From Draconibacterium orientale (GTDB lineage Bacteria > Bacteroidota > Bacteroidia > Bacteroidales > FEN-979), in assembly GCA_020718225.1 (NCBI GenBank), contig DYSO01000001.1:10968-74967 (forward strand): a stretch of 64,000 nt of DNA. The letters run 5' to 3'. Positions within the stretch are counted from its first letter, which is position 1. Each line of letters opens with the position of its first letter. A program made the position numbers and the translations under genes. The notes beneath the pieces were generated by a model that was given only the letters and a program-made list of their open reading frames with translations, was not told the origin of the DNA and ran no database searches. This document shows, piece after piece, positions 1 to 64,000 of this stretch.

Positions 1-51
1 TTTTCCATAAGGAAGATGAGCGGATGGGAAGATTATGGGGATTCCAATTAG

Positions 52-303
52 TTATCTTTCTGATAAGAATTTATCTACGTCTTTTTTTCGATACAAAGTT
101 TTTCCACGTTCCGATTTCCCGATACCGGAAGAAATTTTAGCTGGTTTTAACATACCTGTTTTTTCATAATTCTGTAATGTTGTTTTACTCTTTATATGTA
201 GAATCGACATTACTTGCTGAATTGTTAACAGTTCGTCATCTTCAGGAACGCTTTGATTGTTTATAAAACCATCTCTGATAAGTTCATCCCGCACATTTTT
301 CAT
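52..303 (-). CDS. excisionase-family (HTH_17/MerR-type) DNA-binding protein
   Basis: 83-aa ORF. The segment LLTIQQVMSILHIKSKTTLQNYEKTGMLKP...TLYRKKDVDKFL has the helix-turn-helix plus C-terminal basic/aromatic layout of excisionase/AlpA-like proteins. It lies close to a tRNA gene. Confidence 0.6.
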   Translation of the reverse strand: MKNVRDELIRDGFINNQSVPEDDELLTIQQVMSILHIKSKTTLQNYEKTGMLKPAKISSGIGKSERGKTLYRKKDVDKFLSER

Positions 304-505
304 GAAACTGATATTTCACTTCCATCAGCATAATAACCCGTTCATATTCCTTTATAATATCTTTGGTAGACATATCCTTACTAATCATGTCAGAAACCCA
401 TTCACGAATTATCCGACCAGAAAGATTGTTTAAAAACATTTTGAAAATCAGAATTGTTTTAAAGAAATCTTTACCCATATTGTTAATATTAAGGTGTTTG
501 AGCAA
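284..505 (-). CDS. hypothetical protein (73 aa)
   Basis: ORF only, overlapping the downstream HTH gene by 20 nt. No motif recognised. Confidence 0.3.
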   Translation of the reverse strand: MLKHLNINNMGKDFFKTILIFKMFLNNLSGRIIREWVSDMISKDMSTKDIIKEYERVIMLMEVKYQFHEKCAG

Positions 506-602
506 CTGGTTACTTACTCCAATCGAAAAAGAGGGATGAAATTACAATATTAAAATGAATTATGGGAAATTTAACAAACACACACAGTAACGACACAGTA
601 TA

Positions 603-641
603 AAGAAAAAACCTTTATAATACAAAGATTATAAAGGTTTT
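603..641 (-). terminator. rho-independent terminator downstream of tRNA-Arg
   Basis: Perfect inverted repeat aaaacctttataat / attataaaggtttt with loop acaaag. On the minus strand it is followed by a T-run (tttttcttt). Confidence 0.55.
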
Positions 642-655
642 AACATTTAAATCTG

Positions 656-729
656 TGACCCCGAAGGGACTCGAACCCCCAACCAACAGAACCGGAATCT
701 GCCATTCTATCCAATTGAACTACGGGGCC
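656..729 (-). tRNA. tRNA-Arg (anticodon CCG)
   Basis: The reverse complement GGCCCCGTAGTTCAATTGGATAGAATGGCAGATTCCGGTTCTGTTGGTTGGGGGTTCGAGTCCCTTCGGGGTCA folds by hand into a cloverleaf. Acceptor is GGCCCCG/CGGGGTC, the anticodon loop TTCCGGT gives CCG, and the T-loop is TTCGAGT. CCA is not encoded. Confidence 0.9.
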
Positions 730-758
730 AAAAAGAGTGCAAAGATAAGTTTTTTTTG

Positions 759-766
759 TACTTTTG
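759..766 (+). promoter_or_regulatory. Bacteroidota -7 box (TAnnTTTG) upstream of fba
   Basis: tacttttg lies 31 nt upstream of ATG 797 and matches the Bacteroides sigma-AB -7 consensus. Confidence 0.45.
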
Positions 767-796
767 GGACTTAAAAGTATTAAAAACTTTAATCCT

Positions 797-1876
797 ATGT
801 CAGAAAAAATCTCAGATAAAGTTGGCGCTGGTGTTGCCACAGGTAATGCGGTGCAGGAAATTTTTAAAATGGCCAAGGCCAATAATTTTGCCATACCGGC
901 CGTCAATGTAGTGGGATCCAACTCGGTGAATGCCGTTATGGAGGCTGCCCGGACGGTGAATTCCCCGGTCATCATTCAATTTTCGAATGGCGGTGGCGTT
1001 TTTTATGCCGGAAAATCGTTAAAAAACGAGCATGAACGTATTGCCATCAAGGGATCGATTGCGGGAGCAAAACACATCCATGAAATTGCAGACCTTTATG
1101 GTATTCCGGTCATTATCCATACCGACCATGCCGCTAAAAAGTTACTTCCGTGGATTGACGGGCTGCTTGATGCAGGAGAGAAGTTCTTTCAGGAAAATGG
1201 CAAACCTTTGTTCAGTTCACACATGCTTGACCTTTCGGAAGAACCGCTTCATGAAAACATAGAGATCTGTAAACGTTACCTGGAACGGATGAATAAAATG
1301 GGAATGACCTTAGAGATTGAGCTGGGGGTCACCGGTGGGGAAGAAGACGGGGTGGATAACTCCGGAATTGACAGTTCACGTCTTTACACCCAGCCCGAAC
1401 ATGTGGCCCAGGCTTATGAGACCCTGCTGAGCGTAAGCCCCAATTTTACCATTGCCGCTTCATTCGGAAATGTACACGGTGTTTACAAACCCGGTAATGT
1501 AAAACTGGAACCCATCATCCTGCACAATTCACAAGTATATATCCAGAAGAAATTTAACACGGCGACAAATCCGGTGAATTTTGTCTTTCACGGAGGCTCC
1601 GGATCAGAACCTGAAAAAATCAAAGAGGCCATCTCGTACGGTGTTGTCAAGATGAATATTGACACCGATACCCAATGGGCTTTCTGGGAAGGTATACTGC
1701 ATTATTATCAGAAGAATAGCGGATATCTCCAGGGACAGATCGGCAATCCCGAAGGAGAAGATAAACCCAATAAAAAATATTACGACCCCCGCGCCTGGCT
1801 GCGTGAAAGTGAGAAATCGATGGTCGAAAGGTTAAAAACCGCATTTACCGATCTGAACTGTATCAACCGGTATTAA
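797..1876 (+). CDS. fba: fructose-bisphosphate aldolase, class II
   Basis: MSEKISDKVGAGVATGNAVQEIFKMAKANNFAIPAVNVVG parallels the E. coli FbaA N-terminus. Motifs PVIIQFSNGG, IHTDHAAK and FGNVHGVYKPGNV are present. Start moved from ORF start 764 to ATG 797. Confidence 0.95.
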   Translation: MSEKISDKVGAGVATGNAVQEIFKMAKANNFAIPAVNVVGSNSVNAVMEAARTVNSPVIIQFSNGGGVFYAGKSLKNEHERIAIKGSIAGAKHIHEIADLYGIPVIIHTDHAAKKLLPWIDGLLDAGEKFFQENGKPLFSSHMLDLSEEPLHENIEICKRYLERMNKMGMTLEIELGVTGGEEDGVDNSGIDSSRLYTQPEHVAQAYETLLSVSPNFTIAASFGNVHGVYKPGNVKLEPIILHNSQVYIQKKFNTATNPVNFVFHGGSGSEPEKIKEAISYGVVKMNIDTDTQWAFWEGILHYYQKNSGYLQGQIGNPEGEDKPNKKYYDPRAWLRESEKSMVERLKTAFTDLNCINRY

Positions 1877-2727
1877 AAACCGAGCCCTCCCGACTGGGTT
1901 TCGCGTGAATGGATACTGAGTACCGGAAACGGGGAATGGTTGACCGTTTGATGTGCGTATGGGCCCAGAAAAATATTGGCAGTGGTGGTCTCCTGTTCTG
2001 TCATGATAGCGATCATATTTGCATCAATGGCCTTGGCATAATCGATGGTGGCTTTGGAAATATTCTCGACTACTTCAATTTTATCGACGCGCCATTTGAC
2101 TTTTTCCTCCTCAAAATACCGAATTACCTGGGAAGCATACAGATCTACTTTGCGCCGGAGGGTTTTCATCTTCGATGTATATAGCTTCAGGACATGAATT
2201 TCTGCCTGGTGCCTTTTGGCAATGTAAGCGACAAAAGAGGCTTTCTGTCGGGTTTCTTCTGCGCTGTCGACAGGAAAGACGATACGGGTCAGAGGCTTGG
2301 TAATATTAACCCCGCTTCGTATTGTAAGAACCGGACATTGGCTGGCTGCAACAATTTTATTGGCATTGCTTCCCATCCAGAATTCTTCATATCCCGATGC
2401 GCCGTGAGTTCCGACAACGATCAACATTGCGTTACTGGAACGTGCTTCGCCTGTAACCTCTTTATAAATTTTCCCCCGGCGGATCGAGAAGGTAATTTTC
2501 CGATCGGGCAATTCAGGTTGATATTTTGCAATCATCTCTTCCAGTGCTTTTTGGGATTCAATGGAAGGGTCTTTCGGCTTATCGATAAATTTTTCCTTTT
2601 CCGCAGTGGTCTTTTCAACACAAACTAAAATCATATCTGTGCCACAATGCTGTGCGATGGAAAGGGCATGTAAAAATGCATTGATGGAACAATCTGAGAA
2701 ATCGATGGCGACTGCTATTTTGTTCAT
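1873..2727 (-). CDS. universal stress protein (tandem UspA domains)
   Basis: MNKIAVAIDFSDCS...LIVVGTHGASG...VLTI, then a second half RIVFPVDSAEE...MIAIMTEQE...PVLSIH. Start taken at internal ATG 2727. Confidence 0.85.
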   Translation of the reverse strand: MNKIAVAIDFSDCSINAFLHALSIAQHCGTDMILVCVEKTTAEKEKFIDKPKDPSIESQKALEEMIAKYQPELPDRKITFSIRRGKIYKEVTGEARSSNAMLIVVGTHGASGYEEFWMGSNANKIVAASQCPVLTIRSGVNITKPLTRIVFPVDSAEETRQKASFVAYIAKRHQAEIHVLKLYTSKMKTLRRKVDLYASQVIRYFEEEKVKWRVDKIEVVENISKATIDYAKAIDANMIAIMTEQETTTANIFLGPYAHQTVNHSPFPVLSIHSRETQSGGLGF

Positions 2728-2743
2728 ATGCTTCTGTTTTAAA

Positions 2744-3172
2744 TTATTCCGTTTGGGGCAAATGGATGGGTTCTTCAACGATAAAAGCATTGGGATAGTC
2801 CACGGTCAGTTCAATAAGAAACCGTTGAGCGTCGAGCCGGGTTCGAAAATCACCGATACGGACCTTATAATTTGGCGATTTAAAAGAAAGATAAGCCCCG
2901 GTTGCCGGATATTTTAAAACAAATGCATCATACACAGCCTGGGCTTTGTTTTTAGAATTATTTCCAGAGTCAGAAAACAACTGGACCCGGAAGCCGTCGA
3001 TGGTTTGAAAATGTTGATTGATCCTGATATGTTTCATTACCAATGCATCAACCCTCGAATCCTGGATTACCGTTCCTTTCAGCTCCAGTGTATCGGGGGA
3101 TTGTGCCATGGATACGGAAAACGGAAAAAGAATGGCAATGATGATGATAAATCGAAAAAAAGTCCCGTTCAT
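2744..3172 (-). CDS. SPOR domain-containing secreted protein
   Basis: Signal-like N-terminus MNGTFFRFIIIIAILFPFSVSMAQ. The C-terminal GFRVQLFSDSGNNSKNKAQAVYDAFVLKYP...YKVRIGDFRTRLDAQRFL fits the SPOR repeat pattern. Confidence 0.75.
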   Translation of the reverse strand: MNGTFFRFIIIIAILFPFSVSMAQSPDTLELKGTVIQDSRVDALVMKHIRINQHFQTIDGFRVQLFSDSGNNSKNKAQAVYDAFVLKYPATGAYLSFKSPNYKVRIGDFRTRLDAQRFLIELTVDYPNAFIVEEPIHLPQTE

Positions 3173-3176
3173 ATTG

Positions 3177-4016
3177 CTATAAATCAAATTTATCCTGTGG
3201 ATGAATACTTAAAACAGGGATTACCGACTGATTGATCATTTGTTGGGCCTGGGGGCCAAGGAGGATGTTTACCGGGGTTTCCTGTTCGGTCATAATGGCT
3301 ATCAAATCGGCCCCGACGCTTGTTGCATATTTCAATACCGCTTTGGTCAGGTCGTTGGCAACAATACTATCGGTTATTAACCTGACCGAATGCTGATGCA
3401 GATAACTGACCGCTGTTTGGGAATATTTTTCAGCAATCCTTTGAATCGATTTCAGGTGACTGTTATGGGTGGTCACAAGGTGTACTTCCGACTTAAAAAG
3501 GGAAGCCAGTTTTATAACAAAGGGTAATTTCTGGATGGTTTCGGCTGAGCCATCAACGGGGACTACTATAATATCAATGGTTTTTTTTATTATCAAATCG
3601 TGTCGGATGGTGATTACAGGGCAGGAAGCATACGTCACTATTTTAAAGGCATTGCTCCCGATCCAGAACTCTTCATAGCCTGAAATGCCATGTGCCCCGG
3701 TGATAATTAATTCGGCATGGGTAAGCCTTGCCAGGTTATCAACTTCATGGTATATTTTCCCTTTTTTCAGTTTGTATTCCAGGGTGATCCCTTTTGCCAG
3801 TTTTTTACTGTAAATTTTTATCAATTCCTCAAAGCGTTTTTTCGCTTCATTGCGGTTTTGGTTTGAGGTATCCGGATAGAGCGATTCCTGGGGGCTGATT
3901 TTATCGACCCATACAAGCTGAATGGGTGATCTTAATTTATTTGCCAGAGGAATGGCATATTCTATGGCGTGAATGGAGGTGCTCGAAAAATCAACAGCGA
4001 CAATGACCGGGTTCAT
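3177..4016 (-). CDS. universal stress protein (tandem UspA domains)
   Basis: MNPVIVAVDFSSTS...LIITGAHGISG...PVITI, then a second half IVVPVDGSAET...LIAIMTEQE...PVLSIH. Paralogous to 1873..2727. Confidence 0.85.
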   Translation of the reverse strand: MNPVIVAVDFSSTSIHAIEYAIPLANKLRSPIQLVWVDKISPQESLYPDTSNQNRNEAKKRFEELIKIYSKKLAKGITLEYKLKKGKIYHEVDNLARLTHAELIITGAHGISGYEEFWIGSNAFKIVTYASCPVITIRHDLIIKKTIDIIVVPVDGSAETIQKLPFVIKLASLFKSEVHLVTTHNSHLKSIQRIAEKYSQTAVSYLHQHSVRLITDSIVANDLTKAVLKYATSVGADLIAIMTEQETPVNILLGPQAQQMINQSVIPVLSIHPQDKFDL

Positions 4017-4087
4017 GGTTCTTTTTTTTTATTGAATACGTAAAGGTAATGATTTTATTTAACAAGGGAAATTCACTGAAATTAATT

Positions 4088-4095
4088 TACTTTTG
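4088..4095 (+). promoter_or_regulatory. TAnnTTTG -7 box immediately upstream of ruvB
   Basis: tacttttg ends only 5 nt before ATG 4101. Confidence 0.4.
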
Positions 4096-4100
4096 TTGTC

Positions 4101-5123
4101 ATGAACCAAAACCTGGATGCTTCCGCCCAAAATCTTACTACGGGCGATAAAGAGGTTGAGAAAGCATTACGTCCCTCAGGGTTTATTGAATTCTCGGGGC
4201 AGGAGGCAATTGTTGAAAATTTAAAAATATTTGTCCGGGCTGCCCGTCAGCGGGGTGAATCGCTCGACCATGTTTTGCTTCATGGTCCCCCGGGTTTGGG
4301 AAAGACCACCCTTGCCCATATAATCGCCAATGAATTGAGGGTCAACATCAGGGTAACTTCCGGTCCGGTTCTGGATAAACCGGGCGACTTAGCCGGATTG
4401 CTCACGGGGCTGGAACCGAACGATGTATTGTTTATTGACGAGATACACCGGTTATCACCGGTAGTTGAAGAGTATCTCTATTCAGCGATGGAGGATTACA
4501 AAATCGACATCATGATCGAAACGGGCCCGAATGCACGCAGCATCCAGATCAAACTGAATCCATTCACCCTGGTTGGCGCCACAACCCGGTCGGGGTTGCT
4601 CACCGCTCCGCTTCGTTCACGTTTCGGGATTAATGCCCGCCTGAACTATTATCAAAGCGATACCCTCGAACGGATTATCATCCGCTCTGCCCAAATCCTT
4701 CAGGTGGTCACTGATCCGCCGGCATCTGCCGAAATTGCACGCAGAAGCAGGGGCACACCCCGGATTGCCAACATGCTCCTTCGTCGTGTCCGCGATTTCG
4801 CCCAGATTAAAGGATCCGGCGAAATCGACCTGGCCATCAGCCAGTATGCCCTTTCGGCATTGAATGTGGATAAAAACGGCCTGGATGAAATGGATAATAA
4901 AATCCTCCTTACCATTATCGATAAATTCAAAGGAGGACCTGTTGGCCTTACCACCATCGCAACTGCTGTTTCAGAAGATGCAGGGACCATTGAAGAGGTG
5001 TACGAACCATTTCTCATCCAGGAGGGCTATCTGATGCGGACGCCAAGAGGACGCGAAGCCACCGACATGGCCTACCGCCATTTAGGGAAAATCAGGACCG
5101 GTACCCAGGATACGCTTTTTTAA
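4101..5123 (+). CDS. ruvB: Holliday junction branch migration helicase RuvB
   Basis: LRP..F.EF.GQ, Walker [15 protein letters not shown], Walker [10 protein letters not shown], and [16 protein letters not shown]. Confidence 0.97.
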
Positions 5124-5172
5124 ATAGCGAATAGTGAATAGTGAATAGTGAATAGTGAATAGTGAATATTGA
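5124..5172. repeat. 7-bp tandem array, 7 copies (ATAGCGA, ATAGTGA x5, ATATTGA)
   Basis: Counted base by base. It starts the nucleotide after the ruvB TAA and ends the nucleotide before the queG ATG. Confidence 0.97.
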
Positions 5173-6117
5173 ATGTCGAAGCTCATCGGAGAACGAGCAT
5201 TGACCGGCCATAAAGCGTTAATCCGTGAAGAAGCCCTGCGCCAGGGTTTTTTGCACTGTGGGTTTGCCCGCGCAGAACCGCCGGAAGAAATCCGTGGGTT
5301 CTATTCCAGCTACCTCGAAAAAAACAGGCAACTTTCCTTATCCTATCTGCAAAGCAACTTTGAAAAAAGGATGGACCCCTCCCTTGTTTTACCGGGGGTT
5401 AAATCCATTATTTCCCTCACCCTGGGTTATTCCGCACAGCCGCCCGTTCCTGAAAAAGATTCTTTTGTCATCGCCAAATATGCCCGTGGCGCCGATTATC
5501 ATGAAATCATGAAAAAAAAGATGGACCGGTTTATTTCATGGCTTAAAGCAGAGTTTGGGAGGGCCCGGATAAAACGGTTTGTCGATTCGGGGGCCATTCC
5601 TGAAAAATTCTGGGCCATGCGTTCCGGGGCCGGATGGCAGGGAAAAAATACCCTGATTATCCATAAGGAGGCGGGTTCCTTTTTTTTTATCGGCATCCTG
5701 CTGACCGACCTGGAACTGGAAGCCGATTCCCCGGCCACCGATCATTGCGGCCACTGTACAGAATGTATCAAAGCCTGTCCTACGGGGGCCCTCAACACGC
5801 CTTACCAGCTTGACATGTCGCGCTGTATTTCATACCACACCATCGAAAATAAAAACGCCATTCCGGAAGATATCATTCGCCATCTCGGCAACCGGATCTA
5901 TGGTTGCGACCTGTGCCAGGACGTTTGTCCCTATAACCGGGCCCCAAAACCAACAATCATTCCCGAATTCCTTCCCTCGCCGGATTTGATGAACATGGGA
6001 AAAACCGAATGGCTCAACCTGTCGGAAAAACAATTTGACCGGCTTTTCGGCCATTCTCCGGTCAAACGGATTGGATACGACCGGTTGATGAGAAATATAA
6101 ATGCCGCTTCGGGGTAA
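5173..6117 (+). CDS. queG: tRNA epoxyqueuosine(34) reductase QueG
   Basis: Two ferredoxin-type clusters, CGHCTECIKACPTGAL and GCDLCQDVCPYN. CISYHTIE is also present and length is ~314 aa. Confidence 0.92.
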   Translation: MSKLIGERALTGHKALIREEALRQGFLHCGFARAEPPEEIRGFYSSYLEKNRQLSLSYLQSNFEKRMDPSLVLPGVKSIISLTLGYSAQPPVPEKDSFVIAKYARGADYHEIMKKKMDRFISWLKAEFGRARIKRFVDSGAIPEKFWAMRSGAGWQGKNTLIIHKEAGSFFFIGILLTDLELEADSPATDHCGHCTECIKACPTGALNTPYQLDMSRCISYHTIENKNAIPEDIIRHLGNRIYGCDLCQDVCPYNRAPKPTIIPEFLPSPDLMNMGKTEWLNLSEKQFDRLFGHSPVKRIGYDRLMRNINAASG

Positions 6118-6146
6118 GGATGATGACTAAACGGTATCCGGCTTTT

Positions 6147-6734
6147 TTACAATGGTCCCTCAGCGGAACCCCAGGCATAGCTCCCCAGCTCAAACCCGGC
6201 AAGAGATAAAACCCTGTCGACAACCGTCATGGCCAGCGCTTCAATGGCAACAGGTTTGCTGTAAAACGAAGGGGATGCCGGGCAGATGATGGCGCCGGCT
6301 TCCGTCAGCAGTTTCATGTTGTTCAGGTGTACCAGGCTGAAAGGAGTTTCGCGGGGGACCAGGATCAGCTTCTTCCGTTCTTTCAGCATCACATCGGCAG
6401 CCCTGGTGAGCAGGTCGGACGAAACCCCGGATGCAATCCGGCCGAGGGTCCCCATGGTACAGGGACAAACAATCATGGTATTGTAACCGGCTGAACCGGA
6501 GGCCATCGGGGCAAAAAAATCGGCAGGGTTGTAAACGGTCATCCAATCGGGATAGGCAATAGAATCCGGATCTTCGTTGAGTTCGTACTTCCAGACTGCT
6601 TTTGCGTTTTCAGATAAAATAATCCCACATGCATCAACCTGATCGTGCACCAGACGCAATTTTTCCAGCAATAACCGCGCATAGAGCGCCCCACTGGCCC
6701 CTGTAACCCCGATAATCATCTTTTGTCCTTTCAT
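6147..6734 (-). CDS. ubiX: flavin prenyltransferase UbiX
   Basis: IIGVTGASGALYA, CPCTMGTLGRIA and LILVPRETP. Length ~190 aa. Start could instead be ATG 6719. Confidence 0.9.
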   Translation of the reverse strand: MKGQKMIIGVTGASGALYARLLLEKLRLVHDQVDACGIILSENAKAVWKYELNEDPDSIAYPDWMTVYNPADFFAPMASGSAGYNTMIVCPCTMGTLGRIASGVSSDLLTRAADVMLKERKKLILVPRETPFSLVHLNNMKLLTEAGAIICPASPSFYSKPVAIEALAMTVVDRVLSLAGFELGSYAWGSAEGPL

Positions 6735-6752
6735 AAACCGGCAGGTTTGTAT

Positions 6753-7379
6753 TTAAAAATCCTGAGGTTTGAAATCCCAGAAAAGCGATAGCGACATGAC
6801 ATTGTTGAACTGGCCCCATTCAAATAAAATTTTACGATAGCCGGGCGGATAGGGAGCGGTTGCATTCCGGATGGAGAGCAGGGAATAGTTGAAGCGGAAA
6901 TTGGCTTTCAGATGGCGGGTGATATATCCCGATATCCCGATTATCCCGCTTAGCGTTAAACCCCTCAGGGGAACTGTGTTGGTTACTTCCAATCCATCCG
7001 ACTCTTCATAGGATCCAAGAAGGATATCTGCCGCCGGGCCGATTTCTGCCGAAAACCTGCGGGCAAAAGTGTATTGATATAAAACCGGTATCTCTAAATA
7101 ATTCAGCCGGAGAAGATAGGTTTGATCTGCCGGGTTTGCCGAATCGGCATTTTTCCGGCTTCCCTTTTGGATATATTCCATTTCCATTTGAAAGGATGAA
7201 TGGGGTGAAATTTTCAGGTTAACATAGCCCCCGGCTAAAAAACCATATTTGTGGTACCCATTCCAATTGTCGCCATCTACCTGGCTCACCAGTCCTCCGG
7301 CAACAATTCCCGCATTAAACTTTTGGGCCAATCCTGCAAAGGGAATGCAAATCAATATCAAAATTGCAATTTTTCTCAT
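6753..7379 (-). CDS. outer-membrane beta-barrel (porin-family/PorT-like) protein
   Basis: Signal peptide MRKIAILILICIPFAGLAQ, alternating hydrophobic beta-strand pattern, and C-terminal aromatic residue (..WDFKPQDF). Start moved to ATG 7379. Confidence 0.6.
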   Translation of the reverse strand: MRKIAILILICIPFAGLAQKFNAGIVAGGLVSQVDGDNWNGYHKYGFLAGGYVNLKISPHSSFQMEMEYIQKGSRKNADSANPADQTYLLRLNYLEIPVLYQYTFARRFSAEIGPAADILLGSYEESDGLEVTNTVPLRGLTLSGIIGISGYITRHLKANFRFNYSLLSIRNATAPYPPGYRKILFEWGQFNNVMSLSLFWDFKPQDF

Positions 7380-7447
7380 CCGGAATTTTTCAATAAAAGT
7401 ATGAAAATCTTCACCACGGTTTGTTTTTTCACGAAGGATTCGTGAAG

Positions 7448-8338
7448 TCATTGCTTTATCACTTTTTTAATGAGCATTTGATCCCCATAAACAAACCTGA
7501 AAAAATAGACCCCACAGCTTCTGTCGCTTAAATCGATCAAGGTCCTGCTACCGGTTACATTGCTCTTCTTTTTGATTTCAATGCCGTAATGATTGTATAT
7601 CGTAAGGTCGTATTCTGGCCACCGGGTTTCAATCTGTATGAATTTGGTGGTCGGATTCGGAAATATTTTTACAATTTCCGGAGATTCTTCAACGATGGCA
7701 ACCGGACTTGTCCGGCACGCAAACTCCTGCACGGTTACAGTTAAAAATTGTACGTTGGTCACCTTGATCCATCCGTAAAAAGTATTATTACCTGGCGTTA
7801 ACAATCGGATGGCAAGGTAATGTCTGGAAGTGTCACCAATAAATCCGTTGTCGGAACAATTATGATGGTAGATCATCCAATTTGTATAGGTAAGATATTG
7901 GGTTTTATTCAACCAGTTTAAATTTTGGTTGATGGTGTCATTTTTCTTAAAAAATTTCACCATTTTCGTAGTGTATATCAACGTAATCCCGTCGTCAGCA
8001 TAGCAACTATCGATATGGCCCAGGGCAACCTGGCAAAGGGTGGTATCCATTATTTTCAAACATGATTCAGACCCACCGGCTCCATTGATCCACTCTCCTC
8101 TTGAATAGAAATAAACATCATCGAAACCGTCACCATTGATGTCAACCCGATAAATGGCAGGAGGCAGCGAATCAGGAGGATGGTTGTACGGCCCTGTTAT
8201 CGTTGTATCAGGATTTATATCAAAAAAATAACATCCTGAATCATGCTGGCCGGCAATAATATACTGAGAATGTGATTTTAAAGCGCTGAAAATTACAAGA
8301 AATATCATACAGTGCAAGATGATGAAAATTTTTCTCAT
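7448..8338 (-). CDS. secreted protein with T9SS C-terminal sorting domain
   Basis: N-terminal signal peptide. The C-terminal ~80 aa (KIFPNPTTKFIQIE...GVYFFRFVYGDQMLIKKVIKQ) resembles the Por/T9SS CTD. Also has an FG-GAP-like DINGDGFDDV. Confidence 0.7.
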   Translation of the reverse strand: MRKIFIILHCMIFLVIFSALKSHSQYIIAGQHDSGCYFFDINPDTTITGPYNHPPDSLPPAIYRVDINGDGFDDVYFYSRGEWINGAGGSESCLKIMDTTLCQVALGHIDSCYADDGITLIYTTKMVKFFKKNDTINQNLNWLNKTQYLTYTNWMIYHHNCSDNGFIGDTSRHYLAIRLLTPGNNTFYGWIKVTNVQFLTVTVQEFACRTSPVAIVEESPEIVKIFPNPTTKFIQIETRWPEYDLTIYNHYGIEIKKKSNVTGSRTLIDLSDRSCGVYFFRFVYGDQMLIKKVIKQ

Positions 8339-8514
8339 GACACTTTAGGTTCGTTTATTTGTTACTAATCAGCAGATGAAGATGGCGTGAAATTGAAGGA
8401 TCTCCTATGCGCTTGCGGTGCCTTTCCCGACCAAAATCTGCCCCATCCTATAGTCAGGCATAGGTTTGTCTATCTCATCCTCTTCAGATTTCTATTACGC
8501 ATCAGTTGTAAACA

Positions 8515-8766
8515 TCACTTATGGTTCTTAACAAGTTTAACACTATAAAATATTAAACCTGAAGTAAAAAGCATTATCAAAATCAATAAATGAAAAGAAA
8601 AATAAGTTCTAATCTCCGAAATTAAATAACCAATTCCTAAAGATGATATTGAAACAACGATAACCTGAGCAAGAATGGATTTATAAATCTTATTTTTTTT
8701 AACAAAATAGAGATAAAAAATCAAATATACTGCAAAAGTTATCGCAAGAATTAGAATTGTATCCAT
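8515..8766 (-). CDS. small hydrophobic protein (about 3 TM), unknown function
   Basis: 83-aa ORF, strongly hydrophobic, in a stretch that looks AT-rich by eye. No homology recognised. Confidence 0.35.
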   Translation of the reverse strand: MDTILILAITFAVYLIFYLYFVKKNKIYKSILAQVIVVSISSLGIGYLISEIRTYFSFHLLILIMLFTSGLIFYSVKLVKNHK

Positions 8767-8882
8767 CCTTTAAAATTTAAATTGTTCATTGGGCACATGC
8801 CAACCATGGGGACAAATTCCATTCGATCCCACTTTTATCGCACAAAGGTAAAAGACTTCTCAGGAATACAGGGAATGTTTTC

Positions 8883-8890
8883 TACCTTTG
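8883..8890 (+). promoter_or_regulatory. TAnnTTTG -7 box upstream of the response regulator
   Basis: tacctttg lies 20 nt upstream of ATG 8911. Confidence 0.4.
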
Positions 8891-8910
8891 CACCTTAATT
8901 ATCTGATTAA

Positions 8911-9597
8911 ATGGAAAACCAACCCATTACCATTCTTTTAGTCGATGACGAAACCGATATCCTTGAATTCCTTGGGTATAACCTTGAACGTGAAGGATAC
9001 CGGGTACTGAAGGCAAAAAACGGAAAAAAGGCATTGAAATTAGCGGTGGAACACAAACCACAACTAATCATCCTCGATGTTATGATGCCAGTGATGGACG
9101 GAATGGAAACCTGCTTGGAAATCAGAAAGATACCGGAACTTGAAGGAACTCTGATTGCATTTCTTACCGCCCGGGGCGAGGATTATTCCCAGATTGCCGG
9201 ATTTGAGGCAGGGGCCGATGATTATATTGCAAAACCCATCAAACCCAAAGTTTTCATCAGCCGTGTCCAGGCCATTCTGCGACGGTACAAAGCAGCGCCC
9301 GAAAATGTTAATATCGTGGCAACTAAAAATTTTACCATTGATAAGGACCGGTATGTTGTTGTAAAAAACAATGTTGAAATCACCCTGGCGCGCAAAGAGT
9401 TCGAACTTCTGCTATACCTGGTTTCCCAAATCAACAGGGTGGTTCGGCGGGAGGAGATCTTTGTCCATGTCTGGGGCGAGGATGTAGTGGTAGGCGACCG
9501 TACCATTGACGTTCACATACGCCGGATCCGCGAAAAACTGGATACCGACTGCATCCGGACCATCAAGGGCGTTGGTTATAAATTCGAAGAGGTATGA
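8911..9597 (+). CDS. OmpR/PhoB-family response regulator
   Basis: Receiver domain (LLVDDETDI..., LIILDVMMPVMDG, ADDYIAKP) plus winged-helix output (VEITLARKEFELLLYL...GVGYKF). Confidence 0.92.
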   Translation: MENQPITILLVDDETDILEFLGYNLEREGYRVLKAKNGKKALKLAVEHKPQLIILDVMMPVMDGMETCLEIRKIPELEGTLIAFLTARGEDYSQIAGFEAGADDYIAKPIKPKVFISRVQAILRRYKAAPENVNIVATKNFTIDKDRYVVVKNNVEITLARKEFELLLYLVSQINRVVRREEIFVHVWGEDVVVGDRTIDVHIRRIREKLDTDCIRTIKGVGYKFEEV

Positions 9598-10652
9598 AGT
9601 TCCATGAACCCCGAAACCTGGCTCTTCTCAATGCCCTGATCATCACCGGGATTTATTTTTTTCTTTTTTCCCTTTCATTCCTGTTGATGAATTCCGGTGT
9701 TTTCAACCACTTTTTTTCTTATCTGGTTATTTTTTTCAACTCCCTGCTGATTTTTTTTTCAGTTTATCTCATTTTCCGCTATACCATCGATCATTTTATT
9801 TATAGTAAGATCCGTTTGATATACAAATCAATTCACTCTTTTAAATTGGGGAAAAAAGAAAAACCCGTCATTTTTCCTGAACACGATATCATTGAAAATG
9901 TTCAGGCTGAGGTAGATAACTGGGAAGATGAAAAGCAAAAAGAGATTGAGCAACTGAAAAGACTGGAACAGTACCGGCGTGATTTTATCGGCAATGTTTC
10001 CCATGAATTGAAAACGCCGTTGTTTAATATTCAGGGGTATGTTTCCACCCTTCTCGACGGCGGGTTGGAGGATCCGACAATCAACCGGGAGTACCTGAGA
10101 CGATCAGAAAAAAGCATTGAACGGTTGGTAAAGATCATCGAAAGCCTGGATGAAATTTCACAATTGGAGTCGGGACATATCCGGCTCAATATCTCCAGGT
10201 TCAACCTGGTCGCTTTAACCCAGGAAGTTGTTGAAATGCTTGACATGAAAGCGAACAAACACAACATCCGGATAACCATCAATGAACCTGAAAAAGCTAT
10301 TTTTGTATCGGCCGACAAAGAAAAAATAAGGCAGGTGCTGACCAACATTCTCGACAATTCCATCCGTTACGGGAAAGAGGGAAATGGCCAGGCAAAAATT
10401 ACCTTTTTTGACATGGATGAAAACATCCTGACTGAAATTACCGACAACGGGATAGGGATCGACTCATTGGACCTGGTGCGTGTTTTTGAACGGTTTTACC
10501 GTACCGACCGGGGAAGGGCCATCACCCGGAAAGGGAAAGGGTTGGGTTTGGCCATCGTAAAACACATTGTGGAAGCCCATCAGCAAACCATCCAGGTAAG
10601 GAGTACCATCGGGGTTGGGACTACTTTCGGGTTTACTTTGAAAAAATCCTGA
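9594..10652 (+). CDS. sensor histidine kinase (HisKA + HATPase_c)
   Basis: ATGA overlap with the regulator. Two N-terminal TM segments, H-box FIGNVSHELKTPL, N-box LDNSIRYG, and G-boxes DNGIGI / GKGLGLAIV. Confidence 0.9.
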   Translation: MKFHEPRNLALLNALIITGIYFFLFSLSFLLMNSGVFNHFFSYLVIFFNSLLIFFSVYLIFRYTIDHFIYSKIRLIYKSIHSFKLGKKEKPVIFPEHDIIENVQAEVDNWEDEKQKEIEQLKRLEQYRRDFIGNVSHELKTPLFNIQGYVSTLLDGGLEDPTINREYLRRSEKSIERLVKIIESLDEISQLESGHIRLNISRFNLVALTQEVVEMLDMKANKHNIRITINEPEKAIFVSADKEKIRQVLTNILDNSIRYGKEGNGQAKITFFDMDENILTEITDNGIGIDSLDLVRVFERFYRTDRGRAITRKGKGLGLAIVKHIVEAHQQTIQVRSTIGVGTTFGFTLKKS

Positions 10653-10687
10653 TTTTCAACAACCTGTGCCATTGTTATAAACCGGGG

Positions 10688-11662
10688 TCAGGCTATCCTT
10701 TCGGTCGTAAACAGAACCAGTTGTTCCATCGATTTACGATATTCATTATCCGGAAAAGTTTGAAGAAGCCGGAGTGATTTTTGCCGGTATTCCCCCATTT
10801 TCAAGCGGGCATAATCCACTCCTCCCCGGTTTTTGATCTTTTCTATCAATCTGGCTACTGCTTCGGAATCGGAATGTCCGTTTTTAACCGTATGGATAAT
10901 CCTGCGTTTTTCCATAAAATCCGAATGGTTAAGCAGATAGATCAGGGGCAGGGTCATTTTCTGGTCGCGGATATCGGTTCCATTGGGTTTTCCTGTGATG
11001 GCGGTCTGGTCATAATCAAACAGGTCATCCTTAAGCTGAAAAGCGATTCCCACCGCTTCACCAAATTGCCACATGGTCTGGACCATTTCCTGTGAAACCT
11101 TTACGGAAGCTGCGCCACAAGAGCAACAAGAGGCGATGAGCGATGCTGTTTTTTTCCTGATAATCTCAAAATATACCGATTCTTCAATATCGAGCCTGCG
11201 CGCTTTTTCAATCTGGAGAAGTTCTCCTTCACTCATTTCCCGTACAGCGTTGGAGACAATTTTCAACAGGTTGAATTCATCCTGTTCGAGGGCAATAAGG
11301 AGCCCCTGCGAAAGAAGATAATCGCCAACGAGAACGGCTATTTTATTCTTCCACAAGGCATTGAGTGAAAAAAAACCGCGACGTAAATTGGAATCATCCA
11401 CCACATCATCGTGGACCAGCGTCGCGGTGTGGAGGAGTTCAATCAGGGAGGCGGCCCGGTATGTACTTTCATTCACGGTTCCGCACAGGCTGGCCGACAG
11501 GAAGACAAACACCGGGCGTATCTGTTTCCCTTTTCGTTTAATGATATAGCGTGTGATGGTATCCAGCAAAGGGACAGAACTTTTCATTGAATTTCTGAAT
11601 TTCCCTTCAAATGCATCAATGTGGCGCTGAATGGGGGCTTTTATTTCATTTAAAGAGGCCAG
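10688..11662 (-). CDS. ispB: polyprenyl (octaprenyl-type) diphosphate synthase
   Basis: FARM LVHDDVVDD and SARM FQLKDDLFD. The first ATG (11587) removes the conserved N-terminal helix LNEIKAPIQRHIDAFEGKF, which is in frame upstream. I extended to an in-frame CTG at 11662, giving 324 aa. The start codon is uncertain. Confidence 0.8.
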   Translation of the reverse strand: MASLNEIKAPIQRHIDAFEGKFRNSMKSSVPLLDTITRYIIKRKGKQIRPVFVFLSASLCGTVNESTYRAASLIELLHTATLVHDDVVDDSNLRRGFFSLNALWKNKIAVLVGDYLLSQGLLIALEQDEFNLLKIVSNAVREMSEGELLQIEKARRLDIEESVYFEIIRKKTASLIASCCSCGAASVKVSQEMVQTMWQFGEAVGIAFQLKDDLFDYDQTAITGKPNGTDIRDQKMTLPLIYLLNHSDFMEKRRIIHTVKNGHSDSEAVARLIEKIKNRGGVDYARLKMGEYRQKSLRLLQTFPDNEYRKSMEQLVLFTTERIA

Positions 11663-11759
11663 GGTGGTGAAGATTTTACTGTAAAAATAACAATAATCGA
11701 AGACTTGTATAGGATTTGGATTTGAAAAACCGGAATTTTGCAGCGTTAAAACTCACTTC

Positions 11760-12536
11760 ATGGCTGGTTTTTTATTTTACGAGGTTGTTTTTGGCCCGGT
11801 CAGAAGCCGCCGCCTGGGGCTCTCATTAGGGGTCAACCTGCTTCCGTTGGAATCTAAATTCTGCTCCTTTAACTGTATCTATTGTGAATGTGGCTGGACC
11901 CCCTCTCGCCGCCAGGCTCCGGTTTTACCTTCACGAAAAGAGGTTGCTGCATTTTTGGAACAGCGGCTCAGAGAATTGATAACGGAGGATTATCTTCCCG
12001 ATTCCATCACTTTTGCAGGAAATGGAGAGCCAACCCTACATCCGGATTTTGCCGGGATTATTGAGGATACCATTGCACTTCGCAACCGTTTAATCCCGGA
12101 AGCAAAAGTAACGGTACTGTCAAATTCAAGCATGATCCATTTACCGGATGTTTTCGAAGCCCTGAAAAAAGTCGATAACAACATCTTGAAACTGGATGTC
12201 GGATCTGAGCAGTTGTTCCGGTTGATCAATAACCCGGTTTCCGGTATCGATTTTTCGGATATGATCGAACGGTTAAAACGGTTTAACGGGAAAGTGATCA
12301 TTCAGAGTATGTTTCTTCGGGGAACGTTCCATGGAAAAACAATCGATAATACTACCCCCTCGGAAGTGGCATCCTGGCTAAGCCATCTGGTTGCCATCAA
12401 CCCTGAACTTGTGATGATTTATCCCATCGCACGTGCAACACCGGTTCACACCCTTGAAATCATAAAGGATTCCGAATTGGAATTAATCGCAGATCAAGTT
12501 CGTCGGGCCGGACTCCGGGTCCAGGTTGTTAAATAA
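11760..12536 (+). CDS. radical SAM protein (COG0731-like)
   Basis: GPVRSRRLGLSLGVNLLP followed by the CxxxCxxC cluster CSFNCIYCECGW, then a GNGEPTLHP glycine-rich SAM motif. Confidence 0.8.
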   Translation: MAGFLFYEVVFGPVRSRRLGLSLGVNLLPLESKFCSFNCIYCECGWTPSRRQAPVLPSRKEVAAFLEQRLRELITEDYLPDSITFAGNGEPTLHPDFAGIIEDTIALRNRLIPEAKVTVLSNSSMIHLPDVFEALKKVDNNILKLDVGSEQLFRLINNPVSGIDFSDMIERLKRFNGKVIIQSMFLRGTFHGKTIDNTTPSEVASWLSHLVAINPELVMIYPIARATPVHTLEIIKDSELELIADQVRRAGLRVQVVK

Positions 12537-12547
12537 CCCTGACTGCA

Positions 12548-12952
12548 TTGAAATCGCTCTATTATCCGGCAGAAATCTGGCTTGCTTTTGGAGAAGCCAT
12601 CAACGGGAACGAAGAAATCACGGGGTGGTTAATGAAAAACAAATATCCGGAAGTGGCTGCCCTGGCCCATGCGATCAGGGGGAGCGAAGAGGCAACCGCC
12701 TGGTTGTTCCGCAACAACTATTTTCATCTTTCGGCGCTGGATGCTGCCATTGACGAAAACATGCAGGCTTATCAATGGCTAAAGGCCAACAACCATCCAT
12801 TTTTGATTGTATTTGCCGATGCCTGCCGGGGCAAACAACAGGCCATCCAGTGGTTTAAAGAACGCAACCTCGAAGCTTTCATAATCATTTCACAAAGGAT
12901 CAAATATATAAGGGATAATACGACCTTTGATTACCACAAAAAAAACTTTTAA
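12548..12952 (+). CDS. hypothetical protein with four ~25-aa helical repeats
   Basis: Repeats EEITGWLMKNKYPEVAALAHAIRGS / EEATAWLFRNNYFHLSALDAAIDEN / MQAYQWLKANNHPFLIVFADACRGK / QQAIQWFKERNLEAF. The ORF-track start is a TTG. Function unknown. Confidence 0.45.
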   Translation: MKSLYYPAEIWLAFGEAINGNEEITGWLMKNKYPEVAALAHAIRGSEEATAWLFRNNYFHLSALDAAIDENMQAYQWLKANNHPFLIVFADACRGKQQAIQWFKERNLEAFIIISQRIKYIRDNTTFDYHKKNF

Positions 12953-12956
12953 CCGT

Positions 12957-15635
12957 TTATCCGCATTTGGAATAACCACAACTTTTGCAGACCAGACACC
13001 CCTCCTGATAAACGAGCCCTTCAGGATCGCTGCATTTCGGACAGGCATGTTCGGCGGCTTTGGTCCCATCGGGAATAAATTTTTTGAGTGTTCGCTCAAC
13101 CCCGTTTTTCCAGGTATTGATGGAATCCACTTCAAAGTGAAGTTTGGAAATGATATTGACAACAAAAGGGAGGGGCATCCCATGGCGTAAAATCCCTGAA
13201 ATAAGCTTGGCATAATTCCAATACTCCTTATTGAATGATCGCGATAACCCTTCGATGGTTATTTTATAACCCTGACTGTCTTCAAACTGAAAATCGTACC
13301 TTGAACCAACTCCGTCGGAACGGGATTTTACGATCCATCCTGTTTGTACCCAGGCGGGTACCCAAAAATCTTCGGATAGCCCGGTAAAAATCTCATAGGG
13401 ACGGCCATTCAGAACACCCACAACGGCAACCCATTTTTCATGGTCATTCTGGAACCTGACCACTTCTGCGTCAAGCCTGTCGGGGCGGTGGGGCGCTTTG
13501 GTTTCCCTGAATTCATTGGGATCCTCCTTTGTTTTTTTCTTATCCTTTGAATCGCTGTTTACAAGCACCCCGGCACGGGAACCATCCCGATAAACCGTCA
13601 TTCCTTTACATCCAACTTTCCATGCTGTTTCGTATATGGTACTGATCAGCTCCTCTTTGGTTTCGTTCGGGACATTCACCGTAACACTGATGGAATGATC
13701 GACCCATTTTTGCACGGCCCCCTGCATTTTCACCTTGGCGACCCAATCAACATCGTTGGCTGTCGCTTTGAAAAAAGGTGATTTTCGGATGATGTTTTTT
13801 AACTCTTTTTCATCCAGTCGGGATACTTCTTCAACATTATACCCATTGACAGTAAGCCAGGTCACGAAATTATGGTGAAAAACATGGTATTCTTCCCAGG
13901 TATCGCCGATTTCATCTTTAAAGGTAATCCTGACATTTTTATCATTGGGGTTAACTTTTCGGCGGCGTTTATAGTTAACGGCAAAAACAGGTTCCAATCC
14001 CGACGTCGTCTGGGTGAGGATACTCACGGAGCCGGTGGGGGCAATGGTCAACATGGCGATGTTGCGACGGCCTTGTTTTTTCATCTCTTCATAAACATCC
14101 GGGGCTGCTTCTGCCAGCCTTATAATGAAGGGGTTATCTTTTTCCCGTTCGGTATCATAGATGGGGAAAGGCCCCCGTTCCCGGGCCATGATCACCGAAG
14201 AGCGGTAGGTTTCAATAGCAAGGATTTTATGTACTTCAACCGAAAAATTGGTTGCTTCGTCCGATCCATAACGGGTCCCCAAAGCGGCAAGCATGTCGCC
14301 TTCGGCAGTAATCCCGAAACCGGTTCGCCGTCCCTGGATTGCTTTGTTTTTGATATTCAGCCACATGTTGCGTTCCCGGGCTTTGATCTCTTCTCCTTCG
14401 GGGTCGGCATCGATTTTTTCAAGTATCCGGTCGATTTTTTCCAGTTCCAGGTCGATGATGTCATCCATGATCCGTTGCCCTTTATGGACGTGGGAAATAA
14501 AAAGATCTGAATCAAAACTGGCTTCGGATGTAAAGGGCTTGTCAACATAATTGTACAGGTTAATGGCCATTAACCGGCAACTGTCGTATGGGCACAAAGG
14601 TATTTCGCCACAGGGATTGGTTGAAACGGTGGTGAAGCCAAGGTCGGCATATACATCGGGGATCGATTCCCGGATGATGGTGTCCCAGAACAGAATTCCG
14701 GGTTCGGCTGATTTCCAGGCATTGTGAACAATTTTTTTCCACAACTCGCGCGCTTTTATTTTTCTGGTGACCAGCGGTTTGTCTGAGCCTGTCGGGAAGC
14801 GTTGGATAAACTCCTGGTCGGCGATCACGGAGCGCATAAAATCGTCGGTCAGTTTGACCGAAATGTTTGCCCCGGTCACTTTCCCGGTTTCCAGTTTGGC
14901 GTCGATGAAATGTTCTGCATCGGGATGGGCTATGGAAATACTAAGCATCAAAGCGCCGCGCCGGCCCTCCTGTGCAACTTCACGGGTTGAATTGGAAAAG
15001 CGTTCCATAAAAGGAACAATTCCCGTTGAGGTCATGGCGCTGTTTTTAACGAGGCTGTTTTTGGGCCGGATATGCGACAGGTCGTGCCCCACTCCTCCCC
15101 TGCGTTTCATCAGCTGGACCTGTTCTTCGTCGGTCTTTAATATCGCGCCATAGGAATCGGCGCTCCCATCGTTCCCGATTACAAAACAGTTTGATAAAGA
15201 ACCAATCTGATAGTCGTTGCCAATTCCTGCCATCGGGCTGCCCTGGGGCACAATGTATTTAAAATGGCGAATGAGATCAAATAGTTCCTCCTCGGTCATC
15301 GGATTGGGGTATTTTTTCTCAATCCGGGCAATTTCCCGTGCAATCCGGCGGTGCATGTCATCGGGGGTCAACTCATATAATTGACCCTCCGCGTTTTTTA
15401 AAGCATATTTATTTGCCCATACATTTGCGGCCAGGTCATCTCCATTGAAATATTCTGTTGACTTTTCAATGACTTCAGAAAACGGGTATGTTTTTCTTTG
15501 AAATTCTTCTGATTTTTTATCTCGCATTTCCAATTGTTCAATCGTAACTTTCGGACGGATCCGTTTGGCCAGGACTTCGTTATAATAGTCTGTTTTTGAT
15601 TCTGTTTCCGTAATTTGTACCGGGTTAATTTCCAT
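12957..15635 (-). CDS. nrdJ: adenosylcobalamin-dependent ribonucleoside reductase (class II)
   Basis: 892 aa. RNR catalytic core with STNPCGEIPL, APTGSVS and a long large-subunit barrel. C-terminal Cys4 ribbon CPKC...CLVCKSCGYSKCG. No small-subunit gene is adjacent. Confidence 0.9.
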   Translation of the reverse strand: MEINPVQITETESKTDYYNEVLAKRIRPKVTIEQLEMRDKKSEEFQRKTYPFSEVIEKSTEYFNGDDLAANVWANKYALKNAEGQLYELTPDDMHRRIAREIARIEKKYPNPMTEEELFDLIRHFKYIVPQGSPMAGIGNDYQIGSLSNCFVIGNDGSADSYGAILKTDEEQVQLMKRRGGVGHDLSHIRPKNSLVKNSAMTSTGIVPFMERFSNSTREVAQEGRRGALMLSISIAHPDAEHFIDAKLETGKVTGANISVKLTDDFMRSVIADQEFIQRFPTGSDKPLVTRKIKARELWKKIVHNAWKSAEPGILFWDTIIRESIPDVYADLGFTTVSTNPCGEIPLCPYDSCRLMAINLYNYVDKPFTSEASFDSDLFISHVHKGQRIMDDIIDLELEKIDRILEKIDADPEGEEIKARERNMWLNIKNKAIQGRRTGFGITAEGDMLAALGTRYGSDEATNFSVEVHKILAIETYRSSVIMARERGPFPIYDTEREKDNPFIIRLAEAAPDVYEEMKKQGRRNIAMLTIAPTGSVSILTQTTSGLEPVFAVNYKRRRKVNPNDKNVRITFKDEIGDTWEEYHVFHHNFVTWLTVNGYNVEEVSRLDEKELKNIIRKSPFFKATANDVDWVAKVKMQGAVQKWVDHSISVTVNVPNETKEELISTIYETAWKVGCKGMTVYRDGSRAGVLVNSDSKDKKKTKEDPNEFRETKAPHRPDRLDAEVVRFQNDHEKWVAVVGVLNGRPYEIFTGLSEDFWVPAWVQTGWIVKSRSDGVGSRYDFQFEDSQGYKITIEGLSRSFNKEYWNYAKLISGILRHGMPLPFVVNIISKLHFEVDSINTWKNGVERTLKKFIPDGTKAAEHACPKCSDPEGLVYQEGCLVCKSCGYSKCG

Positions 15636-15850
15636 GTATTAAAAAGGTTATCCGTTGATTGATAATTTCACTAACTCTCTGTTCTTTCGAACGTTTTAAT
15701 AAAAAATCGGGGATTTTTTTGATGAGGCAATATACAACGAAGAACCTTTTTACCGGAATTTAGTTATTAACACCGTTCAGGGGATTGATGTTAAGATATT
15801 GACTTCAAAAAACATAGGCTTTAATAATTCAGGGGATGCCCGGCAGGCCT

Positions 15851-16300
15851 CTATTTCACAGAATTTTCATTTTGCCAGATCAGTTTTTTCCCAAACCCAA
15901 GGCGGGTATCCGTTAATTTGATAAAATCGGGCCTGACTTCCCACAGATGCAATCCGGGTATCAACCTGGCTACCGGGAACCGTTTCAGGTAAACTGACCT
16001 GGCCCTTGCCTGCTCCGTTTCTTCAAGAGAATAGAGTACCCCTGTAAACTGAATGCCCCGGATTTTCCCAACGATTCTGGTTTCAAGCGCTATGGCCCCG
16101 GCAACATAAAAATTGTTGCTTTCCACAATATCGCGTATGTGGCGGGTTTCGGGACCGGAGGTAAAGATGAAGCTGTTTTCGTCCTTTTTATAGACATAAT
16201 AACAGGTGGCACAATAGGGGATATTGTCCCTGGCAACCGCAAGCGTGAGAATATGATGTTCCTGAATAAAATCGACAATCCTTTTTTCGGGCAGTGACAT
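15851..16300 (-). CDS. pyridoxamine 5'-phosphate oxidase-family (YhbP-like) FMN-binding protein
   Basis: 149 aa. HILTLAVARDNIPYCATCYYVY...FIFTS..TRH matches the split-barrel PNPOx-like pattern as I recall it. Confidence 0.65.
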   Translation of the reverse strand: MSLPEKRIVDFIQEHHILTLAVARDNIPYCATCYYVYKKDENSFIFTSGPETRHIRDIVESNNFYVAGAIALETRIVGKIRGIQFTGVLYSLEETEQARARSVYLKRFPVARLIPGLHLWEVRPDFIKLTDTRLGFGKKLIWQNENSVK

Positions 16301-16301
16301 T

Positions 16302-19300
16302 TTAAAAATCGAGGCTGAGTGAAAAATAAAAAACCGGTTTCATGATCTGGCCGTCATCAACGCCCCAGGCCAGGTCGGCCCGGATAAAATATCCGAAAAG
16401 CCGGGTCCTTGCGCCAAACCCAAAACCTTCAACAATCGGATCCTTTTGCATCTCCACTTTTATAAACAATGGGCCATTACGGACATAGCGAACAAATAAC
16501 TGGTTATCGGCCGACCAGGGAGAAGCGCCTGTCCACGCTGTACCGACATCACCGAAAAGAACAATCTGAAAATTATTAATCAGGTCGGACCGGATGGGCC
16601 GGTTGAATAAATACCGGAAAAGCGGCCAACGCAATTCGGTATTATAAACAAAAAAGCTATTCCCATTTCTGATATTTTGGGTAAAACCCCGCATGTTGGT
16701 GGCAAGTGTCTGAAATGCATAATTTTGATCTGTTGCTACCGGAATATCCATATTAAAGCGTGGAAAGAGCCAGTTATCCACTCCGCCCATATAATACAAC
16801 AGCTTGTTGCTTCCGAAAGAGGCGCTGATGGCAAATCGGTTTGCCCAGATCAATGTGCGATGGACTTTTTGATAATTGCGGAAATCCAGCCCCAGAACGA
16901 CCAGATTGTTTCCGGAGGTGTTTAACATCTGGTAATATTCACCGAAAAATTTATACCGTGTCCCCTGGTACAGGTTTACACCCAGAGAGCGGGTGTTGTC
17001 GTAATTCAATTCCCCTTTGATACTGCCCCAAACCGTATGAACGTCGGGAACTTTGAGGTTATACTGATCGGTTGATAAATAGACTGCCCTGTCATAGCGC
17101 ACAGCAGCTGTGCCTTTGATATTGAGAACCGGGTTAAACGGCCAGGTTGCCACATAATATAGTTCATGTATCTTGTGCCTTATGAGCGAATAATAGCCCC
17201 ACTCCTCAACCGCTTTCCGGTGAAAGGTGATTTGATGGTCCAGCCTTCTTTTATAAATCGAATAACTCAGAAGGTATTCATTGTTTATCAGGTTTACATT
17301 GAGCCGGACTCCTCCACTGATGCGGTAATCTTCCATCAGGTCGGTCAATCCGACCATAAACAAAGCATTCAGTCCCGGGTTGATGAAAACCGGCGAGGCG
17401 CTCCCCGTAAATGGCTGATACGCGAAATTCAGATAGGTGAAATCAATTTGGGTAACCATCTGGTCGATGGAATACTCTACGTTATAGTTTAACTGCCTGG
17501 CTGATTTATATTTATTTACCGAATCGCGTTTCCCCAAAAACAAAGAAGAAGAGGCCATCATGGAAAATGGTTCAGACGGTATTTGCTTTTTTCGTGTTGA
17601 ATCACCGATCCACTGATCGATCTGTTGAATTAAACCTGTATTTCCCGATACTGTATCTGAAAGGCGCCACTTCGGGGATATTACTTCGCTTTGCCTGACA
17701 ACAGAAAAATGTTTCCTGCGATGAACAGTAAAAGGTTCTGCAAGATGTAAGCCTGAGTCGGATTTTTTAACCTCAGCGCCGGGTACCGGGAGCGGTTTTT
17801 GATTTATCTGTAAAGGAGAGGGTTGTAATTCAATCCGGTCCACCCGGTCGGGACGGACCAGATCTTCCAGGAACATCCGGTAATTCCTGTTATTATATAT
17901 AATCTCCCCCATTTTAGCCCCTTTGACAGAGATATCCTGTTCCTCAATATTTCTTGAATAATTGGTAATCGGAAAGGTGGTTGTAAAATAACGGTAATGG
18001 GTTGCCGTGTCGATGAAAGCGATGGCGCTGTCGTATTTTCCCAGGTACCGGTTAACAATACCGTTTTGATCCCCAAGGAAACAAAAATAGTGGTCGCTAT
18101 AAGGCAGGGGTTGGGTTTCATGAACGCCGGGAGTATGGGTCAAACGGTGTAAGATATTCTGTTTATCGGCATAATTGTAAAGGAAAAGATCATTGAAATG
18201 GTGTAACTGGTCAATCTTAACCGGATCATCAAACCGGATGGTATCACTCAACCGGTTGGATGAAAAAATAATATCGCGGGAATGGTTGAAAAACCTTGGG
18301 TTTTGATCATCAAACAGGTCACGGGTAATCTGCTCATGCGAACCGGAGGCGATATTATACACAAAAATATCCGATTGCCCTTTCTGAACAGCCGAAAAGA
18401 GCAACAATGAGCCATCGTCGGAATATGAAATGTCGAGGACCTTTTGAAAATTCTCCAGAATCTGACGCGAAAAGCTTTTGTCCTCCCGATCATAAATATA
18501 GAGGCATCTTTTTCCTTTGCGCTCCACAATTAAAGAAAGGGCTTTCCCTCCGGGATGCCAGGCTATCAGTGGAAATGAATAATCGGGGCGTTCGGCCAGC
18601 CGGTAGCCTCCCCGGTAGATCCGTCTTTTTTTTCCTGTCTCCAGGTTCAACAGGAATACCTTATATATTCCGAGCTGATGGGTTGCATAAGCTACCGTTT
18701 GGCCATCTGGGCCGACTTTCAACTGATTGTACAGCCGGCCGGGCTTCTTCTTTTTATTAACCGGGATCCCCGGAGGCAAATTTCGTCCGGATTCCTGCAA
18801 TGTATATACCTCTTTGTAAAATGCCAACCATTCTGTAACAAGCGCCTGAAACGATTGTCCTGTAACATTTTGAAAACCACGTTCTACATTCCGGCTCAGA
18901 CGGGCCATATAAACAATATCGGGAATGGCCGACTCTCCATACTTTAAAGCGATGTATTTCCAGAATGAATGGCCGGCCTGGGTGGCTTCAAGACCGGTAA
19001 GACCATTAAATTTTTCATATCGGCCATTGATAATGGCATCCCTGACCAGGTTTTCCAAACCGGCATCCCATTTCCGGGATATAAATGATATCAGTCCGTT
19101 GGAATACCATTCAGGAATGGTAAAAAGCGCGTTATTCTTAATCTGTGCACCGATACCGGTCCCATACATCATGCTGTTCAGGATCACCTGTGCAATCCCG
19201 GCCCGTATCTGCTGTTCAAAATGTTCATAATCACCATCAAAAAAAAGCATTACCCTGCCCCCGATGATTTTTGTAACCCCTCCGGTATTGTAATAATCCC

Positions 19301-19667
19301 AGTCGCCGTATTGGCCGATATTGCTTTGCTTCAGATCAGAGAGGGAATTAAAAACAATAAACTGCACTTTTTCTTCAAGCGTCGACTGAAGGGTTTGTTC
19401 AATTCCGGGAATATGCTTATCCGCATATTCCGCTGTAAAAAGGGCCAGTTCCCTGCCATTCAGATAAAAATAGGTATCGAATTTTTCGAAACGGAAATGC
19501 AGCCAGAGGAAATCGTTAAACTGAACCCTGCTTTTTCCGAAAGTCAATTGCGATCCATTGTAAAACTGAGCTTCGGTTTTAAAAGAAAAATGAAGGAGAA
19601 AGAAAATGATGATCCATACCGCCGTCCAACTTTTGGATCGTCCGTTAAAGCATGCATCCTTCGTCAT
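16302..19667 (-). CDS. large outer-membrane protein: PD40/TolB-like beta-propeller repeats plus Omp85 (surface antigen D15)-type C-terminal barrel
   Basis: 1121 aa with a signal peptide. PD40-like repeats include GPDGQTVAYA...IYKVFLLNLETGK and YSDDGSLLLFSAVQKGQSDIFVYNIASG. The C-terminus GFGFGARTRLFGYFIRADLAWG...YFSLSLDF is typical of Omp85 barrels. Confidence 0.65.
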   Translation of the reverse strand: MTKDACFNGRSKSWTAVWIIIFFLLHFSFKTEAQFYNGSQLTFGKSRVQFNDFLWLHFRFEKFDTYFYLNGRELALFTAEYADKHIPGIEQTLQSTLEEKVQFIVFNSLSDLKQSNIGQYGDWDYYNTGGVTKIIGGRVMLFFDGDYEHFEQQIRAGIAQVILNSMMYGTGIGAQIKNNALFTIPEWYSNGLISFISRKWDAGLENLVRDAIINGRYEKFNGLTGLEATQAGHSFWKYIALKYGESAIPDIVYMARLSRNVERGFQNVTGQSFQALVTEWLAFYKEVYTLQESGRNLPPGIPVNKKKKPGRLYNQLKVGPDGQTVAYATHQLGIYKVFLLNLETGKKRRIYRGGYRLAERPDYSFPLIAWHPGGKALSLIVERKGKRCLYIYDREDKSFSRQILENFQKVLDISYSDDGSLLLFSAVQKGQSDIFVYNIASGSHEQITRDLFDDQNPRFFNHSRDIIFSSNRLSDTIRFDDPVKIDQLHHFNDLFLYNYADKQNILHRLTHTPGVHETQPLPYSDHYFCFLGDQNGIVNRYLGKYDSAIAFIDTATHYRYFTTTFPITNYSRNIEEQDISVKGAKMGEIIYNNRNYRMFLEDLVRPDRVDRIELQPSPLQINQKPLPVPGAEVKKSDSGLHLAEPFTVHRRKHFSVVRQSEVISPKWRLSDTVSGNTGLIQQIDQWIGDSTRKKQIPSEPFSMMASSSLFLGKRDSVNKYKSARQLNYNVEYSIDQMVTQIDFTYLNFAYQPFTGSASPVFINPGLNALFMVGLTDLMEDYRISGGVRLNVNLINNEYLLSYSIYKRRLDHQITFHRKAVEEWGYYSLIRHKIHELYYVATWPFNPVLNIKGTAAVRYDRAVYLSTDQYNLKVPDVHTVWGSIKGELNYDNTRSLGVNLYQGTRYKFFGEYYQMLNTSGNNLVVLGLDFRNYQKVHRTLIWANRFAISASFGSNKLLYYMGGVDNWLFPRFNMDIPVATDQNYAFQTLATNMRGFTQNIRNGNSFFVYNTELRWPLFRYLFNRPIRSDLINNFQIVLFGDVGTAWTGASPWSADNQLFVRYVRNGPLFIKVEMQKDPIVEGFGFGARTRLFGYFIRADLAWGVDDGQIMKPVFYFSLSLDF

Positions 19668-19748
19668 ATCCAGCAGTACAAAGCCATATAATTAGAACTG
19701 CTAAAGTACGATTATTTTCTATGCTGCAGCCATCTGGGCACATTTTCA

Positions 19749-19756
19749 TATCTTTG
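19749..19756 (+). promoter_or_regulatory. TAnnTTTG -7 box upstream of the MBL hydrolase
   Basis: tatctttg lies 27 nt upstream of ATG 19784. Confidence 0.4.
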
Positions 19757-19783
19757 CGGCCTCTGTAAAACATCGAAAAAACA

Positions 19784-20422
19784 ATGATCCATCTCCAAAA
19801 AATGACCTTTAATTCCTTTATGGTAAACACCTATTTGTTGTACGATGAAACCGGCGCATGTATCATCATCGATGCTGCCTGTTACGATGTTGAAGAACAA
19901 CAGGAAGTAAAGGATTTTTTGACAAAACATCACCTGAAACTGGTTCGTAACCTCAATACCCACTGCCATGTTGATCATGTGCTTGGAAACCCTTTTATTG
20001 CCGGTTCATTCCAGGTATTTCCCGAATATCACCAACACTCCCTTCCTTTTTTCAAGACCATCAGGGAGATTGGCTCCTCTTTCGGATACACCATCGACCA
20101 GCAGCCCGAACCTGCCCGTTTCCTGGTAGAGGATGAAACCATTCATTGGGGAAATTCATCTTTAAAAGTTCTTTTTACACCCGGTCATGCCGCCGGGAGC
20201 GTCTGTTTTTATAATGAAACCCAGGGATTTGTTATCACCGGGGATGTGTTGTTTAAAGATACCATCGGACGGACCGACCTTCCTTCGGGTGACTTCAATC
20301 AATTGATGAAAAGTATCAAAACCAAACTTTTTACCTTACCCCCCAATACCATCGTTTATCCGGGACACGGCCCTGAAACACAAATCGGGTATGAGATGGA
20401 GAATAATATGTTTATAAGGTAG
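19784..20422 (+). CDS. MBL-fold metallo-hydrolase (glyoxalase II-like)
   Basis: THCHVDHVLG (HxHxDH), TPGHAAGS and GDVLF..TIGRTDLP. Confidence 0.88.
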   Translation: MIHLQKMTFNSFMVNTYLLYDETGACIIIDAACYDVEEQQEVKDFLTKHHLKLVRNLNTHCHVDHVLGNPFIAGSFQVFPEYHQHSLPFFKTIREIGSSFGYTIDQQPEPARFLVEDETIHWGNSSLKVLFTPGHAAGSVCFYNETQGFVITGDVLFKDTIGRTDLPSGDFNQLMKSIKTKLFTLPPNTIVYPGHGPETQIGYEMENNMFIR

Positions 20423-20529
20423 CGAGGTAGCGAGGTGGCGAGGTGGCGAGGTGGCGAGGTGGCGAGGTGGCGAGGTGGCAAGGTAGCGAGGTGGCGAGGT
20501 GGCGAGGTAGCGAAATAGCGAAATAGCGA
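20418..20529. repeat. 8-bp tandem array, 14 copies (GGTAGCGA/GGTGGCGA, one GGTGGCAA, last two AATAGCGA)
   Basis: Counted base by base. The first unit contains the MBL TAG stop (20420-20422). The array ends 2 nt before ATG 20532. Confidence 0.97.
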
Positions 20530-20531
20530 AT

Positions 20532-21539
20532 ATGATTTCTTCCTTGGTAAAAATTCTTATTATCCGGTTTAGTTCCATTGGGGATATTGTTCTTACCACG
20601 CCTGTGATACGATGCCTGAAATCACAATTGCCCGGATTGGAACTTCACTATCTTACAAAAAAACAATTTCTTCCCATCCTTGAGCCGAATCCGTATATAA
20701 ATAAAGTGTGGGGTTACGATCGTAATTTTCGCGATCTGATTCCCCAATTGAAGTCCCAGGGCTTCGATTACGTTGTTGATCTGCATAAGAATTACCGGTC
20801 GGTTTTTGTTAAGCGCCAACTTCAGGTTGCTTCGGCATCTTTTCCGAAATTGAACCTTCAAAAATGGGTCACTGTCCATTTTAAAATGAATGTGATGCCC
20901 GATATCCATATTGTTGATCGGTATTTTGAGGCAGTTAAACCCCTGGGCATTCAAAATGACGCAGGGGGTCTTGATTACTTCATCCCGGCTGTGGATGAAG
21001 TTTCGCTTGCAGGTTTGCCCGCCACCCATCAAAAAGGGTTTTATGCCATAGTCATCGGAGGAAAACATAACACCAAGATCTTCCCGCCGGAGAAAATTGT
21101 CGAAGTGTGTAAAAAACTCTCACAACCGGTGGTCCTGCTTGGCGGGAATGAGGACCGGGAACGCGGGGAACAAATAGCAGAAAGGGCAGGAACACCGATT
21201 TACAATTCCTGCGGGCTGTACAACATCAGTCAGTCGGCTTCGTTCATCCGCCAGTCCAGGGCCGTACTGACAAACGATACCGGCCTGATGCATATTGCCG
21301 CTGCATTCGGCAAACACATGGTTTCGGTTTGGGGCAATACCATTCCGGCTTTTGGGATGTATCCTTACCTGCCGGAAAAATTCAAAGCAAATTCCATGAT
21401 CGCGGAGGTCAAGGGCCTTTCATGCCGCCCATGCAGCAAATTAGGGTTTAAACAATGTCCTAAAAAGCATTTTCATTGCATGATGCTGATAGATACCGAT
21501 CCGATCGTTGATTTTTTAATGCTTGATAATAAATCGTAA
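20532..21539 (+). CDS. glycosyltransferase family 9 (LPS heptosyltransferase-like)
   Basis: ILIIRFSSIGDIVLTTPVIRCLK, VVLLGG..D and TNDTGLMHIAAAFG are typical GT9 motifs. Confidence 0.88.
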   Translation: MISSLVKILIIRFSSIGDIVLTTPVIRCLKSQLPGLELHYLTKKQFLPILEPNPYINKVWGYDRNFRDLIPQLKSQGFDYVVDLHKNYRSVFVKRQLQVASASFPKLNLQKWVTVHFKMNVMPDIHIVDRYFEAVKPLGIQNDAGGLDYFIPAVDEVSLAGLPATHQKGFYAIVIGGKHNTKIFPPEKIVEVCKKLSQPVVLLGGNEDRERGEQIAERAGTPIYNSCGLYNISQSASFIRQSRAVLTNDTGLMHIAAAFGKHMVSVWGNTIPAFGMYPYLPEKFKANSMIAEVKGLSCRPCSKLGFKQCPKKHFHCMMLIDTDPIVDFLMLDNKS

Positions 21540-21652
21540 ATCGTATATCGTAAATCGTAAATCGTATATCGTAAATCGTATATCGTAAATCGTAAATCGT
21601 ATATCGTATATCGTATATCGTATATCGTAAATCGTAAATCGTAAATCGTAAA
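21534..21652. repeat. 7-bp tandem array, 17 copies (TCGTAAA/TCGTATA)
   Basis: Counted base by base. The first unit contains the GT9 TAA stop (21537-21539). The array ends 4 nt before the TTG start of tatD. Unit order by position 6 is A T A A T A T A A T T T T A A A A. Confidence 0.97.
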
Positions 21653-21656
21653 TCCA

Positions 21657-22430
21657 TTGTTCTTTTCAGATTCACATACCCATCTGTACGCCGAAGCGTT
21701 CGACAACGATCGCGAAAAAATGATGCAACGTGCTGTAAAGCAAAATATTATGCATTTTTTTCTTCCCGCCATTGATTCAACATATCATAACAGGATGCTT
21801 AAGGTTGTGGCAGACTATCCCGATACCTGTTTTCCGATGATGGGGCTGCATCCGACCTCAGTAAAAGAAAACTTTGTCAATGAGTTGGCCATCGTTGAAG
21901 GTTACCTTGCAAACCCGGAACTGAAATTCTATGCCATCGGTGAAGTCGGCATTGACCTTTACTGGGATAAAACCCATGAAGCGGAACAGCGAAAAGCATT
22001 CAACTTCCAGCTTGATCTTGCGGTAAAGTACGACCTTCCGGTGGTGATCCATACACGGAACTCGATGGACATTGCCCTGAACATGGTTGAAGACCGGGAT
22101 GATTCAAGGCTCCGGGGCGTATTTCATTGTTTCAGTGGGAATGTTGAACAAGCAAAACGGGCCATCCGACTGGGATTTATGGTTGGAATTGGTGGCGTGG
22201 TAACCTATAAGAACTCAGGCCTGCAAACTGTGGTTGAAAAAACCGCGCTTGATCACCTGCTGCTCGAGACCGATGCACCCTGGCTGCCTCCGGTTCCATA
22301 CCGCGGCCAGCGGAATGAACCAGCCTACCTTCCGCTCATCGCCCGGAAAATTGCAGAATTAAAAAAAATTTCCATGGAAGAAGTAGCCGAAAGTACTTCA
22401 CGGAATGCAACAGCGTTATTTAAACCATGA
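21657..22430 (+). CDS. tatD: TatD-family metal-dependent hydrolase/DNase
   Basis: FSDSHTHLY, GEVGIDLYW, VIHTR, HCFSG and LLLETDAPW. Only a TTG start is available (in-frame TAA 15 nt upstream). Confidence 0.9.
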   Translation: MFFSDSHTHLYAEAFDNDREKMMQRAVKQNIMHFFLPAIDSTYHNRMLKVVADYPDTCFPMMGLHPTSVKENFVNELAIVEGYLANPELKFYAIGEVGIDLYWDKTHEAEQRKAFNFQLDLAVKYDLPVVIHTRNSMDIALNMVEDRDDSRLRGVFHCFSGNVEQAKRAIRLGFMVGIGGVVTYKNSGLQTVVEKTALDHLLLETDAPWLPPVPYRGQRNEPAYLPLIARKIAELKKISMEEVAESTSRNATALFKP

Positions 22431-22507
22431 TCCTGTCGGACCACTGAACACAGACAAAGTACCAGGGTCCGGTATATATTGGTGTTTTACTGTTAAATTC
22501 GATTTTT

Positions 22508-23536
22508 ATGATTGGACAAACAAATATTTTGGTGATCTATACCGGTGGGACCATCGGCATGGTTCAGGATCCAAAAACGATGGCGCTCCGTCCGTTGAGT
22601 TTCGACATCCTCTATAAGTACCTTCCGGTTCTGGAGAATTTCAACTGCACCATCGATTTTTATACGTTTGAGCCCCTGCTGGATTCATCGAACATGAACC
22701 CTTCGTTTTACATCCATCTGGCTACTGTGATCGAAGAAAAATACGAGGATTACGATGGTTTTGTCATTCTTCACGGGTCGGATACCATGGCCTATACGGC
22801 ATCGGCTTTGAGTTTTATGCTGGAGAACCTGAACAAACCTGTAATCTTTACGGGATCTCAGTTACCCATTGGAATGGTGCGGACTGACGGCCGTGAAAAT
22901 TTTATTAATTCCATTGAAATTGCCACCGCGAAGGAGTACGATACCCCGGTGGTGCCTGAAGTTGCCATTTGTTTTGAAAACAAACTTTACAGGGGGAACC
23001 GCACCAGCAAATTCAACGCCGAACATTTCGGCGCTTTCGTTTCGGTAAATTATCCCCTGTTGGCCGAAGTCGGGGTTCATATCAAATACAATCAAAATCT
23101 GATATTGAAACCTAATTTCAAGAAATTGAAGGCCCTCAAGACCCTCGATGAAAATATCACAATCCTGAAGTTGTTTCCCGGCATATCATCTCAGGCCGTT
23201 GAGGCCATACTCCATACAAAAGATTTGAAAGCCGTTATCCTTGAAACTTTTGGATCTGGAAATGCCCCGACCATTCCCTGGTTCATTGATCATCTTCAGG
23301 ATGCCATAACACGCGGAATTATTATTTATAATGTTACACAATGCAAAGGCGGAACGGTGGAGATGGGAAAATATGAAACCAGCGCCGGACTGAATAAAAT
23401 AGGTGTTATCGGAGGTTATGACATCACCACCGAATCGGCAGTAACCAAGCTGATGTACCTGCTGGGGTCCGGTTACTCCCAGGAAAGTATAAAACAATTG
23501 CTGCAAACCTCCCTACGGGGCGAAATGACTGTTTGA
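22508..23536 (+). CDS. ansA: L-asparaginase, type I
   Basis: ILVIYTGGTIGM (active-site Thr), VILHGSDTMAYTASAL and FGSGN. Confidence 0.92.
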   Translation: MIGQTNILVIYTGGTIGMVQDPKTMALRPLSFDILYKYLPVLENFNCTIDFYTFEPLLDSSNMNPSFYIHLATVIEEKYEDYDGFVILHGSDTMAYTASALSFMLENLNKPVIFTGSQLPIGMVRTDGRENFINSIEIATAKEYDTPVVPEVAICFENKLYRGNRTSKFNAEHFGAFVSVNYPLLAEVGVHIKYNQNLILKPNFKKLKALKTLDENITILKLFPGISSQAVEAILHTKDLKAVILETFGSGNAPTIPWFIDHLQDAITRGIIIYNVTQCKGGTVEMGKYETSAGLNKIGVIGGYDITTESAVTKLMYLLGSGYSQESIKQLLQTSLRGEMTV

Positions 23537-23553
23537 GAATCCCGAACTTTTTA

Positions 23554-23561
23554 TATCTTTG
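23554..23561 (+). promoter_or_regulatory. TAnnTTTG -7 box upstream of tRNA-Ser
   Basis: tatctttg. The heptamer array begins 5 nt downstream and the tRNA 66 nt downstream. Confidence 0.4.
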
Positions 23562-23565
23562 CACA

Positions 23566-23621
23566 TCGTAAAACGTAAATCGTAAATCGTAAATCGTAAA
23601 TCGTAAATCGTAAATCGTAAA
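23566..23621. repeat. 7-bp tandem array, 8 copies (TCGTAAA, one ACGTAAA)
   Basis: Counted base by base. Same unit and orientation as 21534-21652. Ends 5 nt before tRNA-Ser. Confidence 0.97.
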
Positions 23622-23626
23622 TTCCT

Positions 23627-23714
23627 GGAGAGGTGTCCGAGTGGTCGAAGGAGCACGCCTGGAAAGTGTGTGTACGCCAAAAGTGTACCCTGGGTTCGAA
23701 TCCCAGTCTCTCCG
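23627..23714 (+). tRNA. tRNA-Ser (anticodon GGA)
   Basis: GGAGAGGTGTCCGAGTGGTCGAAGGAGCACGCCTGGAAAGTGTGTGTACGCCAAAAGTGTACCCTGGGTTCGAATCCCAGTCTCTCCG. Anticodon loop CTGGAAA, long variable arm (GTAC..GTAC) typical of class II tRNA, T-arm CTGGG/TTCGAAT/CCCAG. Confidence 0.9.
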
Positions 23715-23737
23715 CTCAGAATGAATGCTGTTTAACG

Positions 23738-23780
23738 AAAACCACTGAAAACATGGATGTTTTGGTGGTTTTTTGTTTTT
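23738..23780 (+). terminator. rho-independent terminator after tRNA-Ser
   Basis: Imperfect hairpin aaaaccactgaaaacat..atgttttggtggtttt followed by ttttgttttt. Confidence 0.55.
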
Positions 23781-24055
23781 ATTAAAAGTAACATAAAGCA
23801 TTCAAAAGTAAACTTTCAGTGGCTTATTCGGTGGACTGAATTATTTTCCCTCCAAGTCCACCGATTTAGCATATTATGCACTGATTTACACTACTTTACA
23901 TTTCATTCTTTTGCTCTTGGTATCTAATTTAGTTAACCCGGCAAATTTTCCACAGGCAGTAAGGTCAATAATTCTGAAAGCGTTCTGTTTTTTTTCTGAC
24001 GGTTTTTCTGTCGATGTTAGCCTCTCCTTAATCAGGTTGATGACCGATCAAAAAA

Positions 24056-25048
24056 ATGTATAATATTGCATTCAATGTAAATGAAAAAATCAACAAAACC
24101 ATGATCAACTGCATACATAAAATAGCTATTGCCCTGGTGGCCCTGGTCACTCGGCTATCGTTTGTTTTCTTACTTTCATTGCCCATTTTCGCCCAGCAAG
24201 TCTCAGATACGGCGTTTACTTTCCCTATCGCCCAACCAACTTACCCTCCGGGGAGCGGGCCCTTGATTCTCATTGATGAAGCCCATTTCAATTTCCACAC
24301 CCTTGGTGGTGGATTTAAACCATTTGGTAAATTGCTGTCCGGTGATGGTTTCCGGGTCGCGCCTCTTGATCAGCCAATCATCAACAGCGGAATACTGGAA
24401 GGATGTTCCATTCTGGTTATCGCCAATGCCCTCAACGAATCCAATCAACAAAACTGGTTCATGCCAACCCCATCAGCCTTTGCTGCCAGTGAGATTGAGG
24501 TCATTCGTTCATGGGTGGCACAGGGTGGCTCTCTGTTTCTCATTGCGGATCATATGCCATTCGCAGGCGCAGCAAAAAATCTGGGAGCAGCCTTTGGATT
24601 TGATTGGCTCAACGGGTTTGCATTTACCCGGCCCCGGACCTGGCCTCCTTCTGTATTTAAGAAGAGCGACAAGACTTTGGATTCCGGTCCGGTAACCTCT
24701 TCAAATTTCGGTATGCACCCCATTGATTCGGTGATCACCTTTACTGGCTCAGCCTTTCGCATCCCTCCGGATGCCATCCCGGTATTGGTGTTTCATCCGG
24801 ATCACTACTCTCTTCAACCGGATACTGCCTGGCGTTTCACACCAGAAACACCCCGTCAATCCCTTGCGGGATATTACCAGGGGGCCCTGCTGGAGTATGA
24901 CAAAGGTCGTATTGCGGTATTCGGCGAAGCGGCGATGTTTACGGCCCAGATTGCAAACGGCATCCTCAAAGCCGGGTTCAATTCCGAAACAGCTCCGCAG
25001 AATGCCATATTCCTGCTAAACGTGATGCATTGGCTAAGTGGTAAGTGA
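24056..25048 (+). CDS. secreted hypothetical protein (DUF4350/GATase1-like fold suspected)
   Basis: TM/signal segment IAIALVALVTRLSFVFLLSLPIFAQ. LILIDEAHFNFH...ILVIANAL...GGSLFLIADH resembles the DUF4350/ThuA-like layout. The assignment is tentative. Confidence 0.45.
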   Translation: MYNIAFNVNEKINKTMINCIHKIAIALVALVTRLSFVFLLSLPIFAQQVSDTAFTFPIAQPTYPPGSGPLILIDEAHFNFHTLGGGFKPFGKLLSGDGFRVAPLDQPIINSGILEGCSILVIANALNESNQQNWFMPTPSAFAASEIEVIRSWVAQGGSLFLIADHMPFAGAAKNLGAAFGFDWLNGFAFTRPRTWPPSVFKKSDKTLDSGPVTSSNFGMHPIDSVITFTGSAFRIPPDAIPVLVFHPDHYSLQPDTAWRFTPETPRQSLAGYYQGALLEYDKGRIAVFGEAAMFTAQIANGILKAGFNSETAPQNAIFLLNVMHWLSGK

Positions 25049-25247
25049 CCGGTTCCATCCCAGATATCGCATTGCAGCCGGCCACGTTGCTGCAACGAGA
25101 ATTACCAACCCCAGAAATCCGTAAATAGTTTGAAGCAGAACGTATCCGACCCACCGGATCTCCAGCAGGACTGAGAGTATCCAAACGGAAACAGGAGGTC
25201 TTTTCATTGGAGAAATTCCGAATGGAGGTAAAAAAGATCACTTCAGA

Positions 25248-25721
25248 TCAGTACCTGTAATAAATTTTACTAACAATTTTCCAGTCGCTCCCGTATTTAT
25301 ACAGGAACTGATAATCCACAAAGGTGAGCTTTTCGCCCACGTAGAACTCAAATTTCGCCATGGCGGCATTTCCGGTCACATCGACCTCAAGGAACTTCAC
25401 CGAAACTTTCTCCTCCATTTTCCGGGGTAACTTCCCGGATACCAGATCGGCTTTGATCCTTTCCTTCCAGGCACTCAGCGAGTATTTCTTCAGGGATCCG
25501 TCGGCCCCCGGGATCAGCAGATCGAAGTCAGGATGGAACCCGGCGTTGATCTTTACGGTATCTCCATCGTTCTGGAGACCTTCGACGTAAGCGGTTTGAA
25601 TGGTTTGCCGAATGAGATCTTCGTCGGAAAAGGGTGTTTTCTGTGCTTGCACCAGGAGGCAAAAGAATAAAGCAGATAAAAGCAGAACTCTTGTTTTCAT
25701 GGCATTTGGTTTTTCCTGCAT
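25248..25721 (-). CDS. NTF2-like (SnoaL/lumazine-binding-type) secreted protein
   Basis: Signal peptide MKTRVLLLSALFFCLLVQAQ, ~130-aa mature domain with the IRQTIQTAYVEGLQNDGD...FHPDF pattern, ending W-K-I. Confidence 0.5.
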   Translation of the reverse strand: MQEKPNAMKTRVLLLSALFFCLLVQAQKTPFSDEDLIRQTIQTAYVEGLQNDGDTVKINAGFHPDFDLLIPGADGSLKKYSLSAWKERIKADLVSGKLPRKMEEKVSVKFLEVDVTGNAAMAKFEFYVGEKLTFVDYQFLYKYGSDWKIVSKIYYRY

Positions 25722-25926
25722 AAAAGTATGATTTAACTACACTTGCTGTAACCGGCGGGCCGCTTTTCGTCAATAATTACAGCATGAATAGTCAGGATGC
25801 AAAATTTCACGTAAAAGTAATTCTTAAAACCATCCTTCATTGCAAAAAAATTATCAACTTTGAAAAAAATCTATCGCTCATCGTTTCCACTGTTGCACTT
25901 TGTGAAATCACTAATTGAAGATATCC

Positions 25927-26760
25927 ATGAAAGAAAGAATCCTGATCATTGGGGCAACCGGCATGCTGGCCAGGCCTGTTGCACGCAAACTGAAAGATGA
26001 CGGCAATATCGTCAGGCTTTTCTCCCGTTCCGTATCGGAAAAGGAGGAAAAGGAGGGATACGAGATCTCCAAAGGGGATTTTTTCAACCCCTCCGATCTT
26101 GAAAAAGCCATGAAAGATTGCCGCCATGTTCACACCAACCTGGCTAAGGTAGATGAAGGGGTCGTCATGAAGGGGATCGTGGAAGCGGCGAAAAAGGCAG
26201 GCATCCAGACCCTCTCCTGCATCTCCGGGGCCTCCGTATGTGAAGAAAACCGGTGGTTTTACGGCACCGAAAGGAAATACCAGGCCGAACAGGCGGTGAT
26301 CCAAAGTGGTATCCCCTATATGATTTTCCGCCCATCCTGGTTCTTTGAATCACTTGAAATGATGGTCAGGGGAGGCAAGGCCATGATGATCGGTAAACAA
26401 CCTCATCCTTACCGCTGGGTGGCCTCCGACGACTACGGCCGGATGGTGGCAACCGCCTATGCTAAACCCGAAGCCCGGAACCGGATCTTTTACGTTCTTG
26501 GGCCGGAGTATCATAAAATGCGGGACCTTCTGGTCAATTATGTGAAGGCTGTACACCCGGAGATAAAAAAGGTATCGGATGTGCCGTTGTGGATGATGAA
26601 GCTGATCGGGCTGGTGTCGGGAAAAATGGATATCAAAGGGGTTGCCGATCTTTACGGATATTTCGAGAAGGCTCGTGAACAGGGAGATCCGGCCATGACC
26701 AATGAGTTGCTTGGGAAACCCGAAATCACTTTTGAACAGTGGGTGAAGGGAAAGAATTAA
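25927..26760 (+). CDS. NAD(P)H-binding NmrA/SDR-family protein
   Basis: Rossmann motif ILIIGATGMLARPVARKL. Length ~277 aa. Start taken at ATG 25927. Confidence 0.8.
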   Translation: MKERILIIGATGMLARPVARKLKDDGNIVRLFSRSVSEKEEKEGYEISKGDFFNPSDLEKAMKDCRHVHTNLAKVDEGVVMKGIVEAAKKAGIQTLSCISGASVCEENRWFYGTERKYQAEQAVIQSGIPYMIFRPSWFFESLEMMVRGGKAMMIGKQPHPYRWVASDDYGRMVATAYAKPEARNRIFYVLGPEYHKMRDLLVNYVKAVHPEIKKVSDVPLWMMKLIGLVSGKMDIKGVADLYGYFEKAREQGDPAMTNELLGKPEITFEQWVKGKN

Positions 26761-26770
26761 AAATTTAAAA

Positions 26771-26784
26771 ATTACGAATTACGA
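26771..26784. repeat. 7-bp unit ATTACGA x2 abutting the AraC start codon
   Basis: attacgaattacga is immediately followed by ATG 26785. The unit is close to the reverse complement of TCGTAAA/TCGTAAT. Confidence 0.6.
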
Positions 26785-27759
26785 ATGATCAAATCCGAAT
26801 ACCTTTCCCGTATCAACCGCGTGATGGATTATATCGAATCCAGGCTGGGAGAGACGCATACCCTCGAAGAGCTTGCCTCCGTGGCAAATTTCTCAAGGTT
26901 CCATTTTCACCGGATCTTCACCGCCATGACCGGCGAAACTCCTTTTCAGTTTTTGACCCGGCTGAGGATTGAAAAATCGGCAAACCTTCTTGTTAACAAC
27001 CCAGCCATTACCATCAGCGAAGTGGCTTTTCAATGTGGTTTTTCGAGTTTAGCGCTCTTTTCGAGAACTTTCCGGCAGACCTTCGATGCCTCTCCCAGCG
27101 CCTGGAGGCATAGCGGCTGTTCTTCCGGAAACGGATTGAAAAAGAGCGTCAGCAACCAGAGAAAAACAAATAGCAATCTGGGTCAAACGCTCAGCAATGA
27201 CAGAAAAAGCGGGACGGATTCCTCCATGTATTTTTGCCGGGAAACAAAAACCTTTAAATGGAGGACAACCATGAAACTGAACAAAAGTATGGAAGTAAAA
27301 CAGCTTCCGAAGATGACAGTGGCCTACCTGCGCCACACCGGCCCTTACCAGGGCAACGAAAAGCTATTTCAAAACCTGACAGAAGAACTCTGCCGATGGG
27401 CCGGGCCGCGGGGATTGCTGGCACAACCGGATATGAAATTGCTGGTAGTCTATCACGACGATCCCAAGGTGACCGAACAGGACAAACTCCGGCTGAGCAT
27501 GTGCCTGACCGTTCCGGGGCAGACCAAAGTGGATGGTAAGATCGGGAAAATGGAGATTGCAGCCGGAACCTATGCGGTGGGACGATTCGAAGTGAATAGC
27601 CAGGAATTCGGTGAAGCCTGGGACTGGCTTTATGGCACATGGCTCCCACAAAGCGGTTATCAGCCTGACGACGGCCCCTGCTTTGAGGTCTATCCCGAAG
27701 AACCTAAAGAGGGTGAAAAAATCAAAGTGGATATCTGCGTGCCGGTGAAACCGATGTAA
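26785..27759 (+). CDS. AraC-family transcriptional regulator with GyrI-like effector domain
   Basis: HTH_18 region LEELASVANFSRFHFHRIFTAMTGETPFQFLTRLRIEKSANLL...CGFSSLALFSRTFRQTF. The C-terminal ~160 aa (VAYLRHTGPY...FEVY) is GyrI/SbmC-like. Confidence 0.9.
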   Translation: MIKSEYLSRINRVMDYIESRLGETHTLEELASVANFSRFHFHRIFTAMTGETPFQFLTRLRIEKSANLLVNNPAITISEVAFQCGFSSLALFSRTFRQTFDASPSAWRHSGCSSGNGLKKSVSNQRKTNSNLGQTLSNDRKSGTDSSMYFCRETKTFKWRTTMKLNKSMEVKQLPKMTVAYLRHTGPYQGNEKLFQNLTEELCRWAGPRGLLAQPDMKLLVVYHDDPKVTEQDKLRLSMCLTVPGQTKVDGKIGKMEIAAGTYAVGRFEVNSQEFGEAWDWLYGTWLPQSGYQPDDGPCFEVYPEEPKEGEKIKVDICVPVKPM

Positions 27760-27966
27760 TTACTGAGGATCACTTCAGATACCTGTGTGAGGTTGATGAT
27801 GGTTTTGCGAGGATGCCCGCTCCTTCGTCGAAAAAGAATGCATCGATCTGTACCTGCCCGGCCTCAATCTGGTCGGACGGAACGAGAATTTCCTGCTGCC
27901 GGCGGATCCGCTTGTAATGGAAAAAAATAATAACTGTCAACCCGGCGTCTCAGTGTTTCATGACGT

Positions 27967-28788
27967 GTGAAAGTGATTAACCCATTTCGTATTTTTGTTT
28001 GTGATAATCCTTTCATTCCCTGGTTTTCGAAAAAAATGAATTCAACAATTGGTGCCTTTTTAGAAAATATCTGGCTTATCTTATTCATCGCGTGGGGATT
28101 GCCCCTGACTTTTTATCGAAGTAAATTCCGGAAAATCGTTTACCAAACCAATAGTTGGACGATCAACGTAAAACCATATTTCTGGAAAGAGCTGAAAGCG
28201 TTATTTGGTAATTTGTTTCCTGACAACCGGAATTATTTGAAATTCAGAAATTTTTACCGGTTTTATTTGATCATTTACCTGCTCTTATTCATATCATATT
28301 TAACTCTTAATCAACCTAATTCCATGAACGAAATTAAAATCGGAAGCACAATTCCTAATTTTGCTTTAAAGGATCAAAACGGAAATTTATTTGACATTTC
28401 ATCTGTTCTTGGTAAGAAAAGCATGGTGATTTATTTTTATCCAAAGGATGACAGCCCGGGCTGTACCAAGCAAGCTTGCTCATTTCGCGACCAGTTTGAC
28501 GTATTCACCGAAGCCGGTGCAGTGATTATTGGAATTAGCGGCCAATCGGTTGAAAGCCATAAAGAATTTGCCCAAAAACACAGGCTTGGTTTTACCTTGC
28601 TGAGTGACGAAGGGAATAAAATAAGAAAACTTTTTGGCGTCCCTACCAATTTGTTTGGATTATTACCTGGCCGTGTGACTTATGTAACTGATAAATCCGG
28701 GAAAGTAATCTACATTTTCAATTCCCAAACGCAAGCAGCAAAGCATGTAGATGAAGCATTAAAGATACTGAGGGATTTAAAGCAATAA
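27967..28788 (+). CDS. bcp: thiol peroxidase Bcp (peroxiredoxin), possibly with N-terminal membrane extension
   Basis: The catalytic domain starts at ATG 28324 (MNEIKIGSTIPNFALKDQNG...YFYPKDDSPGCTKQACSFRD). The same frame stays open back to GTG 27967 / ATG 28036 and encodes two hydrophobic helices. The true start is unresolved. Confidence 0.85.
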   Translation: MKVINPFRIFVCDNPFIPWFSKKMNSTIGAFLENIWLILFIAWGLPLTFYRSKFRKIVYQTNSWTINVKPYFWKELKALFGNLFPDNRNYLKFRNFYRFYLIIYLLLFISYLTLNQPNSMNEIKIGSTIPNFALKDQNGNLFDISSVLGKKSMVIYFYPKDDSPGCTKQACSFRDQFDVFTEAGAVIIGISGQSVESHKEFAQKHRLGFTLLSDEGNKIRKLFGVPTNLFGLLPGRVTYVTDKSGKVIYIFNSQTQAAKHVDEALKILRDLKQ

Positions 28789-29059
28789 AATAGAAAGTTT
28801 GCAAAACATATGCCTGAACCGCATACTGATCCCAGGCGGTCACAAAGATGATTTCACCCTGGAATTCCATCTTGTTCAGCAGGTCAAAACCCGTTTCTCC
28901 CCGAAGCTGGATATCGAGAAAAAGCAGTTCCGGATGAAGGTCGCGGATCTTCTCCAGCGCTTCGGCAACCCCGGAAGCTTCCGCAACAACTTCGATCCCG
29001 GGATGGTCCCGCAGCAGCCTGATCAGTTTCAGCCGTGCCAGACGCTCATCATCGATCAC
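28718..29059 (-). pseudogene. LytTR-type response regulator, receiver-domain fragment only
   Basis: (IQA)IVIDDERLARL...LLFLDIQLRGETGFDLL...IIFVTAWDQYAVQAY parallels the intact regulator at 33441. It then runs into the 3' end of bcp. No LytTR DNA-binding domain remains. Confidence 0.75.
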
Positions 29060-29087
29060 GATGGCTTGAATGGGATCACGCCCCCGT

Positions 29088-29273
29088 TCATCCGGGCAAC
29101 AATGCCCCCCTGCAATTGAGAGAATTGAATAAAAAATGAGGATTCAACTGGCTTTGAAGCAACTGCAGCCGCGCCTGAACCGCCAGTTTCTCCATTTCAC
29201 CGGATTTTATTTCCTGGGATACAATCCATTCATACATAAATACAATAAAATAGACCGACCCCCATACCAGCAT
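29088..29273 (-). pseudogene. LytS-type histidine kinase fragment
   Basis: A TM helix plus LQSQLNPHFLFNSLN (His_kinase H-box), then a stop after 8 more codons. About 200 aa of the ATPase half are missing. The frame is open upstream to the IS remnant with no start codon. Confidence 0.7.
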
Positions 29274-29317
29274 GGTCAGCAGATACTTAACCCGACTTGC
29301 ACCCTGTGCTCCGTAAC

Positions 29318-30021
29318 TTAGCCTGTGCCGGGCGGTTCGGTTTTTCGATCGACTGTTTCGGGTAACACAGATTTTTTGACAAAGGGGTAGTGTTTGTATC
29401 CTAAAGCATTGTAAATTTCGGTGGCGTTAGGTTCAGGGGCAGTGCATTTACGGATGAATATCTTTTGTTCGTTTTTATCTTTCACGGTTACCGTTGCTGC
29501 TTTCTGAGTATTCATGATGCGGACAATATGCGTCCAGTCGTGGTTGATGCCTTTGGCTTTTAACTGGTACCTGATGGCATGGACCATTTGATAGGCCAGC
29601 ACTGCCAGGTTCAGGTGTGCAACGGAGTTTTCATCGGTCTTGTGGAACACCGGCCGCATTTTCAAATCTGTTTTCAGGGTTCTGAACGGACTCAATTTCA
29701 CGAATGGTATTATAAATGCCCCAAAACCCTTTTTCATCAATCTGTATGACCGATGTGCACTGGGATATCGCTCTTTGAGACGACCAATGCGTTCCCAGAC
29801 TTTTACCAGCTTTATGGGCTTCATTGCGCTGAATGATCCTCTGGAATTCAGATCATCAAGGGTGGGCTCAAGGGTCGCTATTTCTCCGATATTTCCCCGG
29901 TATATTTTACTGTACTTGACAAAGCCTTCCACATTGACTACCAATGCAAGGGTGATCAATTTACAGTCCTGGCGTTTCTCTTTGCTTTTGGCAAACGAGG
30001 CCAGAATGAAAAGAAAGGTGG
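29318..30021 (-). mobile_element. IS1634/IS4-like DDE transposase remnant (internally deleted, no N-terminus)
   Basis: SKEKRQDCKLITLALVVNVEGFVKYSKIYRGNIGE resembles the (S/Y)SKDHRPDLKQ...G.P...F.GN segment. MRPVFHKTDENSVAHLNLAVLAYQMVHAIRYQL resembles the C-terminal E/K region. The catalytic middle is absent. The ORF-track N-terminus (to 30115) overlaps the ATPase gene and is probably not real. Confidence 0.55.
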
Positions 30022-31290
30022 TTAACCAAACAATCGGACAGACGGAATTGCCCAGGAACTTTTCCCGAAGGGTTCTATCCTGTTTCCACGATAAATGACG
30101 AATCCTCCCAGCCATTCTGGCGAAGCAGCTTCAGCAAGCCGGTTTAAATTTGTAAAATCAGATGCTGAAACAGTTTCGCGGCTTTTCACCTCAAAACCCA
30201 TGATTCCATGCTTCGTTTCCAACAGAAAATCGATTTCCATCCCCGACCTTGTACGATAGAAACTCAGTTTCGCTTCGGCTCTGGTCGACCGGATAAACTT
30301 CATCAACTCCGATGCGATATAATTCTCATATAGCTGGCCGTTATCAAGGTCAAAACCTAATCCCGAAAGATGGCGTAGCAACCCGTTGTCAAACCAGTAC
30401 AATTTTGGGGTTTTGACGAGACTGCTCGTCAGGTTCTTATGAAAAGGCTGGAGCAGGAATGTTTGGTAAGAGATCCGCAGGTATTCCATGTACCGCCTGG
30501 CCGTCTCAATTCCGATGCCTGCATCTTTTGCCAGTTCAGTATAGGAGAGCAGATTGGCTGCCCGTAAGGCTGAAATTTGCTGAAACTTCCGGAATGGTTT
30601 CAAATCATGCAGGCTGGCCAAATCAGCCAGGTCACGTTCGAGATAGGCCATCGCATAATCATTCAGCCAGAATCTTCTGTTCTGCGCAGTATCGATATGG
30701 ATCACCGGAGCCATTCCTCCCCAGGTATTGAGCCATGACTCTGCAGCTTTTGCCTGATCCCACTCCTTCCCCATGATGACTGATCCCTGAGTTTTCAGTA
30801 TCTTTTCCGGATTTCCGGATAAAATCAGGTTAAAGAGAAGCATCGATTCAAGAGCTATACCTCCGGGATTGATCAACTCTCCCAGCATGAATGGGAATAA
30901 CTCACGCAAGGTCACTCTGCCGGCCAGTGTTTCCTGGATATTCTTTAATAGCAGGATTTGAGAGGAACCTGTCAGCACAGAAAATTTCACTCCGCCATCA
31001 TCAAATGCAAACTTGATCTTATCAAACAGTCCGGGTTCTTTCTGAATTTCGTCAATCACAGCAACACCGACTTCACGCGCCCAACTGAAGGTACTAATGG
31101 CGCTTAACTGATCCCGAAACTCAATGGCATCCAGGTTATAATAGGGCAGTGTGTGGTATTGCTTCCTGACAAGGGATGTTTTTCCGGTCTGTCTGGCTCC
31201 TGTGAGCAGAAGGATTTGTCTGGCATCGGCATCCGGCAGCAGATGGGATGCTATTCTATTTATCTGTTTATTTTCCCACATGATGAGCAA
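30022..31290 (-). CDS. AAA+ ATPase with C-terminal DUF4143 (PD-(D/E)xK-like) domain
   Basis: Walker A LLLTGARQTGKTSL and Walker B VAVIDEIQ. C-terminal GMEIDFLLETKHGIMGFEVKS matches the ExD...EVK nuclease-fold pattern of the COG1373 family. Confidence 0.8.
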   Translation of the reverse strand: MLIMWENKQINRIASHLLPDADARQILLLTGARQTGKTSLVRKQYHTLPYYNLDAIEFRDQLSAISTFSWAREVGVAVIDEIQKEPGLFDKIKFAFDDGGVKFSVLTGSSQILLLKNIQETLAGRVTLRELFPFMLGELINPGGIALESMLLFNLILSGNPEKILKTQGSVIMGKEWDQAKAAESWLNTWGGMAPVIHIDTAQNRRFWLNDYAMAYLERDLADLASLHDLKPFRKFQQISALRAANLLSYTELAKDAGIGIETARRYMEYLRISYQTFLLQPFHKNLTSSLVKTPKLYWFDNGLLRHLSGLGFDLDNGQLYENYIASELMKFIRSTRAEAKLSFYRTRSGMEIDFLLETKHGIMGFEVKSRETVSASDFTNLNRLAEAASPEWLGGFVIYRGNRIEPFGKSSWAIPSVRLFG

Positions 31291-31512
31291 ATATACAGTT
31301 TTATTTTATTCAACGAATATATTATCTGCCTTTTTTCAGTAATATACCGGAAAATGCCTTTGAGGTGTTCAACCAGGCAAAGTATCAAGATTTACTGCTA
31401 AACAATCCGGATTGAGTCAGAAATTTATTGTCAAGCGTTTATCCCAAATTTCCAAACGTTCACATAAAACCTCCCCGCGTTCAGGTATTTCCTCCCTTTC
31501 CGGCCAACAGGG

Positions 31513-32155
31513 ATGATTACTTTGTACAAAAAAAACGCCATGAAAAGAATTGTCCTTCTTATCGCAATGATCCTGTCCGTGATCCTGTTGACTGCTCAGA
31601 TCAACAAAATTGACACCTTTTTCTACAGGCAGTCCCTTGGGAAGACCATGCTGGTAGATGTCTACTTTCCTCCTGGCTATGATGATCATCCAAACTGGTA
31701 TTACCCTGGAATTTATTGCCTTCCGGCATGGACAAGCAATCAAAATGAAATGGGGATATATTATCTCAGTTCCCTGCAAAATGCCATCAATACTAACCTG
31801 ATCGAATGGGTCGAATCCTCATTCCGGGTCATTCCTGAGCGTGATGCCCGTGGATTGATTGGTCAATCAATGGGAGCGAATGGGGCATTCCGATACTCCA
31901 TACTGCATAAAGATAAATTCAGGGCAATGGCCGGACACGCCGCAATTGTCACGGTGGACAAGAATTTATGGCTGTGGCGAAAACGATGATCTCTTATTGT
32001 ATCCGGCGAACCTGGCTTTACCCGATACACTTGAAATGTTGGAGCTGCCTTTCGAATTTTATTCTCATACCGGAGGACACAATATGCCGTCAGGTTTCAG
32101 GAACAGGGCTTATCTTTTCCTTGACTCTTTGATGGAAGGATGGCAGCGGATTTGA
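31513..32155 (+). pseudogene. esterase-family (alpha/beta hydrolase) pseudogene, frameshifted and shortened
   Basis: Frame 1 carries a signal peptide, VDVYFPPGY and the nucleophile elbow GQSMGANGAF. Frame 2 (from ~31960) carries IYGCGENDDLL...HTGGHNMPSGF. Two frames are needed and the segment between the motifs is too short. Confidence 0.7.
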
Positions 32156-32319
32156 CCTGATCCGGCATTTCGACAAACCCTTTTCAAGATCATCATTTTC
32201 TCCTCCTCCATCGATAATGCTGCACTGTTGGGAAACGGAATAGGGCGTTCGCCTGAAACAGCGGTTGGTCATGAACAATTCCGGTTTTGTCGAATATTCC
32301 GGTTCAATTCATCTGAACG

Positions 32320-33420
32320 ATGATCCGTTTACTAACTTTGTGTCAGGCTTATCCTTTTACCATGGTTTTATTTCCATCAAAAATCCGGAGGCTTTTAAAA
32401 CACCTGGCATTCTGGCTGTTTATTCTTGCCTTCCAGATTTCCCGATCCGGTTCGAAAATCATCGATACCAATTTACATGACTTCCGCTCCTTGCTGATCG
32501 AGCATAGCCTGATGCTGCCTTTACTGGTGATAATTTCCTATTTTTTTGCATATTATTTATTACCGCGCTTTTTATCTGCCAGCAGATATCTTCCCCTTTT
32601 CCTTCTTGCCATTTGCAGCGGGGCTTTCGCCATCATCATGATGAGGGTGATCCTGTACTTTTACGTTTTCCCTGAATTTTATCCGGCCTATTATGAGAAG
32701 TATCCAGGTTTCTGGAACTTCAATTTAGCCCAGTACACGTTTTATATTTTTTCAACAGTCGCCATTGTGGTCATGATCAAATATGCCAGCCAACTCCGGC
32801 GGGTGGAAAGAATAAGATACCAGCTCGAACAACAGAATTTATCCAGCGAATTGGCTTTGTTGCGTAGCCAGGTGAACCCTCACTTTTTATTCAATACCCT
32901 CAACAATATCAACGTACTGGTAAAAAAAGATCCCGAACTTACGCAGAAGTCAATTGTGAAACTAAGCGAAATCATGCGATATATGCTGATAGAAGCAGTA
33001 AACGAAAAAATACTCCTGACCAGGGAAATAGAATACCTGAACAATTATATAGGTCTATTGTCATTGCGTCTTGAACAATCTGGTTATATCCGGTTTACGG
33101 TTACCGGCGAAGGGCAGGGTGTTTTCATACCACCGATGTTGCTGGTTCCCTTTATTGAAAATGCCTTTAAACACGGATTTAAGGATGCCCCGGCCCCGGG
33201 TATTGTCGTACAACTCGGGATCGCCGAAGATAAAATATTATATTGTGTGGAAAATTTTATCAACCCCAATAAGATATCCGATACCCCCGACTCAAACGGG
33301 TTAGGGATGGCGAATCTTAAACGCCGGCTCGGATTGCTATATCCAGGCAAACATAAACTGGAAATTCATACGGATGGTAAGACTTACCGATGTAAACTTG
33401 AACTTGAAATCGACAAATAA
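32320..33420 (+). CDS. LytS/YehU-type sensor histidine kinase
   Basis: Multiple N-terminal TM helices, LRSQVNPHFLFNTLNNI, then an HATPase region PPMLLVPFIENAFKHG...GLGMANLKRRL. Confidence 0.88.
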   Translation: MIRLLTLCQAYPFTMVLFPSKIRRLLKHLAFWLFILAFQISRSGSKIIDTNLHDFRSLLIEHSLMLPLLVIISYFFAYYLLPRFLSASRYLPLFLLAICSGAFAIIMMRVILYFYVFPEFYPAYYEKYPGFWNFNLAQYTFYIFSTVAIVVMIKYASQLRRVERIRYQLEQQNLSSELALLRSQVNPHFLFNTLNNINVLVKKDPELTQKSIVKLSEIMRYMLIEAVNEKILLTREIEYLNNYIGLLSLRLEQSGYIRFTVTGEGQGVFIPPMLLVPFIENAFKHGFKDAPAPGIVVQLGIAEDKILYCVENFINPNKISDTPDSNGLGMANLKRRLGLLYPGKHKLEIHTDGKTYRCKLELEIDK

Positions 33421-33440
33421 TTCCCTTTATCAAAAAATAA

Positions 33441-34175
33441 TTGATTATGAAAATGACCTGTATCGCCGTTGATGATGAGCCCCTGGCGCTGGACCAGATG
33501 GTCGATTTTATTACAAAAATGCCTTGTCTCGACCTTAAGGCAACATTCAAAAAGGGCATAGATGCCATGATTTATATCAAGGAAAACAAAACAGACCTTG
33601 TTTTTCTGGATGTACACCTGGAAGATATCAGCGGAATACAAATTCTGAGAACCCTTAAACAAAAACCCTTTGTTATTCTGACGACAGCCTACGACCAGTA
33701 TGCCCTTGAAGGATATGAACTGGATGTCAATGACTACCTTCTGAAACCCATATCTTTTGAGCGGTTTGTCAAAGCAGTGGAGAAGATCCAGGATCTCGGT
33801 TCCCTTAACAGGCCTCCATCAGAACCCATTGCAGTTCCTGCGCTTCCCCCTGAATATATATTTGTCAAGGCCGATTATAAAATGCAGAAAATCATATTAA
33901 AAGATATTCTGTTTATTGAAGGTTACCGGGATTATATGAAATTTCATTTGTATCAGAAGAAGCCCGTGGTAAGTTTGCTTAGCTTCAGGAAAATTGAAAG
34001 CATCCTCCCTCATCAGGAGTTCGTCCGCATCCATAAATCCTTCCTCGTTTCTGTTGATAAAATAGATACCATCGGGAAAAATGCCGTGAAAATAGGTGAA
34101 CATACCATCCCGGTCGGAGAGGCGTTCAAAGAAAGTTTTTTCAAATACCTCGAGGAAAAAGAATTGCTGAAATAG
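33441..34175 (+). CDS. LytR/AlgR (LytTR) family response regulator
   Basis: Receiver domain (IAVDDEPLAL, LVFLDVHL, TTAYDQYALEGY) plus a LytTR domain (FVRIHKSFLVSVDKI). Confidence 0.92.
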   Translation: MIMKMTCIAVDDEPLALDQMVDFITKMPCLDLKATFKKGIDAMIYIKENKTDLVFLDVHLEDISGIQILRTLKQKPFVILTTAYDQYALEGYELDVNDYLLKPISFERFVKAVEKIQDLGSLNRPPSEPIAVPALPPEYIFVKADYKMQKIILKDILFIEGYRDYMKFHLYQKKPVVSLLSFRKIESILPHQEFVRIHKSFLVSVDKIDTIGKNAVKIGEHTIPVGEAFKESFFKYLEEKELLK

Positions 34176-34177
34176 CA

Positions 34178-35376
34178 TTACCTGAGAGCAACCTTGAATA
34201 ACTTCCATTTTTCGTCCGGCCCGATATCCTTCGACAGGAAATAGACTTCTCCTTTGAAAATTTTTATTTTTTCCGGGAATACAAAAGGCAGCCGCTGAAA
34301 TGGACCCGGATTCCCGGTTTCCAGATCGATTTTTTTCAGCCCTGTCAATCCGCCGGAGATATAAACAGCGTAGATATTTTTAAAAGCTTCATCCTGAAGA
34401 AGGGTTTTATTCCACTTCCACTGGTCATCACCGAGGAATGCCGTGGTGACGGAAGCCAACCATCCCTGCGTTTGTTCCTTGTGAAAATCAATGGGGTTAT
34501 TGCTTCAGCATCTACCGATCTTCTTTCATTTTCATCGATGGGATCGGGAATCGGCCGAAAGGTATGATAATTTACTGCATCGGTATAAAAGGTTCTCATT
34601 CCCTGATAATCTGCACTTCTGTGTGCATATTTGCGGCCTTCATCACGACTGTAATAACCGAAGGAAGTCATAAACCCCCTGGATGAATGCTCCAGGAAAT
34701 AAAGCCGGTTCTTCATAAAGAACCGGTATCCTCCCAGAAACCTCAGGATCGTGTCATAGGTAGTGTGATAGGGGAATTCTAACTTCCCCTGCGGCGGAAG
34801 ATAAATACACTGGTATGCATCATTCTTTTTGGTGATAAAATGCAGGTTCGATAAAACATCCTTATACAAGCCAAGTGGAGGAACAGCCGGTGTGGGAACG
34901 ACTGAAAGGGTATCACCATCAGTGGTCATCAACACCAGTTCCGAACGCCTGAGCTGATAACGGAATACCAACAACATCAGGTTATCACCCAGGAAATGAT
35001 AGTCAAGTACAGAATAATCCTCATCCTTGTAAAGTGTGATAACAGATTTATCTGAAATTGTCACCACATTCAGATCATACGTTTTTGTCTTCAGGAACAA
35101 GATAATGGGAGACTTTTGGATTTTACTGATCTCCAGCGTCAGGGGTTCATATCCCATGCATGAAAATTCCAGGATAAGGGGTAAGAATTCAAACTGAATA
35201 TTAAAACTCCCGTCACGATCGGTTACAGTCCCCTTATCGGTATCTTTGATCCGGATATGCGCATTTTGGATGGGAAGTCGGGAATTCTGTTCATATAAAA
35301 AGCCCCGGAAAAGACCAGTTTGAGCAAAGCAGCAGCTGGATAAAAGACAAAGCGTGATGATTAGTTCACGGCACAT
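34178..35376 (-). pseudogene. CarboxypepD_reg-like domain protein, interrupted by a frameshift near 34490-34525
   Basis: Signal peptide MCRELIITLCLLSSCCFAQ. GFLYEQNSRLPIQNAHIRIKDTDKGTVTDRDGSFNI is a CarboxypepD_reg-like pattern. The reading frame switches from ...DENERRSVDAEA to NPIDFHKEQTQGWLASVTTAFLGDDQWKW... in another frame. It could also be a sequencing error. Confidence 0.55.
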
Positions 35377-35583
35377 TAACTTGTTTTTCTTCCAAAGATA
35401 ATGTTTCAGCCAGCTCTGTTCAAGGAATATCAACCAACCCGGAAAAAGTTCAGACCAACCCGGTTTTTTATACTGGTTCAGCATTCACCGGCCGGAAATC
35501 AGGTTTTGTTGGTCCGTTGTCATATTTTACTGAAAAATGTTGTATTCCGGGTATCACGGGCTTACTTTCGTGCAAAAAACGAC

Positions 35584-36942
35584 ATGAAAAATTTTATTAT
35601 CATTTCCTTATCGTGGTTACTGGCTTTCCTTCATATGAGCGGAAATGGTCAACCTTTGCAGTTCACCGGGCATCTGGTTTATCAGACAACAAGCCGGATT
35701 TTCTTTACAGCCACATCTGACCTTGATAAGGATGGCGACCAGGATATATTGTTTACCCAACCCAATCAGAATATCCTGAGCTGGTTTGAGAATCAGGGTG
35801 ATGGAAATTTCATCATCCGGGAGGTAGGGGAATTCCCTGAGGCATTCTCCACCTGGGTTGTTGATATTGACTTTGATGGAGATAATGACATTCTGGCTTC
35901 TTCCTATGACCCTTCAAAAGTGGTTCTGTTTGAGAATGACGGAAACCAGAATTTCACACTCCATTTGTTATCGGAAGCGGTCCCTCATCCACTGACCATA
36001 ACTGCAGCAGATATCGACAAGGATGGAGATTACGACATCGCCTGTGCTACCCAGGATGCCGGCAAGGGAATGATGCTGCTCCGGAATGATGGGAATCTGG
36101 TTTTTACACCCGTTGATCTCAGCGCTCAGCCCTATTCCAGTACCTGGGCCCAGATCATCGATCTCGACAAGGACGGGGATTGGGATGTTCTCGGAAATAA
36201 TTTCAAACCAACCGGAGGGATTTTATGGTATGAACAAACGGCTCCGTTTGTTTTCACCGAGCGCCTAATCCCTTTTGCCAATACGCATGGATTTACCGCT
36301 GCTGATATTGATGGCGATGGAAATATCGACCTGGCTGCCGTATCCTGTGGAAATAAGCTTGCCTGGTTCAGGAACGACGGCAATAATAATTTTACGTCTG
36401 AAATCCTGGCCAGCAATTTCGATTGCGCCGTATCTGTTACGACGGCTGACCTTGATCTGAACTCGGAAACTGACCTCGTGGCTTCATCCTGGAGCAACGA
36501 TAAAGTTGCCTGGTGGGAGAACAACGGAAACCAGGAATTCACCATGCACACGATCAGTGATACGATGTTAAGACCCAATTGCATTTTTGTTGCAGATTTC
36601 AACAACGACGATCTTCCGGATGTTGTTTCAGGCGGATATTCAGGCACCCTGATCTGGTGGGAAAATAGCGGGCATGGGGTTGGAAACTCAGACAACATGA
36701 ATGAACCATTGGCCGAAATCAGTTTCAATCATAAAACAAGATGTGTGGAAATATTCATCCACCCCGGTTTTACCTCCGCTACGGCTACCCTTTGTGATGT
36801 AAGCGGCAAGCAGGTTTTTCCTGCTGTGGTTTTTTCAAATTCTATCCAATTGCATTGCGATACGCTGAAACCGGGATTTTATCTGGTTAAACTGGAATCA
36901 GCCGAATGGTCGGTTATCCGTAAAATTATGATATTGCGTTAA
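35584..36942 (+). CDS. FG-GAP/VCBS repeat protein with T9SS C-terminal sorting domain
   Basis: Signal peptide from ATG 35584. Repeated D-x-D-x-D-G-D loops (DLDKDGDQDI, DIDFDGDNDI, DIDKDGDYDI, DLDKDGDWDV, DIDGDGNIDL). The C-terminal GFYLVKLESAEWSVIRKIMILR is T9SS-CTD-like. Confidence 0.8.
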   Translation: MKNFIIISLSWLLAFLHMSGNGQPLQFTGHLVYQTTSRIFFTATSDLDKDGDQDILFTQPNQNILSWFENQGDGNFIIREVGEFPEAFSTWVVDIDFDGDNDILASSYDPSKVVLFENDGNQNFTLHLLSEAVPHPLTITAADIDKDGDYDIACATQDAGKGMMLLRNDGNLVFTPVDLSAQPYSSTWAQIIDLDKDGDWDVLGNNFKPTGGILWYEQTAPFVFTERLIPFANTHGFTAADIDGDGNIDLAAVSCGNKLAWFRNDGNNNFTSEILASNFDCAVSVTTADLDLNSETDLVASSWSNDKVAWWENNGNQEFTMHTISDTMLRPNCIFVADFNNDDLPDVVSGGYSGTLIWWENSGHGVGNSDNMNEPLAEISFNHKTRCVEIFIHPGFTSATATLCDVSGKQVFPAVVFSNSIQLHCDTLKPGFYLVKLESAEWSVIRKIMILR

Positions 36943-36960
36943 ACCGCCCATCCTCTTTTT

Positions 36961-37155
36961 ATGCAACAACCAGTTGTTTTTCCCGTACTTGAAACCCGGA
37001 GACTGATACTCCGGCAACCGGAACCAGAAGATGCAGCTTCAATCCTGAGGTTAAGAAGTGAAACAGAAATGCTTAAGTATATTGAAATGTACAAACTCCA
37101 ATCCCTGGATGAAGTGCGAGAGATGATAGAATCAAACGGAAGTTATCTCGCTTGA
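36961..37155 (+). pseudogene. GNAT (RimJ/RimL-like) acetyltransferase, N-terminal stub
   Basis: FPVLETRRLILRQPEPEDAASILRLRS is the typical N-terminal strand/helix of ~175-aa GNATs. Only 64 codons remain before a stop. The acetyl-CoA motif is absent. Confidence 0.55.
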
Positions 37156-37177
37156 TTGTTTTTTATTCTGAAAAATT

Positions 37178-37459
37178 AATATTGAGCCCACTCCGAAAAG
37201 TATTTTTTTTACGACATCGACACAATCATTACGCTATTGCTTGGGACATCGGGCCCCATCCCCCCGGCCCCCTTCCCCAAAAAGGGAAGGGGGCGGGTTG
37301 TGCTAATAATTCATAACGCTGTTAATCAAAGTGTTAGATTGATTAGAACACACCTCCCCTCCATTTTTGGGGAGGGGCCGGGGGTGGGGTACAATAAAGG
37401 ACGATATGATAAATAGCATACCATTATTTGTTTTGCCTTTTCGGAGGGGACTCAATATT
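37178..37459. mobile_element. 282-bp nested imperfect palindrome (MITE-like element)
   Basis: Outer inverted repeat aatattgagcccactccgaaaag (37178-37200) versus cttttcggaggggactcaatatt (37437-37459), 21/23 complementary. Inner GC-rich inverted repeat ccccatccccccggcccc (37254-37271) versus ggggccgggggtgggg (37374-37389). Local hairpins at 37268-37293 and 37353-37375. All share the same symmetry centre near 37320. Confidence 0.5.
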
Positions 37460-38081
37460 CAAAACCATATACCTGAAACGTTCCATCTGAAAACAACCAG
37501 CAGATTTCAGTCAATAGTCCATCGGGATTGTAAGTAAAACGAATTTCAGCAAAGGATCCGTCTCCGCCATGGTATGTTCCGGTAGCCAGCAGTTTTTCAG
37601 TTGTGTGAGTGAAATCCGCTGAACCTGTAAGCCATCCATCCACATTCCTGTAAACTGCCTTTATTAGCAATCCTCCGGTGCCATACAGGTAAGACTCATT
37701 ACTGATAATCGAATCGCCAATACCGGATACACGGCTAATGAGATGGCCGGCCGCATCGTAGGCATACGAGAAAATCATTTTCCGGCCATCGGGTAGCATC
37801 CGGCTGGAGCTTTTCAATCGGCCATCTTCAAGGTATTCAAAGGAGGTAATCGTCCTGAATCCATCGGAACGGATGAATTCCTTTTTATACAATAATCCTC
37901 TTTGATCATAAAAATATTCAGAGGGTCCGCCAACTTTATCGTTAAAAGAATAATTTTCCCGAATGATCTTATTGCCTGAAGTCATGGTAAAAAACGGAGA
38001 GGAATAAAAGCGCCTGGTCTGGGCCTTCACGAATTGATCAGGAAGGATGAGGCAGATAAGTAAAAGCCAGCAGGATTTCAT
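37452..38081 (-). CDS. small secreted protein with YD/RHS-like repeats
   Basis: Signal peptide MKSCWLLLICLILPDQFVKAQ. Repeated Y-x-Y-D-x-x-G-x-L pattern (FYDQRGLLYKK, FEYLEDGRLKSS, YAYDAAGHLISR, FTYNPDGLLTEI). Confidence 0.5.
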   Translation of the reverse strand: MKSCWLLLICLILPDQFVKAQTRRFYSSPFFTMTSGNKIIRENYSFNDKVGGPSEYFYDQRGLLYKKEFIRSDGFRTITSFEYLEDGRLKSSSRMLPDGRKMIFSYAYDAAGHLISRVSGIGDSIISNESYLYGTGGLLIKAVYRNVDGWLTGSADFTHTTEKLLATGTYHGGDGSFAEIRFTYNPDGLLTEICWLFSDGTFQVYGFEY

Positions 38082-38092
38082 ACGAATTTTTA

Positions 38093-39742
38093 TTACAGGA
38101 TGATCATTTTGCGGGTAAGCCGAAAGCTGTTTCCCTCCATCGCACAGGTGTACAGTCCGGCAGGAAGACCGTTTGCTGAAAAACCAAGCTGGTATTCCCC
38201 TCCGGGCATAACTTGGTTCAGCAACTTTGTCACGATTTTTCCCTGACTATTGTAGATCTGCAGGGTGATATAATCAGGGCAGGGCAGAAAAAAATTAAAT
38301 GAGGTAAATTCCCGGCATGGATTTGGCTCATTCTGATCAAGCCTTGGCCCCATTCCCCTGTATTTAATACCGTGGAGGCCGGTTGCAGTATTCAGGTTTT
38401 CGTACAGTTTTACTGAAGTCCAGGTTGAAAGCGATAAATCAGAGTCTGTGGAATAAGTATAATGGACGCTGATCAGGTCGCCGGGAGAGGGAGCCACCGA
38501 AAAGGAAATCCAGCCATCGGTAAGATCATAGCAATACTCTTCACCTGGAATAAGGATCCCGTTTTTATCTACAGAAGTGATTTGCTGTATGGGTTGTTTC
38601 CCGATATAAAACATTTTTTTACTGCCATTGCCTTGAAGTGTTTTCAAAGTATCGACCAGGCCGTCATTATCATAATCTGCCCAGGAGATTTGCTGGGTAC
38701 CTGAACCTACAGATTTTTCCCAGGAGAAAGTGTTGGCCAGCATTCCATTTATATTTTTGAAGATCCCCAATGCTGAATTCCATGACCCTGCAGCGAGGTC
38801 CAAATCCCCATCCCCATTGGCATCAGCCCAGGCTACGGCTGAGGGTTCTGTGCCCGGTAACGAAACCCATTGCGGAATAGTATCTAAAATACCATTGATG
38901 TTTTTAAACAGGAAGAACTTTTCGCCTGGCGATGCAACAGCCAAATCGGGATAACCATCATTATCAACATCTCCAAAAGCCAGTTGTCTTCCGCCGGCTA
39001 TTTGTCGCGAATGCCAGGAAGGAGAAGTTTCCAGTATACCGTTATTGTTATAAAAAATCAGGATCCCCTTGGTGCGGGCGCCCAGGGCCAGGTCCGGATC
39101 CCCGTCGAGGTCGATATCGGCAAAAGCCACGTCAGTGCCATAATAGGAACTATCGGATTGCCATTCAGGAATGGAATCAAATGAGCCATTGGTATTGATA
39201 AAAAGAAAAACCTTTTCCTTTTTGGATGTGGCATAATCGCCCCTGGCAAAGACCAGGTCAATGTCCCCGTCGCCATCGATATCACCTCCGGCACAGGAAA
39301 AGGCATTTCCGGGCTGTGACAGCCATCCGGGTGTTGGCGGCATTCCTGAATCGTTCATAAAAATATAATTGGGAACGGGGAGCATGCTGTTTGAAATCAG
39401 TCCCAGGCTTGCCACCGCAATATCTACATCTCCGTTATGATCGAAATCATTCAGGTATATATTGCATCCGGGCGCCAGGTAAGCGGAGATCCATCCTGCT
39501 GTTGCCGATAGGATTCCCGAATCATTATAATAAATCAAAGTGGGACCATTCACAATATCGAGCCCTGCAGAAACTGCCAGGTCCGGATACCCGTTATGAT
39601 CAAAATCAGCCCAGCCTATTCCGGTGGGGTAATTTTTTGAGACCTGCCAGACCGGAGAACCGGAAAAATTGAATTGTGCGCTGGCATGCAAACCGATTAC
39701 GAACATGAGTAAAATACTTTGTGTTTTCATGGCTGTTTTCAT
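38093..39742 (-). CDS. FG-GAP/VCBS repeat protein with T9SS C-terminal sorting domain
   Basis: Signal peptide from ATG 39742. Repeats FDHNGYPDLAV, GDIDGDGDIDLV, ADIDLDGDPDLA, GDVDNDGYPDLAV, ADANGDGDLDLA. C-terminal PNPCREFTSFNF...GLYTCAMEGNSFRLTRKMIIL. Confidence 0.8.
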   Translation of the reverse strand: MKTAMKTQSILLMFVIGLHASAQFNFSGSPVWQVSKNYPTGIGWADFDHNGYPDLAVSAGLDIVNGPTLIYYNDSGILSATAGWISAYLAPGCNIYLNDFDHNGDVDIAVASLGLISNSMLPVPNYIFMNDSGMPPTPGWLSQPGNAFSCAGGDIDGDGDIDLVFARGDYATSKKEKVFLFINTNGSFDSIPEWQSDSSYYGTDVAFADIDLDGDPDLALGARTKGILIFYNNNGILETSPSWHSRQIAGGRQLAFGDVDNDGYPDLAVASPGEKFFLFKNINGILDTIPQWVSLPGTEPSAVAWADANGDGDLDLAAGSWNSALGIFKNINGMLANTFSWEKSVGSGTQQISWADYDNDGLVDTLKTLQGNGSKKMFYIGKQPIQQITSVDKNGILIPGEEYCYDLTDGWISFSVAPSPGDLISVHYTYSTDSDLSLSTWTSVKLYENLNTATGLHGIKYRGMGPRLDQNEPNPCREFTSFNFFLPCPDYITLQIYNSQGKIVTKLLNQVMPGGEYQLGFSANGLPAGLYTCAMEGNSFRLTRKMIIL

Positions 39743-39852
39743 GGGGAATGTTTTAAAATACAAAAATGGGGTCTTCTGATTGGGAATCAAAACACTTTTG
39801 ACCAACGCCGGATTTTTCCTGACAAGAATAATTAAAGGATTTGCATATCGGC

Positions 39853-40047
39853 CTAAGGCTCCAGGTATTTCGAAAATTTTTCATCGATGTGCTGATTGAA
39901 CCACCGGTCGATGACTGATTTACGAAACCTCCATTCCTTTCCCAGTTTGGCAGCCGGAATTTTACCGTCCTGGGCCCAGGTATAGATCGTCTGTGGCTTA
40001 AGTTTCAAGTATCCGGCCACCTCCTCTAAGGTCATGATATCCTCCAT
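39853..40047 (-). CDS. excisionase-family HTH DNA-binding protein
   Basis: MTLEEVAGYLKLKPQTIYTWAQDGKIPAAKLGKEWRFRKSVIDRWF is a close match to the excisionase-family DNA-binding-domain pattern. Confidence 0.8.
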   Translation of the reverse strand: MEDIMTLEEVAGYLKLKPQTIYTWAQDGKIPAAKLGKEWRFRKSVIDRWFNQHIDEKFSKYLEP

Positions 40048-40050
40048 TTG

Positions 40051-40839
40051 CTATTTCCCGATTTGATTCAATAGTTTATCTGCTCCGGTTGTTTTGATAT
40101 TACTTGAGTCGGAAACGTCTCCCGGGGTTCTGATCACCTCAATCTTTTTCGCTTTCTCCGGCGAAACAAGCTGCTCAACCGAATAAACAATGGCGGTATA
40201 AAAATTACCTTCGTATTTTCTGAAAAATTTAAACTCCTCATGCTTCTCACAAAGGAAAGGTCTTAAGTTCCATGCTAACTGGATGCCGACAAATGCCAGG
40301 ATGATGATCCATATCCTGAACACGGCAACCCCGATCTGCGGATAGATGCTTTTATTTTCGCAGGCATATTTTAATGCATCGATCATGAGCCGCATGCCGA
40401 AAACACCTGCAAAAATAAAGATGGCCACGTGCAGGAGCTGTAGAAAATGGTAATTTCCGCCGGTAACCTGAAATACAATCACAATGGGGGCAAACGATAA
40501 CGCGATGGTCGCTGTGAGAACCACGCCGCTTAATACGATCACGATCATTTGCCTGACGCTCATCTTCGACCCCAGCACCTGCTGGATGATAAAAAAGGAG
40601 GGGAAACAGATGATGATCGTTGAGAGAAACAGGATGATGACCTTCAAACCGGTAACAGCCGATTGCAGAACACTGTGGTAGCTCCCCATCACCATGCCGT
40701 AAAGAAAGGCAAAGGTGCAGATCAGCAGGAGCTGATTAAATATCAACCGGTTGGATTGTTTTGTGTTGATGTCGTTGAAATACGACTCCTTGTTCTGGAA
40801 GATTTTAAATACTTCCCTGATCCCTATAAATGTTTTCAT
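40051..40839 (-). CDS. multi-pass membrane protein, unknown function
   Basis: 262 aa with about 6 hydrophobic segments. It lies 3 nt upstream of the HTH gene on the same strand. No family recognised. Confidence 0.55.
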   Translation of the reverse strand: MKTFIGIREVFKIFQNKESYFNDINTKQSNRLIFNQLLLICTFAFLYGMVMGSYHSVLQSAVTGLKVIILFLSTIIICFPSFFIIQQVLGSKMSVRQMIVIVLSGVVLTATIALSFAPIVIVFQVTGGNYHFLQLLHVAIFIFAGVFGMRLMIDALKYACENKSIYPQIGVAVFRIWIIILAFVGIQLAWNLRPFLCEKHEEFKFFRKYEGNFYTAIVYSVEQLVSPEKAKKIEVIRTPGDVSDSSNIKTTGADKLLNQIGK

Positions 40840-41108
40840 GTTGGAAGATTATATTTTCCCCCAAAGATAATAAATAAATCATTGTTTGTTACTGTTTGTT
40901 AATATTATTTATTGTATGATGCTGTTTTATTTGTGATAACCTGTGCGAACAGTGAATGCTCGTGTAGTTTGATCCCTGTATTTCCCGATGATTTTCCTGC
41001 AAAGCGGCGATCCGCACCGGCGCTCATCGGTCGCCACATTGAAGAGGTAGTTAACCACCTTACAGAATTATTTGCTCTTAATCGGCAAATGAATTATCAA
41101 CGATTGCA

Positions 41109-41116
41109 TACATTTG
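41109..41116 (+). promoter_or_regulatory. TAnnTTTG -7 box upstream of the C1 peptidase
   Basis: tacatttg lies 34 nt upstream of ATG 41151. Confidence 0.4.
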
Positions 41117-41150
41117 TACAAACCAATTATTTGCCGTAAAAATTCCATCC

Positions 41151-42392
41151 ATGAAAAAATTCATTTTTACGATTGCCGCGCTGATCGTGGCCGCCACGGT
41201 ACACGCTCAGCAACCGAAGACCCCCGGGGTCATGAAAGAAGGGAAACCCGGGTATTTCCAGAACACCATCATGAAGGACATCCGGGCGGTGGATGAAGGC
41301 GCCGAACCCGCAAAAAAGGAGAAGCGATTCCAGGCCGACCTCAGCGGGATGAGCTTTCCGAACAAGGTGAACCTGTATCAATCCGAATGGCGCCTGCCGC
41401 CGGTATCACAGGGAAACACCAACACCTGCTGGTGCTTTTCAACCACCTCCTTTTTTGAATCGGAAGTACACCGGCTCACCGGAAAAGAGGTCAAACTTTC
41501 GGAGATGTTCACGGTTTACTGGGAATATGTGGAACGCGCCAAACGATTTGTTGCGGAAAGGGGAAATTCGGCTTTTTCCGAAGGTTCCGAGGCCAATGCC
41601 GTGATCCGCGAGTACAAAAAATATGGGATCGTCCCGAAGGAAGTTTACAGCGGAATGGAAGCCGGGCGTAAATTCTTTACCCATGAGAAAATGTTCGGGG
41701 AACTGAGCCGGTACATGGAGGGGGTGAAGAACGCCAATGCCTGGAACGAAGAGGAAGTCGTGGCAACCGTGAAAAGCATTCTGAACCATTACATGGGCAT
41801 ACCCCCCGAATCATTCGAATGGAAAGGGACGAAATATACCCCCAAAGAATTCCTTTCCGATTATCTCAAACTGCAGATGGATGATTACGTGGATATTACT
41901 TCATACCTACAGCAGCCATTCTGGCAGAAAGTGGAATATGAAGTGCCCGACAACTGGTGGCACAGCAAGGATTATTATAATGTTCCCCTGGAGGATTACA
42001 TGAATGCCATTAAAAATGCGATCCGTAACCATTACACCCTGGTGATTGGCGGAGATGTTTCGGAAGCCGGATTCAACCGTGAAGCGCAGGTAGCGCTGGT
42101 CCCGGGCTTTGATATTGCCGTTGCCGACATCGACGATAACGCACGACAGTTCAGGTTTTCCAATTCCACCACCACCGACGATCACGGCCTGCACCTGGTG
42201 GGCTGGTACGAAAAGGACGGTACCGACTGGTATCTTATCAAGGATTCCGGTTCAGGATCTCGGAACAACGACGAAACCTCCCCTGAGTTTGGCTACTATT
42301 TTTTCAGGGGCGATTACATAAGGCTGAAGATGATGGATATCCTGGTACATAAGGATGCCGTGAAGGATCTGCTTCAGAAGTGCGGGAAGTGA
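41151..42392 (+). CDS. C1-family cysteine peptidase (aminopeptidase C / bleomycin hydrolase-like), secreted
   Basis: Signal peptide MKKFIFTIAALIVAATVHAQ. Active-site context QGNTNTCWCFSTTSFFESE and a later H (DDHGLHLVGW) fit the C1B arrangement. Confidence 0.82.
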   Translation: MKKFIFTIAALIVAATVHAQQPKTPGVMKEGKPGYFQNTIMKDIRAVDEGAEPAKKEKRFQADLSGMSFPNKVNLYQSEWRLPPVSQGNTNTCWCFSTTSFFESEVHRLTGKEVKLSEMFTVYWEYVERAKRFVAERGNSAFSEGSEANAVIREYKKYGIVPKEVYSGMEAGRKFFTHEKMFGELSRYMEGVKNANAWNEEEVVATVKSILNHYMGIPPESFEWKGTKYTPKEFLSDYLKLQMDDYVDITSYLQQPFWQKVEYEVPDNWWHSKDYYNVPLEDYMNAIKNAIRNHYTLVIGGDVSEAGFNREAQVALVPGFDIAVADIDDNARQFRFSNSTTTDDHGLHLVGWYEKDGTDWYLIKDSGSGSRNNDETSPEFGYYFFRGDYIRLKMMDILVHKDAVKDLLQKCGK

Positions 42393-42532
42393 ATACCGGG
42401 TGGCGATAGGCGATAGTCCTTCATCTGCGTGAACCCGGATTGGAGGTCGATCCTGAACTGTTCATAAAAACATAGCTGTTATCTGATGAATTATTCGTTT
42501 TAAAAAGCACTTTTGATGCGTAAAAGAATTTT

Positions 42533-45406
42533 ATGTACGATATCTACCTGCTCAACGATCTTAATCCCGGCAAACTTCGCAGGACATTTGATAAAACCCT
42601 GGAAGAACTCGCCTCGGGAAATTTTACGGCGGCTGAAGTAAAGAAAATGCCCAACACGGGCTATTACAGGGCAAAGCTTGACCAGGAAAACCGGTTGCTG
42701 TTCCGCTTCGGCAGGCATAATGACCAGATTTGTCTTCTGGTACTGGAACTGATCCTCAACCACGATTATGCAAAATCGAGGTTTCTCAGAGGCTCTTCAG
42801 TTGACGAATCGAACCTTCAGCCTTTTAATAACGAGGCTGCCTTACCAACCGAAGATCTGGTGAGCCTCCCTTATATCAATAAAAAATATCCCAAATTCCA
42901 CCTGCTCGATAAGTTCCTTTCGTTCGACGACATGCAGGAGGAAATTCTCCAGTATCCCCTGCCCCAGATCATCATCGGATCGGCAGGAAGCGGAAAAACG
43001 GCCCTGACCCTCGAAAAGATCAAGACACTTAAAGGCCGCATCCTTTATGTGACCCTTTCATCCTACCTGGCCGAAAATTCCTCCCGGTGGTATTATTCCC
43101 ACAATTTTGAGGACGAACAGCAGGAGATTGACTTTCTCTCATACCGCGAATTCATTGAAACCATCCGTATTCCCGAAGGAAAGGAAATGGATTTCAGGAT
43201 CTTCCTGCGGTGGTTTTGGGGATTCAGACAATCCACAGGCCTTAAGGATTCCCATAAAGTGTATGAAGAATTCAGGGGAGTGATCACCGGGATGGATATT
43301 TCCAAGGAGCATCTTTCATATGAAGATTACATGTCACTCGGAGTTAAACAATCCATTTTCCTTTCTTCCGAACGTGAAACCGTATATGCCTTGTTTACGA
43401 AATACCTGCTATTCCTGAAAGAAGAAGGGTATTATGATATCAACATGTATTCACATGGTTTGCTGGAGCATAGCAGTGCGGTATATGATTACATCATTGT
43501 GGATGAGGTACAGGATTTTACCAATATACAGCTTTTTTTAATCCTGAAAACCCTGGTCAAACCTGTAAATTTCATCCTTTGCGGCGACGCGAACCAGGTT
43601 GTCCACCCCAATTTCTTCTCTTGGTCCCATCTTAAGACCATGTTCTACCGAAATGATCTCAGGGGAGATGAAATCCGCATACTTCATGCCAATTACCGGA
43701 ATACACAAGTAGTGTCGGACCTTGCAAACCGTTTGCTCAATCTCAAGATCGCCCGTTTCGGTTCCATTGATAAAGAAAGTAATTATCTGGTGAGGACTGT
43801 TTCCCGGAATGCAGGCGAAATGGTGTTTCTCGAAGAAAAGCATAAAACGGTTGCGGACCTTGCCCGGAAAACAGGGAAATCGGTGAATTACGCGGTGCTC
43901 GTATTGCGTAACGAGGACAAACAAAGGGCTGCTAACCTCTTTCCATCTCCCCTGCTCTTCTCGGTACAAGAATCGAAGGGGCTTGAGTACGAAAATATCA
44001 TCCTCTGCAATTTCATCTCCGATAATGCCTCCGAATTCAATGAAATATGTGATGGCGTTAGCGCTGAGGCCGTTCATGGCGAGGAACCTATATATTCGAG
44101 GGGCAGAGATAAGACCGATAAATCGCTCGATGCCTATAAGTTTTATATCAACTCCCTGTACGTGGCCATTACAAGGGCCGTGAAAAATGTCTATATCGTG
44201 GAAAAAACCAGGGGACATAAACTCATCAGCCTGCTTGGAATTTCTGAGGAGGTGAGGGAAAAGGTCATTAAAGAGGATGTTTCTTCGGCGGATGACTGGA
44301 AGCGGGAGGCCCGGCGACTTGAAATGATGGGCAAAGCCGAACAGGCTGAAGCCATCCGTAAGAATATCCTGGTAACGGTCAAACCCTACTGGGAACCCAT
44401 GACCATTGAGAAATATATAACTGCAAAAGAAGAGGCGCTCAATCCCGAACACTTCAATAAGAAAGCCAAGGACAAGTTGTTTGATTTTGCCCTGATCCAC
44501 AATCAGGTCCTGATTCTTGAAAAACTTGCCGGGTTGAATTACCACAAAGCCGAAAAACCCGAAGATGAGCGCAGCTCCCTCTTCCGCAAGTATTACCAGT
44601 ATTACAGGGACGATAACCTGAAGATGGTGGTGCAGGAAATCAATAAATTCGGGATTGATTACCGGGATGTCCACAACTTTACCCCCTTGCATGCCGCGGT
44701 ATTCTCAGGGGCTGTTAAGATCTTCACCGCCCTGCTGCAAAACGGGGCCAATCCGGAATTACAGGATACTTTTTTCAAAACCCCTTTACAGATTGCCCTT
44801 CAACAGGCTTTTACCAACCCCGATTACGCTAAAAACAAACTTGGGAAAATTTACCCTATGCTCCTTACCGCTTCACTGGCTATTCAGGTTAGCGGACAAC
44901 TTATCAAAATCGATCCCCATAAAGCCGAATTCCTGATGGTGAACCTGTTTATAGCGGTTCAGTCTTCTATCATGCAGACAAAACATTATTTCCAGGCCCA
45001 GGGGTTGCTGGTCGATGACCTGCTTACTCATATTACGAATTTTCCCGAAACGGTTTTGCCCGCCTACCGCAAGAAGCGGGAATACTGGCTGGCCCTTCTG
45101 TCCAAACACGAAAGCGGGAGCAATAATGTTTACTGCAAAAAACTTTTCTGCCGTGTGCAGAGGGGGGCATACGTCCTTAACTCCTTGATGCTCATTCGTT
45201 TCGGTGAAACCTGGATCCCTGTGCATGAAATCATTAACAGCCAGGGCATCAGTAGTTACGATATAAAGACCCATTCGATGGAAAAGCAACAGAAAAGAAT
45301 GGAGGAAAGCAAACGCCGGTGGGAAAAAGAACAGAAGAAACGTGAGAAAGAGGCCAGGGAACGCGAGAAATGGGAACGCAACAGGTACGGAGGATATCAG
45401 AGATAA
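42533..45406 (+). CDS. SF1 (UvrD/Rep-like) helicase with RelE/ParE-like N-terminal domain, ankyrin repeats and a Lys/Glu-rich tail
   Basis: Helicase motifs IIGSAGSGKTALT (I), IIVDEVQDF (II), ILCGDANQVV (III), LHANYRNT (IV), SVQESKGLEYENIIL and LYVAITRAVKNVYIV (VI). N-terminal GYYRAKLDQENRLLFRF...ICLLVLELILNHDY resembles the RelE/ParE C-terminal pattern. Ankyrin TPLHAAVFSGAVKIFTALLQNGANPELQD..KTPLQIAL. Tail EKQQKRMEESKRRWEKEQKKREKEAREREKWERNRY. Confidence 0.8.
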   Translation: MYDIYLLNDLNPGKLRRTFDKTLEELASGNFTAAEVKKMPNTGYYRAKLDQENRLLFRFGRHNDQICLLVLELILNHDYAKSRFLRGSSVDESNLQPFNNEAALPTEDLVSLPYINKKYPKFHLLDKFLSFDDMQEEILQYPLPQIIIGSAGSGKTALTLEKIKTLKGRILYVTLSSYLAENSSRWYYSHNFEDEQQEIDFLSYREFIETIRIPEGKEMDFRIFLRWFWGFRQSTGLKDSHKVYEEFRGVITGMDISKEHLSYEDYMSLGVKQSIFLSSERETVYALFTKYLLFLKEEGYYDINMYSHGLLEHSSAVYDYIIVDEVQDFTNIQLFLILKTLVKPVNFILCGDANQVVHPNFFSWSHLKTMFYRNDLRGDEIRILHANYRNTQVVSDLANRLLNLKIARFGSIDKESNYLVRTVSRNAGEMVFLEEKHKTVADLARKTGKSVNYAVLVLRNEDKQRAANLFPSPLLFSVQESKGLEYENIILCNFISDNASEFNEICDGVSAEAVHGEEPIYSRGRDKTDKSLDAYKFYINSLYVAITRAVKNVYIVEKTRGHKLISLLGISEEVREKVIKEDVSSADDWKREARRLEMMGKAEQAEAIRKNILVTVKPYWEPMTIEKYITAKEEALNPEHFNKKAKDKLFDFALIHNQVLILEKLAGLNYHKAEKPEDERSSLFRKYYQYYRDDNLKMVVQEINKFGIDYRDVHNFTPLHAAVFSGAVKIFTALLQNGANPELQDTFFKTPLQIALQQAFTNPDYAKNKLGKIYPMLLTASLAIQVSGQLIKIDPHKAEFLMVNLFIAVQSSIMQTKHYFQAQGLLVDDLLTHITNFPETVLPAYRKKREYWLALLSKHESGSNNVYCKKLFCRVQRGAYVLNSLMLIRFGETWIPVHEIINSQGISSYDIKTHSMEKQQKRMEESKRRWEKEQKKREKEAREREKWERNRYGGYQR

Positions 45407-45409
45407 TAT

Positions 45410-46828
45410 ATGAGCAAACATCAGCAGCAGCAAGCATTATCGCCCGAAAAGTACATCCGGACCAGGGCACGGACCCTTTCCATCGGGACCTGTTATATCA
45501 ACTCAAACTGGCGGGAATCCGGCCTGGCCCTTGTATTTGTCAACCGTCGTCATATCAACGCCCATGTTACCCATGCAGCGTACGTTGTCGATCTGTATTG
45601 CCTGGGCCTGAAAGAGAGTTTCTGGACCTTTAACCAGGATCCCCTTGATTTCAAAGACTTCATGGAGCAACAGCAAAAAGAGAATCCGCAAGGGGTCCGT
45701 CTGATTAAAACAGAATACGGGCTGGTACATAATATTATCTATGGAGCCATTGAATATGCTGGGGAGTTGGGGTTTCTGCCGCATAAATCATTTGACACCA
45801 CAAAGTATGTGCTTGAAGAGGACGATGATCATGTTGAGTTCATCAAACTTACCTTCGGCTATAAAGGGAAACCCTTGTACATCTCGAGCCCTGGACAACC
45901 GGCAGAGAGGAATAGGGTACTGGCTCAACTTGAAAAAAACCCAGGTCGGGGCAAATATGAATATATCACCGAGGCGGATGCCCCTGTATTCTTCGAGAAT
46001 GCAGATAAAAAAGAACGGGAGGCTGCCAATTACCACGATCCTGAAGTCAAACAGGGTATTATTACCGACTTTATTGCCCGCACCGGCAATCCGGAACAAT
46101 TTATGCTTAATAAGGTAGAATTAATAGGTGAAATACTCCGGTTATCTGAGGCCATTTTTTATGAGTATATGAGGTCGGATGAAGAAATGGAAAAATCTTT
46201 TGAAACCATATCCGATTTGTTTGATTTCGAGATTACCGATGAGTCGTTTTCGGACGAGATGCTGCTTTGGAACAACCAGGCAGGAGAGAACCTTCCGGAG
46301 ATCAGAAGACAAGCAGAAAAGCTGCTCTTTATGTTAGAGGAAGGGCAGGTTACGGATGGGTTATGGCAATCAAAGGTGATGATGGATAAATATCCGGAAT
46401 TTCCCGTTTTCATCTATCTATACATGAGTTTCCTCGAGCAAAAGGATGGGCTCATCAAGCTATTGTCAAAGCTTGAAAAATTTACTATTCAATATCCCGA
46501 TTATCTGCCGCTGACATATTTATATGCTGTTTCCTTTCTGTTAAACAAACCGGAAGGAACATCCAGGCAAATCGATGATTCTTTTCATTTGAAGAATTTT
46601 TACCCGCACCGGAAAACCTTCTGCAAAGAAGAAGTCCTGGATTACGTTACCCTGTTGTCCATCAACTACAGCCATTCAGGGAAATTCGCATTGAACGAAG
46701 AGATAATCATGCACTTCGACAACTATTTTCCTGGGGTAATTCCCGAAAGCCAGATCCTCACCTTAAAACTTCAAAAGATCCCTCATGTCCTGGAATGGTG
46801 CAGGAAATGGATGGAGGAACAAAAATAA
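45410..46828 (+). CDS. hypothetical protein (472 aa), conserved-looking N-terminal domain plus helical C-terminal half
   Basis: Starts 3 nt after the helicase stop. N-terminal PEKYIRTRARTLSIGTCYINSNWRESGLALVFVNRRH...VVDLYCLGLKES...HNIIYGAIEYAGELGFLPHKSF recalls an uncharacterised domain seen in other phyla. No catalytic motif recognised. Confidence 0.6.
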   Translation: MSKHQQQQALSPEKYIRTRARTLSIGTCYINSNWRESGLALVFVNRRHINAHVTHAAYVVDLYCLGLKESFWTFNQDPLDFKDFMEQQQKENPQGVRLIKTEYGLVHNIIYGAIEYAGELGFLPHKSFDTTKYVLEEDDDHVEFIKLTFGYKGKPLYISSPGQPAERNRVLAQLEKNPGRGKYEYITEADAPVFFENADKKEREAANYHDPEVKQGIITDFIARTGNPEQFMLNKVELIGEILRLSEAIFYEYMRSDEEMEKSFETISDLFDFEITDESFSDEMLLWNNQAGENLPEIRRQAEKLLFMLEEGQVTDGLWQSKVMMDKYPEFPVFIYLYMSFLEQKDGLIKLLSKLEKFTIQYPDYLPLTYLYAVSFLLNKPEGTSRQIDDSFHLKNFYPHRKTFCKEEVLDYVTLLSINYSHSGKFALNEEIIMHFDNYFPGVIPESQILTLKLQKIPHVLEWCRKWMEEQK

Positions 46829-47125
46829 TCCACCGGACAAGCGACCAGGTAATCGTCTCTCCGGTACACAATTTCAGCAGCGCTTTGCTGACGGATTGCC
46901 CAAATGGGGACCCTGGAAATATTACGTCAAAGAGTTCATTAATTTCAAAGACGGCGAAGTAAAACATGGTAACCTGAAACCTCAGTCCCTCATTGAATAT
47001 ACCATAAATGTAAGGAGAAAACGAAGATTGTCAATAGCCGAATTGTAGTTTATTGTCATTCTAAACAGCTGACTGGAAAAGTCCCTGGAGTGAAGCTAAT
47101 CAACCCCCGGAACCATCAATAATCA

Positions 47126-47498
47126 TCAAATTTTTACCAACCAATCAAAACACCCTCTGCATATACTGAACAACGGGGTGTTGAAAAGAACCTGCTCAAA
47201 CGTCTCCGCAAATATGTTAGCCACGATCTGCTCATCAAGGTGGAATCGCCCTTGGAAGCTTCTTGTTGTTGACGTATTTGAGGACGATGAAGAACTTCTC
47301 GGGTTCAATATCTTCGAAGGTGACGATCTGGCTGATGTATCCGCACAAGCGAACGCAGGACCGGATCAGGGATTTGAACTCATTTTTCCGGTCGGGATCT
47401 TCGATTTCCTGCCATTTCTCCACCACGCGGTTCAGGACGGGCGGCAGCATCTCGTCTGATTCTCGTTCGTTGAAATACAGGCGGCAGAACTCATCCAT
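47126..47498 (-). pseudogene. type I restriction enzyme HsdR, C-terminal remnant (frameshifted)
   Basis: LNRVVEKWQEIEDPDRKNEFKSLIRSCVRLCGYISQIVTFEDIEPEKFFIVLKYVNNKKLPR matches the conserved HsdR C-terminal (DUF3387-type) helix pair. A second frame continues with HLDEQIVANIFAETFEQ. The helicase and nuclease domains (~850 aa) are absent. Confidence 0.55.
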
Positions 47499-47755
47499 GT
47501 ACGGATGAAAGTCCGAAGACCGATGTCTCAGGTCTGAACATGTACTACCTATTAGTACGATGACTGATTAAGAAGAAAATGACACCCTGAACTTCCGCAC
47601 GTAAACGAGTTGGTGGTAACTCGGGAAGATAATATCTAACCGTAAACTTTGGCAAAATTCCGTTTTTTAAATTGGATTGGAATCTGTTTATATATTATTG
47701 TTGCCAATACTCATAGGAATGGATGTCAAAAAAAATGAACATAAGAATTTACTGA

Positions 47756-48413
47756 ATGAAAAACCATGCGGGTCATGCAGGGTTTATCATTGCCGCAACA
47801 ACCGCTTTCGCCGGTTTTTTACTCCTGGGATGGCTGGATGCCAATGTCAAGCAAAAGATCAGGGCTGCCGAAACCCGCATAGACATCAACAAACAGGAAA
47901 TCGGAGCAATCAAAGGCGATTTTTCGGTATTTGATCCCGGTGCTGAATTTTATAACGAGAACCATCCTTACACGAATGACCTTGACATTTTCGGCAAAGG
48001 TTCTCTGTTTCAATGCCTGAACAAATCCACAACCATATTCGGTAAAAAACGGCTGGCGGAGTATTTGAACAATGCTTACCAGCTCAGGAACGAAATACCG
48101 GGACGGCAGGAAGCCATCAGGGAACGCTCCGGGAAAATTGATTTCAGGCAGGAGTTTCAACGTATCTTTTTTAAACAATCCGCGGATAAGGATGATCTTC
48201 CGGCGATTGGCAGCTTTTTCATTCAACCACCCGGAATTTGTCTTCCCGGAATTACATACAGGAGAATATCTGATTAAGGCTAAGAAGATCGGGCATCCGT
48301 TGATACCTGTCGAAATCTGTGTGACCAATGACTCCCTGGTCAGGGCTGAAATACAACGTGGTTGGACTATTTTGAATGATTCAAAACACAGGATGCAGGA
48401 TGAGAAGCAGTGA
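47756..48413 (+). pseudogene. MutS-family (membrane-anchored MutS-related) gene remnant
   Basis: A TM helix, then HPYTNDLDIFGKGSLFQCLNKSTTIFGKKRLAEYL (MutS core-domain pattern). A second frame gives AKKIGHPLIPVEICVTND (the segment just before the ATPase), followed by a stop. The middle and the ATPase domain are missing. Confidence 0.6.
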
Positions 48414-48426
48414 GCGGGAATAATGG

Positions 48427-49836
48427 TTATTCAGCGGGTTTCCCGGTTTTTTGAAAGAGGATCAGAAAAACTGTCGAAACCAAAATGGAGAGGATGGCCA
48501 GATCGGCATTGTCCTTAAAAAACTCAAAAGGATGTTGCTGGAAAGTTGCAATCACAAGAAGGACAATAATATAAGCCGATCCGCTGATAAAACTTGCCAT
48601 GGCGGCCACGGGTTTGATGTTCCAGTGAAAAGAGGCAACCGCCGCCGGAATGATGGTAAAACCCAAACCGGTTATAAATACGATAACGGCCACCAGGTCG
48701 CGGAGAAAAAATGCGCCTGAAAAACTCAGGACTGTAAAAAGAACAATCCCGATCCTGGTAATCTTCATGCGGCGTTTATCATCCGACTTTTTACCCGAAA
48801 GTTTATCAAACCAGTCAACAGCAACCGAGGAGGCCAGAACAAATATCTGGGTATCGGCCGAACTCATGATGGCGGCGAAAATGAGGACCAATGCAATTCC
48901 CAGCAATTTTTCAGGCATCAGCAGGGTCAATCCCTCCGCAAAAGCATCTTTGGCTTCAATACCCTGAATATGAATATGTGCCGCTAACCCGACCAGGGTA
49001 ATGGCCATCCCTGTCAGGATGGTGAAAAGAGCAGATAAAATAAAACCCGACCTGACAACCTGGTCTGATTTTGCCCCATAAACACGTTGCCAGTATTCGG
49101 CGCTTTGAAAAATGATCAATACCCCGAAAGCCAGAAAAGCAATGGTCATACCTACATCCATCCTGGAAAAATCCAACAGCTCCATGGCAATCTCACTCCG
49201 GTCGCCAACCATCACCATCCCGAGTACAACAATCATCACCAGGATCACCATGTATTGAAAAATATCCGTGCGTATCACACTCCGGAACCCACCGGCCAAC
49301 AGGTAAATGGCTATGATAGAACTCGAAATAAGAAGCCCTGTTTCGTACGACCATCCGCTGATATTGGCCAGGATGCTGCTGCCCGCAATAAATTGGTTCA
49401 GCAGCATCCCGGAATAAACCGTTAAAAGAATCACCGCTGAAGCCAAACCCACGGTTTTTCCCATTTTAAAGGTGAACCAGTCCGACAGGGTATAAAATGC
49501 TTTTTGGCCACTGAATTTCCGGAGCTTCATCGCATAGGGTATAAAAACGATAAACCCGATGGCCGTACCAATAAAAACCGCAACGGCCGAAATACCAAAC
49601 CGGTAAACATAGGCCGTATAAGCGACCAGCGCCGCCCCACCGATATAACTGGCCACAACCGAGGTGACAAATCCGATAATCCCGATTTTTCGCCCGGCTA
49701 TCATAAAATCAGAATCGGTTTTCCGGTGAGAGGCATGCAACCCGATACCCAGACAAATCAGCGCATACAGAATAAGAAGGAAAATATCAAACAGACATAA
49801 TTTGCTGCCGGGCAAGTCAAAGAATAATGAATCCAT
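48427..49836 (-). CDS. sodium:solute symporter (SSF) family transporter
   Basis: 469 aa with ~13 hydrophobic segments. GGFRSVIRTDIFQY is an SSF-like signature. Substrate unknown. Confidence 0.75.
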   Translation of the reverse strand: MDSLFFDLPGSKLCLFDIFLLILYALICLGIGLHASHRKTDSDFMIAGRKIGIIGFVTSVVASYIGGAALVAYTAYVYRFGISAVAVFIGTAIGFIVFIPYAMKLRKFSGQKAFYTLSDWFTFKMGKTVGLASAVILLTVYSGMLLNQFIAGSSILANISGWSYETGLLISSSIIAIYLLAGGFRSVIRTDIFQYMVILVMIVVLGMVMVGDRSEIAMELLDFSRMDVGMTIAFLAFGVLIIFQSAEYWQRVYGAKSDQVVRSGFILSALFTILTGMAITLVGLAAHIHIQGIEAKDAFAEGLTLLMPEKLLGIALVLIFAAIMSSADTQIFVLASSVAVDWFDKLSGKKSDDKRRMKITRIGIVLFTVLSFSGAFFLRDLVAVIVFITGLGFTIIPAAVASFHWNIKPVAAMASFISGSAYIIVLLVIATFQQHPFEFFKDNADLAILSILVSTVFLILFQKTGKPAE

Positions 49837-50857
49837 CCGAAACCGATTTTTTCCTGATCAGAAACAAAAAGAGAGCCGTAACAACAGCGCTTAAAAGGAT
49901 AATCCAACAATTATTGGTAGCGCCAAAATGTTCATAATCCAGGTCCGCCACTCCGTGTTGACCGAGAAAAGAGACCACTACTGCCGCTCCGTTGTTCAGG
50001 AAATGGGCAACAACCGGAACCCAGAGGGAACCACTCCAGTAAAACAAATATCCGAAAAGAAGTCCCAACATGAACCTGGGAAGAAATCCATAAAACTGAA
50101 GATGCATCGCCGCAAATAGAAAAGCGGTGATAAAAATGGCAATATGGATGTTTTTTATCCAATCACCCAACAACCGTTGCAACACCCCGCGAAATAAAAA
50201 CTCTTCGCCAATGGCAGGCAGTATGGCAATCATCAGTAAATTAAAAAGAAAACTTCCGGTATCGGGCATTTTCATGAACATCTCCGTCAGCAGGGCCGCC
50301 TGGTCTTCGGTTTTTCGCATCCAGGATTCAATATCAGATAAAAATCCGGGCAGTTTCATCATTTCATTCACGGAAACCATCCAGTTGATCAGGGGCAACA
50401 TTGAAAACATAATGATCGCAACGAAAGCGTAAACCATCCCGTTCGAAAACCGGTCGGCCTTCAGGAACCCAAGGGTATTGTTTTCAAAAAGGTAACCGGC
50501 CAGTAACGTGGGTACGATAAAGAGCCCGATGGACTGGATTACCTGAAAGTATTGCAGTATCCGGAGTGTTTGTGCCCCCTCGATATCGGTAAGGGACCCG
50601 AGGATCTCCTCTATCCCGGTACCCAACAGGGGCCCGGCAAGAAGCAACCCGGTAAGAAAAGTTAGGGAAAAACCGGCAATGACCAGAAGGATAAAAAAAA
50701 GCAATCGGGTAAAGGGTGTCAGACTATAAAGAAGCGGAGTTTTTAAAGAATTCAAGGTTTTTGAATAATTTTGGACAAAATTAAACAATTTGTCAAGAAT
50801 CGGAAACAGAGAGGTTGGCCCCTTCCCGCTTTTTCTGGCCCCCATGGAAGATATCAC
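49817..50857 (-). CDS. CPBP-family intramembrane glutamic endopeptidase (CAAX protease-like)
   Basis: Motifs EEFLFRGVLQ, FAAMH and HFLNN in a polytopic membrane protein. The first ATG overlaps the dusB start by 68 nt, so the true start may be an internal TTG. Confidence 0.8.
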   Translation of the reverse strand: MISSMGARKSGKGPTSLFPILDKLFNFVQNYSKTLNSLKTPLLYSLTPFTRLLFFILLVIAGFSLTFLTGLLLAGPLLGTGIEEILGSLTDIEGAQTLRILQYFQVIQSIGLFIVPTLLAGYLFENNTLGFLKADRFSNGMVYAFVAIIMFSMLPLINWMVSVNEMMKLPGFLSDIESWMRKTEDQAALLTEMFMKMPDTGSFLFNLLMIAILPAIGEEFLFRGVLQRLLGDWIKNIHIAIFITAFLFAAMHLQFYGFLPRFMLGLLFGYLFYWSGSLWVPVVAHFLNNGAAVVVSFLGQHGVADLDYEHFGATNNCWIILLSAVVTALFLFLIRKKSVSDGFIIL

Positions 50858-51758
50858 CGACTCCTCCTTCCGTTCAATATGTAAGTTGTTCGGGGCCGAC
50901 GTACTGATCAGTGAATTTATTTCAGCCGAAGGGTTGATCCGGGATGCCGAAAAAAGCCGGATTAAAATAGAATTTGAGGAGATGGAACGTCCATTTGGGA
51001 TTCAAATCTTCGGAAACAATACAGATTCAATGAAACAAGCGGCTCAAGTGGCAGAAAGGGCCAACCCCGATTTCATCGATTTGAATTTTGGTTGTCCTGT
51101 CCGGAAAATCGTTATGAAAGGCGGCGGTGCGGCGCTGTTACAGGATATTCCAAAAATGGTACAGATGACTGAAGCCGTCGTGAAGACAACCCGTTTGCCG
51201 GTTACCGTAAAAACCCGTCTGGGATGGGACGAAGCGCATAAGGATATTGTTGATATCGCCGAACGGTTACAGGATGCAGGGGTGAGCGCCATCGGTATTC
51301 ACGGGCGGACCCGGTCACAACTATATGGTGGCGCTGCCGACTGGACCCTGATCGGAGCAGTAAAAAACAATCCACGGATGAAAATTCCCATTTGGGGCAA
51401 CGGAGATGTTGATTCGGGGATAAAAGCCGAAAAAATGAAGAGACAGTATGGCATCGATGGCATCATGATTGGCCGGGCAGCAATGGGAAACCCTTGGATT
51501 TTCAGAGAAATCCGTCATTGGCTTGATTGTCATGAAACATTATCCCCTCCCACGGTTGGCGAAAGGATCGCTGTTTTGAAAAACCACATCCGGAAATCGA
51601 TCCGGATCAAAGGGGAACGGATCGCATTACTGGAACTTCGCCGGTTGTATGCCGGATATTTCAAAGGAGTGCCCGATTTCAAAAAAATCAGGATGCAACT
51701 GGTCACCGCCGATACTTTCGGTGAAATTGACCAGGTACTGGCCGATATTTCCAATTAA
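50790..51758 (+). CDS. dusB: tRNA-dihydrouridine synthase B
   Basis: LAPMEDITDSSFR, IDLNFGCPVRK, VTVKTRLGWD and GIHGRT. Confidence 0.92.
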   Translation: MSRIGNREVGPFPLFLAPMEDITDSSFRSICKLFGADVLISEFISAEGLIRDAEKSRIKIEFEEMERPFGIQIFGNNTDSMKQAAQVAERANPDFIDLNFGCPVRKIVMKGGGAALLQDIPKMVQMTEAVVKTTRLPVTVKTRLGWDEAHKDIVDIAERLQDAGVSAIGIHGRTRSQLYGGAADWTLIGAVKNNPRMKIPIWGNGDVDSGIKAEKMKRQYGIDGIMIGRAAMGNPWIFREIRHWLDCHETLSPPTVGERIAVLKNHIRKSIRIKGERIALLELRRLYAGYFKGVPDFKKIRMQLVTADTFGEIDQVLADISN

Positions 51759-52495
51759 AACCGACGCTCCATCAACTCCGATAATTTTTTAAATGCATCA
51801 GAGCCGGTATCCCAGTAATTTTTCTTCACCATATTTTCAAGATATTCAGAGGCATGGGTCCGATTGGTAAAACCACTGAGCATTTCAATGGTTTCATTAT
51901 ATTCCCGTAAATTGCCATCGAATAATTCGTTGATAAACATAAATTTTTCATTGATGGAGATGATGCTTTTCAGGTTATCGGTACGGGTATTTGGTGATTT
52001 GGGCCCCAGCGATTTTTCGCGGGCCTCTTTGAGTTTAATGCTGAAAACCGGTTCTTCTGCGGCGAAAAGGTCTATTTCGTCCGGTTTGATAGTTTTCCTG
52101 GGGGGTGGCGGATTTTCTTTCCGGAGTATTCCCCTGGGCCCGGAGTCCGGTGAGGGAGCCTCGCCTGCTGAAACCGGAGGCTTTTCGTACTTTACGGTAA
52201 CATCAGGGGATAAAACCGGTTTGGATGGCGCCGGGTGAACAGGCCCGGCCGCCTTTTGTTCCCTGACAACAACGGGCTCCGTGAAACGGGATGCGGGTTT
52301 TGCCCCGGGTTCCGGCAGGTGTTCATCCAACCGCTGTAACAAACGCATATTCTCGTAAAACTTACGAAGATTATCCATCAGGATATCAAATTCAATCCGG
52401 GGAACTTTTTCTTCATAATTTTTCAGGGTTTCATATTGTTCGTTGATGGCTTCCAGCAACCATTGAAGTTCATCTTTAATAATCTTTTTATTCAT
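51755..52495 (-). CDS. hypothetical protein with proline-rich linker
   Basis: ORF. Start taken at ATG 52495 (MNKKIIKDELQWLLEAINEQ). Helical N- and C-terminal parts are separated by a P/A/K-rich segment. No family recognised. Confidence 0.5.
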   Translation of the reverse strand: MNKKIIKDELQWLLEAINEQYETLKNYEEKVPRIEFDILMDNLRKFYENMRLLQRLDEHLPEPGAKPASRFTEPVVVREQKAAGPVHPAPSKPVLSPDVTVKYEKPPVSAGEAPSPDSGPRGILRKENPPPPRKTIKPDEIDLFAAEEPVFSIKLKEAREKSLGPKSPNTRTDNLKSIISINEKFMFINELFDGNLREYNETIEMLSGFTNRTHASEYLENMVKKNYWDTGSDAFKKLSELMERRF

Positions 52496-52527
52496 AATGC
52501 CCGGTTTTTCAGTAAAGGGGAAATTTG

Positions 52528-52535
52528 TACTTTTG
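52528..52535 (+). promoter_or_regulatory. TAnnTTTG -7 box upstream of tdk
   Basis: tacttttg lies 41 nt upstream of ATG 52577. Confidence 0.4.
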
Positions 52536-52576
52536 CCACGATTTAAGGTATAAAGATACAAAACATCGACAACCCC

Positions 52577-53158
52577 ATGCAGATTGAAAAAAATAATCCG
52601 GTTGACCGGCTGGGATGGATTGAAGTCATTTGCGGATCGATGTTTTCAGGTAAAACCGAAGAACTTATCCGGCGCCTCAAACGGGCACGGATTGCCCGCC
52701 AGAAAGTGGAGATTTTTAAACCCGGGATTGATACCCGTTACGATGAACAAAATGTGGTATCGCACGATGAGAATTACATTCCGTCAACCCCGGTACAATC
52801 GGCATCCCAGATTCTTTTATTGACCAACGATGTGAACGTGGTTGGTATTGATGAGGCCCAGTTTTTCGACAACGAATTGCCCGCTGTTTGCAACACCCTG
52901 GCAAGCAACGGGATCAGAGTCATTGTTGCAGGCCTCGACATGGATTATCTCGGGAAGCCTTTTGGCCCGATGCCAGCATTGATGTCCATAGCCGAAGATG
53001 TTACAAAAGTCCACGCAATTTGTATGCAATGCGGCGATCTGGCCCAATATACCTACCGGATGGTCAAAGACGACCACCTCGTAATGCTGGGTGAAGCCGA
53101 ATCGTATGAACCACTATGCCGAAAGTGTTACCAGGAAAAAATGAAAAATCAGGGCTGA
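52577..53158 (+). CDS. tdk: thymidine kinase
   Basis: [22 protein letters not shown] and the zinc ribbon CMQCG...CRKC. Confidence 0.95.
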
Positions 53159-53238
53159 TAAACCACCACGAAATTGGTTTTATCCATCCATTGCAAAGGC
53201 TTCAAACCGGCTGTAGAAAAACAGATCATTTTTTTTCT

Positions 53239-53246
53239 TACTTTTG
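53239..53246 (+). promoter_or_regulatory. TAnnTTTG -7 box upstream of the cyclophilin gene
   Basis: tacttttg lies 20 nt upstream of ATG 53267. Confidence 0.4.
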
Positions 53247-53266
53247 TTCCATAAAAATCCATCGCT

Positions 53267-53917
53267 ATGAAAAGATTCGTATTTGCACTATTGGCTGCCG
53301 TTTTTATCTTTCATTTTTCATTAATGTCTCAACCCAAAACCCAACAAAAAGTGGTAAAATTTGTAATCCATACCGATTTAGGTGACATGAAGGGTATTTT
53401 GTACAACGAAACCCCAAAGCACCGCGATAATTTCGTTAAGCTTGTCAATTCCGGTTTTTATAACGGCCTGTTGTTCCACCGTGTGATCAGCGGATTTATG
53501 ATTCAGGGCGGCGACCCCGATTCAAAAAATGCCAAACCCGGACAACTTCTCGGTTCGGGCGGCCCTGGATACACCGTACCGGCAGAATTCAACAAAGAAT
53601 TTATTCATAAAAAAGGGGCGCTGTCCGCTGCCCGTCAGTCTGATCAGGAAAATCCGGCCAAAGCTTCTTCGGGTTCCCAATTTTATGTTGTTCAGGGGAA
53701 AAAGATACCTGCCTCCCAACTTGGGGCAAATTATTCAGCCGAACAGAAAAAAAAATATGAAACCATCGGGGGAACGCCCTTTCTTGATGGACAATACACT
53801 GTTTTTGGAGAAATTACCGAAGGGCTTGATGTCATTGATAAAATTGCCGTTGTTCAAAAGGACAGTTACGACCGGCCTATAACCGATATCAAAATGACCG
53901 TGAAAATTGTTAAATAG
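53267..53917 (+). CDS. peptidyl-prolyl cis-trans isomerase, cyclophilin type (secreted)
   Basis: Signal peptide, then FHRVISGFMIQGGDP, GSQFYV and TVFGEITEGLDVIDKI. Confidence 0.93.
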   Translation: MKRFVFALLAAVFIFHFSLMSQPKTQQKVVKFVIHTDLGDMKGILYNETPKHRDNFVKLVNSGFYNGLLFHRVISGFMIQGGDPDSKNAKPGQLLGSGGPGYTVPAEFNKEFIHKKGALSAARQSDQENPAKASSGSQFYVVQGKKIPASQLGANYSAEQKKKYETIGGTPFLDGQYTVFGEITEGLDVIDKIAVVQKDSYDRPITDIKMTVKIVK

Positions 53918-53941
53918 AATAACACTTTTTGCGCCGGAAAA

Positions 53942-54961
53942 ATGATCGAAAAGATCCATCATCTTCTTAAAGAAATCAGCGAAGTCACTGCCCACAACCG
54001 GGAGGAAGTGGAACAGCTCCGGCTGAAATACCTGAGTAAAAGAGGGTTGGTTTCTGTTTTATTCGACGATTTCCGGTCGGTCCCTGCCGAAAACAAACGC
54101 CAAGTCGGACAACAACTGAATGAATTGAAAAACCGTGTCCAGGAGAAAATCGATTCTTTAAAAGCCACATTCGAAACAACGGATGAAAAACCGCCCCAGC
54201 CTTCGGATCTTACCCGTCCTGTTTCCGGGGTTCCCGGCACACGTCATCCGCTGTCGATTGTACGAAACCAGATTATCGATATTTTCGGCCGGATCGGTTA
54301 TTCGGTAACCGTTGGACCGGAAATTGAGGATGACTGGCATAATTTTTCGGCCTTGAATTTCCCCCCGGAACACCCCGCACGCGACATGCAGGATACTTTT
54401 TTTATTGCCAGGGATCCCGAAATCCTTTTACGTACCCATACCTCTTCGGTTCAAATACGGACAATGGAGCAAAACCAACCCCCCATCCGGATGATTTTCC
54501 CGGGGATGGTATTCCGTAATGAAGCAATTTCGGCCCGTGCCCATTGTATTTTCCATCAGGTGGAAGGTCTCTACATTGATAAAGATGTTTCGTTTGCCGA
54601 CCTGAAGCAAACGCTGATGTACTTTGCAAAAGAGATGTTTGGCGAAAAGACAAAAATCCGCCTGCGCCCCTCTTATTTTCCTTTTACCGAACCATCGGGC
54701 GAAATGGATGTAAGTTGCAATATTTGTGGCGGGGTTGGTTGCAACATCTGTAAACACACCGGTTGGGTTGAAATATTAGGCTGCGGGATGGTTGATCCCA
54801 GTGTGTTGGAAAATTGCGGTATCGACAGTAAAATTTACACCGGTTTTGCTTTTGGGATGGGGATTGAACGGATCACCATGTTGAAATACCAAATCAGGGA
54901 CTTGCGGTTGTTTTTTGAAAACGACGTGCGGTTTCTAAAACAATTTACTGGGGCCCTGTAA
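53942..54961 (+). CDS. pheS: phenylalanine--tRNA ligase alpha subunit
   Basis: HPARDMQDTFF, FPGMVFRNE (motif 2) and GFAFGMGIERI (motif 3). Confidence 0.96.
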   Translation: MIEKIHHLLKEISEVTAHNREEVEQLRLKYLSKRGLVSVLFDDFRSVPAENKRQVGQQLNELKNRVQEKIDSLKATFETTDEKPPQPSDLTRPVSGVPGTRHPLSIVRNQIIDIFGRIGYSVTVGPEIEDDWHNFSALNFPPEHPARDMQDTFFIARDPEILLRTHTSSVQIRTMEQNQPPIRMIFPGMVFRNEAISARAHCIFHQVEGLYIDKDVSFADLKQTLMYFAKEMFGEKTKIRLRPSYFPFTEPSGEMDVSCNICGGVGCNICKHTGWVEILGCGMVDPSVLENCGIDSKIYTGFAFGMGIERITMLKYQIRDLRLFFENDVRFLKQFTGAL

Positions 54962-55012
54962 TTTCAACCCTTTCCCCCTTCACACAGAGGAAAAAATAGC
55001 GAGAAGCGATAA

Positions 55013-56662
55013 TTAAAACTTGTTCTTTTTGAACAGTTTCACTACCAGCCAGAACCCGAAAAATCCGGCTAATACAAAAATAATGGTCCCAACCCACCGT
55101 ACCTGTTCCCACTGCGAAATAATGGAAGCCCCGATGATCAGAGCTGCCAGTACAATGGCTATGGATACCCGGTTGCTGGCATTGTCAATATGTTCAATCA
55201 GCGGTTCAATCCCTTTTACTTCAATCTGGGTCCTGAACCTTCCCTCTTTTATTTTATAGATGATCTCATTAACGTCAGCGGGTAATTCTTTAATGAGTTT
55301 AATGTAGTCTTTCAATGAAGTGAAAACTTCTTTGGCAATTAGCCTGGGATCGTACTGCCTGGCGATGAGTTCAATGGCATAAGGCTTCATTTCACGGGCA
55401 AAGTCGATTTTCGGGTTTAGGACAACGGCGACGCGTTCGATGGCCATCAGGGCCTTCACCAACAAATAGATATTGGCAGGGATACGCAATCCGTAACGGA
55501 CCAGGATATCTACCGATTCGTTCATGACCCGGCCAAAATCCATTTCATCGATGGTCAGATACTTATAATGGGCCAACATATCACTGATCTGAAATTCAAG
55601 TTCCTTGTAACGGGCAATATTTCGTTTCCCGGAGATCAGGAGCATGGCTTCGACCATGGTATGGGCATCCCGGTCAAGGTACCCGAGAACATATTTACCC
55701 AGAAATTGCAGGTGCTCCGGCCGTAACGAGCCCATCATGCCGAAATCAATAAATGACAGGATGTCCCCTTCCAGCACAAAGAGGTTCCCGGGATGGGGAT
55801 CGGCATGGAAAAAGCCATGGGTAAAAATCTGGTCGAAAACCAAACGCACCGCTTTTTGGGCAATGATTTCCGGATTATTACCATTCCTGAGAAGAGTCTC
55901 CAGGTCGCTCACTTTAGTACCACGGATAAATTCCTCAACCAGTATTTTTCCACTAACGTATTGTGAATAAACTTTGGGTACCCTGATATCGGGGTCATTA
56001 AGAAAGCAATGGGCAAAACGGACCATATTGGCGGCTTCGTGCCGGAAATCGAGTTCCCGCCGGATGGTTTTTCCAAACTCTTTGACCACATCCAGCAGAT
56101 TGATTGCTTCCATTTCCGGATTGCTGCGTTGCATGCGCCCGGCAAAAAAATTCATCAGGTGAAGGTCAAGTTCTATTTTTTTATCAATCCCTGGCCGTTG
56201 GATCTTCACACAAACTTCTTCGCCATTGAGTAAAACAGCACGGTAGGTTTGGGCCATTGATGCCGAAGCCAGCCGGTTTGAGTCAAACTCCCTGAAAATT
56301 TCACCGATCGGCCGGCCAAGCTCTTTTTCAATCTCCTGCTTTGCCAACGCATCGGGCATGGGCTGAGCCTCATCCTGGAGTTTTTTCAATTCTTCGCGCA
56401 ATGGTTCGGGAATGATATCCGGTCTGTCGGCCAAAATCTGTCCGAATTTTATAAAGGTAGGCCCCAGCTCTTCCATGGCCATTCGGATCCGTTCCCATTG
56501 GTTGTAACGTCCCAGCCGGGCAAGCCTTCTTTTGGATATGAAAAATTTTCCCACCCCCGAGGTGGTGACCCACTCGCTCAGCCCATATTTGATGACGATA
56601 CCGACAATTTCACGCGCCCTGCCTATTTCATTGACAGCCAGCCCAATTTTAGAGATTTTCAC
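55013..56662 (-). CDS. ubiB: ABC1/UbiB-family atypical kinase
   Basis: KFGQILADRPDIIP, ASASMAQTYRAVL, FHADPHPGNLF and DFGMMG, plus two C-terminal TM helices. Confidence 0.9.
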   Translation of the reverse strand: MKISKIGLAVNEIGRAREIVGIVIKYGLSEWVTTSGVGKFFISKRRLARLGRYNQWERIRMAMEELGPTFIKFGQILADRPDIIPEPLREELKKLQDEAQPMPDALAKQEIEKELGRPIGEIFREFDSNRLASASMAQTYRAVLLNGEEVCVKIQRPGIDKKIELDLHLMNFFAGRMQRSNPEMEAINLLDVVKEFGKTIRRELDFRHEAANMVRFAHCFLNDPDIRVPKVYSQYVSGKILVEEFIRGTKVSDLETLLRNGNNPEIIAQKAVRLVFDQIFTHGFFHADPHPGNLFVLEGDILSFIDFGMMGSLRPEHLQFLGKYVLGYLDRDAHTMVEAMLLISGKRNIARYKELEFQISDMLAHYKYLTIDEMDFGRVMNESVDILVRYGLRIPANIYLLVKALMAIERVAVVLNPKIDFAREMKPYAIELIARQYDPRLIAKEVFTSLKDYIKLIKELPADVNEIIYKIKEGRFRTQIEVKGIEPLIEHIDNASNRVSIAIVLAALIIGASIISQWEQVRWVGTIIFVLAGFFGFWLVVKLFKKNKF

Positions 56663-56680
56663 GATACTTATTGAGTCAAC

Positions 56681-57034
56681 TTACTGTTTTTTCTCTTTTA
56701 CATTCTTCGCCACCTTAGGTGCAGCTTTTGCCTTTGCCGGTGTTTTATGGAACGATTCCAGTTTTTTGATCCGCGCTTCTAAAAGCCTGATCTCCTTCTG
56801 GGTAGGCACCTCCATTTTTTTCAGGGTCGTTTGAACAAGCTGTAAAAAATCTGCTTCCAGGTTTTTACGGGCCTCTTCCGACTTTTTTAAAAGATGGTCA
56901 AGAAGCTTTTTTGCCTCTTCTTTGTTCAGTTTGTTTTCATTGGCAAGATCTTTTGCTGCCTGGGTGATTTTATCACGGGTCATGGTTGCATACTCAATGC
57001 CCTTGTCGATGGTTTTTTTTATTTCATCTAACAT
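56681..57034 (-). CDS. phasin-like coiled-coil protein
   Basis: 117 aa, helical. VPTQKEIRLLEARIKKLE plus a Lys/Ala-rich tail resembles COG3937-type phasin-family proteins. The assignment is tentative. Confidence 0.45.
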   Translation of the reverse strand: MLDEIKKTIDKGIEYATMTRDKITQAAKDLANENKLNKEEAKKLLDHLLKKSEEARKNLEADFLQLVQTTLKKMEVPTQKEIRLLEARIKKLESFHKTPAKAKAAPKVAKNVKEKKQ

Positions 57035-57045
57035 GTCAGCTCCTC

Positions 57046-57507
57046 CTATTTTTTAGTGGGTGAATATTTCATTGTTGCATTTTTTTTGATTTTCATATGA
57101 TGGATTTCAAGATCGTTCAACATGGTTTCATGGTTTTTAATGGTTGAAAACCGGATCTCAAAAGCTGTTAAAACATTGGGAATATCACGGATGTTTTTCA
57201 ACAGATGTTCTTTGCTGAATTTTTTTATCGGACCCTCTGTCAGCAGAAAAAAATCAGTCTGTTTTAATTCGGGCAGAAGGATGGATTCCGGAGTCCGGTT
57301 TGATAATAGATAGTAAGTGGTAAAAAATTCTTCGTCATGGGATAAATAGAAAGAAAACCCTTGAAAGTCGTCCATTTTAATGAATTCGAGTTCAAGTTTG
57401 GCGTTAAGCAGGTATGATAAACGGTAATCGTTCAGATGGCAGGAGATACCAAAAAGGGTATAGGGCGATGGTTCAGGGCCGGAGACGATAGAGAATTTCT
57501 TTGGCAT
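57046..57507 (-). CDS. IPExxxVDY-family protein
   Basis: 153 aa. FGISCHLNDYRLSYLLN and LPELKQTDFFLL (variant of the IPExxxVDY motif). Position next to rnc/fabF is as in other Bacteroidota, from memory. Confidence 0.55.
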   Translation of the reverse strand: MPKKFSIVSGPEPSPYTLFGISCHLNDYRLSYLLNAKLELEFIKMDDFQGFSFYLSHDEEFFTTYYLLSNRTPESILLPELKQTDFFLLTEGPIKKFSKEHLLKNIRDIPNVLTAFEIRFSTIKNHETMLNDLEIHHMKIKKNATMKYSPTKK

Positions 57508-57545
57508 AACAGGGCCGTTGTATTATGGAAACAAAGTTAACCATT

Positions 57546-58292
57546 CTATAGCCCAAGGTCAATGGTTTCTCCATTTATTTTTTGCCATGCTTTTTCAGCG
57601 GCATTTTGTTCGGCGCTTTTGATTGAATGGTCCTGTCCCCTGGAAAGAGAGGAACCATCGATGAAAAGCTCAACTACATATTGTTTTTTATACCCTGAGC
57701 CAACCTCTTCAAGAACCTGAAATCGGACCTGATTTTTATTGTGCTGTGCCCATTCAATGATTTTGCTTTTAAAATTGACCTCCCGGTTGACCAGTTCATC
57801 CATATTGAAATAGGAATGAATAATTCGGTCGAGGATTATTTTCCGGGTAAAATCGTAACCCTTATCGAGGTAAATAGCGCCAATCAAAGCTTCAAACGCA
57901 TCGCCCCGGTATGACCGCGAGGCGCCGGGAGCAGATCCTTCCAGGAGGATCAGCTGATCGATTCCCATTTTTTGTGAAAGTTTGTTTAATGTTGACCGGC
58001 TGACCAATTTCGACCGCATCTCGGTCAGGAACCCTTCATCCCTGGTCGGAAATGTTTTAAACAGGTAATCGGCTATAACGGCATCAAGGATGGCATCGCC
58101 AAGAAATTCCAACCGTTCATTGTTTACCTTCAGCCCGTTCAGGGTCTCCTGTGTGGCCGATTTATGTAAAAAAGCAAGATGATAAAGAAAAATATTACCT
58201 GGTTTATAGCCAAGGATACTTCGTATTGCACTTTTTAATTGCCTGTCGGAGGAAAATTCTGTAGCAACCGGTTTATAAGGTCTGAACCTCAA
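57546..58292 (-). CDS. rnc: ribonuclease III
   Basis: NERLEFLGDAILDAVIADYL signature and a C-terminal dsRBD (AEQNAAEKAW). Confidence 0.94.
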   Translation of the reverse strand: MRFRPYKPVATEFSSDRQLKSAIRSILGYKPGNIFLYHLAFLHKSATQETLNGLKVNNERLEFLGDAILDAVIADYLFKTFPTRDEGFLTEMRSKLVSRSTLNKLSQKMGIDQLILLEGSAPGASRSYRGDAFEALIGAIYLDKGYDFTRKIILDRIIHSYFNMDELVNREVNFKSKIIEWAQHNKNQVRFQVLEEVGSGYKKQYVVELFIDGSSLSRGQDHSIKSAEQNAAEKAWQKINGETIDLGL

Positions 58293-58297
58293 GGAGA

Positions 58298-59557
58298 TTA
58301 TAACTTATATTTCGTGAATATCACGGTAGCATTGTGGCCCCCAAATCCAAAAGTATTACTGAGGGCATAATTCACGGTCCGTTCCTGTGCCTTGTGAAAT
58401 GTAAAGTTTAATAAAGGAATTTGCGGATCGTCGGTAAAATGGTTGATGGTGGGGGGGATGATGTCATTTTTCACGGCAAGCAGCGCTGCAATGGCTTCAA
58501 TAGCGCCGGCAGCTCCGAGCAAATGACCGGTCATCGACTTGGTAGAATTGATGTTGATTTTAAACGCATGGTCCTCAAACAGACCAACGATGGCTTTTGG
58601 TTCAGCGACATCGCCGGTTGGTGTGGCCGTTCCATGTGTATTGATATGGTCGATGGCTTCAACCGGAATTCCTGCGTCCGAAAGGGCTGTACGCATAGAT
58701 AAAATGGCTCCGAGTCCGTCGGGATGAGGTGCGGTCATATGATAAGCATCGGCCGATAAACCGCCACCCACGATTTCAGCATATATTTTAGCGCCGCGTG
58801 CCCGGGCATGTTCAAGTTCTTCGAGAATTAAAGCCCCAGCCCCTTCGCCCATCACAAAACCATCACGGTCTTTGTCAAAAGGCCGGGATGCGGTCAAAGG
58901 ATCGTCATTTCGTGTGGAAATGGCGTGCATGGCATTAAAACCACCAACCCCAACCGGTGTAATGGCAGCTTCAGATCCTCCGGCAACGAAAATATCAGCT
59001 TTCCCTAAACGGATATAATTAAAAGCATCAACAATGGCATTGGCCGATGAAGCACAGGCAGAAACCGTGGCAAAATTGGCTCCGCGAAAACCATATTTCA
59101 TGGAAATATGCCCTGCCGTAATATCGGAAATCATCTTGGGTATAAAAAAAGGATTGAAACGCGGGGTCCCGTCGCCAACTCCGAAGGCCACCACCTCATT
59201 CATAAAGGTTTCCAATCCGCCAATACCGGAAGCCCAGATAACACCTATCCGGTCGTGGTCCGGATTTGCAGTCTCAAACCCGGCATCGGCAACTGCCTCA
59301 TCGGCACAAACGATCCCAAAATGGGAACAGCGGTCATACTTTCGGACCTCTTTTCGTTCAAAATAATTTTCCGGGTTAAAATTTTTAACCTCGCACGCAA
59401 ATTGCGTTTTAAACCTTGAAGCATCAAAACGGGTAATCGGGCCGGCACCGTTGGTACCCCGGATCAGATTATTCCAATATTCTGAAACGGAATTTCCGAT
59501 GGGTGTCAACGCCCCAAGACCAGTTACTACAACTCGCCTTAATTCCACGGGCATCAT
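58298..59557 (-). CDS. fabF: beta-ketoacyl-ACP synthase II
   Basis: RRVVVTGLGALTP, active-site ATVSACASS, NTHGTATPTGD and GHLLGAAGAIEA. Confidence 0.96.
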   Translation of the reverse strand: MMPVELRRVVVTGLGALTPIGNSVSEYWNNLIRGTNGAGPITRFDASRFKTQFACEVKNFNPENYFERKEVRKYDRCSHFGIVCADEAVADAGFETANPDHDRIGVIWASGIGGLETFMNEVVAFGVGDGTPRFNPFFIPKMISDITAGHISMKYGFRGANFATVSACASSANAIVDAFNYIRLGKADIFVAGGSEAAITPVGVGGFNAMHAISTRNDDPLTASRPFDKDRDGFVMGEGAGALILEELEHARARGAKIYAEIVGGGLSADAYHMTAPHPDGLGAILSMRTALSDAGIPVEAIDHINTHGTATPTGDVAEPKAIVGLFEDHAFKININSTKSMTGHLLGAAGAIEAIAALLAVKNDIIPPTINHFTDDPQIPLLNFTFHKAQERTVNYALSNTFGFGGHNATVIFTKYKL

Positions 59558-59582
59558 TTTAAAGGTTCATTGATCAAAGGAG

Positions 59583-59603
59583 AACCCCGCTTTTCGCGGG
59601 GTT
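59583..59603 (-). other. intercistronic stem-loop between acpP and fabF
   Basis: aaccccgc-ttttc-gcggggtt is a perfect 8-bp stem. No U-run follows on the coding strand, so it is not a canonical terminator. Confidence 0.35.
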
Positions 59604-59666
59604 TGAATTCATTTTAATCTTTCAGGGAGCAACATCCAAAACAGGCCACAAGGATTTGAGGTGTCC

Positions 59667-59903
59667 TTATTTGGTGTTATTCTCAATGTAAGCAATAGCT
59701 TCACCGACAGTACTGATCTTCTCGGCCTGATCATCCGGGATGGCGATATCGAATTCCTTTTCAAATTCCATAATCAATTCCACCGTATCAAGAGAGTCAG
59801 CACCAAGATCATTGGTAAAGCTAGCTTCAGGCGTAACTTCACTTTCATCAACACCAAGCTTATCAACAATGATAGCTTTTACTTTTGCGGAAATGTCAGA
59901 CAT
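59667..59903 (-). CDS. acpP: acyl carrier protein
   Basis: 78 aa with [16 protein letters not shown] (phosphopantetheine Ser). Confidence 0.96.
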
Positions 59904-60126
59904 GTTATTTCTTTTTTGGTTAAACGGACTGCAAAGAAAAGAATATTCTTTATTCCCACCAATAATTTATGATTTTTTAACAGTTATAAAAATTACTTCC
60001 CTGATAACGTGATATTTATAAAACAGGCCGGGTTTTCCCTAACATAACTTATCCTGTTTTGACCATTCTGGATGAACGGCTTACCTTGCAGTAAGCCGGG
60101 TTTGGTAGAAATTAGCGGAGCTTTCG

Positions 60127-60134
60127 TATTTTTG
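60127..60134 (+). promoter_or_regulatory. TAnnTTTG -7 box upstream of purN
   Basis: tatttttg lies 18 nt upstream of ATG 60153. Confidence 0.4.
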
Positions 60135-60152
60135 TATCCAACCTTTCTACCA

Positions 60153-60728
60153 ATGAACCGACTTGCCCTCTTTGCTTCCGGGAACGGATCGAACGTTCAG
60201 CGGATTACCGAGTACTTTTCAGGTCACCCGCTGATCCGTGTCGATCTTGTATTGACGAATAACCCGAAAGCTTTTGTGATCGAAAGGGCCAGGGATTTAA
60301 AGATCCCCTCGGTGATATTTAACCGTCATGAATTTTATCATTCCGGTCATGTTCTGGATCTTCTTTCGGAACGAAACATCACCCATGTCATATTGGCCGG
60401 GTTCCTGTGGATGGTCCCGCAGAACATCCTGAATTCATTTCATGGGAGAATCCTGAACATTCATCCGGCCCTTCTCCCGAAATATGGTGGCAAAGGGATG
60501 TATGGTCTGCGGGTCCATCAGGAAGTCATTGCATCGGGTGATACTCAATCGGGCATAACCATCCATTATGTAAATGAAAAATACGATGAGGGGCAGATCA
60601 TTTTCCAGAAGCGCTGCCAGGTGAACCGGGAAGATACCCCAGAAACCCTGGCTGAAAAAATCCATCAACTCGAATACCGTTTCTACCCTGAGATTATCGA
60701 AAAAGAGTTACAGATTAAGGATAAATGA
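60153..60728 (+). CDS. purN: phosphoribosylglycinamide formyltransferase
   Basis: LALFASGNGSN, ILAGFLWMVP, NIHPALLPKYGG and GITIHYV. Start moved to ATG 60153. Confidence 0.92.
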   Translation: MNRLALFASGNGSNVQRITEYFSGHPLIRVDLVLTNNPKAFVIERARDLKIPSVIFNRHEFYHSGHVLDLLSERNITHVILAGFLWMVPQNILNSFHGRILNIHPALLPKYGGKGMYGLRVHQEVIASGDTQSGITIHYVNEKYDEGQIIFQKRCQVNREDTPETLAEKIHQLEYRFYPEIIEKELQIKDK

Positions 60729-60734
60729 TCCCAG

Positions 60735-62084
60735 TCATTTTTCAATTCTTTTCAGGATATTTTCCGTCTCTTTTTCGAAACCGGGTTTGCCAAGAAGGGC
60801 AAACATGTTTTTCTTATAGGCTTCCACTCCCGGCTGATCGAACGGATTCACCCCCAGTGCATATCCGCTTAGGGCACAGGCAAATTCAAAAAAGTAGATA
60901 AGCTGGCCGATGGTATATTCGTTGATGGCGGGAATCGTAATCCTGATATTCGGAACACCACCGTCAACATGGGCCATCATGGTACCTAGTTCTGCCATCC
61001 GGTTTACTTCCGATAAACGCTTACCGGAGATAAAATTCAATCCGTCAATGTTATCAGGGTCGTCCGGTATGTGTAATGTCTTTGCTGGCTGTTCCACTGA
61101 AACCACGGTTTCAAAAATGGTACGCATTCCCTCCTGGATATATTGGCCCATGGAATGCAGGTCGCTGGTAAAGGTAACCCCGGCCGGGAAAATGCCTTTA
61201 TTTTCCTTGCCCTCGCTCTCGCCATAAAGCTGTTTCCACCATTCGATGAAATAGAGAAGGGTTGGTTCATAGGCTACCAGAATCTCAATGAATTTCCCGT
61301 TGCGGTAAATAATATTTCTGAACGCAGCATACATCGCACAGGGATTTTGTTCGCAATCGGAAGAACGAAGTGCAATTTCCCGCATCTGGCGTGCGCCATC
61401 CAATAAAACCCGGATATCAAAACCGGCAACAGCAATGGGAAGTAACCCAACGGGAGTGAGAACGGAATAACGTCCTCCCACATCGTCGGGAATCACATAC
61501 GACACATAACCCCGGTTATCCGCCAGATTTTTCAGCGCCCCGCGCCGGGCATCGGTAATGGCAAAAATCCGCTTGCCAGCCTCCTCCCTGCCATATTTAT
61601 CTTCAAGATGCTTCTTGATCAGCCGAAACGCAACGGCCGGTTCGGTGGTTGTCCCCGACTTCGAAACAACGGCAACGGCATAACTTTTATGATCGAGTAA
61701 TTCCAAAAGGTTGGCATGATAATCTTCACTGAGGTTTTCCCCGGCAAAAATAACCAGCGGATGGCCTTTTCGGCCGATCAATCCTTGGAAAGGATTTCCC
61801 AGCGCCTCAATGACTGCCCTTGATCCAAGATAAGAACCGCCAATACCAATGACCACAAAAACTTCAGCAACCGCCCTGATCCAGGCGGCATCTTCGTTGA
61901 TCCTGTTGATCATTTCTTCCTCAATCGTTTCCGGAAGATCCATCCACCCTAAAAAATCGTTCCCTTTACCGGTACGGTTGACCAGCATCTGGTGACATTT
62001 GTCCACCTCCTCCTGGTACCGGGGCAAACATTTATCGCCGATAAATGGTTTCCCATTGCTGATATCAATTTTAAGTTGCATCAT
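60735..62084 (-). CDS. pgi: glucose-6-phosphate isomerase
   Basis: VIGIGGSYLG, VSKSGTTTEP, VGGRYSVL and GVNPFDQPGVE. Start taken at ATG 62084. Confidence 0.93.
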   Translation of the reverse strand: MMQLKIDISNGKPFIGDKCLPRYQEEVDKCHQMLVNRTGKGNDFLGWMDLPETIEEEMINRINEDAAWIRAVAEVFVVIGIGGSYLGSRAVIEALGNPFQGLIGRKGHPLVIFAGENLSEDYHANLLELLDHKSYAVAVVSKSGTTTEPAVAFRLIKKHLEDKYGREEAGKRIFAITDARRGALKNLADNRGYVSYVIPDDVGGRYSVLTPVGLLPIAVAGFDIRVLLDGARQMREIALRSSDCEQNPCAMYAAFRNIIYRNGKFIEILVAYEPTLLYFIEWWKQLYGESEGKENKGIFPAGVTFTSDLHSMGQYIQEGMRTIFETVVSVEQPAKTLHIPDDPDNIDGLNFISGKRLSEVNRMAELGTMMAHVDGGVPNIRITIPAINEYTIGQLIYFFEFACALSGYALGVNPFDQPGVEAYKKNMFALLGKPGFEKETENILKRIEK

Positions 62085-62328
62085 GATCATACATTTTTTC
62101 AGAAACGAAGATATGAATAAGAATAGAACCGCAAAAAAAAAGTGTGTCCCTTGCCTGAACACACTTCATTTCAATAGACAAATGTTTATTCCAAAAAAGA
62201 ATCTCCCGTCCGGATATGACAGACAATGAAAATTTCGTTTGACAAAAATAGTTCAATTCCTACCCTGAAACTGTTAAGGAATATTAATATACGTTAAAAA
62301 GTGTTAAACCGGAAAACATATTTTTCGG

Positions 62329-62336
62329 TACCTTTG
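62329..62336 (+). promoter_or_regulatory. TAnnTTTG -7 box immediately upstream of the histidine kinase
   Basis: tacctttg ends only 5 nt before ATG 62342. Confidence 0.4.
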
Positions 62337-62341
62337 AAGCC

Positions 62342-63628
62342 ATGAACCAGAAAATCATCATTTTTACGATCATTTCGATGACCCTTGCCCTCATCGGGCT
62401 GATGGTCATCCAGATTTACTGGATTCAAAATGCCTCCTCCGTGAAAGAGGCCAACTTCCGCAGAAGCGTTACAGAAGCAATGGTGAAGGTTGTTGAAAAA
62501 GTGGAACGGATGGAAAAACACAAAGCGCTGAAATCAAATCAGTACGAAAGCATGTTTAATTTTAACCGTCATCTCCCCTACGATGCCTTCTTAACGCGGG
62601 GGGCCCTCGATTCAATGATTTCCCTTATCCTCAACAGCCGTGGGATAGATACCCGTTATGAATTCGGAATTTACAAACCGGAAGGGAACCAGTTTTTGAT
62701 TAAAAAATCTGATAACTATCAAAAAGAGTTGATTAAAAAAGGCTATGCATTCCCTCTTTTTCAAAACGATATCTATACAAGTCCGGAATATCTCTGTATT
62801 TTCTTCCCCCGGGAAAAACAATTCCTGCTTACCGAATTATGGGGGATGTTGTTGATTTCAATCCTTCTCATCATTGTCATTGTTTATTCATTTACCTATA
62901 CCATTGCAACGATTTTCAAGCAAAAGCGGCTATCAGAAATGAAAAACGATTTTATCAACAACATGACACACGAGTTTAAAACTCCTATTTCAACCATTTC
63001 TCTGGCATGTGAAGCTTTGAGCGATAAAGATTTACGTGATTCCGGCAATTTTCTGGAAAGCTATCTTACCATGATCCGGGAGGAAAACAAACGCCTTTCG
63101 GTAATGGCTGAAAAAATCCTGCAAACAGCAGTTATCGACAAAGGCCAGATGAAAATGACCAGGGAAAAAATCAATATTCACGATATCATAACCGATGTTA
63201 TTAAAAACCTGCGGATTCAGGTTGAAATCAAGGATGGGGAGATTATCCGGAATTTCGGCGCTGTCCGGAGTATCATTGAAGGGGATAAGGTCCATGTTAC
63301 CAATCTGTTTTACAACCTGCTTGACAATGCTAACAAATATTCACCCAAAAAACCATTGATTCGGGTCACAACCGATAATGTCCAGAACGGAATCGTTATC
63401 CATATTGAAGATAACGGCATTGGTATCGGCAAAAATGAACAAAAAAAGATTTTCGATAAACTTTACCGCGTCCCCACCGGAAATATCCATGAAGTGCGCG
63501 GGTTCGGATTGGGATTGAATTATGTGAAAGCCATTGTTGACGAACATCACGGTAAGATCAGCCTGGAGAGCGAAGTGAACAGGGGCGCTAAATTTAAGGT
63601 ATTCCTTCCCTTTGTCATAAAAGAATAA
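62342..63628 (+). CDS. sensor histidine kinase (HisKA + HATPase_c)
   Basis: Two TM segments, H-box FINNMTHEFKTPIS, N-box LLDNANKYS, and G-boxes DNGIGI / GFGLGLNYV. Confidence 0.88.
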   Translation: MNQKIIIFTIISMTLALIGLMVIQIYWIQNASSVKEANFRRSVTEAMVKVVEKVERMEKHKALKSNQYESMFNFNRHLPYDAFLTRGALDSMISLILNSRGIDTRYEFGIYKPEGNQFLIKKSDNYQKELIKKGYAFPLFQNDIYTSPEYLCIFFPREKQFLLTELWGMLLISILLIIVIVYSFTYTIATIFKQKRLSEMKNDFINNMTHEFKTPISTISLACEALSDKDLRDSGNFLESYLTMIREENKRLSVMAEKILQTAVIDKGQMKMTREKINIHDIITDVIKNLRIQVEIKDGEIIRNFGAVRSIIEGDKVHVTNLFYNLLDNANKYSPKKPLIRVTTDNVQNGIVIHIEDNGIGIGKNEQKKIFDKLYRVPTGNIHEVRGFGLGLNYVKAIVDEHHGKISLESEVNRGAKFKVFLPFVIKE

Positions 63629-63662
63629 AACAGGATGCCCAGCGTTACTATAAATAAAACCC

Positions 63663-64000
63663 ATGGAGAAAACCCAACCCCGCCTGCTGCTGGCTGAAGA
63701 TGACCGTAACCTGGGCAATATCCTGAAAAATTACCTGGAAGCCAAAGGATACATAACAACCTTATGCGTCAACGGCCAGGAAGCCATAGAGACCTTTAAC
63801 AGAAAAGTGTTTGATATCTGTATCCTCGACATTATGATGCCGGTAAAAGATGGATTTACTGTGGCCAGCGAAATCCGTGAGGTCAATAAAAAAATTCCCA
63901 TCCTTTTCCTGACTGCCAAAACCCTGCAACAGGATAAACTCAAAGGATTTGAAACCGGCGCCGACGATTATGTCACCAAGCCTTTCAGTATGGAAGAACT
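63663..64000 (+). CDS. OmpR-family response regulator (5' partial, runs off the window)
   Basis: Not in the ORF track because no stop lies within the window. My translation is MEKTQPRLLLAEDDRNLGNILKNYLEAKGY...ICILDIMMPVKDGF...ILFLTAK...GADDYVTKPFSMEEL, a receiver domain. Confidence 0.88.
   Translation, partial: MEKTQPRLLLAEDDRNLGNILKNYLEAKGYITTLCVNGQEAIETFNRKVFDICILDIMMPVKDGFTVASEIREVNKKIPILFLTAKTLQQDKLKGFETGADDYVTKPFSMEE

Follow-up and report, generated by a model that had tools for sequence, protein, structure and literature searches.

Locus and surroundings

Two genes lie close together on the forward strand of the window, the 64,000-nucleotide stretch of Draconibacterium orientale DNA analysed here (GenBank assembly GCA_020718225.1, contig DYSO01000001.1). 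The features of the two genes and of the adjacent downstream region, in window coordinates, are as follows.

42533..45406, + strand: gene for a 957-aa multidomain SF1 helicase of the family of Shigella pWR100 Orf182 (ORF, homologues, AF2)
42533..42787, + strand: candidate N-terminal RelE/YoeB-like (BECR-type) domain, aa 1-85 (AF2 topology, weak Pfam matches, hhalign, conservation)
42788..42952, + strand: linker, aa 86-140, partly disordered (AF2 pLDDT)
42953..44212, + strand: helicase core of SF1A type (UvrD/Rep/PcrA-like), aa 141-560; its 1B insertion is helical and its 2B region small (motifs, Foldseek, Pfam)
44288..44863, + strand: helical-repeat and ankyrin region, aa 586-777 (Pfam Ank, PDB profile, AF2)
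44876..45235, + strand: conserved C-terminal alpha/beta domain, aa 782-901, YRKKRxY...RGxYxLNP...W (conservation, AF2)
45254..45403, + strand: single long helix rich in K, E and R, aa 908-957 (composition, AF2)
45404..45412, + strand: stop-start junction TAA tat ATG with a 3-nt spacer (sequence)
45410..46828, + strand: 472-aa partner gene from a large, independent family (ORF; AF2 model with pLDDT 87.8)
45431..45985, + strand: partner N-terminal alpha/beta domain of no named family, aa 8-192 (conservation)
46040..46822, + strand: partner C-terminal TPR-like helical repeats, aa 211-471 (PDB profile, AF2, annotations)
47235..47498, - strand: what is left of the C-terminus of a type I restriction enzyme R subunit; context outside the unit (tblastn)
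47756..48277, + strand: truncated MutS-related gene fragment, context outside the unit (Pfam, NCBIfam)

The two ORFs, of 957 and 472 aa, and the 3-nt gap between them (...aga TAA tat ATG agc...) are as the initial annotation had given them. It had also described an HsdR tail and a collapsed MutS-like gene downstream, and weak matches to both kinds are present. The surviving restriction ORF (47235..47498) is only 87 aa long; its tblastn match, 28.6% identical (E 3e-6), is annotated as a type I restriction endonuclease. The 173-aa ORF at 47756..48277 matches Pfam MutS_III at 5.7e-6, under the Pfam cut-off, and NCBIfam MutS at 0.0035; a convergent symporter gene comes next. The genes around the pair encode T9SS/FG-GAP proteins, a peptidase C1, an SSF symporter, a CAAX protease, Dus and thymidine kinase. 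These flanks are ordinary chromosomal genes, and two gene remnants are insufficient for the defence or accessory island that had been proposed.

Domain architecture of the helicase

RelE and YoeB are ribosome-dependent mRNA interferases of the BECR fold that serve as toxins of type II toxin-antitoxin systems. In the AF2 model of the 957-aa protein (pLDDT 82.3, pTM 0.74), the N-terminal domain has the predicted order b(3-7)-a(13-27)-b(45-48)-b(54-62)-b(65-74). Homology to RelE/YoeB is statistically weak: among 33 diverse family members, Pfam ParE_like is the top weak match in eight (best E 0.006) and YoeB_toxin in one (E 0.0075), all under the cut-off; compared by hhalign with a YoeB alignment, the family scores E 0.002 with a probability of only 14%, in the expected register; and a profile search of the domain against PDB sequences gives no match. 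One homologue carries the JGI annotation “Txe/YoeB family toxin”. Conservation across 80 sequences from many phyla is strict: R54, E72, H77 and Y79 are unchanged in all 80, K37, K38 and K48 are K or R in all 80, and R46 is R in 79. In a register obtained by aligning the family to YoeB with hhalign and carrying it on to RelE by hand, R46 and K48 correspond to RelE K52 and K54, R54 to RelE R61 and YoeB R65, and H77 and Y79 to YoeB H83 and Y84, positions that we take to have the catalytic roles described in published work on RelE and YoeB. That these eight catalytic-position residues are invariant or conservatively changed suggests that the chemistry has been kept and speaks against a relic. The RelE/ParE-superfamily N-terminus originally suggested thus has AF2 topology and invariant residues in its favour and weak sequence statistics against it, so that a RelE/YoeB-like fold is supported but not proven.

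The linker that follows has pLDDT below 50 at residues 124-134 and block means of 41-57 over residues 111-140; the conserved SRFL motif (S82-R83-F84-L85) is listed with it. The core carries the complete set of SF1 motifs, unchanged across 38 family members, including motifs I, II, III, IV and VI that had previously been read as intact: the Q-motif (S130-F131-D132...Q135), motif I (G149-SAGSGKT156), motif II (D324-EVQD328), motif III (G351-D..NQ355), motif IV (N387-YRN390), motif V (Q479..KGLEY486) and motif VI (Y543-V..TR548). Pfam matches are UvrD-helicase, AAA_19 and Viral_helicase1, and the best Foldseek matches are PcrA (1qhg, 1.3e-10), FBH1, UvrD, AdnB, Rep, HelD and GajB. The initial annotation had named a full-length match to a characterised repair helicase as a test of its reading, and none was found: the PcrA/UvrD models of NCBIfam, whose cut-offs exceed 900, give it 17-25 bits, and among PDB sequences the best match reaches E ~4e-4, so the protein is not an orthologue of characterised repair helicases.

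After the core, Pfam Ank matches residues 715-745 above its threshold (25.2 bits, cut-off 21.1), a PDB search with the family profile finds ankyrin/DARPin chains over residues 695-762 (best 1e-46), and residues ~643 to 777 form helix pairs in the model, in agreement with the ankyrin repeat reported earlier. The basic C-terminal domain (aa 782-901) is novel. It is modelled as helices followed by four strands, has no Pfam or PDB sequence match, and keeps R846, E860, R874, G878, Y880 and W894 unchanged in 50 diverse sequences. The charged tail was also correctly described, since K, R or E make up 28 of the last 52 residues, and it is modelled as a single helix (908-956). In homologues the tail diverges in sequence and keeps its charge, and the last residue is often W, F or Y.

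Distribution and mobility of the helicase family

The helicase family is large, widespread, horizontally mobile and experimentally uncharacterised, and its architecture is fixed. Full-length relatives are 40-50% identical over about 900 residues (about 4-905). The 80 species-level loci fall in Bacteroidota, Proteobacteria, PVC and other phyla, with a patchy distribution across species; free-living methanotrophs, nitrifiers and Bacteroidales commonly carry a member, and homologues occur in several Methylococcales genera, mussel symbionts among them. Copies from Nitrosomonas and Methylococcales are 77% identical. The gene is present on 133 plasmids, including 101 Shigella records, 13 from E. coli and 10 from Piscirickettsia, and in 115 of 5426 complete E. 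coli genomes (2%). All three E. coli chromosomal copies inspected lie in CP4-like mobile islands that carry AlpA-type regulators and IS elements, and one of these islands also has CbtA/YeeU toxin-antitoxin and anti-restriction genes. In one E. coli strain the gene is a pseudogene.

Gene order around the helicase varies even between close relatives. No family-wide conserved neighbour was found in 79 loci, and no conserved 40-200-aa (antitoxin-like) ORF within 700 nt on either side. The helicase is a stand-alone protein in this sense, and any restraint on the toxin-like domain would need to come, in cis, from the same chain. Of the 117 genes counted as immediate neighbours of family members, most are housekeeping genes, and defence genes are not enriched.

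Orf182 of Shigella flexneri pWR100 belongs to the same family and has the same architecture, with 41% identity over residues 4-914 and the RelE-like N-domain residues kept; it differs in being plasmid-borne in an enterobacterium and in lacking the 472-aa partner. GC content (50.91%) and mass (111 kDa) confirm that it is the Shigella homologue. On pINV plasmids the gene is labelled “UvrD-helicase domain-containing protein” and sits near ospG and ipaH9.8. Orf182 is expressed, is neither secreted nor translocated by the Shigella T3SS, and was used as a negative control; published knowledge stops at an ankyrin repeat protein that is expressed and not secreted (PMC5658099).

The partner gene

The initial annotation could name no motif in the partner, and none is matched in Pfam, PADLOC or NCBIfam. 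The N-terminal domain has no Pfam match and no PDB fold match at E<=0.001, and its residues R21, W34, R46, H48, D61, G66, H107, N108 and D138 are unchanged in 47 sequences. The C-terminal half, previously described as helical and TPR-like, is all-helical in the AF2 model, matches PA4667 (4e-8) and, at profile positions 299-410, TPR proteins by PDB profile, and carries TPR_19/TPR_16 annotations in homologues. The helicase has no specific PADLOC model, just weak generic GajB/UvrD-type matches, which agrees with the earlier view that the pair is no named defence system.

The partner lies downstream of the helicase in the window and at loci L001, L002, L003, L034 and L090, all with different flanks, and at least 13 further pairs are inferred from helicase and partner matches whose longest contigs have the same length. 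In the related loci the two genes overlap slightly or stand up to about 13 nt apart; one gap measures 40-85 nt. Because the pair is kept while its flanks differ, it is a real local operon. It is confined to one Bacteroidales clade in which the helicases are at least 72% identical, and 76 of the 80 species-level helicase loci have no partner match. The helicase is much the more conserved of the two, at 87% identity against 73% for the partner, and 72% against 47%. An exhaustive profile search gives a partner family of 994 clusters (50% identity) at E<=1e-30, a separate large family usually located elsewhere. The proposed coupling holds within the clade but not beyond it, where partner relatives at 39% identity or less sit in unrelated contexts away from the helicase. 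Helicase and partner are not a general two-gene system, and the partner is probably a lineage-specific adaptor or modulator recruited in one Bacteroidales sub-clade.

Proposed function and alternatives

From the observed architecture, conservation and distribution we infer, tentatively and with somewhat less than even confidence, that the 957-aa protein is most likely a conflict or addiction protein, self-contained in combining helicase and RNase, whose accessory is specific to one lineage. The single polypeptide would act in anti-phage or anti-plasmid defence, or in plasmid or island addiction. Along the chain, the candidate RelE/YoeB-like domain is joined by a flexible linker to a UvrD-type SF1A core, helical/ankyrin repeats, the basic C-terminal domain and the charged helix. 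The ATP-driven helicase with its ankyrin and C-terminal domains would provide the sensor and an in-cis restraint (autoinhibition), and the tethered RelE/YoeB-like domain would be the effector, which once activated would cut ribosome-bound mRNA and so stop translation. The 472-aa gene, from an independent family, was taken into a tight operon beside the helicase gene in a single Bacteroidales sub-clade, and there its product may contact the helicase. Several points count against this proposal: the N-domain's homology to RelE/YoeB is statistically weak, sequence conservation exceeds what a defence gene usually shows, many chromosomal copies lie amid housekeeping genes with no defence enrichment, PADLOC has no model specific for the helicase, the UvrD-type motifs suggest a DNA substrate, which would have to be coupled to a ribosome-dependent RNase, and a domain tethered to a 100-kDa protein would have to enter the ribosomal A site.

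Very strong full-length conservation across phyla, the Methylococcales homologues, the chromosomal copies amid housekeeping genes and HelD as a structural neighbour would also suit a housekeeping-type surveillance factor at the transcription-translation or ribosome interface, comparable to HelD or UvrD acting on RNA polymerase, whose RelE-like domain would recognise or cleave stalled-ribosome mRNA for rescue. Such a role is unlikely for a gene that occurs in just 2% of E. coli genomes (on mobile islands in the three copies inspected, on plasmids in others), is a pseudogene in one strain, and has an unconserved gene order and a patchy distribution. An accessory helicase for replication, repair, or plasmid or island maintenance, its N-domain a dead toxin-fold relic used for nucleic-acid or protein binding, would explain the UvrD-type motifs and fold, the occurrence on large low-copy plasmids and integrative islands, and a conserved basic C-terminal domain that could bind DNA; it too has a low probability, as the eight catalytic-position residues are retained and replication or partition genes are not associated in the loci.

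The initial annotation's own reading, an obligate defence system of helicase plus partner inside a defence island, draws on the tight spacing, the survival of the pair among different flanks in one clade, the nearby HsdR remnant and the failure of PADLOC to classify either gene. It is improbable: the flanks are housekeeping genes, partner relatives (a ~1000-cluster family) occur without the helicase, and the partner is much less conserved. As a general two-gene system it is largely refuted by the 76 of 80 loci without partner and the lack of a family-wide neighbour. Least credible, and very improbable, is a secreted ankyrin effector aimed at eukaryotes, prompted by the ankyrin repeats, by weak NCBIfam matches to Legionella Ank effectors limited to the ankyrin region, and by the Shigella virulence plasmid, where the gene lies near ospG and ipaH9.8. 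Against it stands the common occurrence of the family in free-living methanotrophs, in nitrifiers and in Bacteroidales. In Shigella this role is refuted by the T3SS secretion assays on Orf182 (PMC5658099).

Comparison with known systems

The UvrD/PcrA/Rep SF1A DNA helicases share all helicase motifs with the window protein and are its closest solved folds. It is only ~12% identical to them, falls far under the NCBIfam equivalog cut-offs and is not an orthologue; its 2B region appears reduced, as read from AF2 secondary structure, and it adds a toxin-like domain at the N-terminus, ankyrin repeats and a C-terminal domain. A 2025 survey of multidomain RelE/ParE toxins lists no helicase fusions in its main text or in the supplementary tables examined (PMC11980606). 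The N-domain resembles RelE/YoeB in predicted strand and helix order, alignment register, and the conserved basic residues, His and Tyr that occupy catalytic positions, but it is fused to a 100-kDa helicase, has no adjacent antitoxin and falls under family thresholds.

Gabija consists of the GajA nuclease and the UvrD-like helicase GajB, and Nhi is a single-protein helicase-nuclease defence. Like these, the window protein joins a UvrD-like helicase with a putative nucleic-acid-cleaving effector; in PADLOC it scores best with GajB models (E from 1e-12 to 1e-8) and with Nhi (2e-7), and GajB is also a fold neighbour. The PADLOC matches, however, span generic helicase segments only, no GajA-type ATPase-TOPRIM gene lies near the helicase, and the effector would be a RelE-type RNase within the same chain. 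By analogy, the proposed conflict protein may also be likened to CapRel-type fused toxin-antitoxins and to the effector-NTPase-repeat logic of STAND/Avs proteins, in that a putative toxin without a separate antitoxin is joined to an NTPase and repeats that could both sense and restrain it. The window protein differs from these in its toxin fold and in having an SF1 helicase, rather than a STAND module, as its NTPase.

The helicase and its surroundings in the window

The 957-aa helicase is, we conclude firmly, a stand-alone member of a widespread, mobile and uncharacterised protein family with a fixed multidomain architecture. Its gene is followed directly by that of the 472-aa partner, and both open reading frames, together with the TAA-tat-ATG spacer between them, are exactly as described in the initial annotation.

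42533..45406, forward strand: helicase gene (ORF, 957 aa)
45410..46828, forward strand: partner gene (ORF, 472 aa)
47235..47498, reverse strand: HsdR C-terminal remnant, within the 1.6-kb stretch 3' of the partner
47756..48277: truncated MutS-related fragment whose N-terminal segment is hydrophobic, within the same stretch

The GC contents of the helicase gene (45.9%) and the partner gene (43.8%) are close to that of the window (44.8%) and thus give no hint of recent acquisition. Promoter and terminator scans found no more sites than in shuffled sequence. The 1.6 kb between the pair and a convergent symporter gene (46829-48426) hold no intact gene and look like decayed sequence. The HsdR and MutS remnants reported downstream are present, but this is not the defence island that had been suspected: there is only decay, and the window flanks hold unremarkable genes (T9SS/FG-GAP proteins, an HTH_17 gene, peptidase C1, an SSF symporter, a CAAX protease, Dus and thymidine kinase).

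At 35401-39805 a small RHS-repeat protein is encoded between two FG-GAP/VCBS-repeat proteins that bear T9SS C-terminal sorting domains, which confirms a Bacteroidota chromosome context. At 39853-40839 (reverse strand), about 1.7 kb upstream of the helicase, a 64-aa HTH_17 (excisionase-type) protein is encoded just downstream of a 262-aa multi-pass membrane protein without a Pfam match; this locus may be a small mobile-element or regulatory remnant.

Anatomy of the helicase

The AlphaFold2 model of the helicase, built from a 38-sequence input, is a confident one (pLDDT 82.3, pTM 0.74) and is divided into six parts.

Parts of the helicase in the AlphaFold2 model
i, aa 3-74: N-domain, strand/helix order b-a-b-b-b
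ii, aa 110-140: low-confidence linker
iii, aa 145-557: helicase core, with a helical insertion (212-318) and only a little inserted sequence between motifs IV and V
iv, aa 586-777: paired helices, including ankyrin repeats
v, aa 782-901: alpha/beta domain
vi, aa 908-956: one long helix

The SF1 motifs are intact, as had been claimed, and the Q-motif and motifs I (GSAGSGKT), II (DEVQD), III (GDANQ), IV (NYRN), V (QESKGLEY) and VI (YVAITRA) are invariant across 38 homologues from several phyla. Walker A, the DExx box and motifs III-VI are of the UvrD type, placing the protein in SF1A (the UvrD/Rep/PcrA class). The core has the RecA-like 1A/2A fold, and its closest Foldseek matches in the PDB are PcrA (1.3e-10), UvrD (1.8e-9) and Rep (1.1e-8); FBH1, AdnB, HelD and GajB are further neighbours and Upf1-like helicases rank lower, all at ~12% identity. 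By sequence the likeness to UvrD is remote (best PDB E about 4e-4). The initial annotation had named a full-length match to a well-characterised repair helicase as a counter-indication; none is present in NCBIfam, where equivalog scores fall far under the cut-offs (PcrA, 25 bits against 911; helicase II, 23.9 against 965; uvrD, 16.6 against 1144). The helicase is therefore not an orthologue of UvrD, PcrA, Rep or another characterised repair helicase.

At least one ankyrin repeat had been predicted after the core, and one, at aa 715-745, exceeds the Pfam gathering score (PF00023, 25.2 bits against 21.1); the family profile also retrieves ankyrin and DARPin chains from the PDB, down to E 1e-46. 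The charged K/E/R tail is likewise real: the last 52 residues are 54% K/R/E and are modelled as one long helix. Between the two, the C-terminal domain has six invariant residues in 50 diverse sequences (R846, E860, R874, G878, Y880 and W894), and neither the single sequence nor the 50-sequence profile finds a Pfam or PDB sequence relative for it; that it is winged-helix-like is a guess.

The N-terminal toxin-like domain

The modelled N-domain (E3-7, H13-27, E45-48, E54-62, E65-74; pLDDT 77-91) has the core topology of the RelE/ParE (BECR) fold, as judged from strand order alone. The corresponding sequence matches are sub-threshold. Among 33 diverse members, Pfam gives ParE_like as the top sub-threshold match in eight (best E 0.006) and YoeB_toxin in one (E 0.0075). 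NCBIfam yields a single marginal YoeB match, one homologue is labelled 'Txe/YoeB family toxin' in its JGI annotation, and the N-domain profile finds nothing relevant among PDB sequences. Aligned by hhalign to 20 YoeB toxins from the supplement of PMC11980606, the domain scores E 0.002 (probability 14%) in the expected register, VKK..YRAKLD.ENRLLF against EKL..YSRRIN.QHRLVY of YoeB. Single E. coli YoeB and RelE sequences gave no significant alignment (E 0.16 and 0.089). The RelE_PF06296 sequences of the Gerdes supplement, HigB-like and 120-130 aa long, seemed too different and were rejected as a comparison set.

Across 80 sequences from many phyla, only K or R occurs at K37, K38 and K48, 79 sequences have R at position R46, and R54, E72, H77 and Y79 are invariant. 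The lysine/arginine, histidine and tyrosine residues of a RelE/YoeB RNase would thus all be represented, if the hhalign register is followed. Extending that register to RelE by hand, we take R46 and K48 to correspond to the catalytic K52 and K54 of RelE, and R54 to its catalytic R61; by the hhalign register itself, R54 presumably also corresponds to YoeB R65, and H77 and Y79 presumably to YoeB H83 and Y84, all catalytic in YoeB. We read the N-domain as a probable RelE/YoeB-type domain with its chemistry kept, for which the sequence evidence is weak but consistent. The RelE/ParE-type fold proposed for the N-terminus is supported, though not proven, by strand order and by the residues at the presumed catalytic positions; sequence and profile matches are weak.

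Distribution and mobility of the helicase family

When one genome per species was scanned, full-length relatives (aa about 4-905, 40-50% identity) came up at 80 loci. The taxa include Bacteroidales, Saprospiraceae, Prolixibacteraceae and Sphingobacteriales, as well as Victivallales, Akkermansia, Desulfobacterota, Myxococcota, Nitrospirota, Zetaproteobacteria and many Gammaproteobacteria (Methylococcales, Chromatiaceae, Thiothrix, Endozoicomonas, Nitrosomonas and Accumulibacter). The Nitrosomonas and Methylococcales copies are 70-80% identical (~77% over ~900 residues; proteins P0280 and P0292-P0305 against P0217), a high value for such lineages, which suggests either that ammonia and methane oxidisers have recently exchanged the gene horizontally or that it is under unusually strong constraint.

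The family occurs in 133 plasmid records, including 101 from Shigella, 13 from E. coli and 10 from Piscirickettsia salmonis. Phage records contain no homologue, and a search of a viral structure library returned generic SF1 helicases only. The Shigella gene lies between shf/capU/virK and ospG, and its GC content (50.91%) and product size (111 kDa) match pWR100 Orf182 exactly. All that is published on Orf182 is that it contains an ankyrin domain and is expressed, and that the T3SS does not secrete it (PMC5658099). On one P. salmonis plasmid (L082, 5037-10647) IS6 transposases and a recombinase flank the helicase, and genes for a small RNA-binding protein and a Fic fragment follow downstream; here the helicase looks like the cargo of a composite transposon-like unit.

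In E. coli, 115 of 5426 complete genomes (2.1%) carry the helicase, at 106 chromosomal places and 10 on plasmids; one strain has a pseudogenised copy. All three chromosomal copies that were inspected are part of CP4-like integrative islands, which contain helix-turn-helix/AlpA-type regulators, an inovirus-Gp2-family gene and IS elements; one of these islands has CbtA/YeeU toxin-antitoxin, anti-restriction and RadC genes in addition, and Ag43 is present on another. A 177-aa hypothetical ORF is always found ~90 nt upstream of the helicase homologue in such islands (loci L083, 11422-11955; L084, 11401-11937; L093, 9420-9941) and is pseudogenised together with the helicase in strain UTME-7. It was rejected as a general partner, being confined to E. 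coli islands and without a homologue at other loci; by analogy with the Bacteroidales partner, it may be an enterobacterial lineage-specific companion.

Neighbourhoods of the helicase gene

Clustering of three genes on each side of the helicase at 79 loci revealed no conserved neighbour, the largest cluster comprising five loci in mixed positions. Within 700 nt of either end there is no conserved ORF of 40-200 aa, so the family lacks a conserved antitoxin-like gene. The conserved adjacent antitoxin of a type II toxin-antitoxin system is thus missing, and the partner does not fill that place, being unmatched in 76 of the 80 loci. The 117 immediate neighbours surveyed with Pfam and PADLOC were a mixed set in which housekeeping genes prevailed (E2 acyltransferases, PEP carboxylase, chorismate synthase, IlvD, DnaB, AcrB); SNF2 helicases, Fic proteins, CopG antitoxins and transposases were represented by just two each.

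The partner protein

The partner is, again firmly, a lineage-specific addition from an unrelated large family. By tblastn it lies downstream of the helicase at four loci only (L001, L002, L003 and L034), which are exactly those with a helicase at least 72% identical to the query; L090 is a fifth locus with the pair, and at least 13 further pairs are implied by longest contigs of equal length. The other flanking genes of the window that were tested match none of the 80 loci, the four paired ones included, so it is the pair itself that is conserved rather than general synteny. The two genes overlap slightly or are separated by up to about 13 nt, apart from a single gap of 40-85 nt. In genomes that have both, identity is much higher for the helicase than for the partner (87% against 73%, 86% against 63%, 72% against 47%). 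Elsewhere, partner relatives (at most 39% identity) follow PHP and acetyltransferase genes, lie near an eCIS or sit inside a polysaccharide locus. A 35%-identical relative at L085 (6001-13419) and L086 directly precedes a WYL-domain regulator and a type I CRISPR-Cas locus (cas6, cas7) and has no helicase beside it. The coupling put forward in the initial annotation survives as a tight operon kept in one lineage but not as a general system. The neighbours of family members show no enrichment for defence genes.

The partner model, also confident (pLDDT 87.8), has an alpha/beta N-domain (aa about 12-190) and an all-helical C-half. Invariant N-domain residues are R21, W34, R46, H48, D61, G66, H107, N108 and D138, and a Foldseek search of the PDB found no solved structural relative at E<=0.001. 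The partner had been described as having no nameable motif, and Pfam, PADLOC and NCBIfam are all blank. Its C-half had been called helical and possibly TPR-like; the model agrees on the helices, and a PDB sequence profile match to PA4667 (4e-8), with weaker ones to designed TPRs, suggests TPR likeness, whereas Pfam TPR is absent and Foldseek matches are weak (E>0.1). An exhaustive profile search placed 994 clusters (50% identity, E<=1e-30) in the family, mostly of 450-480 aa. Some members, of about 665-690 aa, have an extra C-terminal PRiA4_ORF3 (PF07929) domain and others a weak DUF1186 match (representative proteins P0368, P0382, P0401, P0402, P0414 and P0417), which connects the unnamed N-domain with a network of bacterial domains that are poorly understood.

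Proposed mechanism and alternatives

Our tentative reading, the likeliest single one though somewhat short of even odds, is a single-chain module: the helicase, ankyrin and C-terminal portions would together act as sensor and restraint, and the RNase domain, when released, would execute translational arrest, the outcome being defence or plasmid/island addiction. This reading draws on a putative RNase of the RelE/YoeB type whose catalytic positions are conserved and which lacks an antitoxin gene, on its flexible tether to a UvrD-type helicase and then repeat domains, and on an accessory distribution on plasmids and islands. A bolder version, possible though rather doubtful, is that the family is an unrecognised, widespread immune or addiction class in which the UvrD-type helicase detects nucleic acid that is foreign or aberrant and frees a covalently tethered RelE/YoeB-type A-site endonuclease. 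DNA surveillance would then be coupled directly to translational shut-off, with a copy (Orf182) on the virulence plasmid of Shigella and EIEC.

Extreme conservation and housekeeping neighbours would fit a housekeeping role in surveillance of the ribosome or RNA polymerase interface, which we consider unlikely in view of the E. coli data. Similarly improbable is a DNA-metabolism helicase with a non-catalytic toxin-fold relic, because the residues at the catalytic positions are invariant. An obligate two-gene system, as first proposed, is very unlikely as a general statement, and the case carries a lesson: two genes that are tightly paired at one locus need not form a system, since one may have been added in a single lineage. 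A secreted ankyrin effector is excluded for Shigella by published assays in which Orf182 was not secreted (PMC5658099).

If the single-chain mechanism holds, it would provide a new architecture for multidomain RelE/ParE toxins and for helicase-based immunity, both of them active fields, with a DNA helicase and a ribosome-dependent RNase in one chain and no separate antitoxin. A conserved 111-kDa protein of the Shigella virulence plasmid, used until now just as a non-secreted control, would gain a function as well. Natural copies in E. coli (WP_000686652) and Shigella make the family easy to test.

Comparison with known defence systems

The initial annotation recognised no named defence system, and PADLOC-DB v2 agrees, with no specific model match or gene set: the helicase has generic and partial matches only (GajB, RT-helicase, Nhi and AbiO helicase) and the partner none. 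Gabija was rejected because GajA (the ATPase-TOPRIM nuclease) is absent from the 79 loci, the neighbours in the window being peptidase C1 and the TPR-like partner. Literature searches turned up neither a RelE/YoeB-helicase-ankyrin architecture nor an anti-phage role, and the main text and supplementary tables of a 2025 survey of multidomain RelE/ParE toxins, in the portions available, contain no helicase or ankyrin fusion (PMC11980606). In its working, the helicase protein would most resemble the helicase-plus-nuclease defences Gabija and Nhi and the fused toxin-sensor proteins; it is a member of none of these, and its putative toxin belongs to another fold class than theirs.
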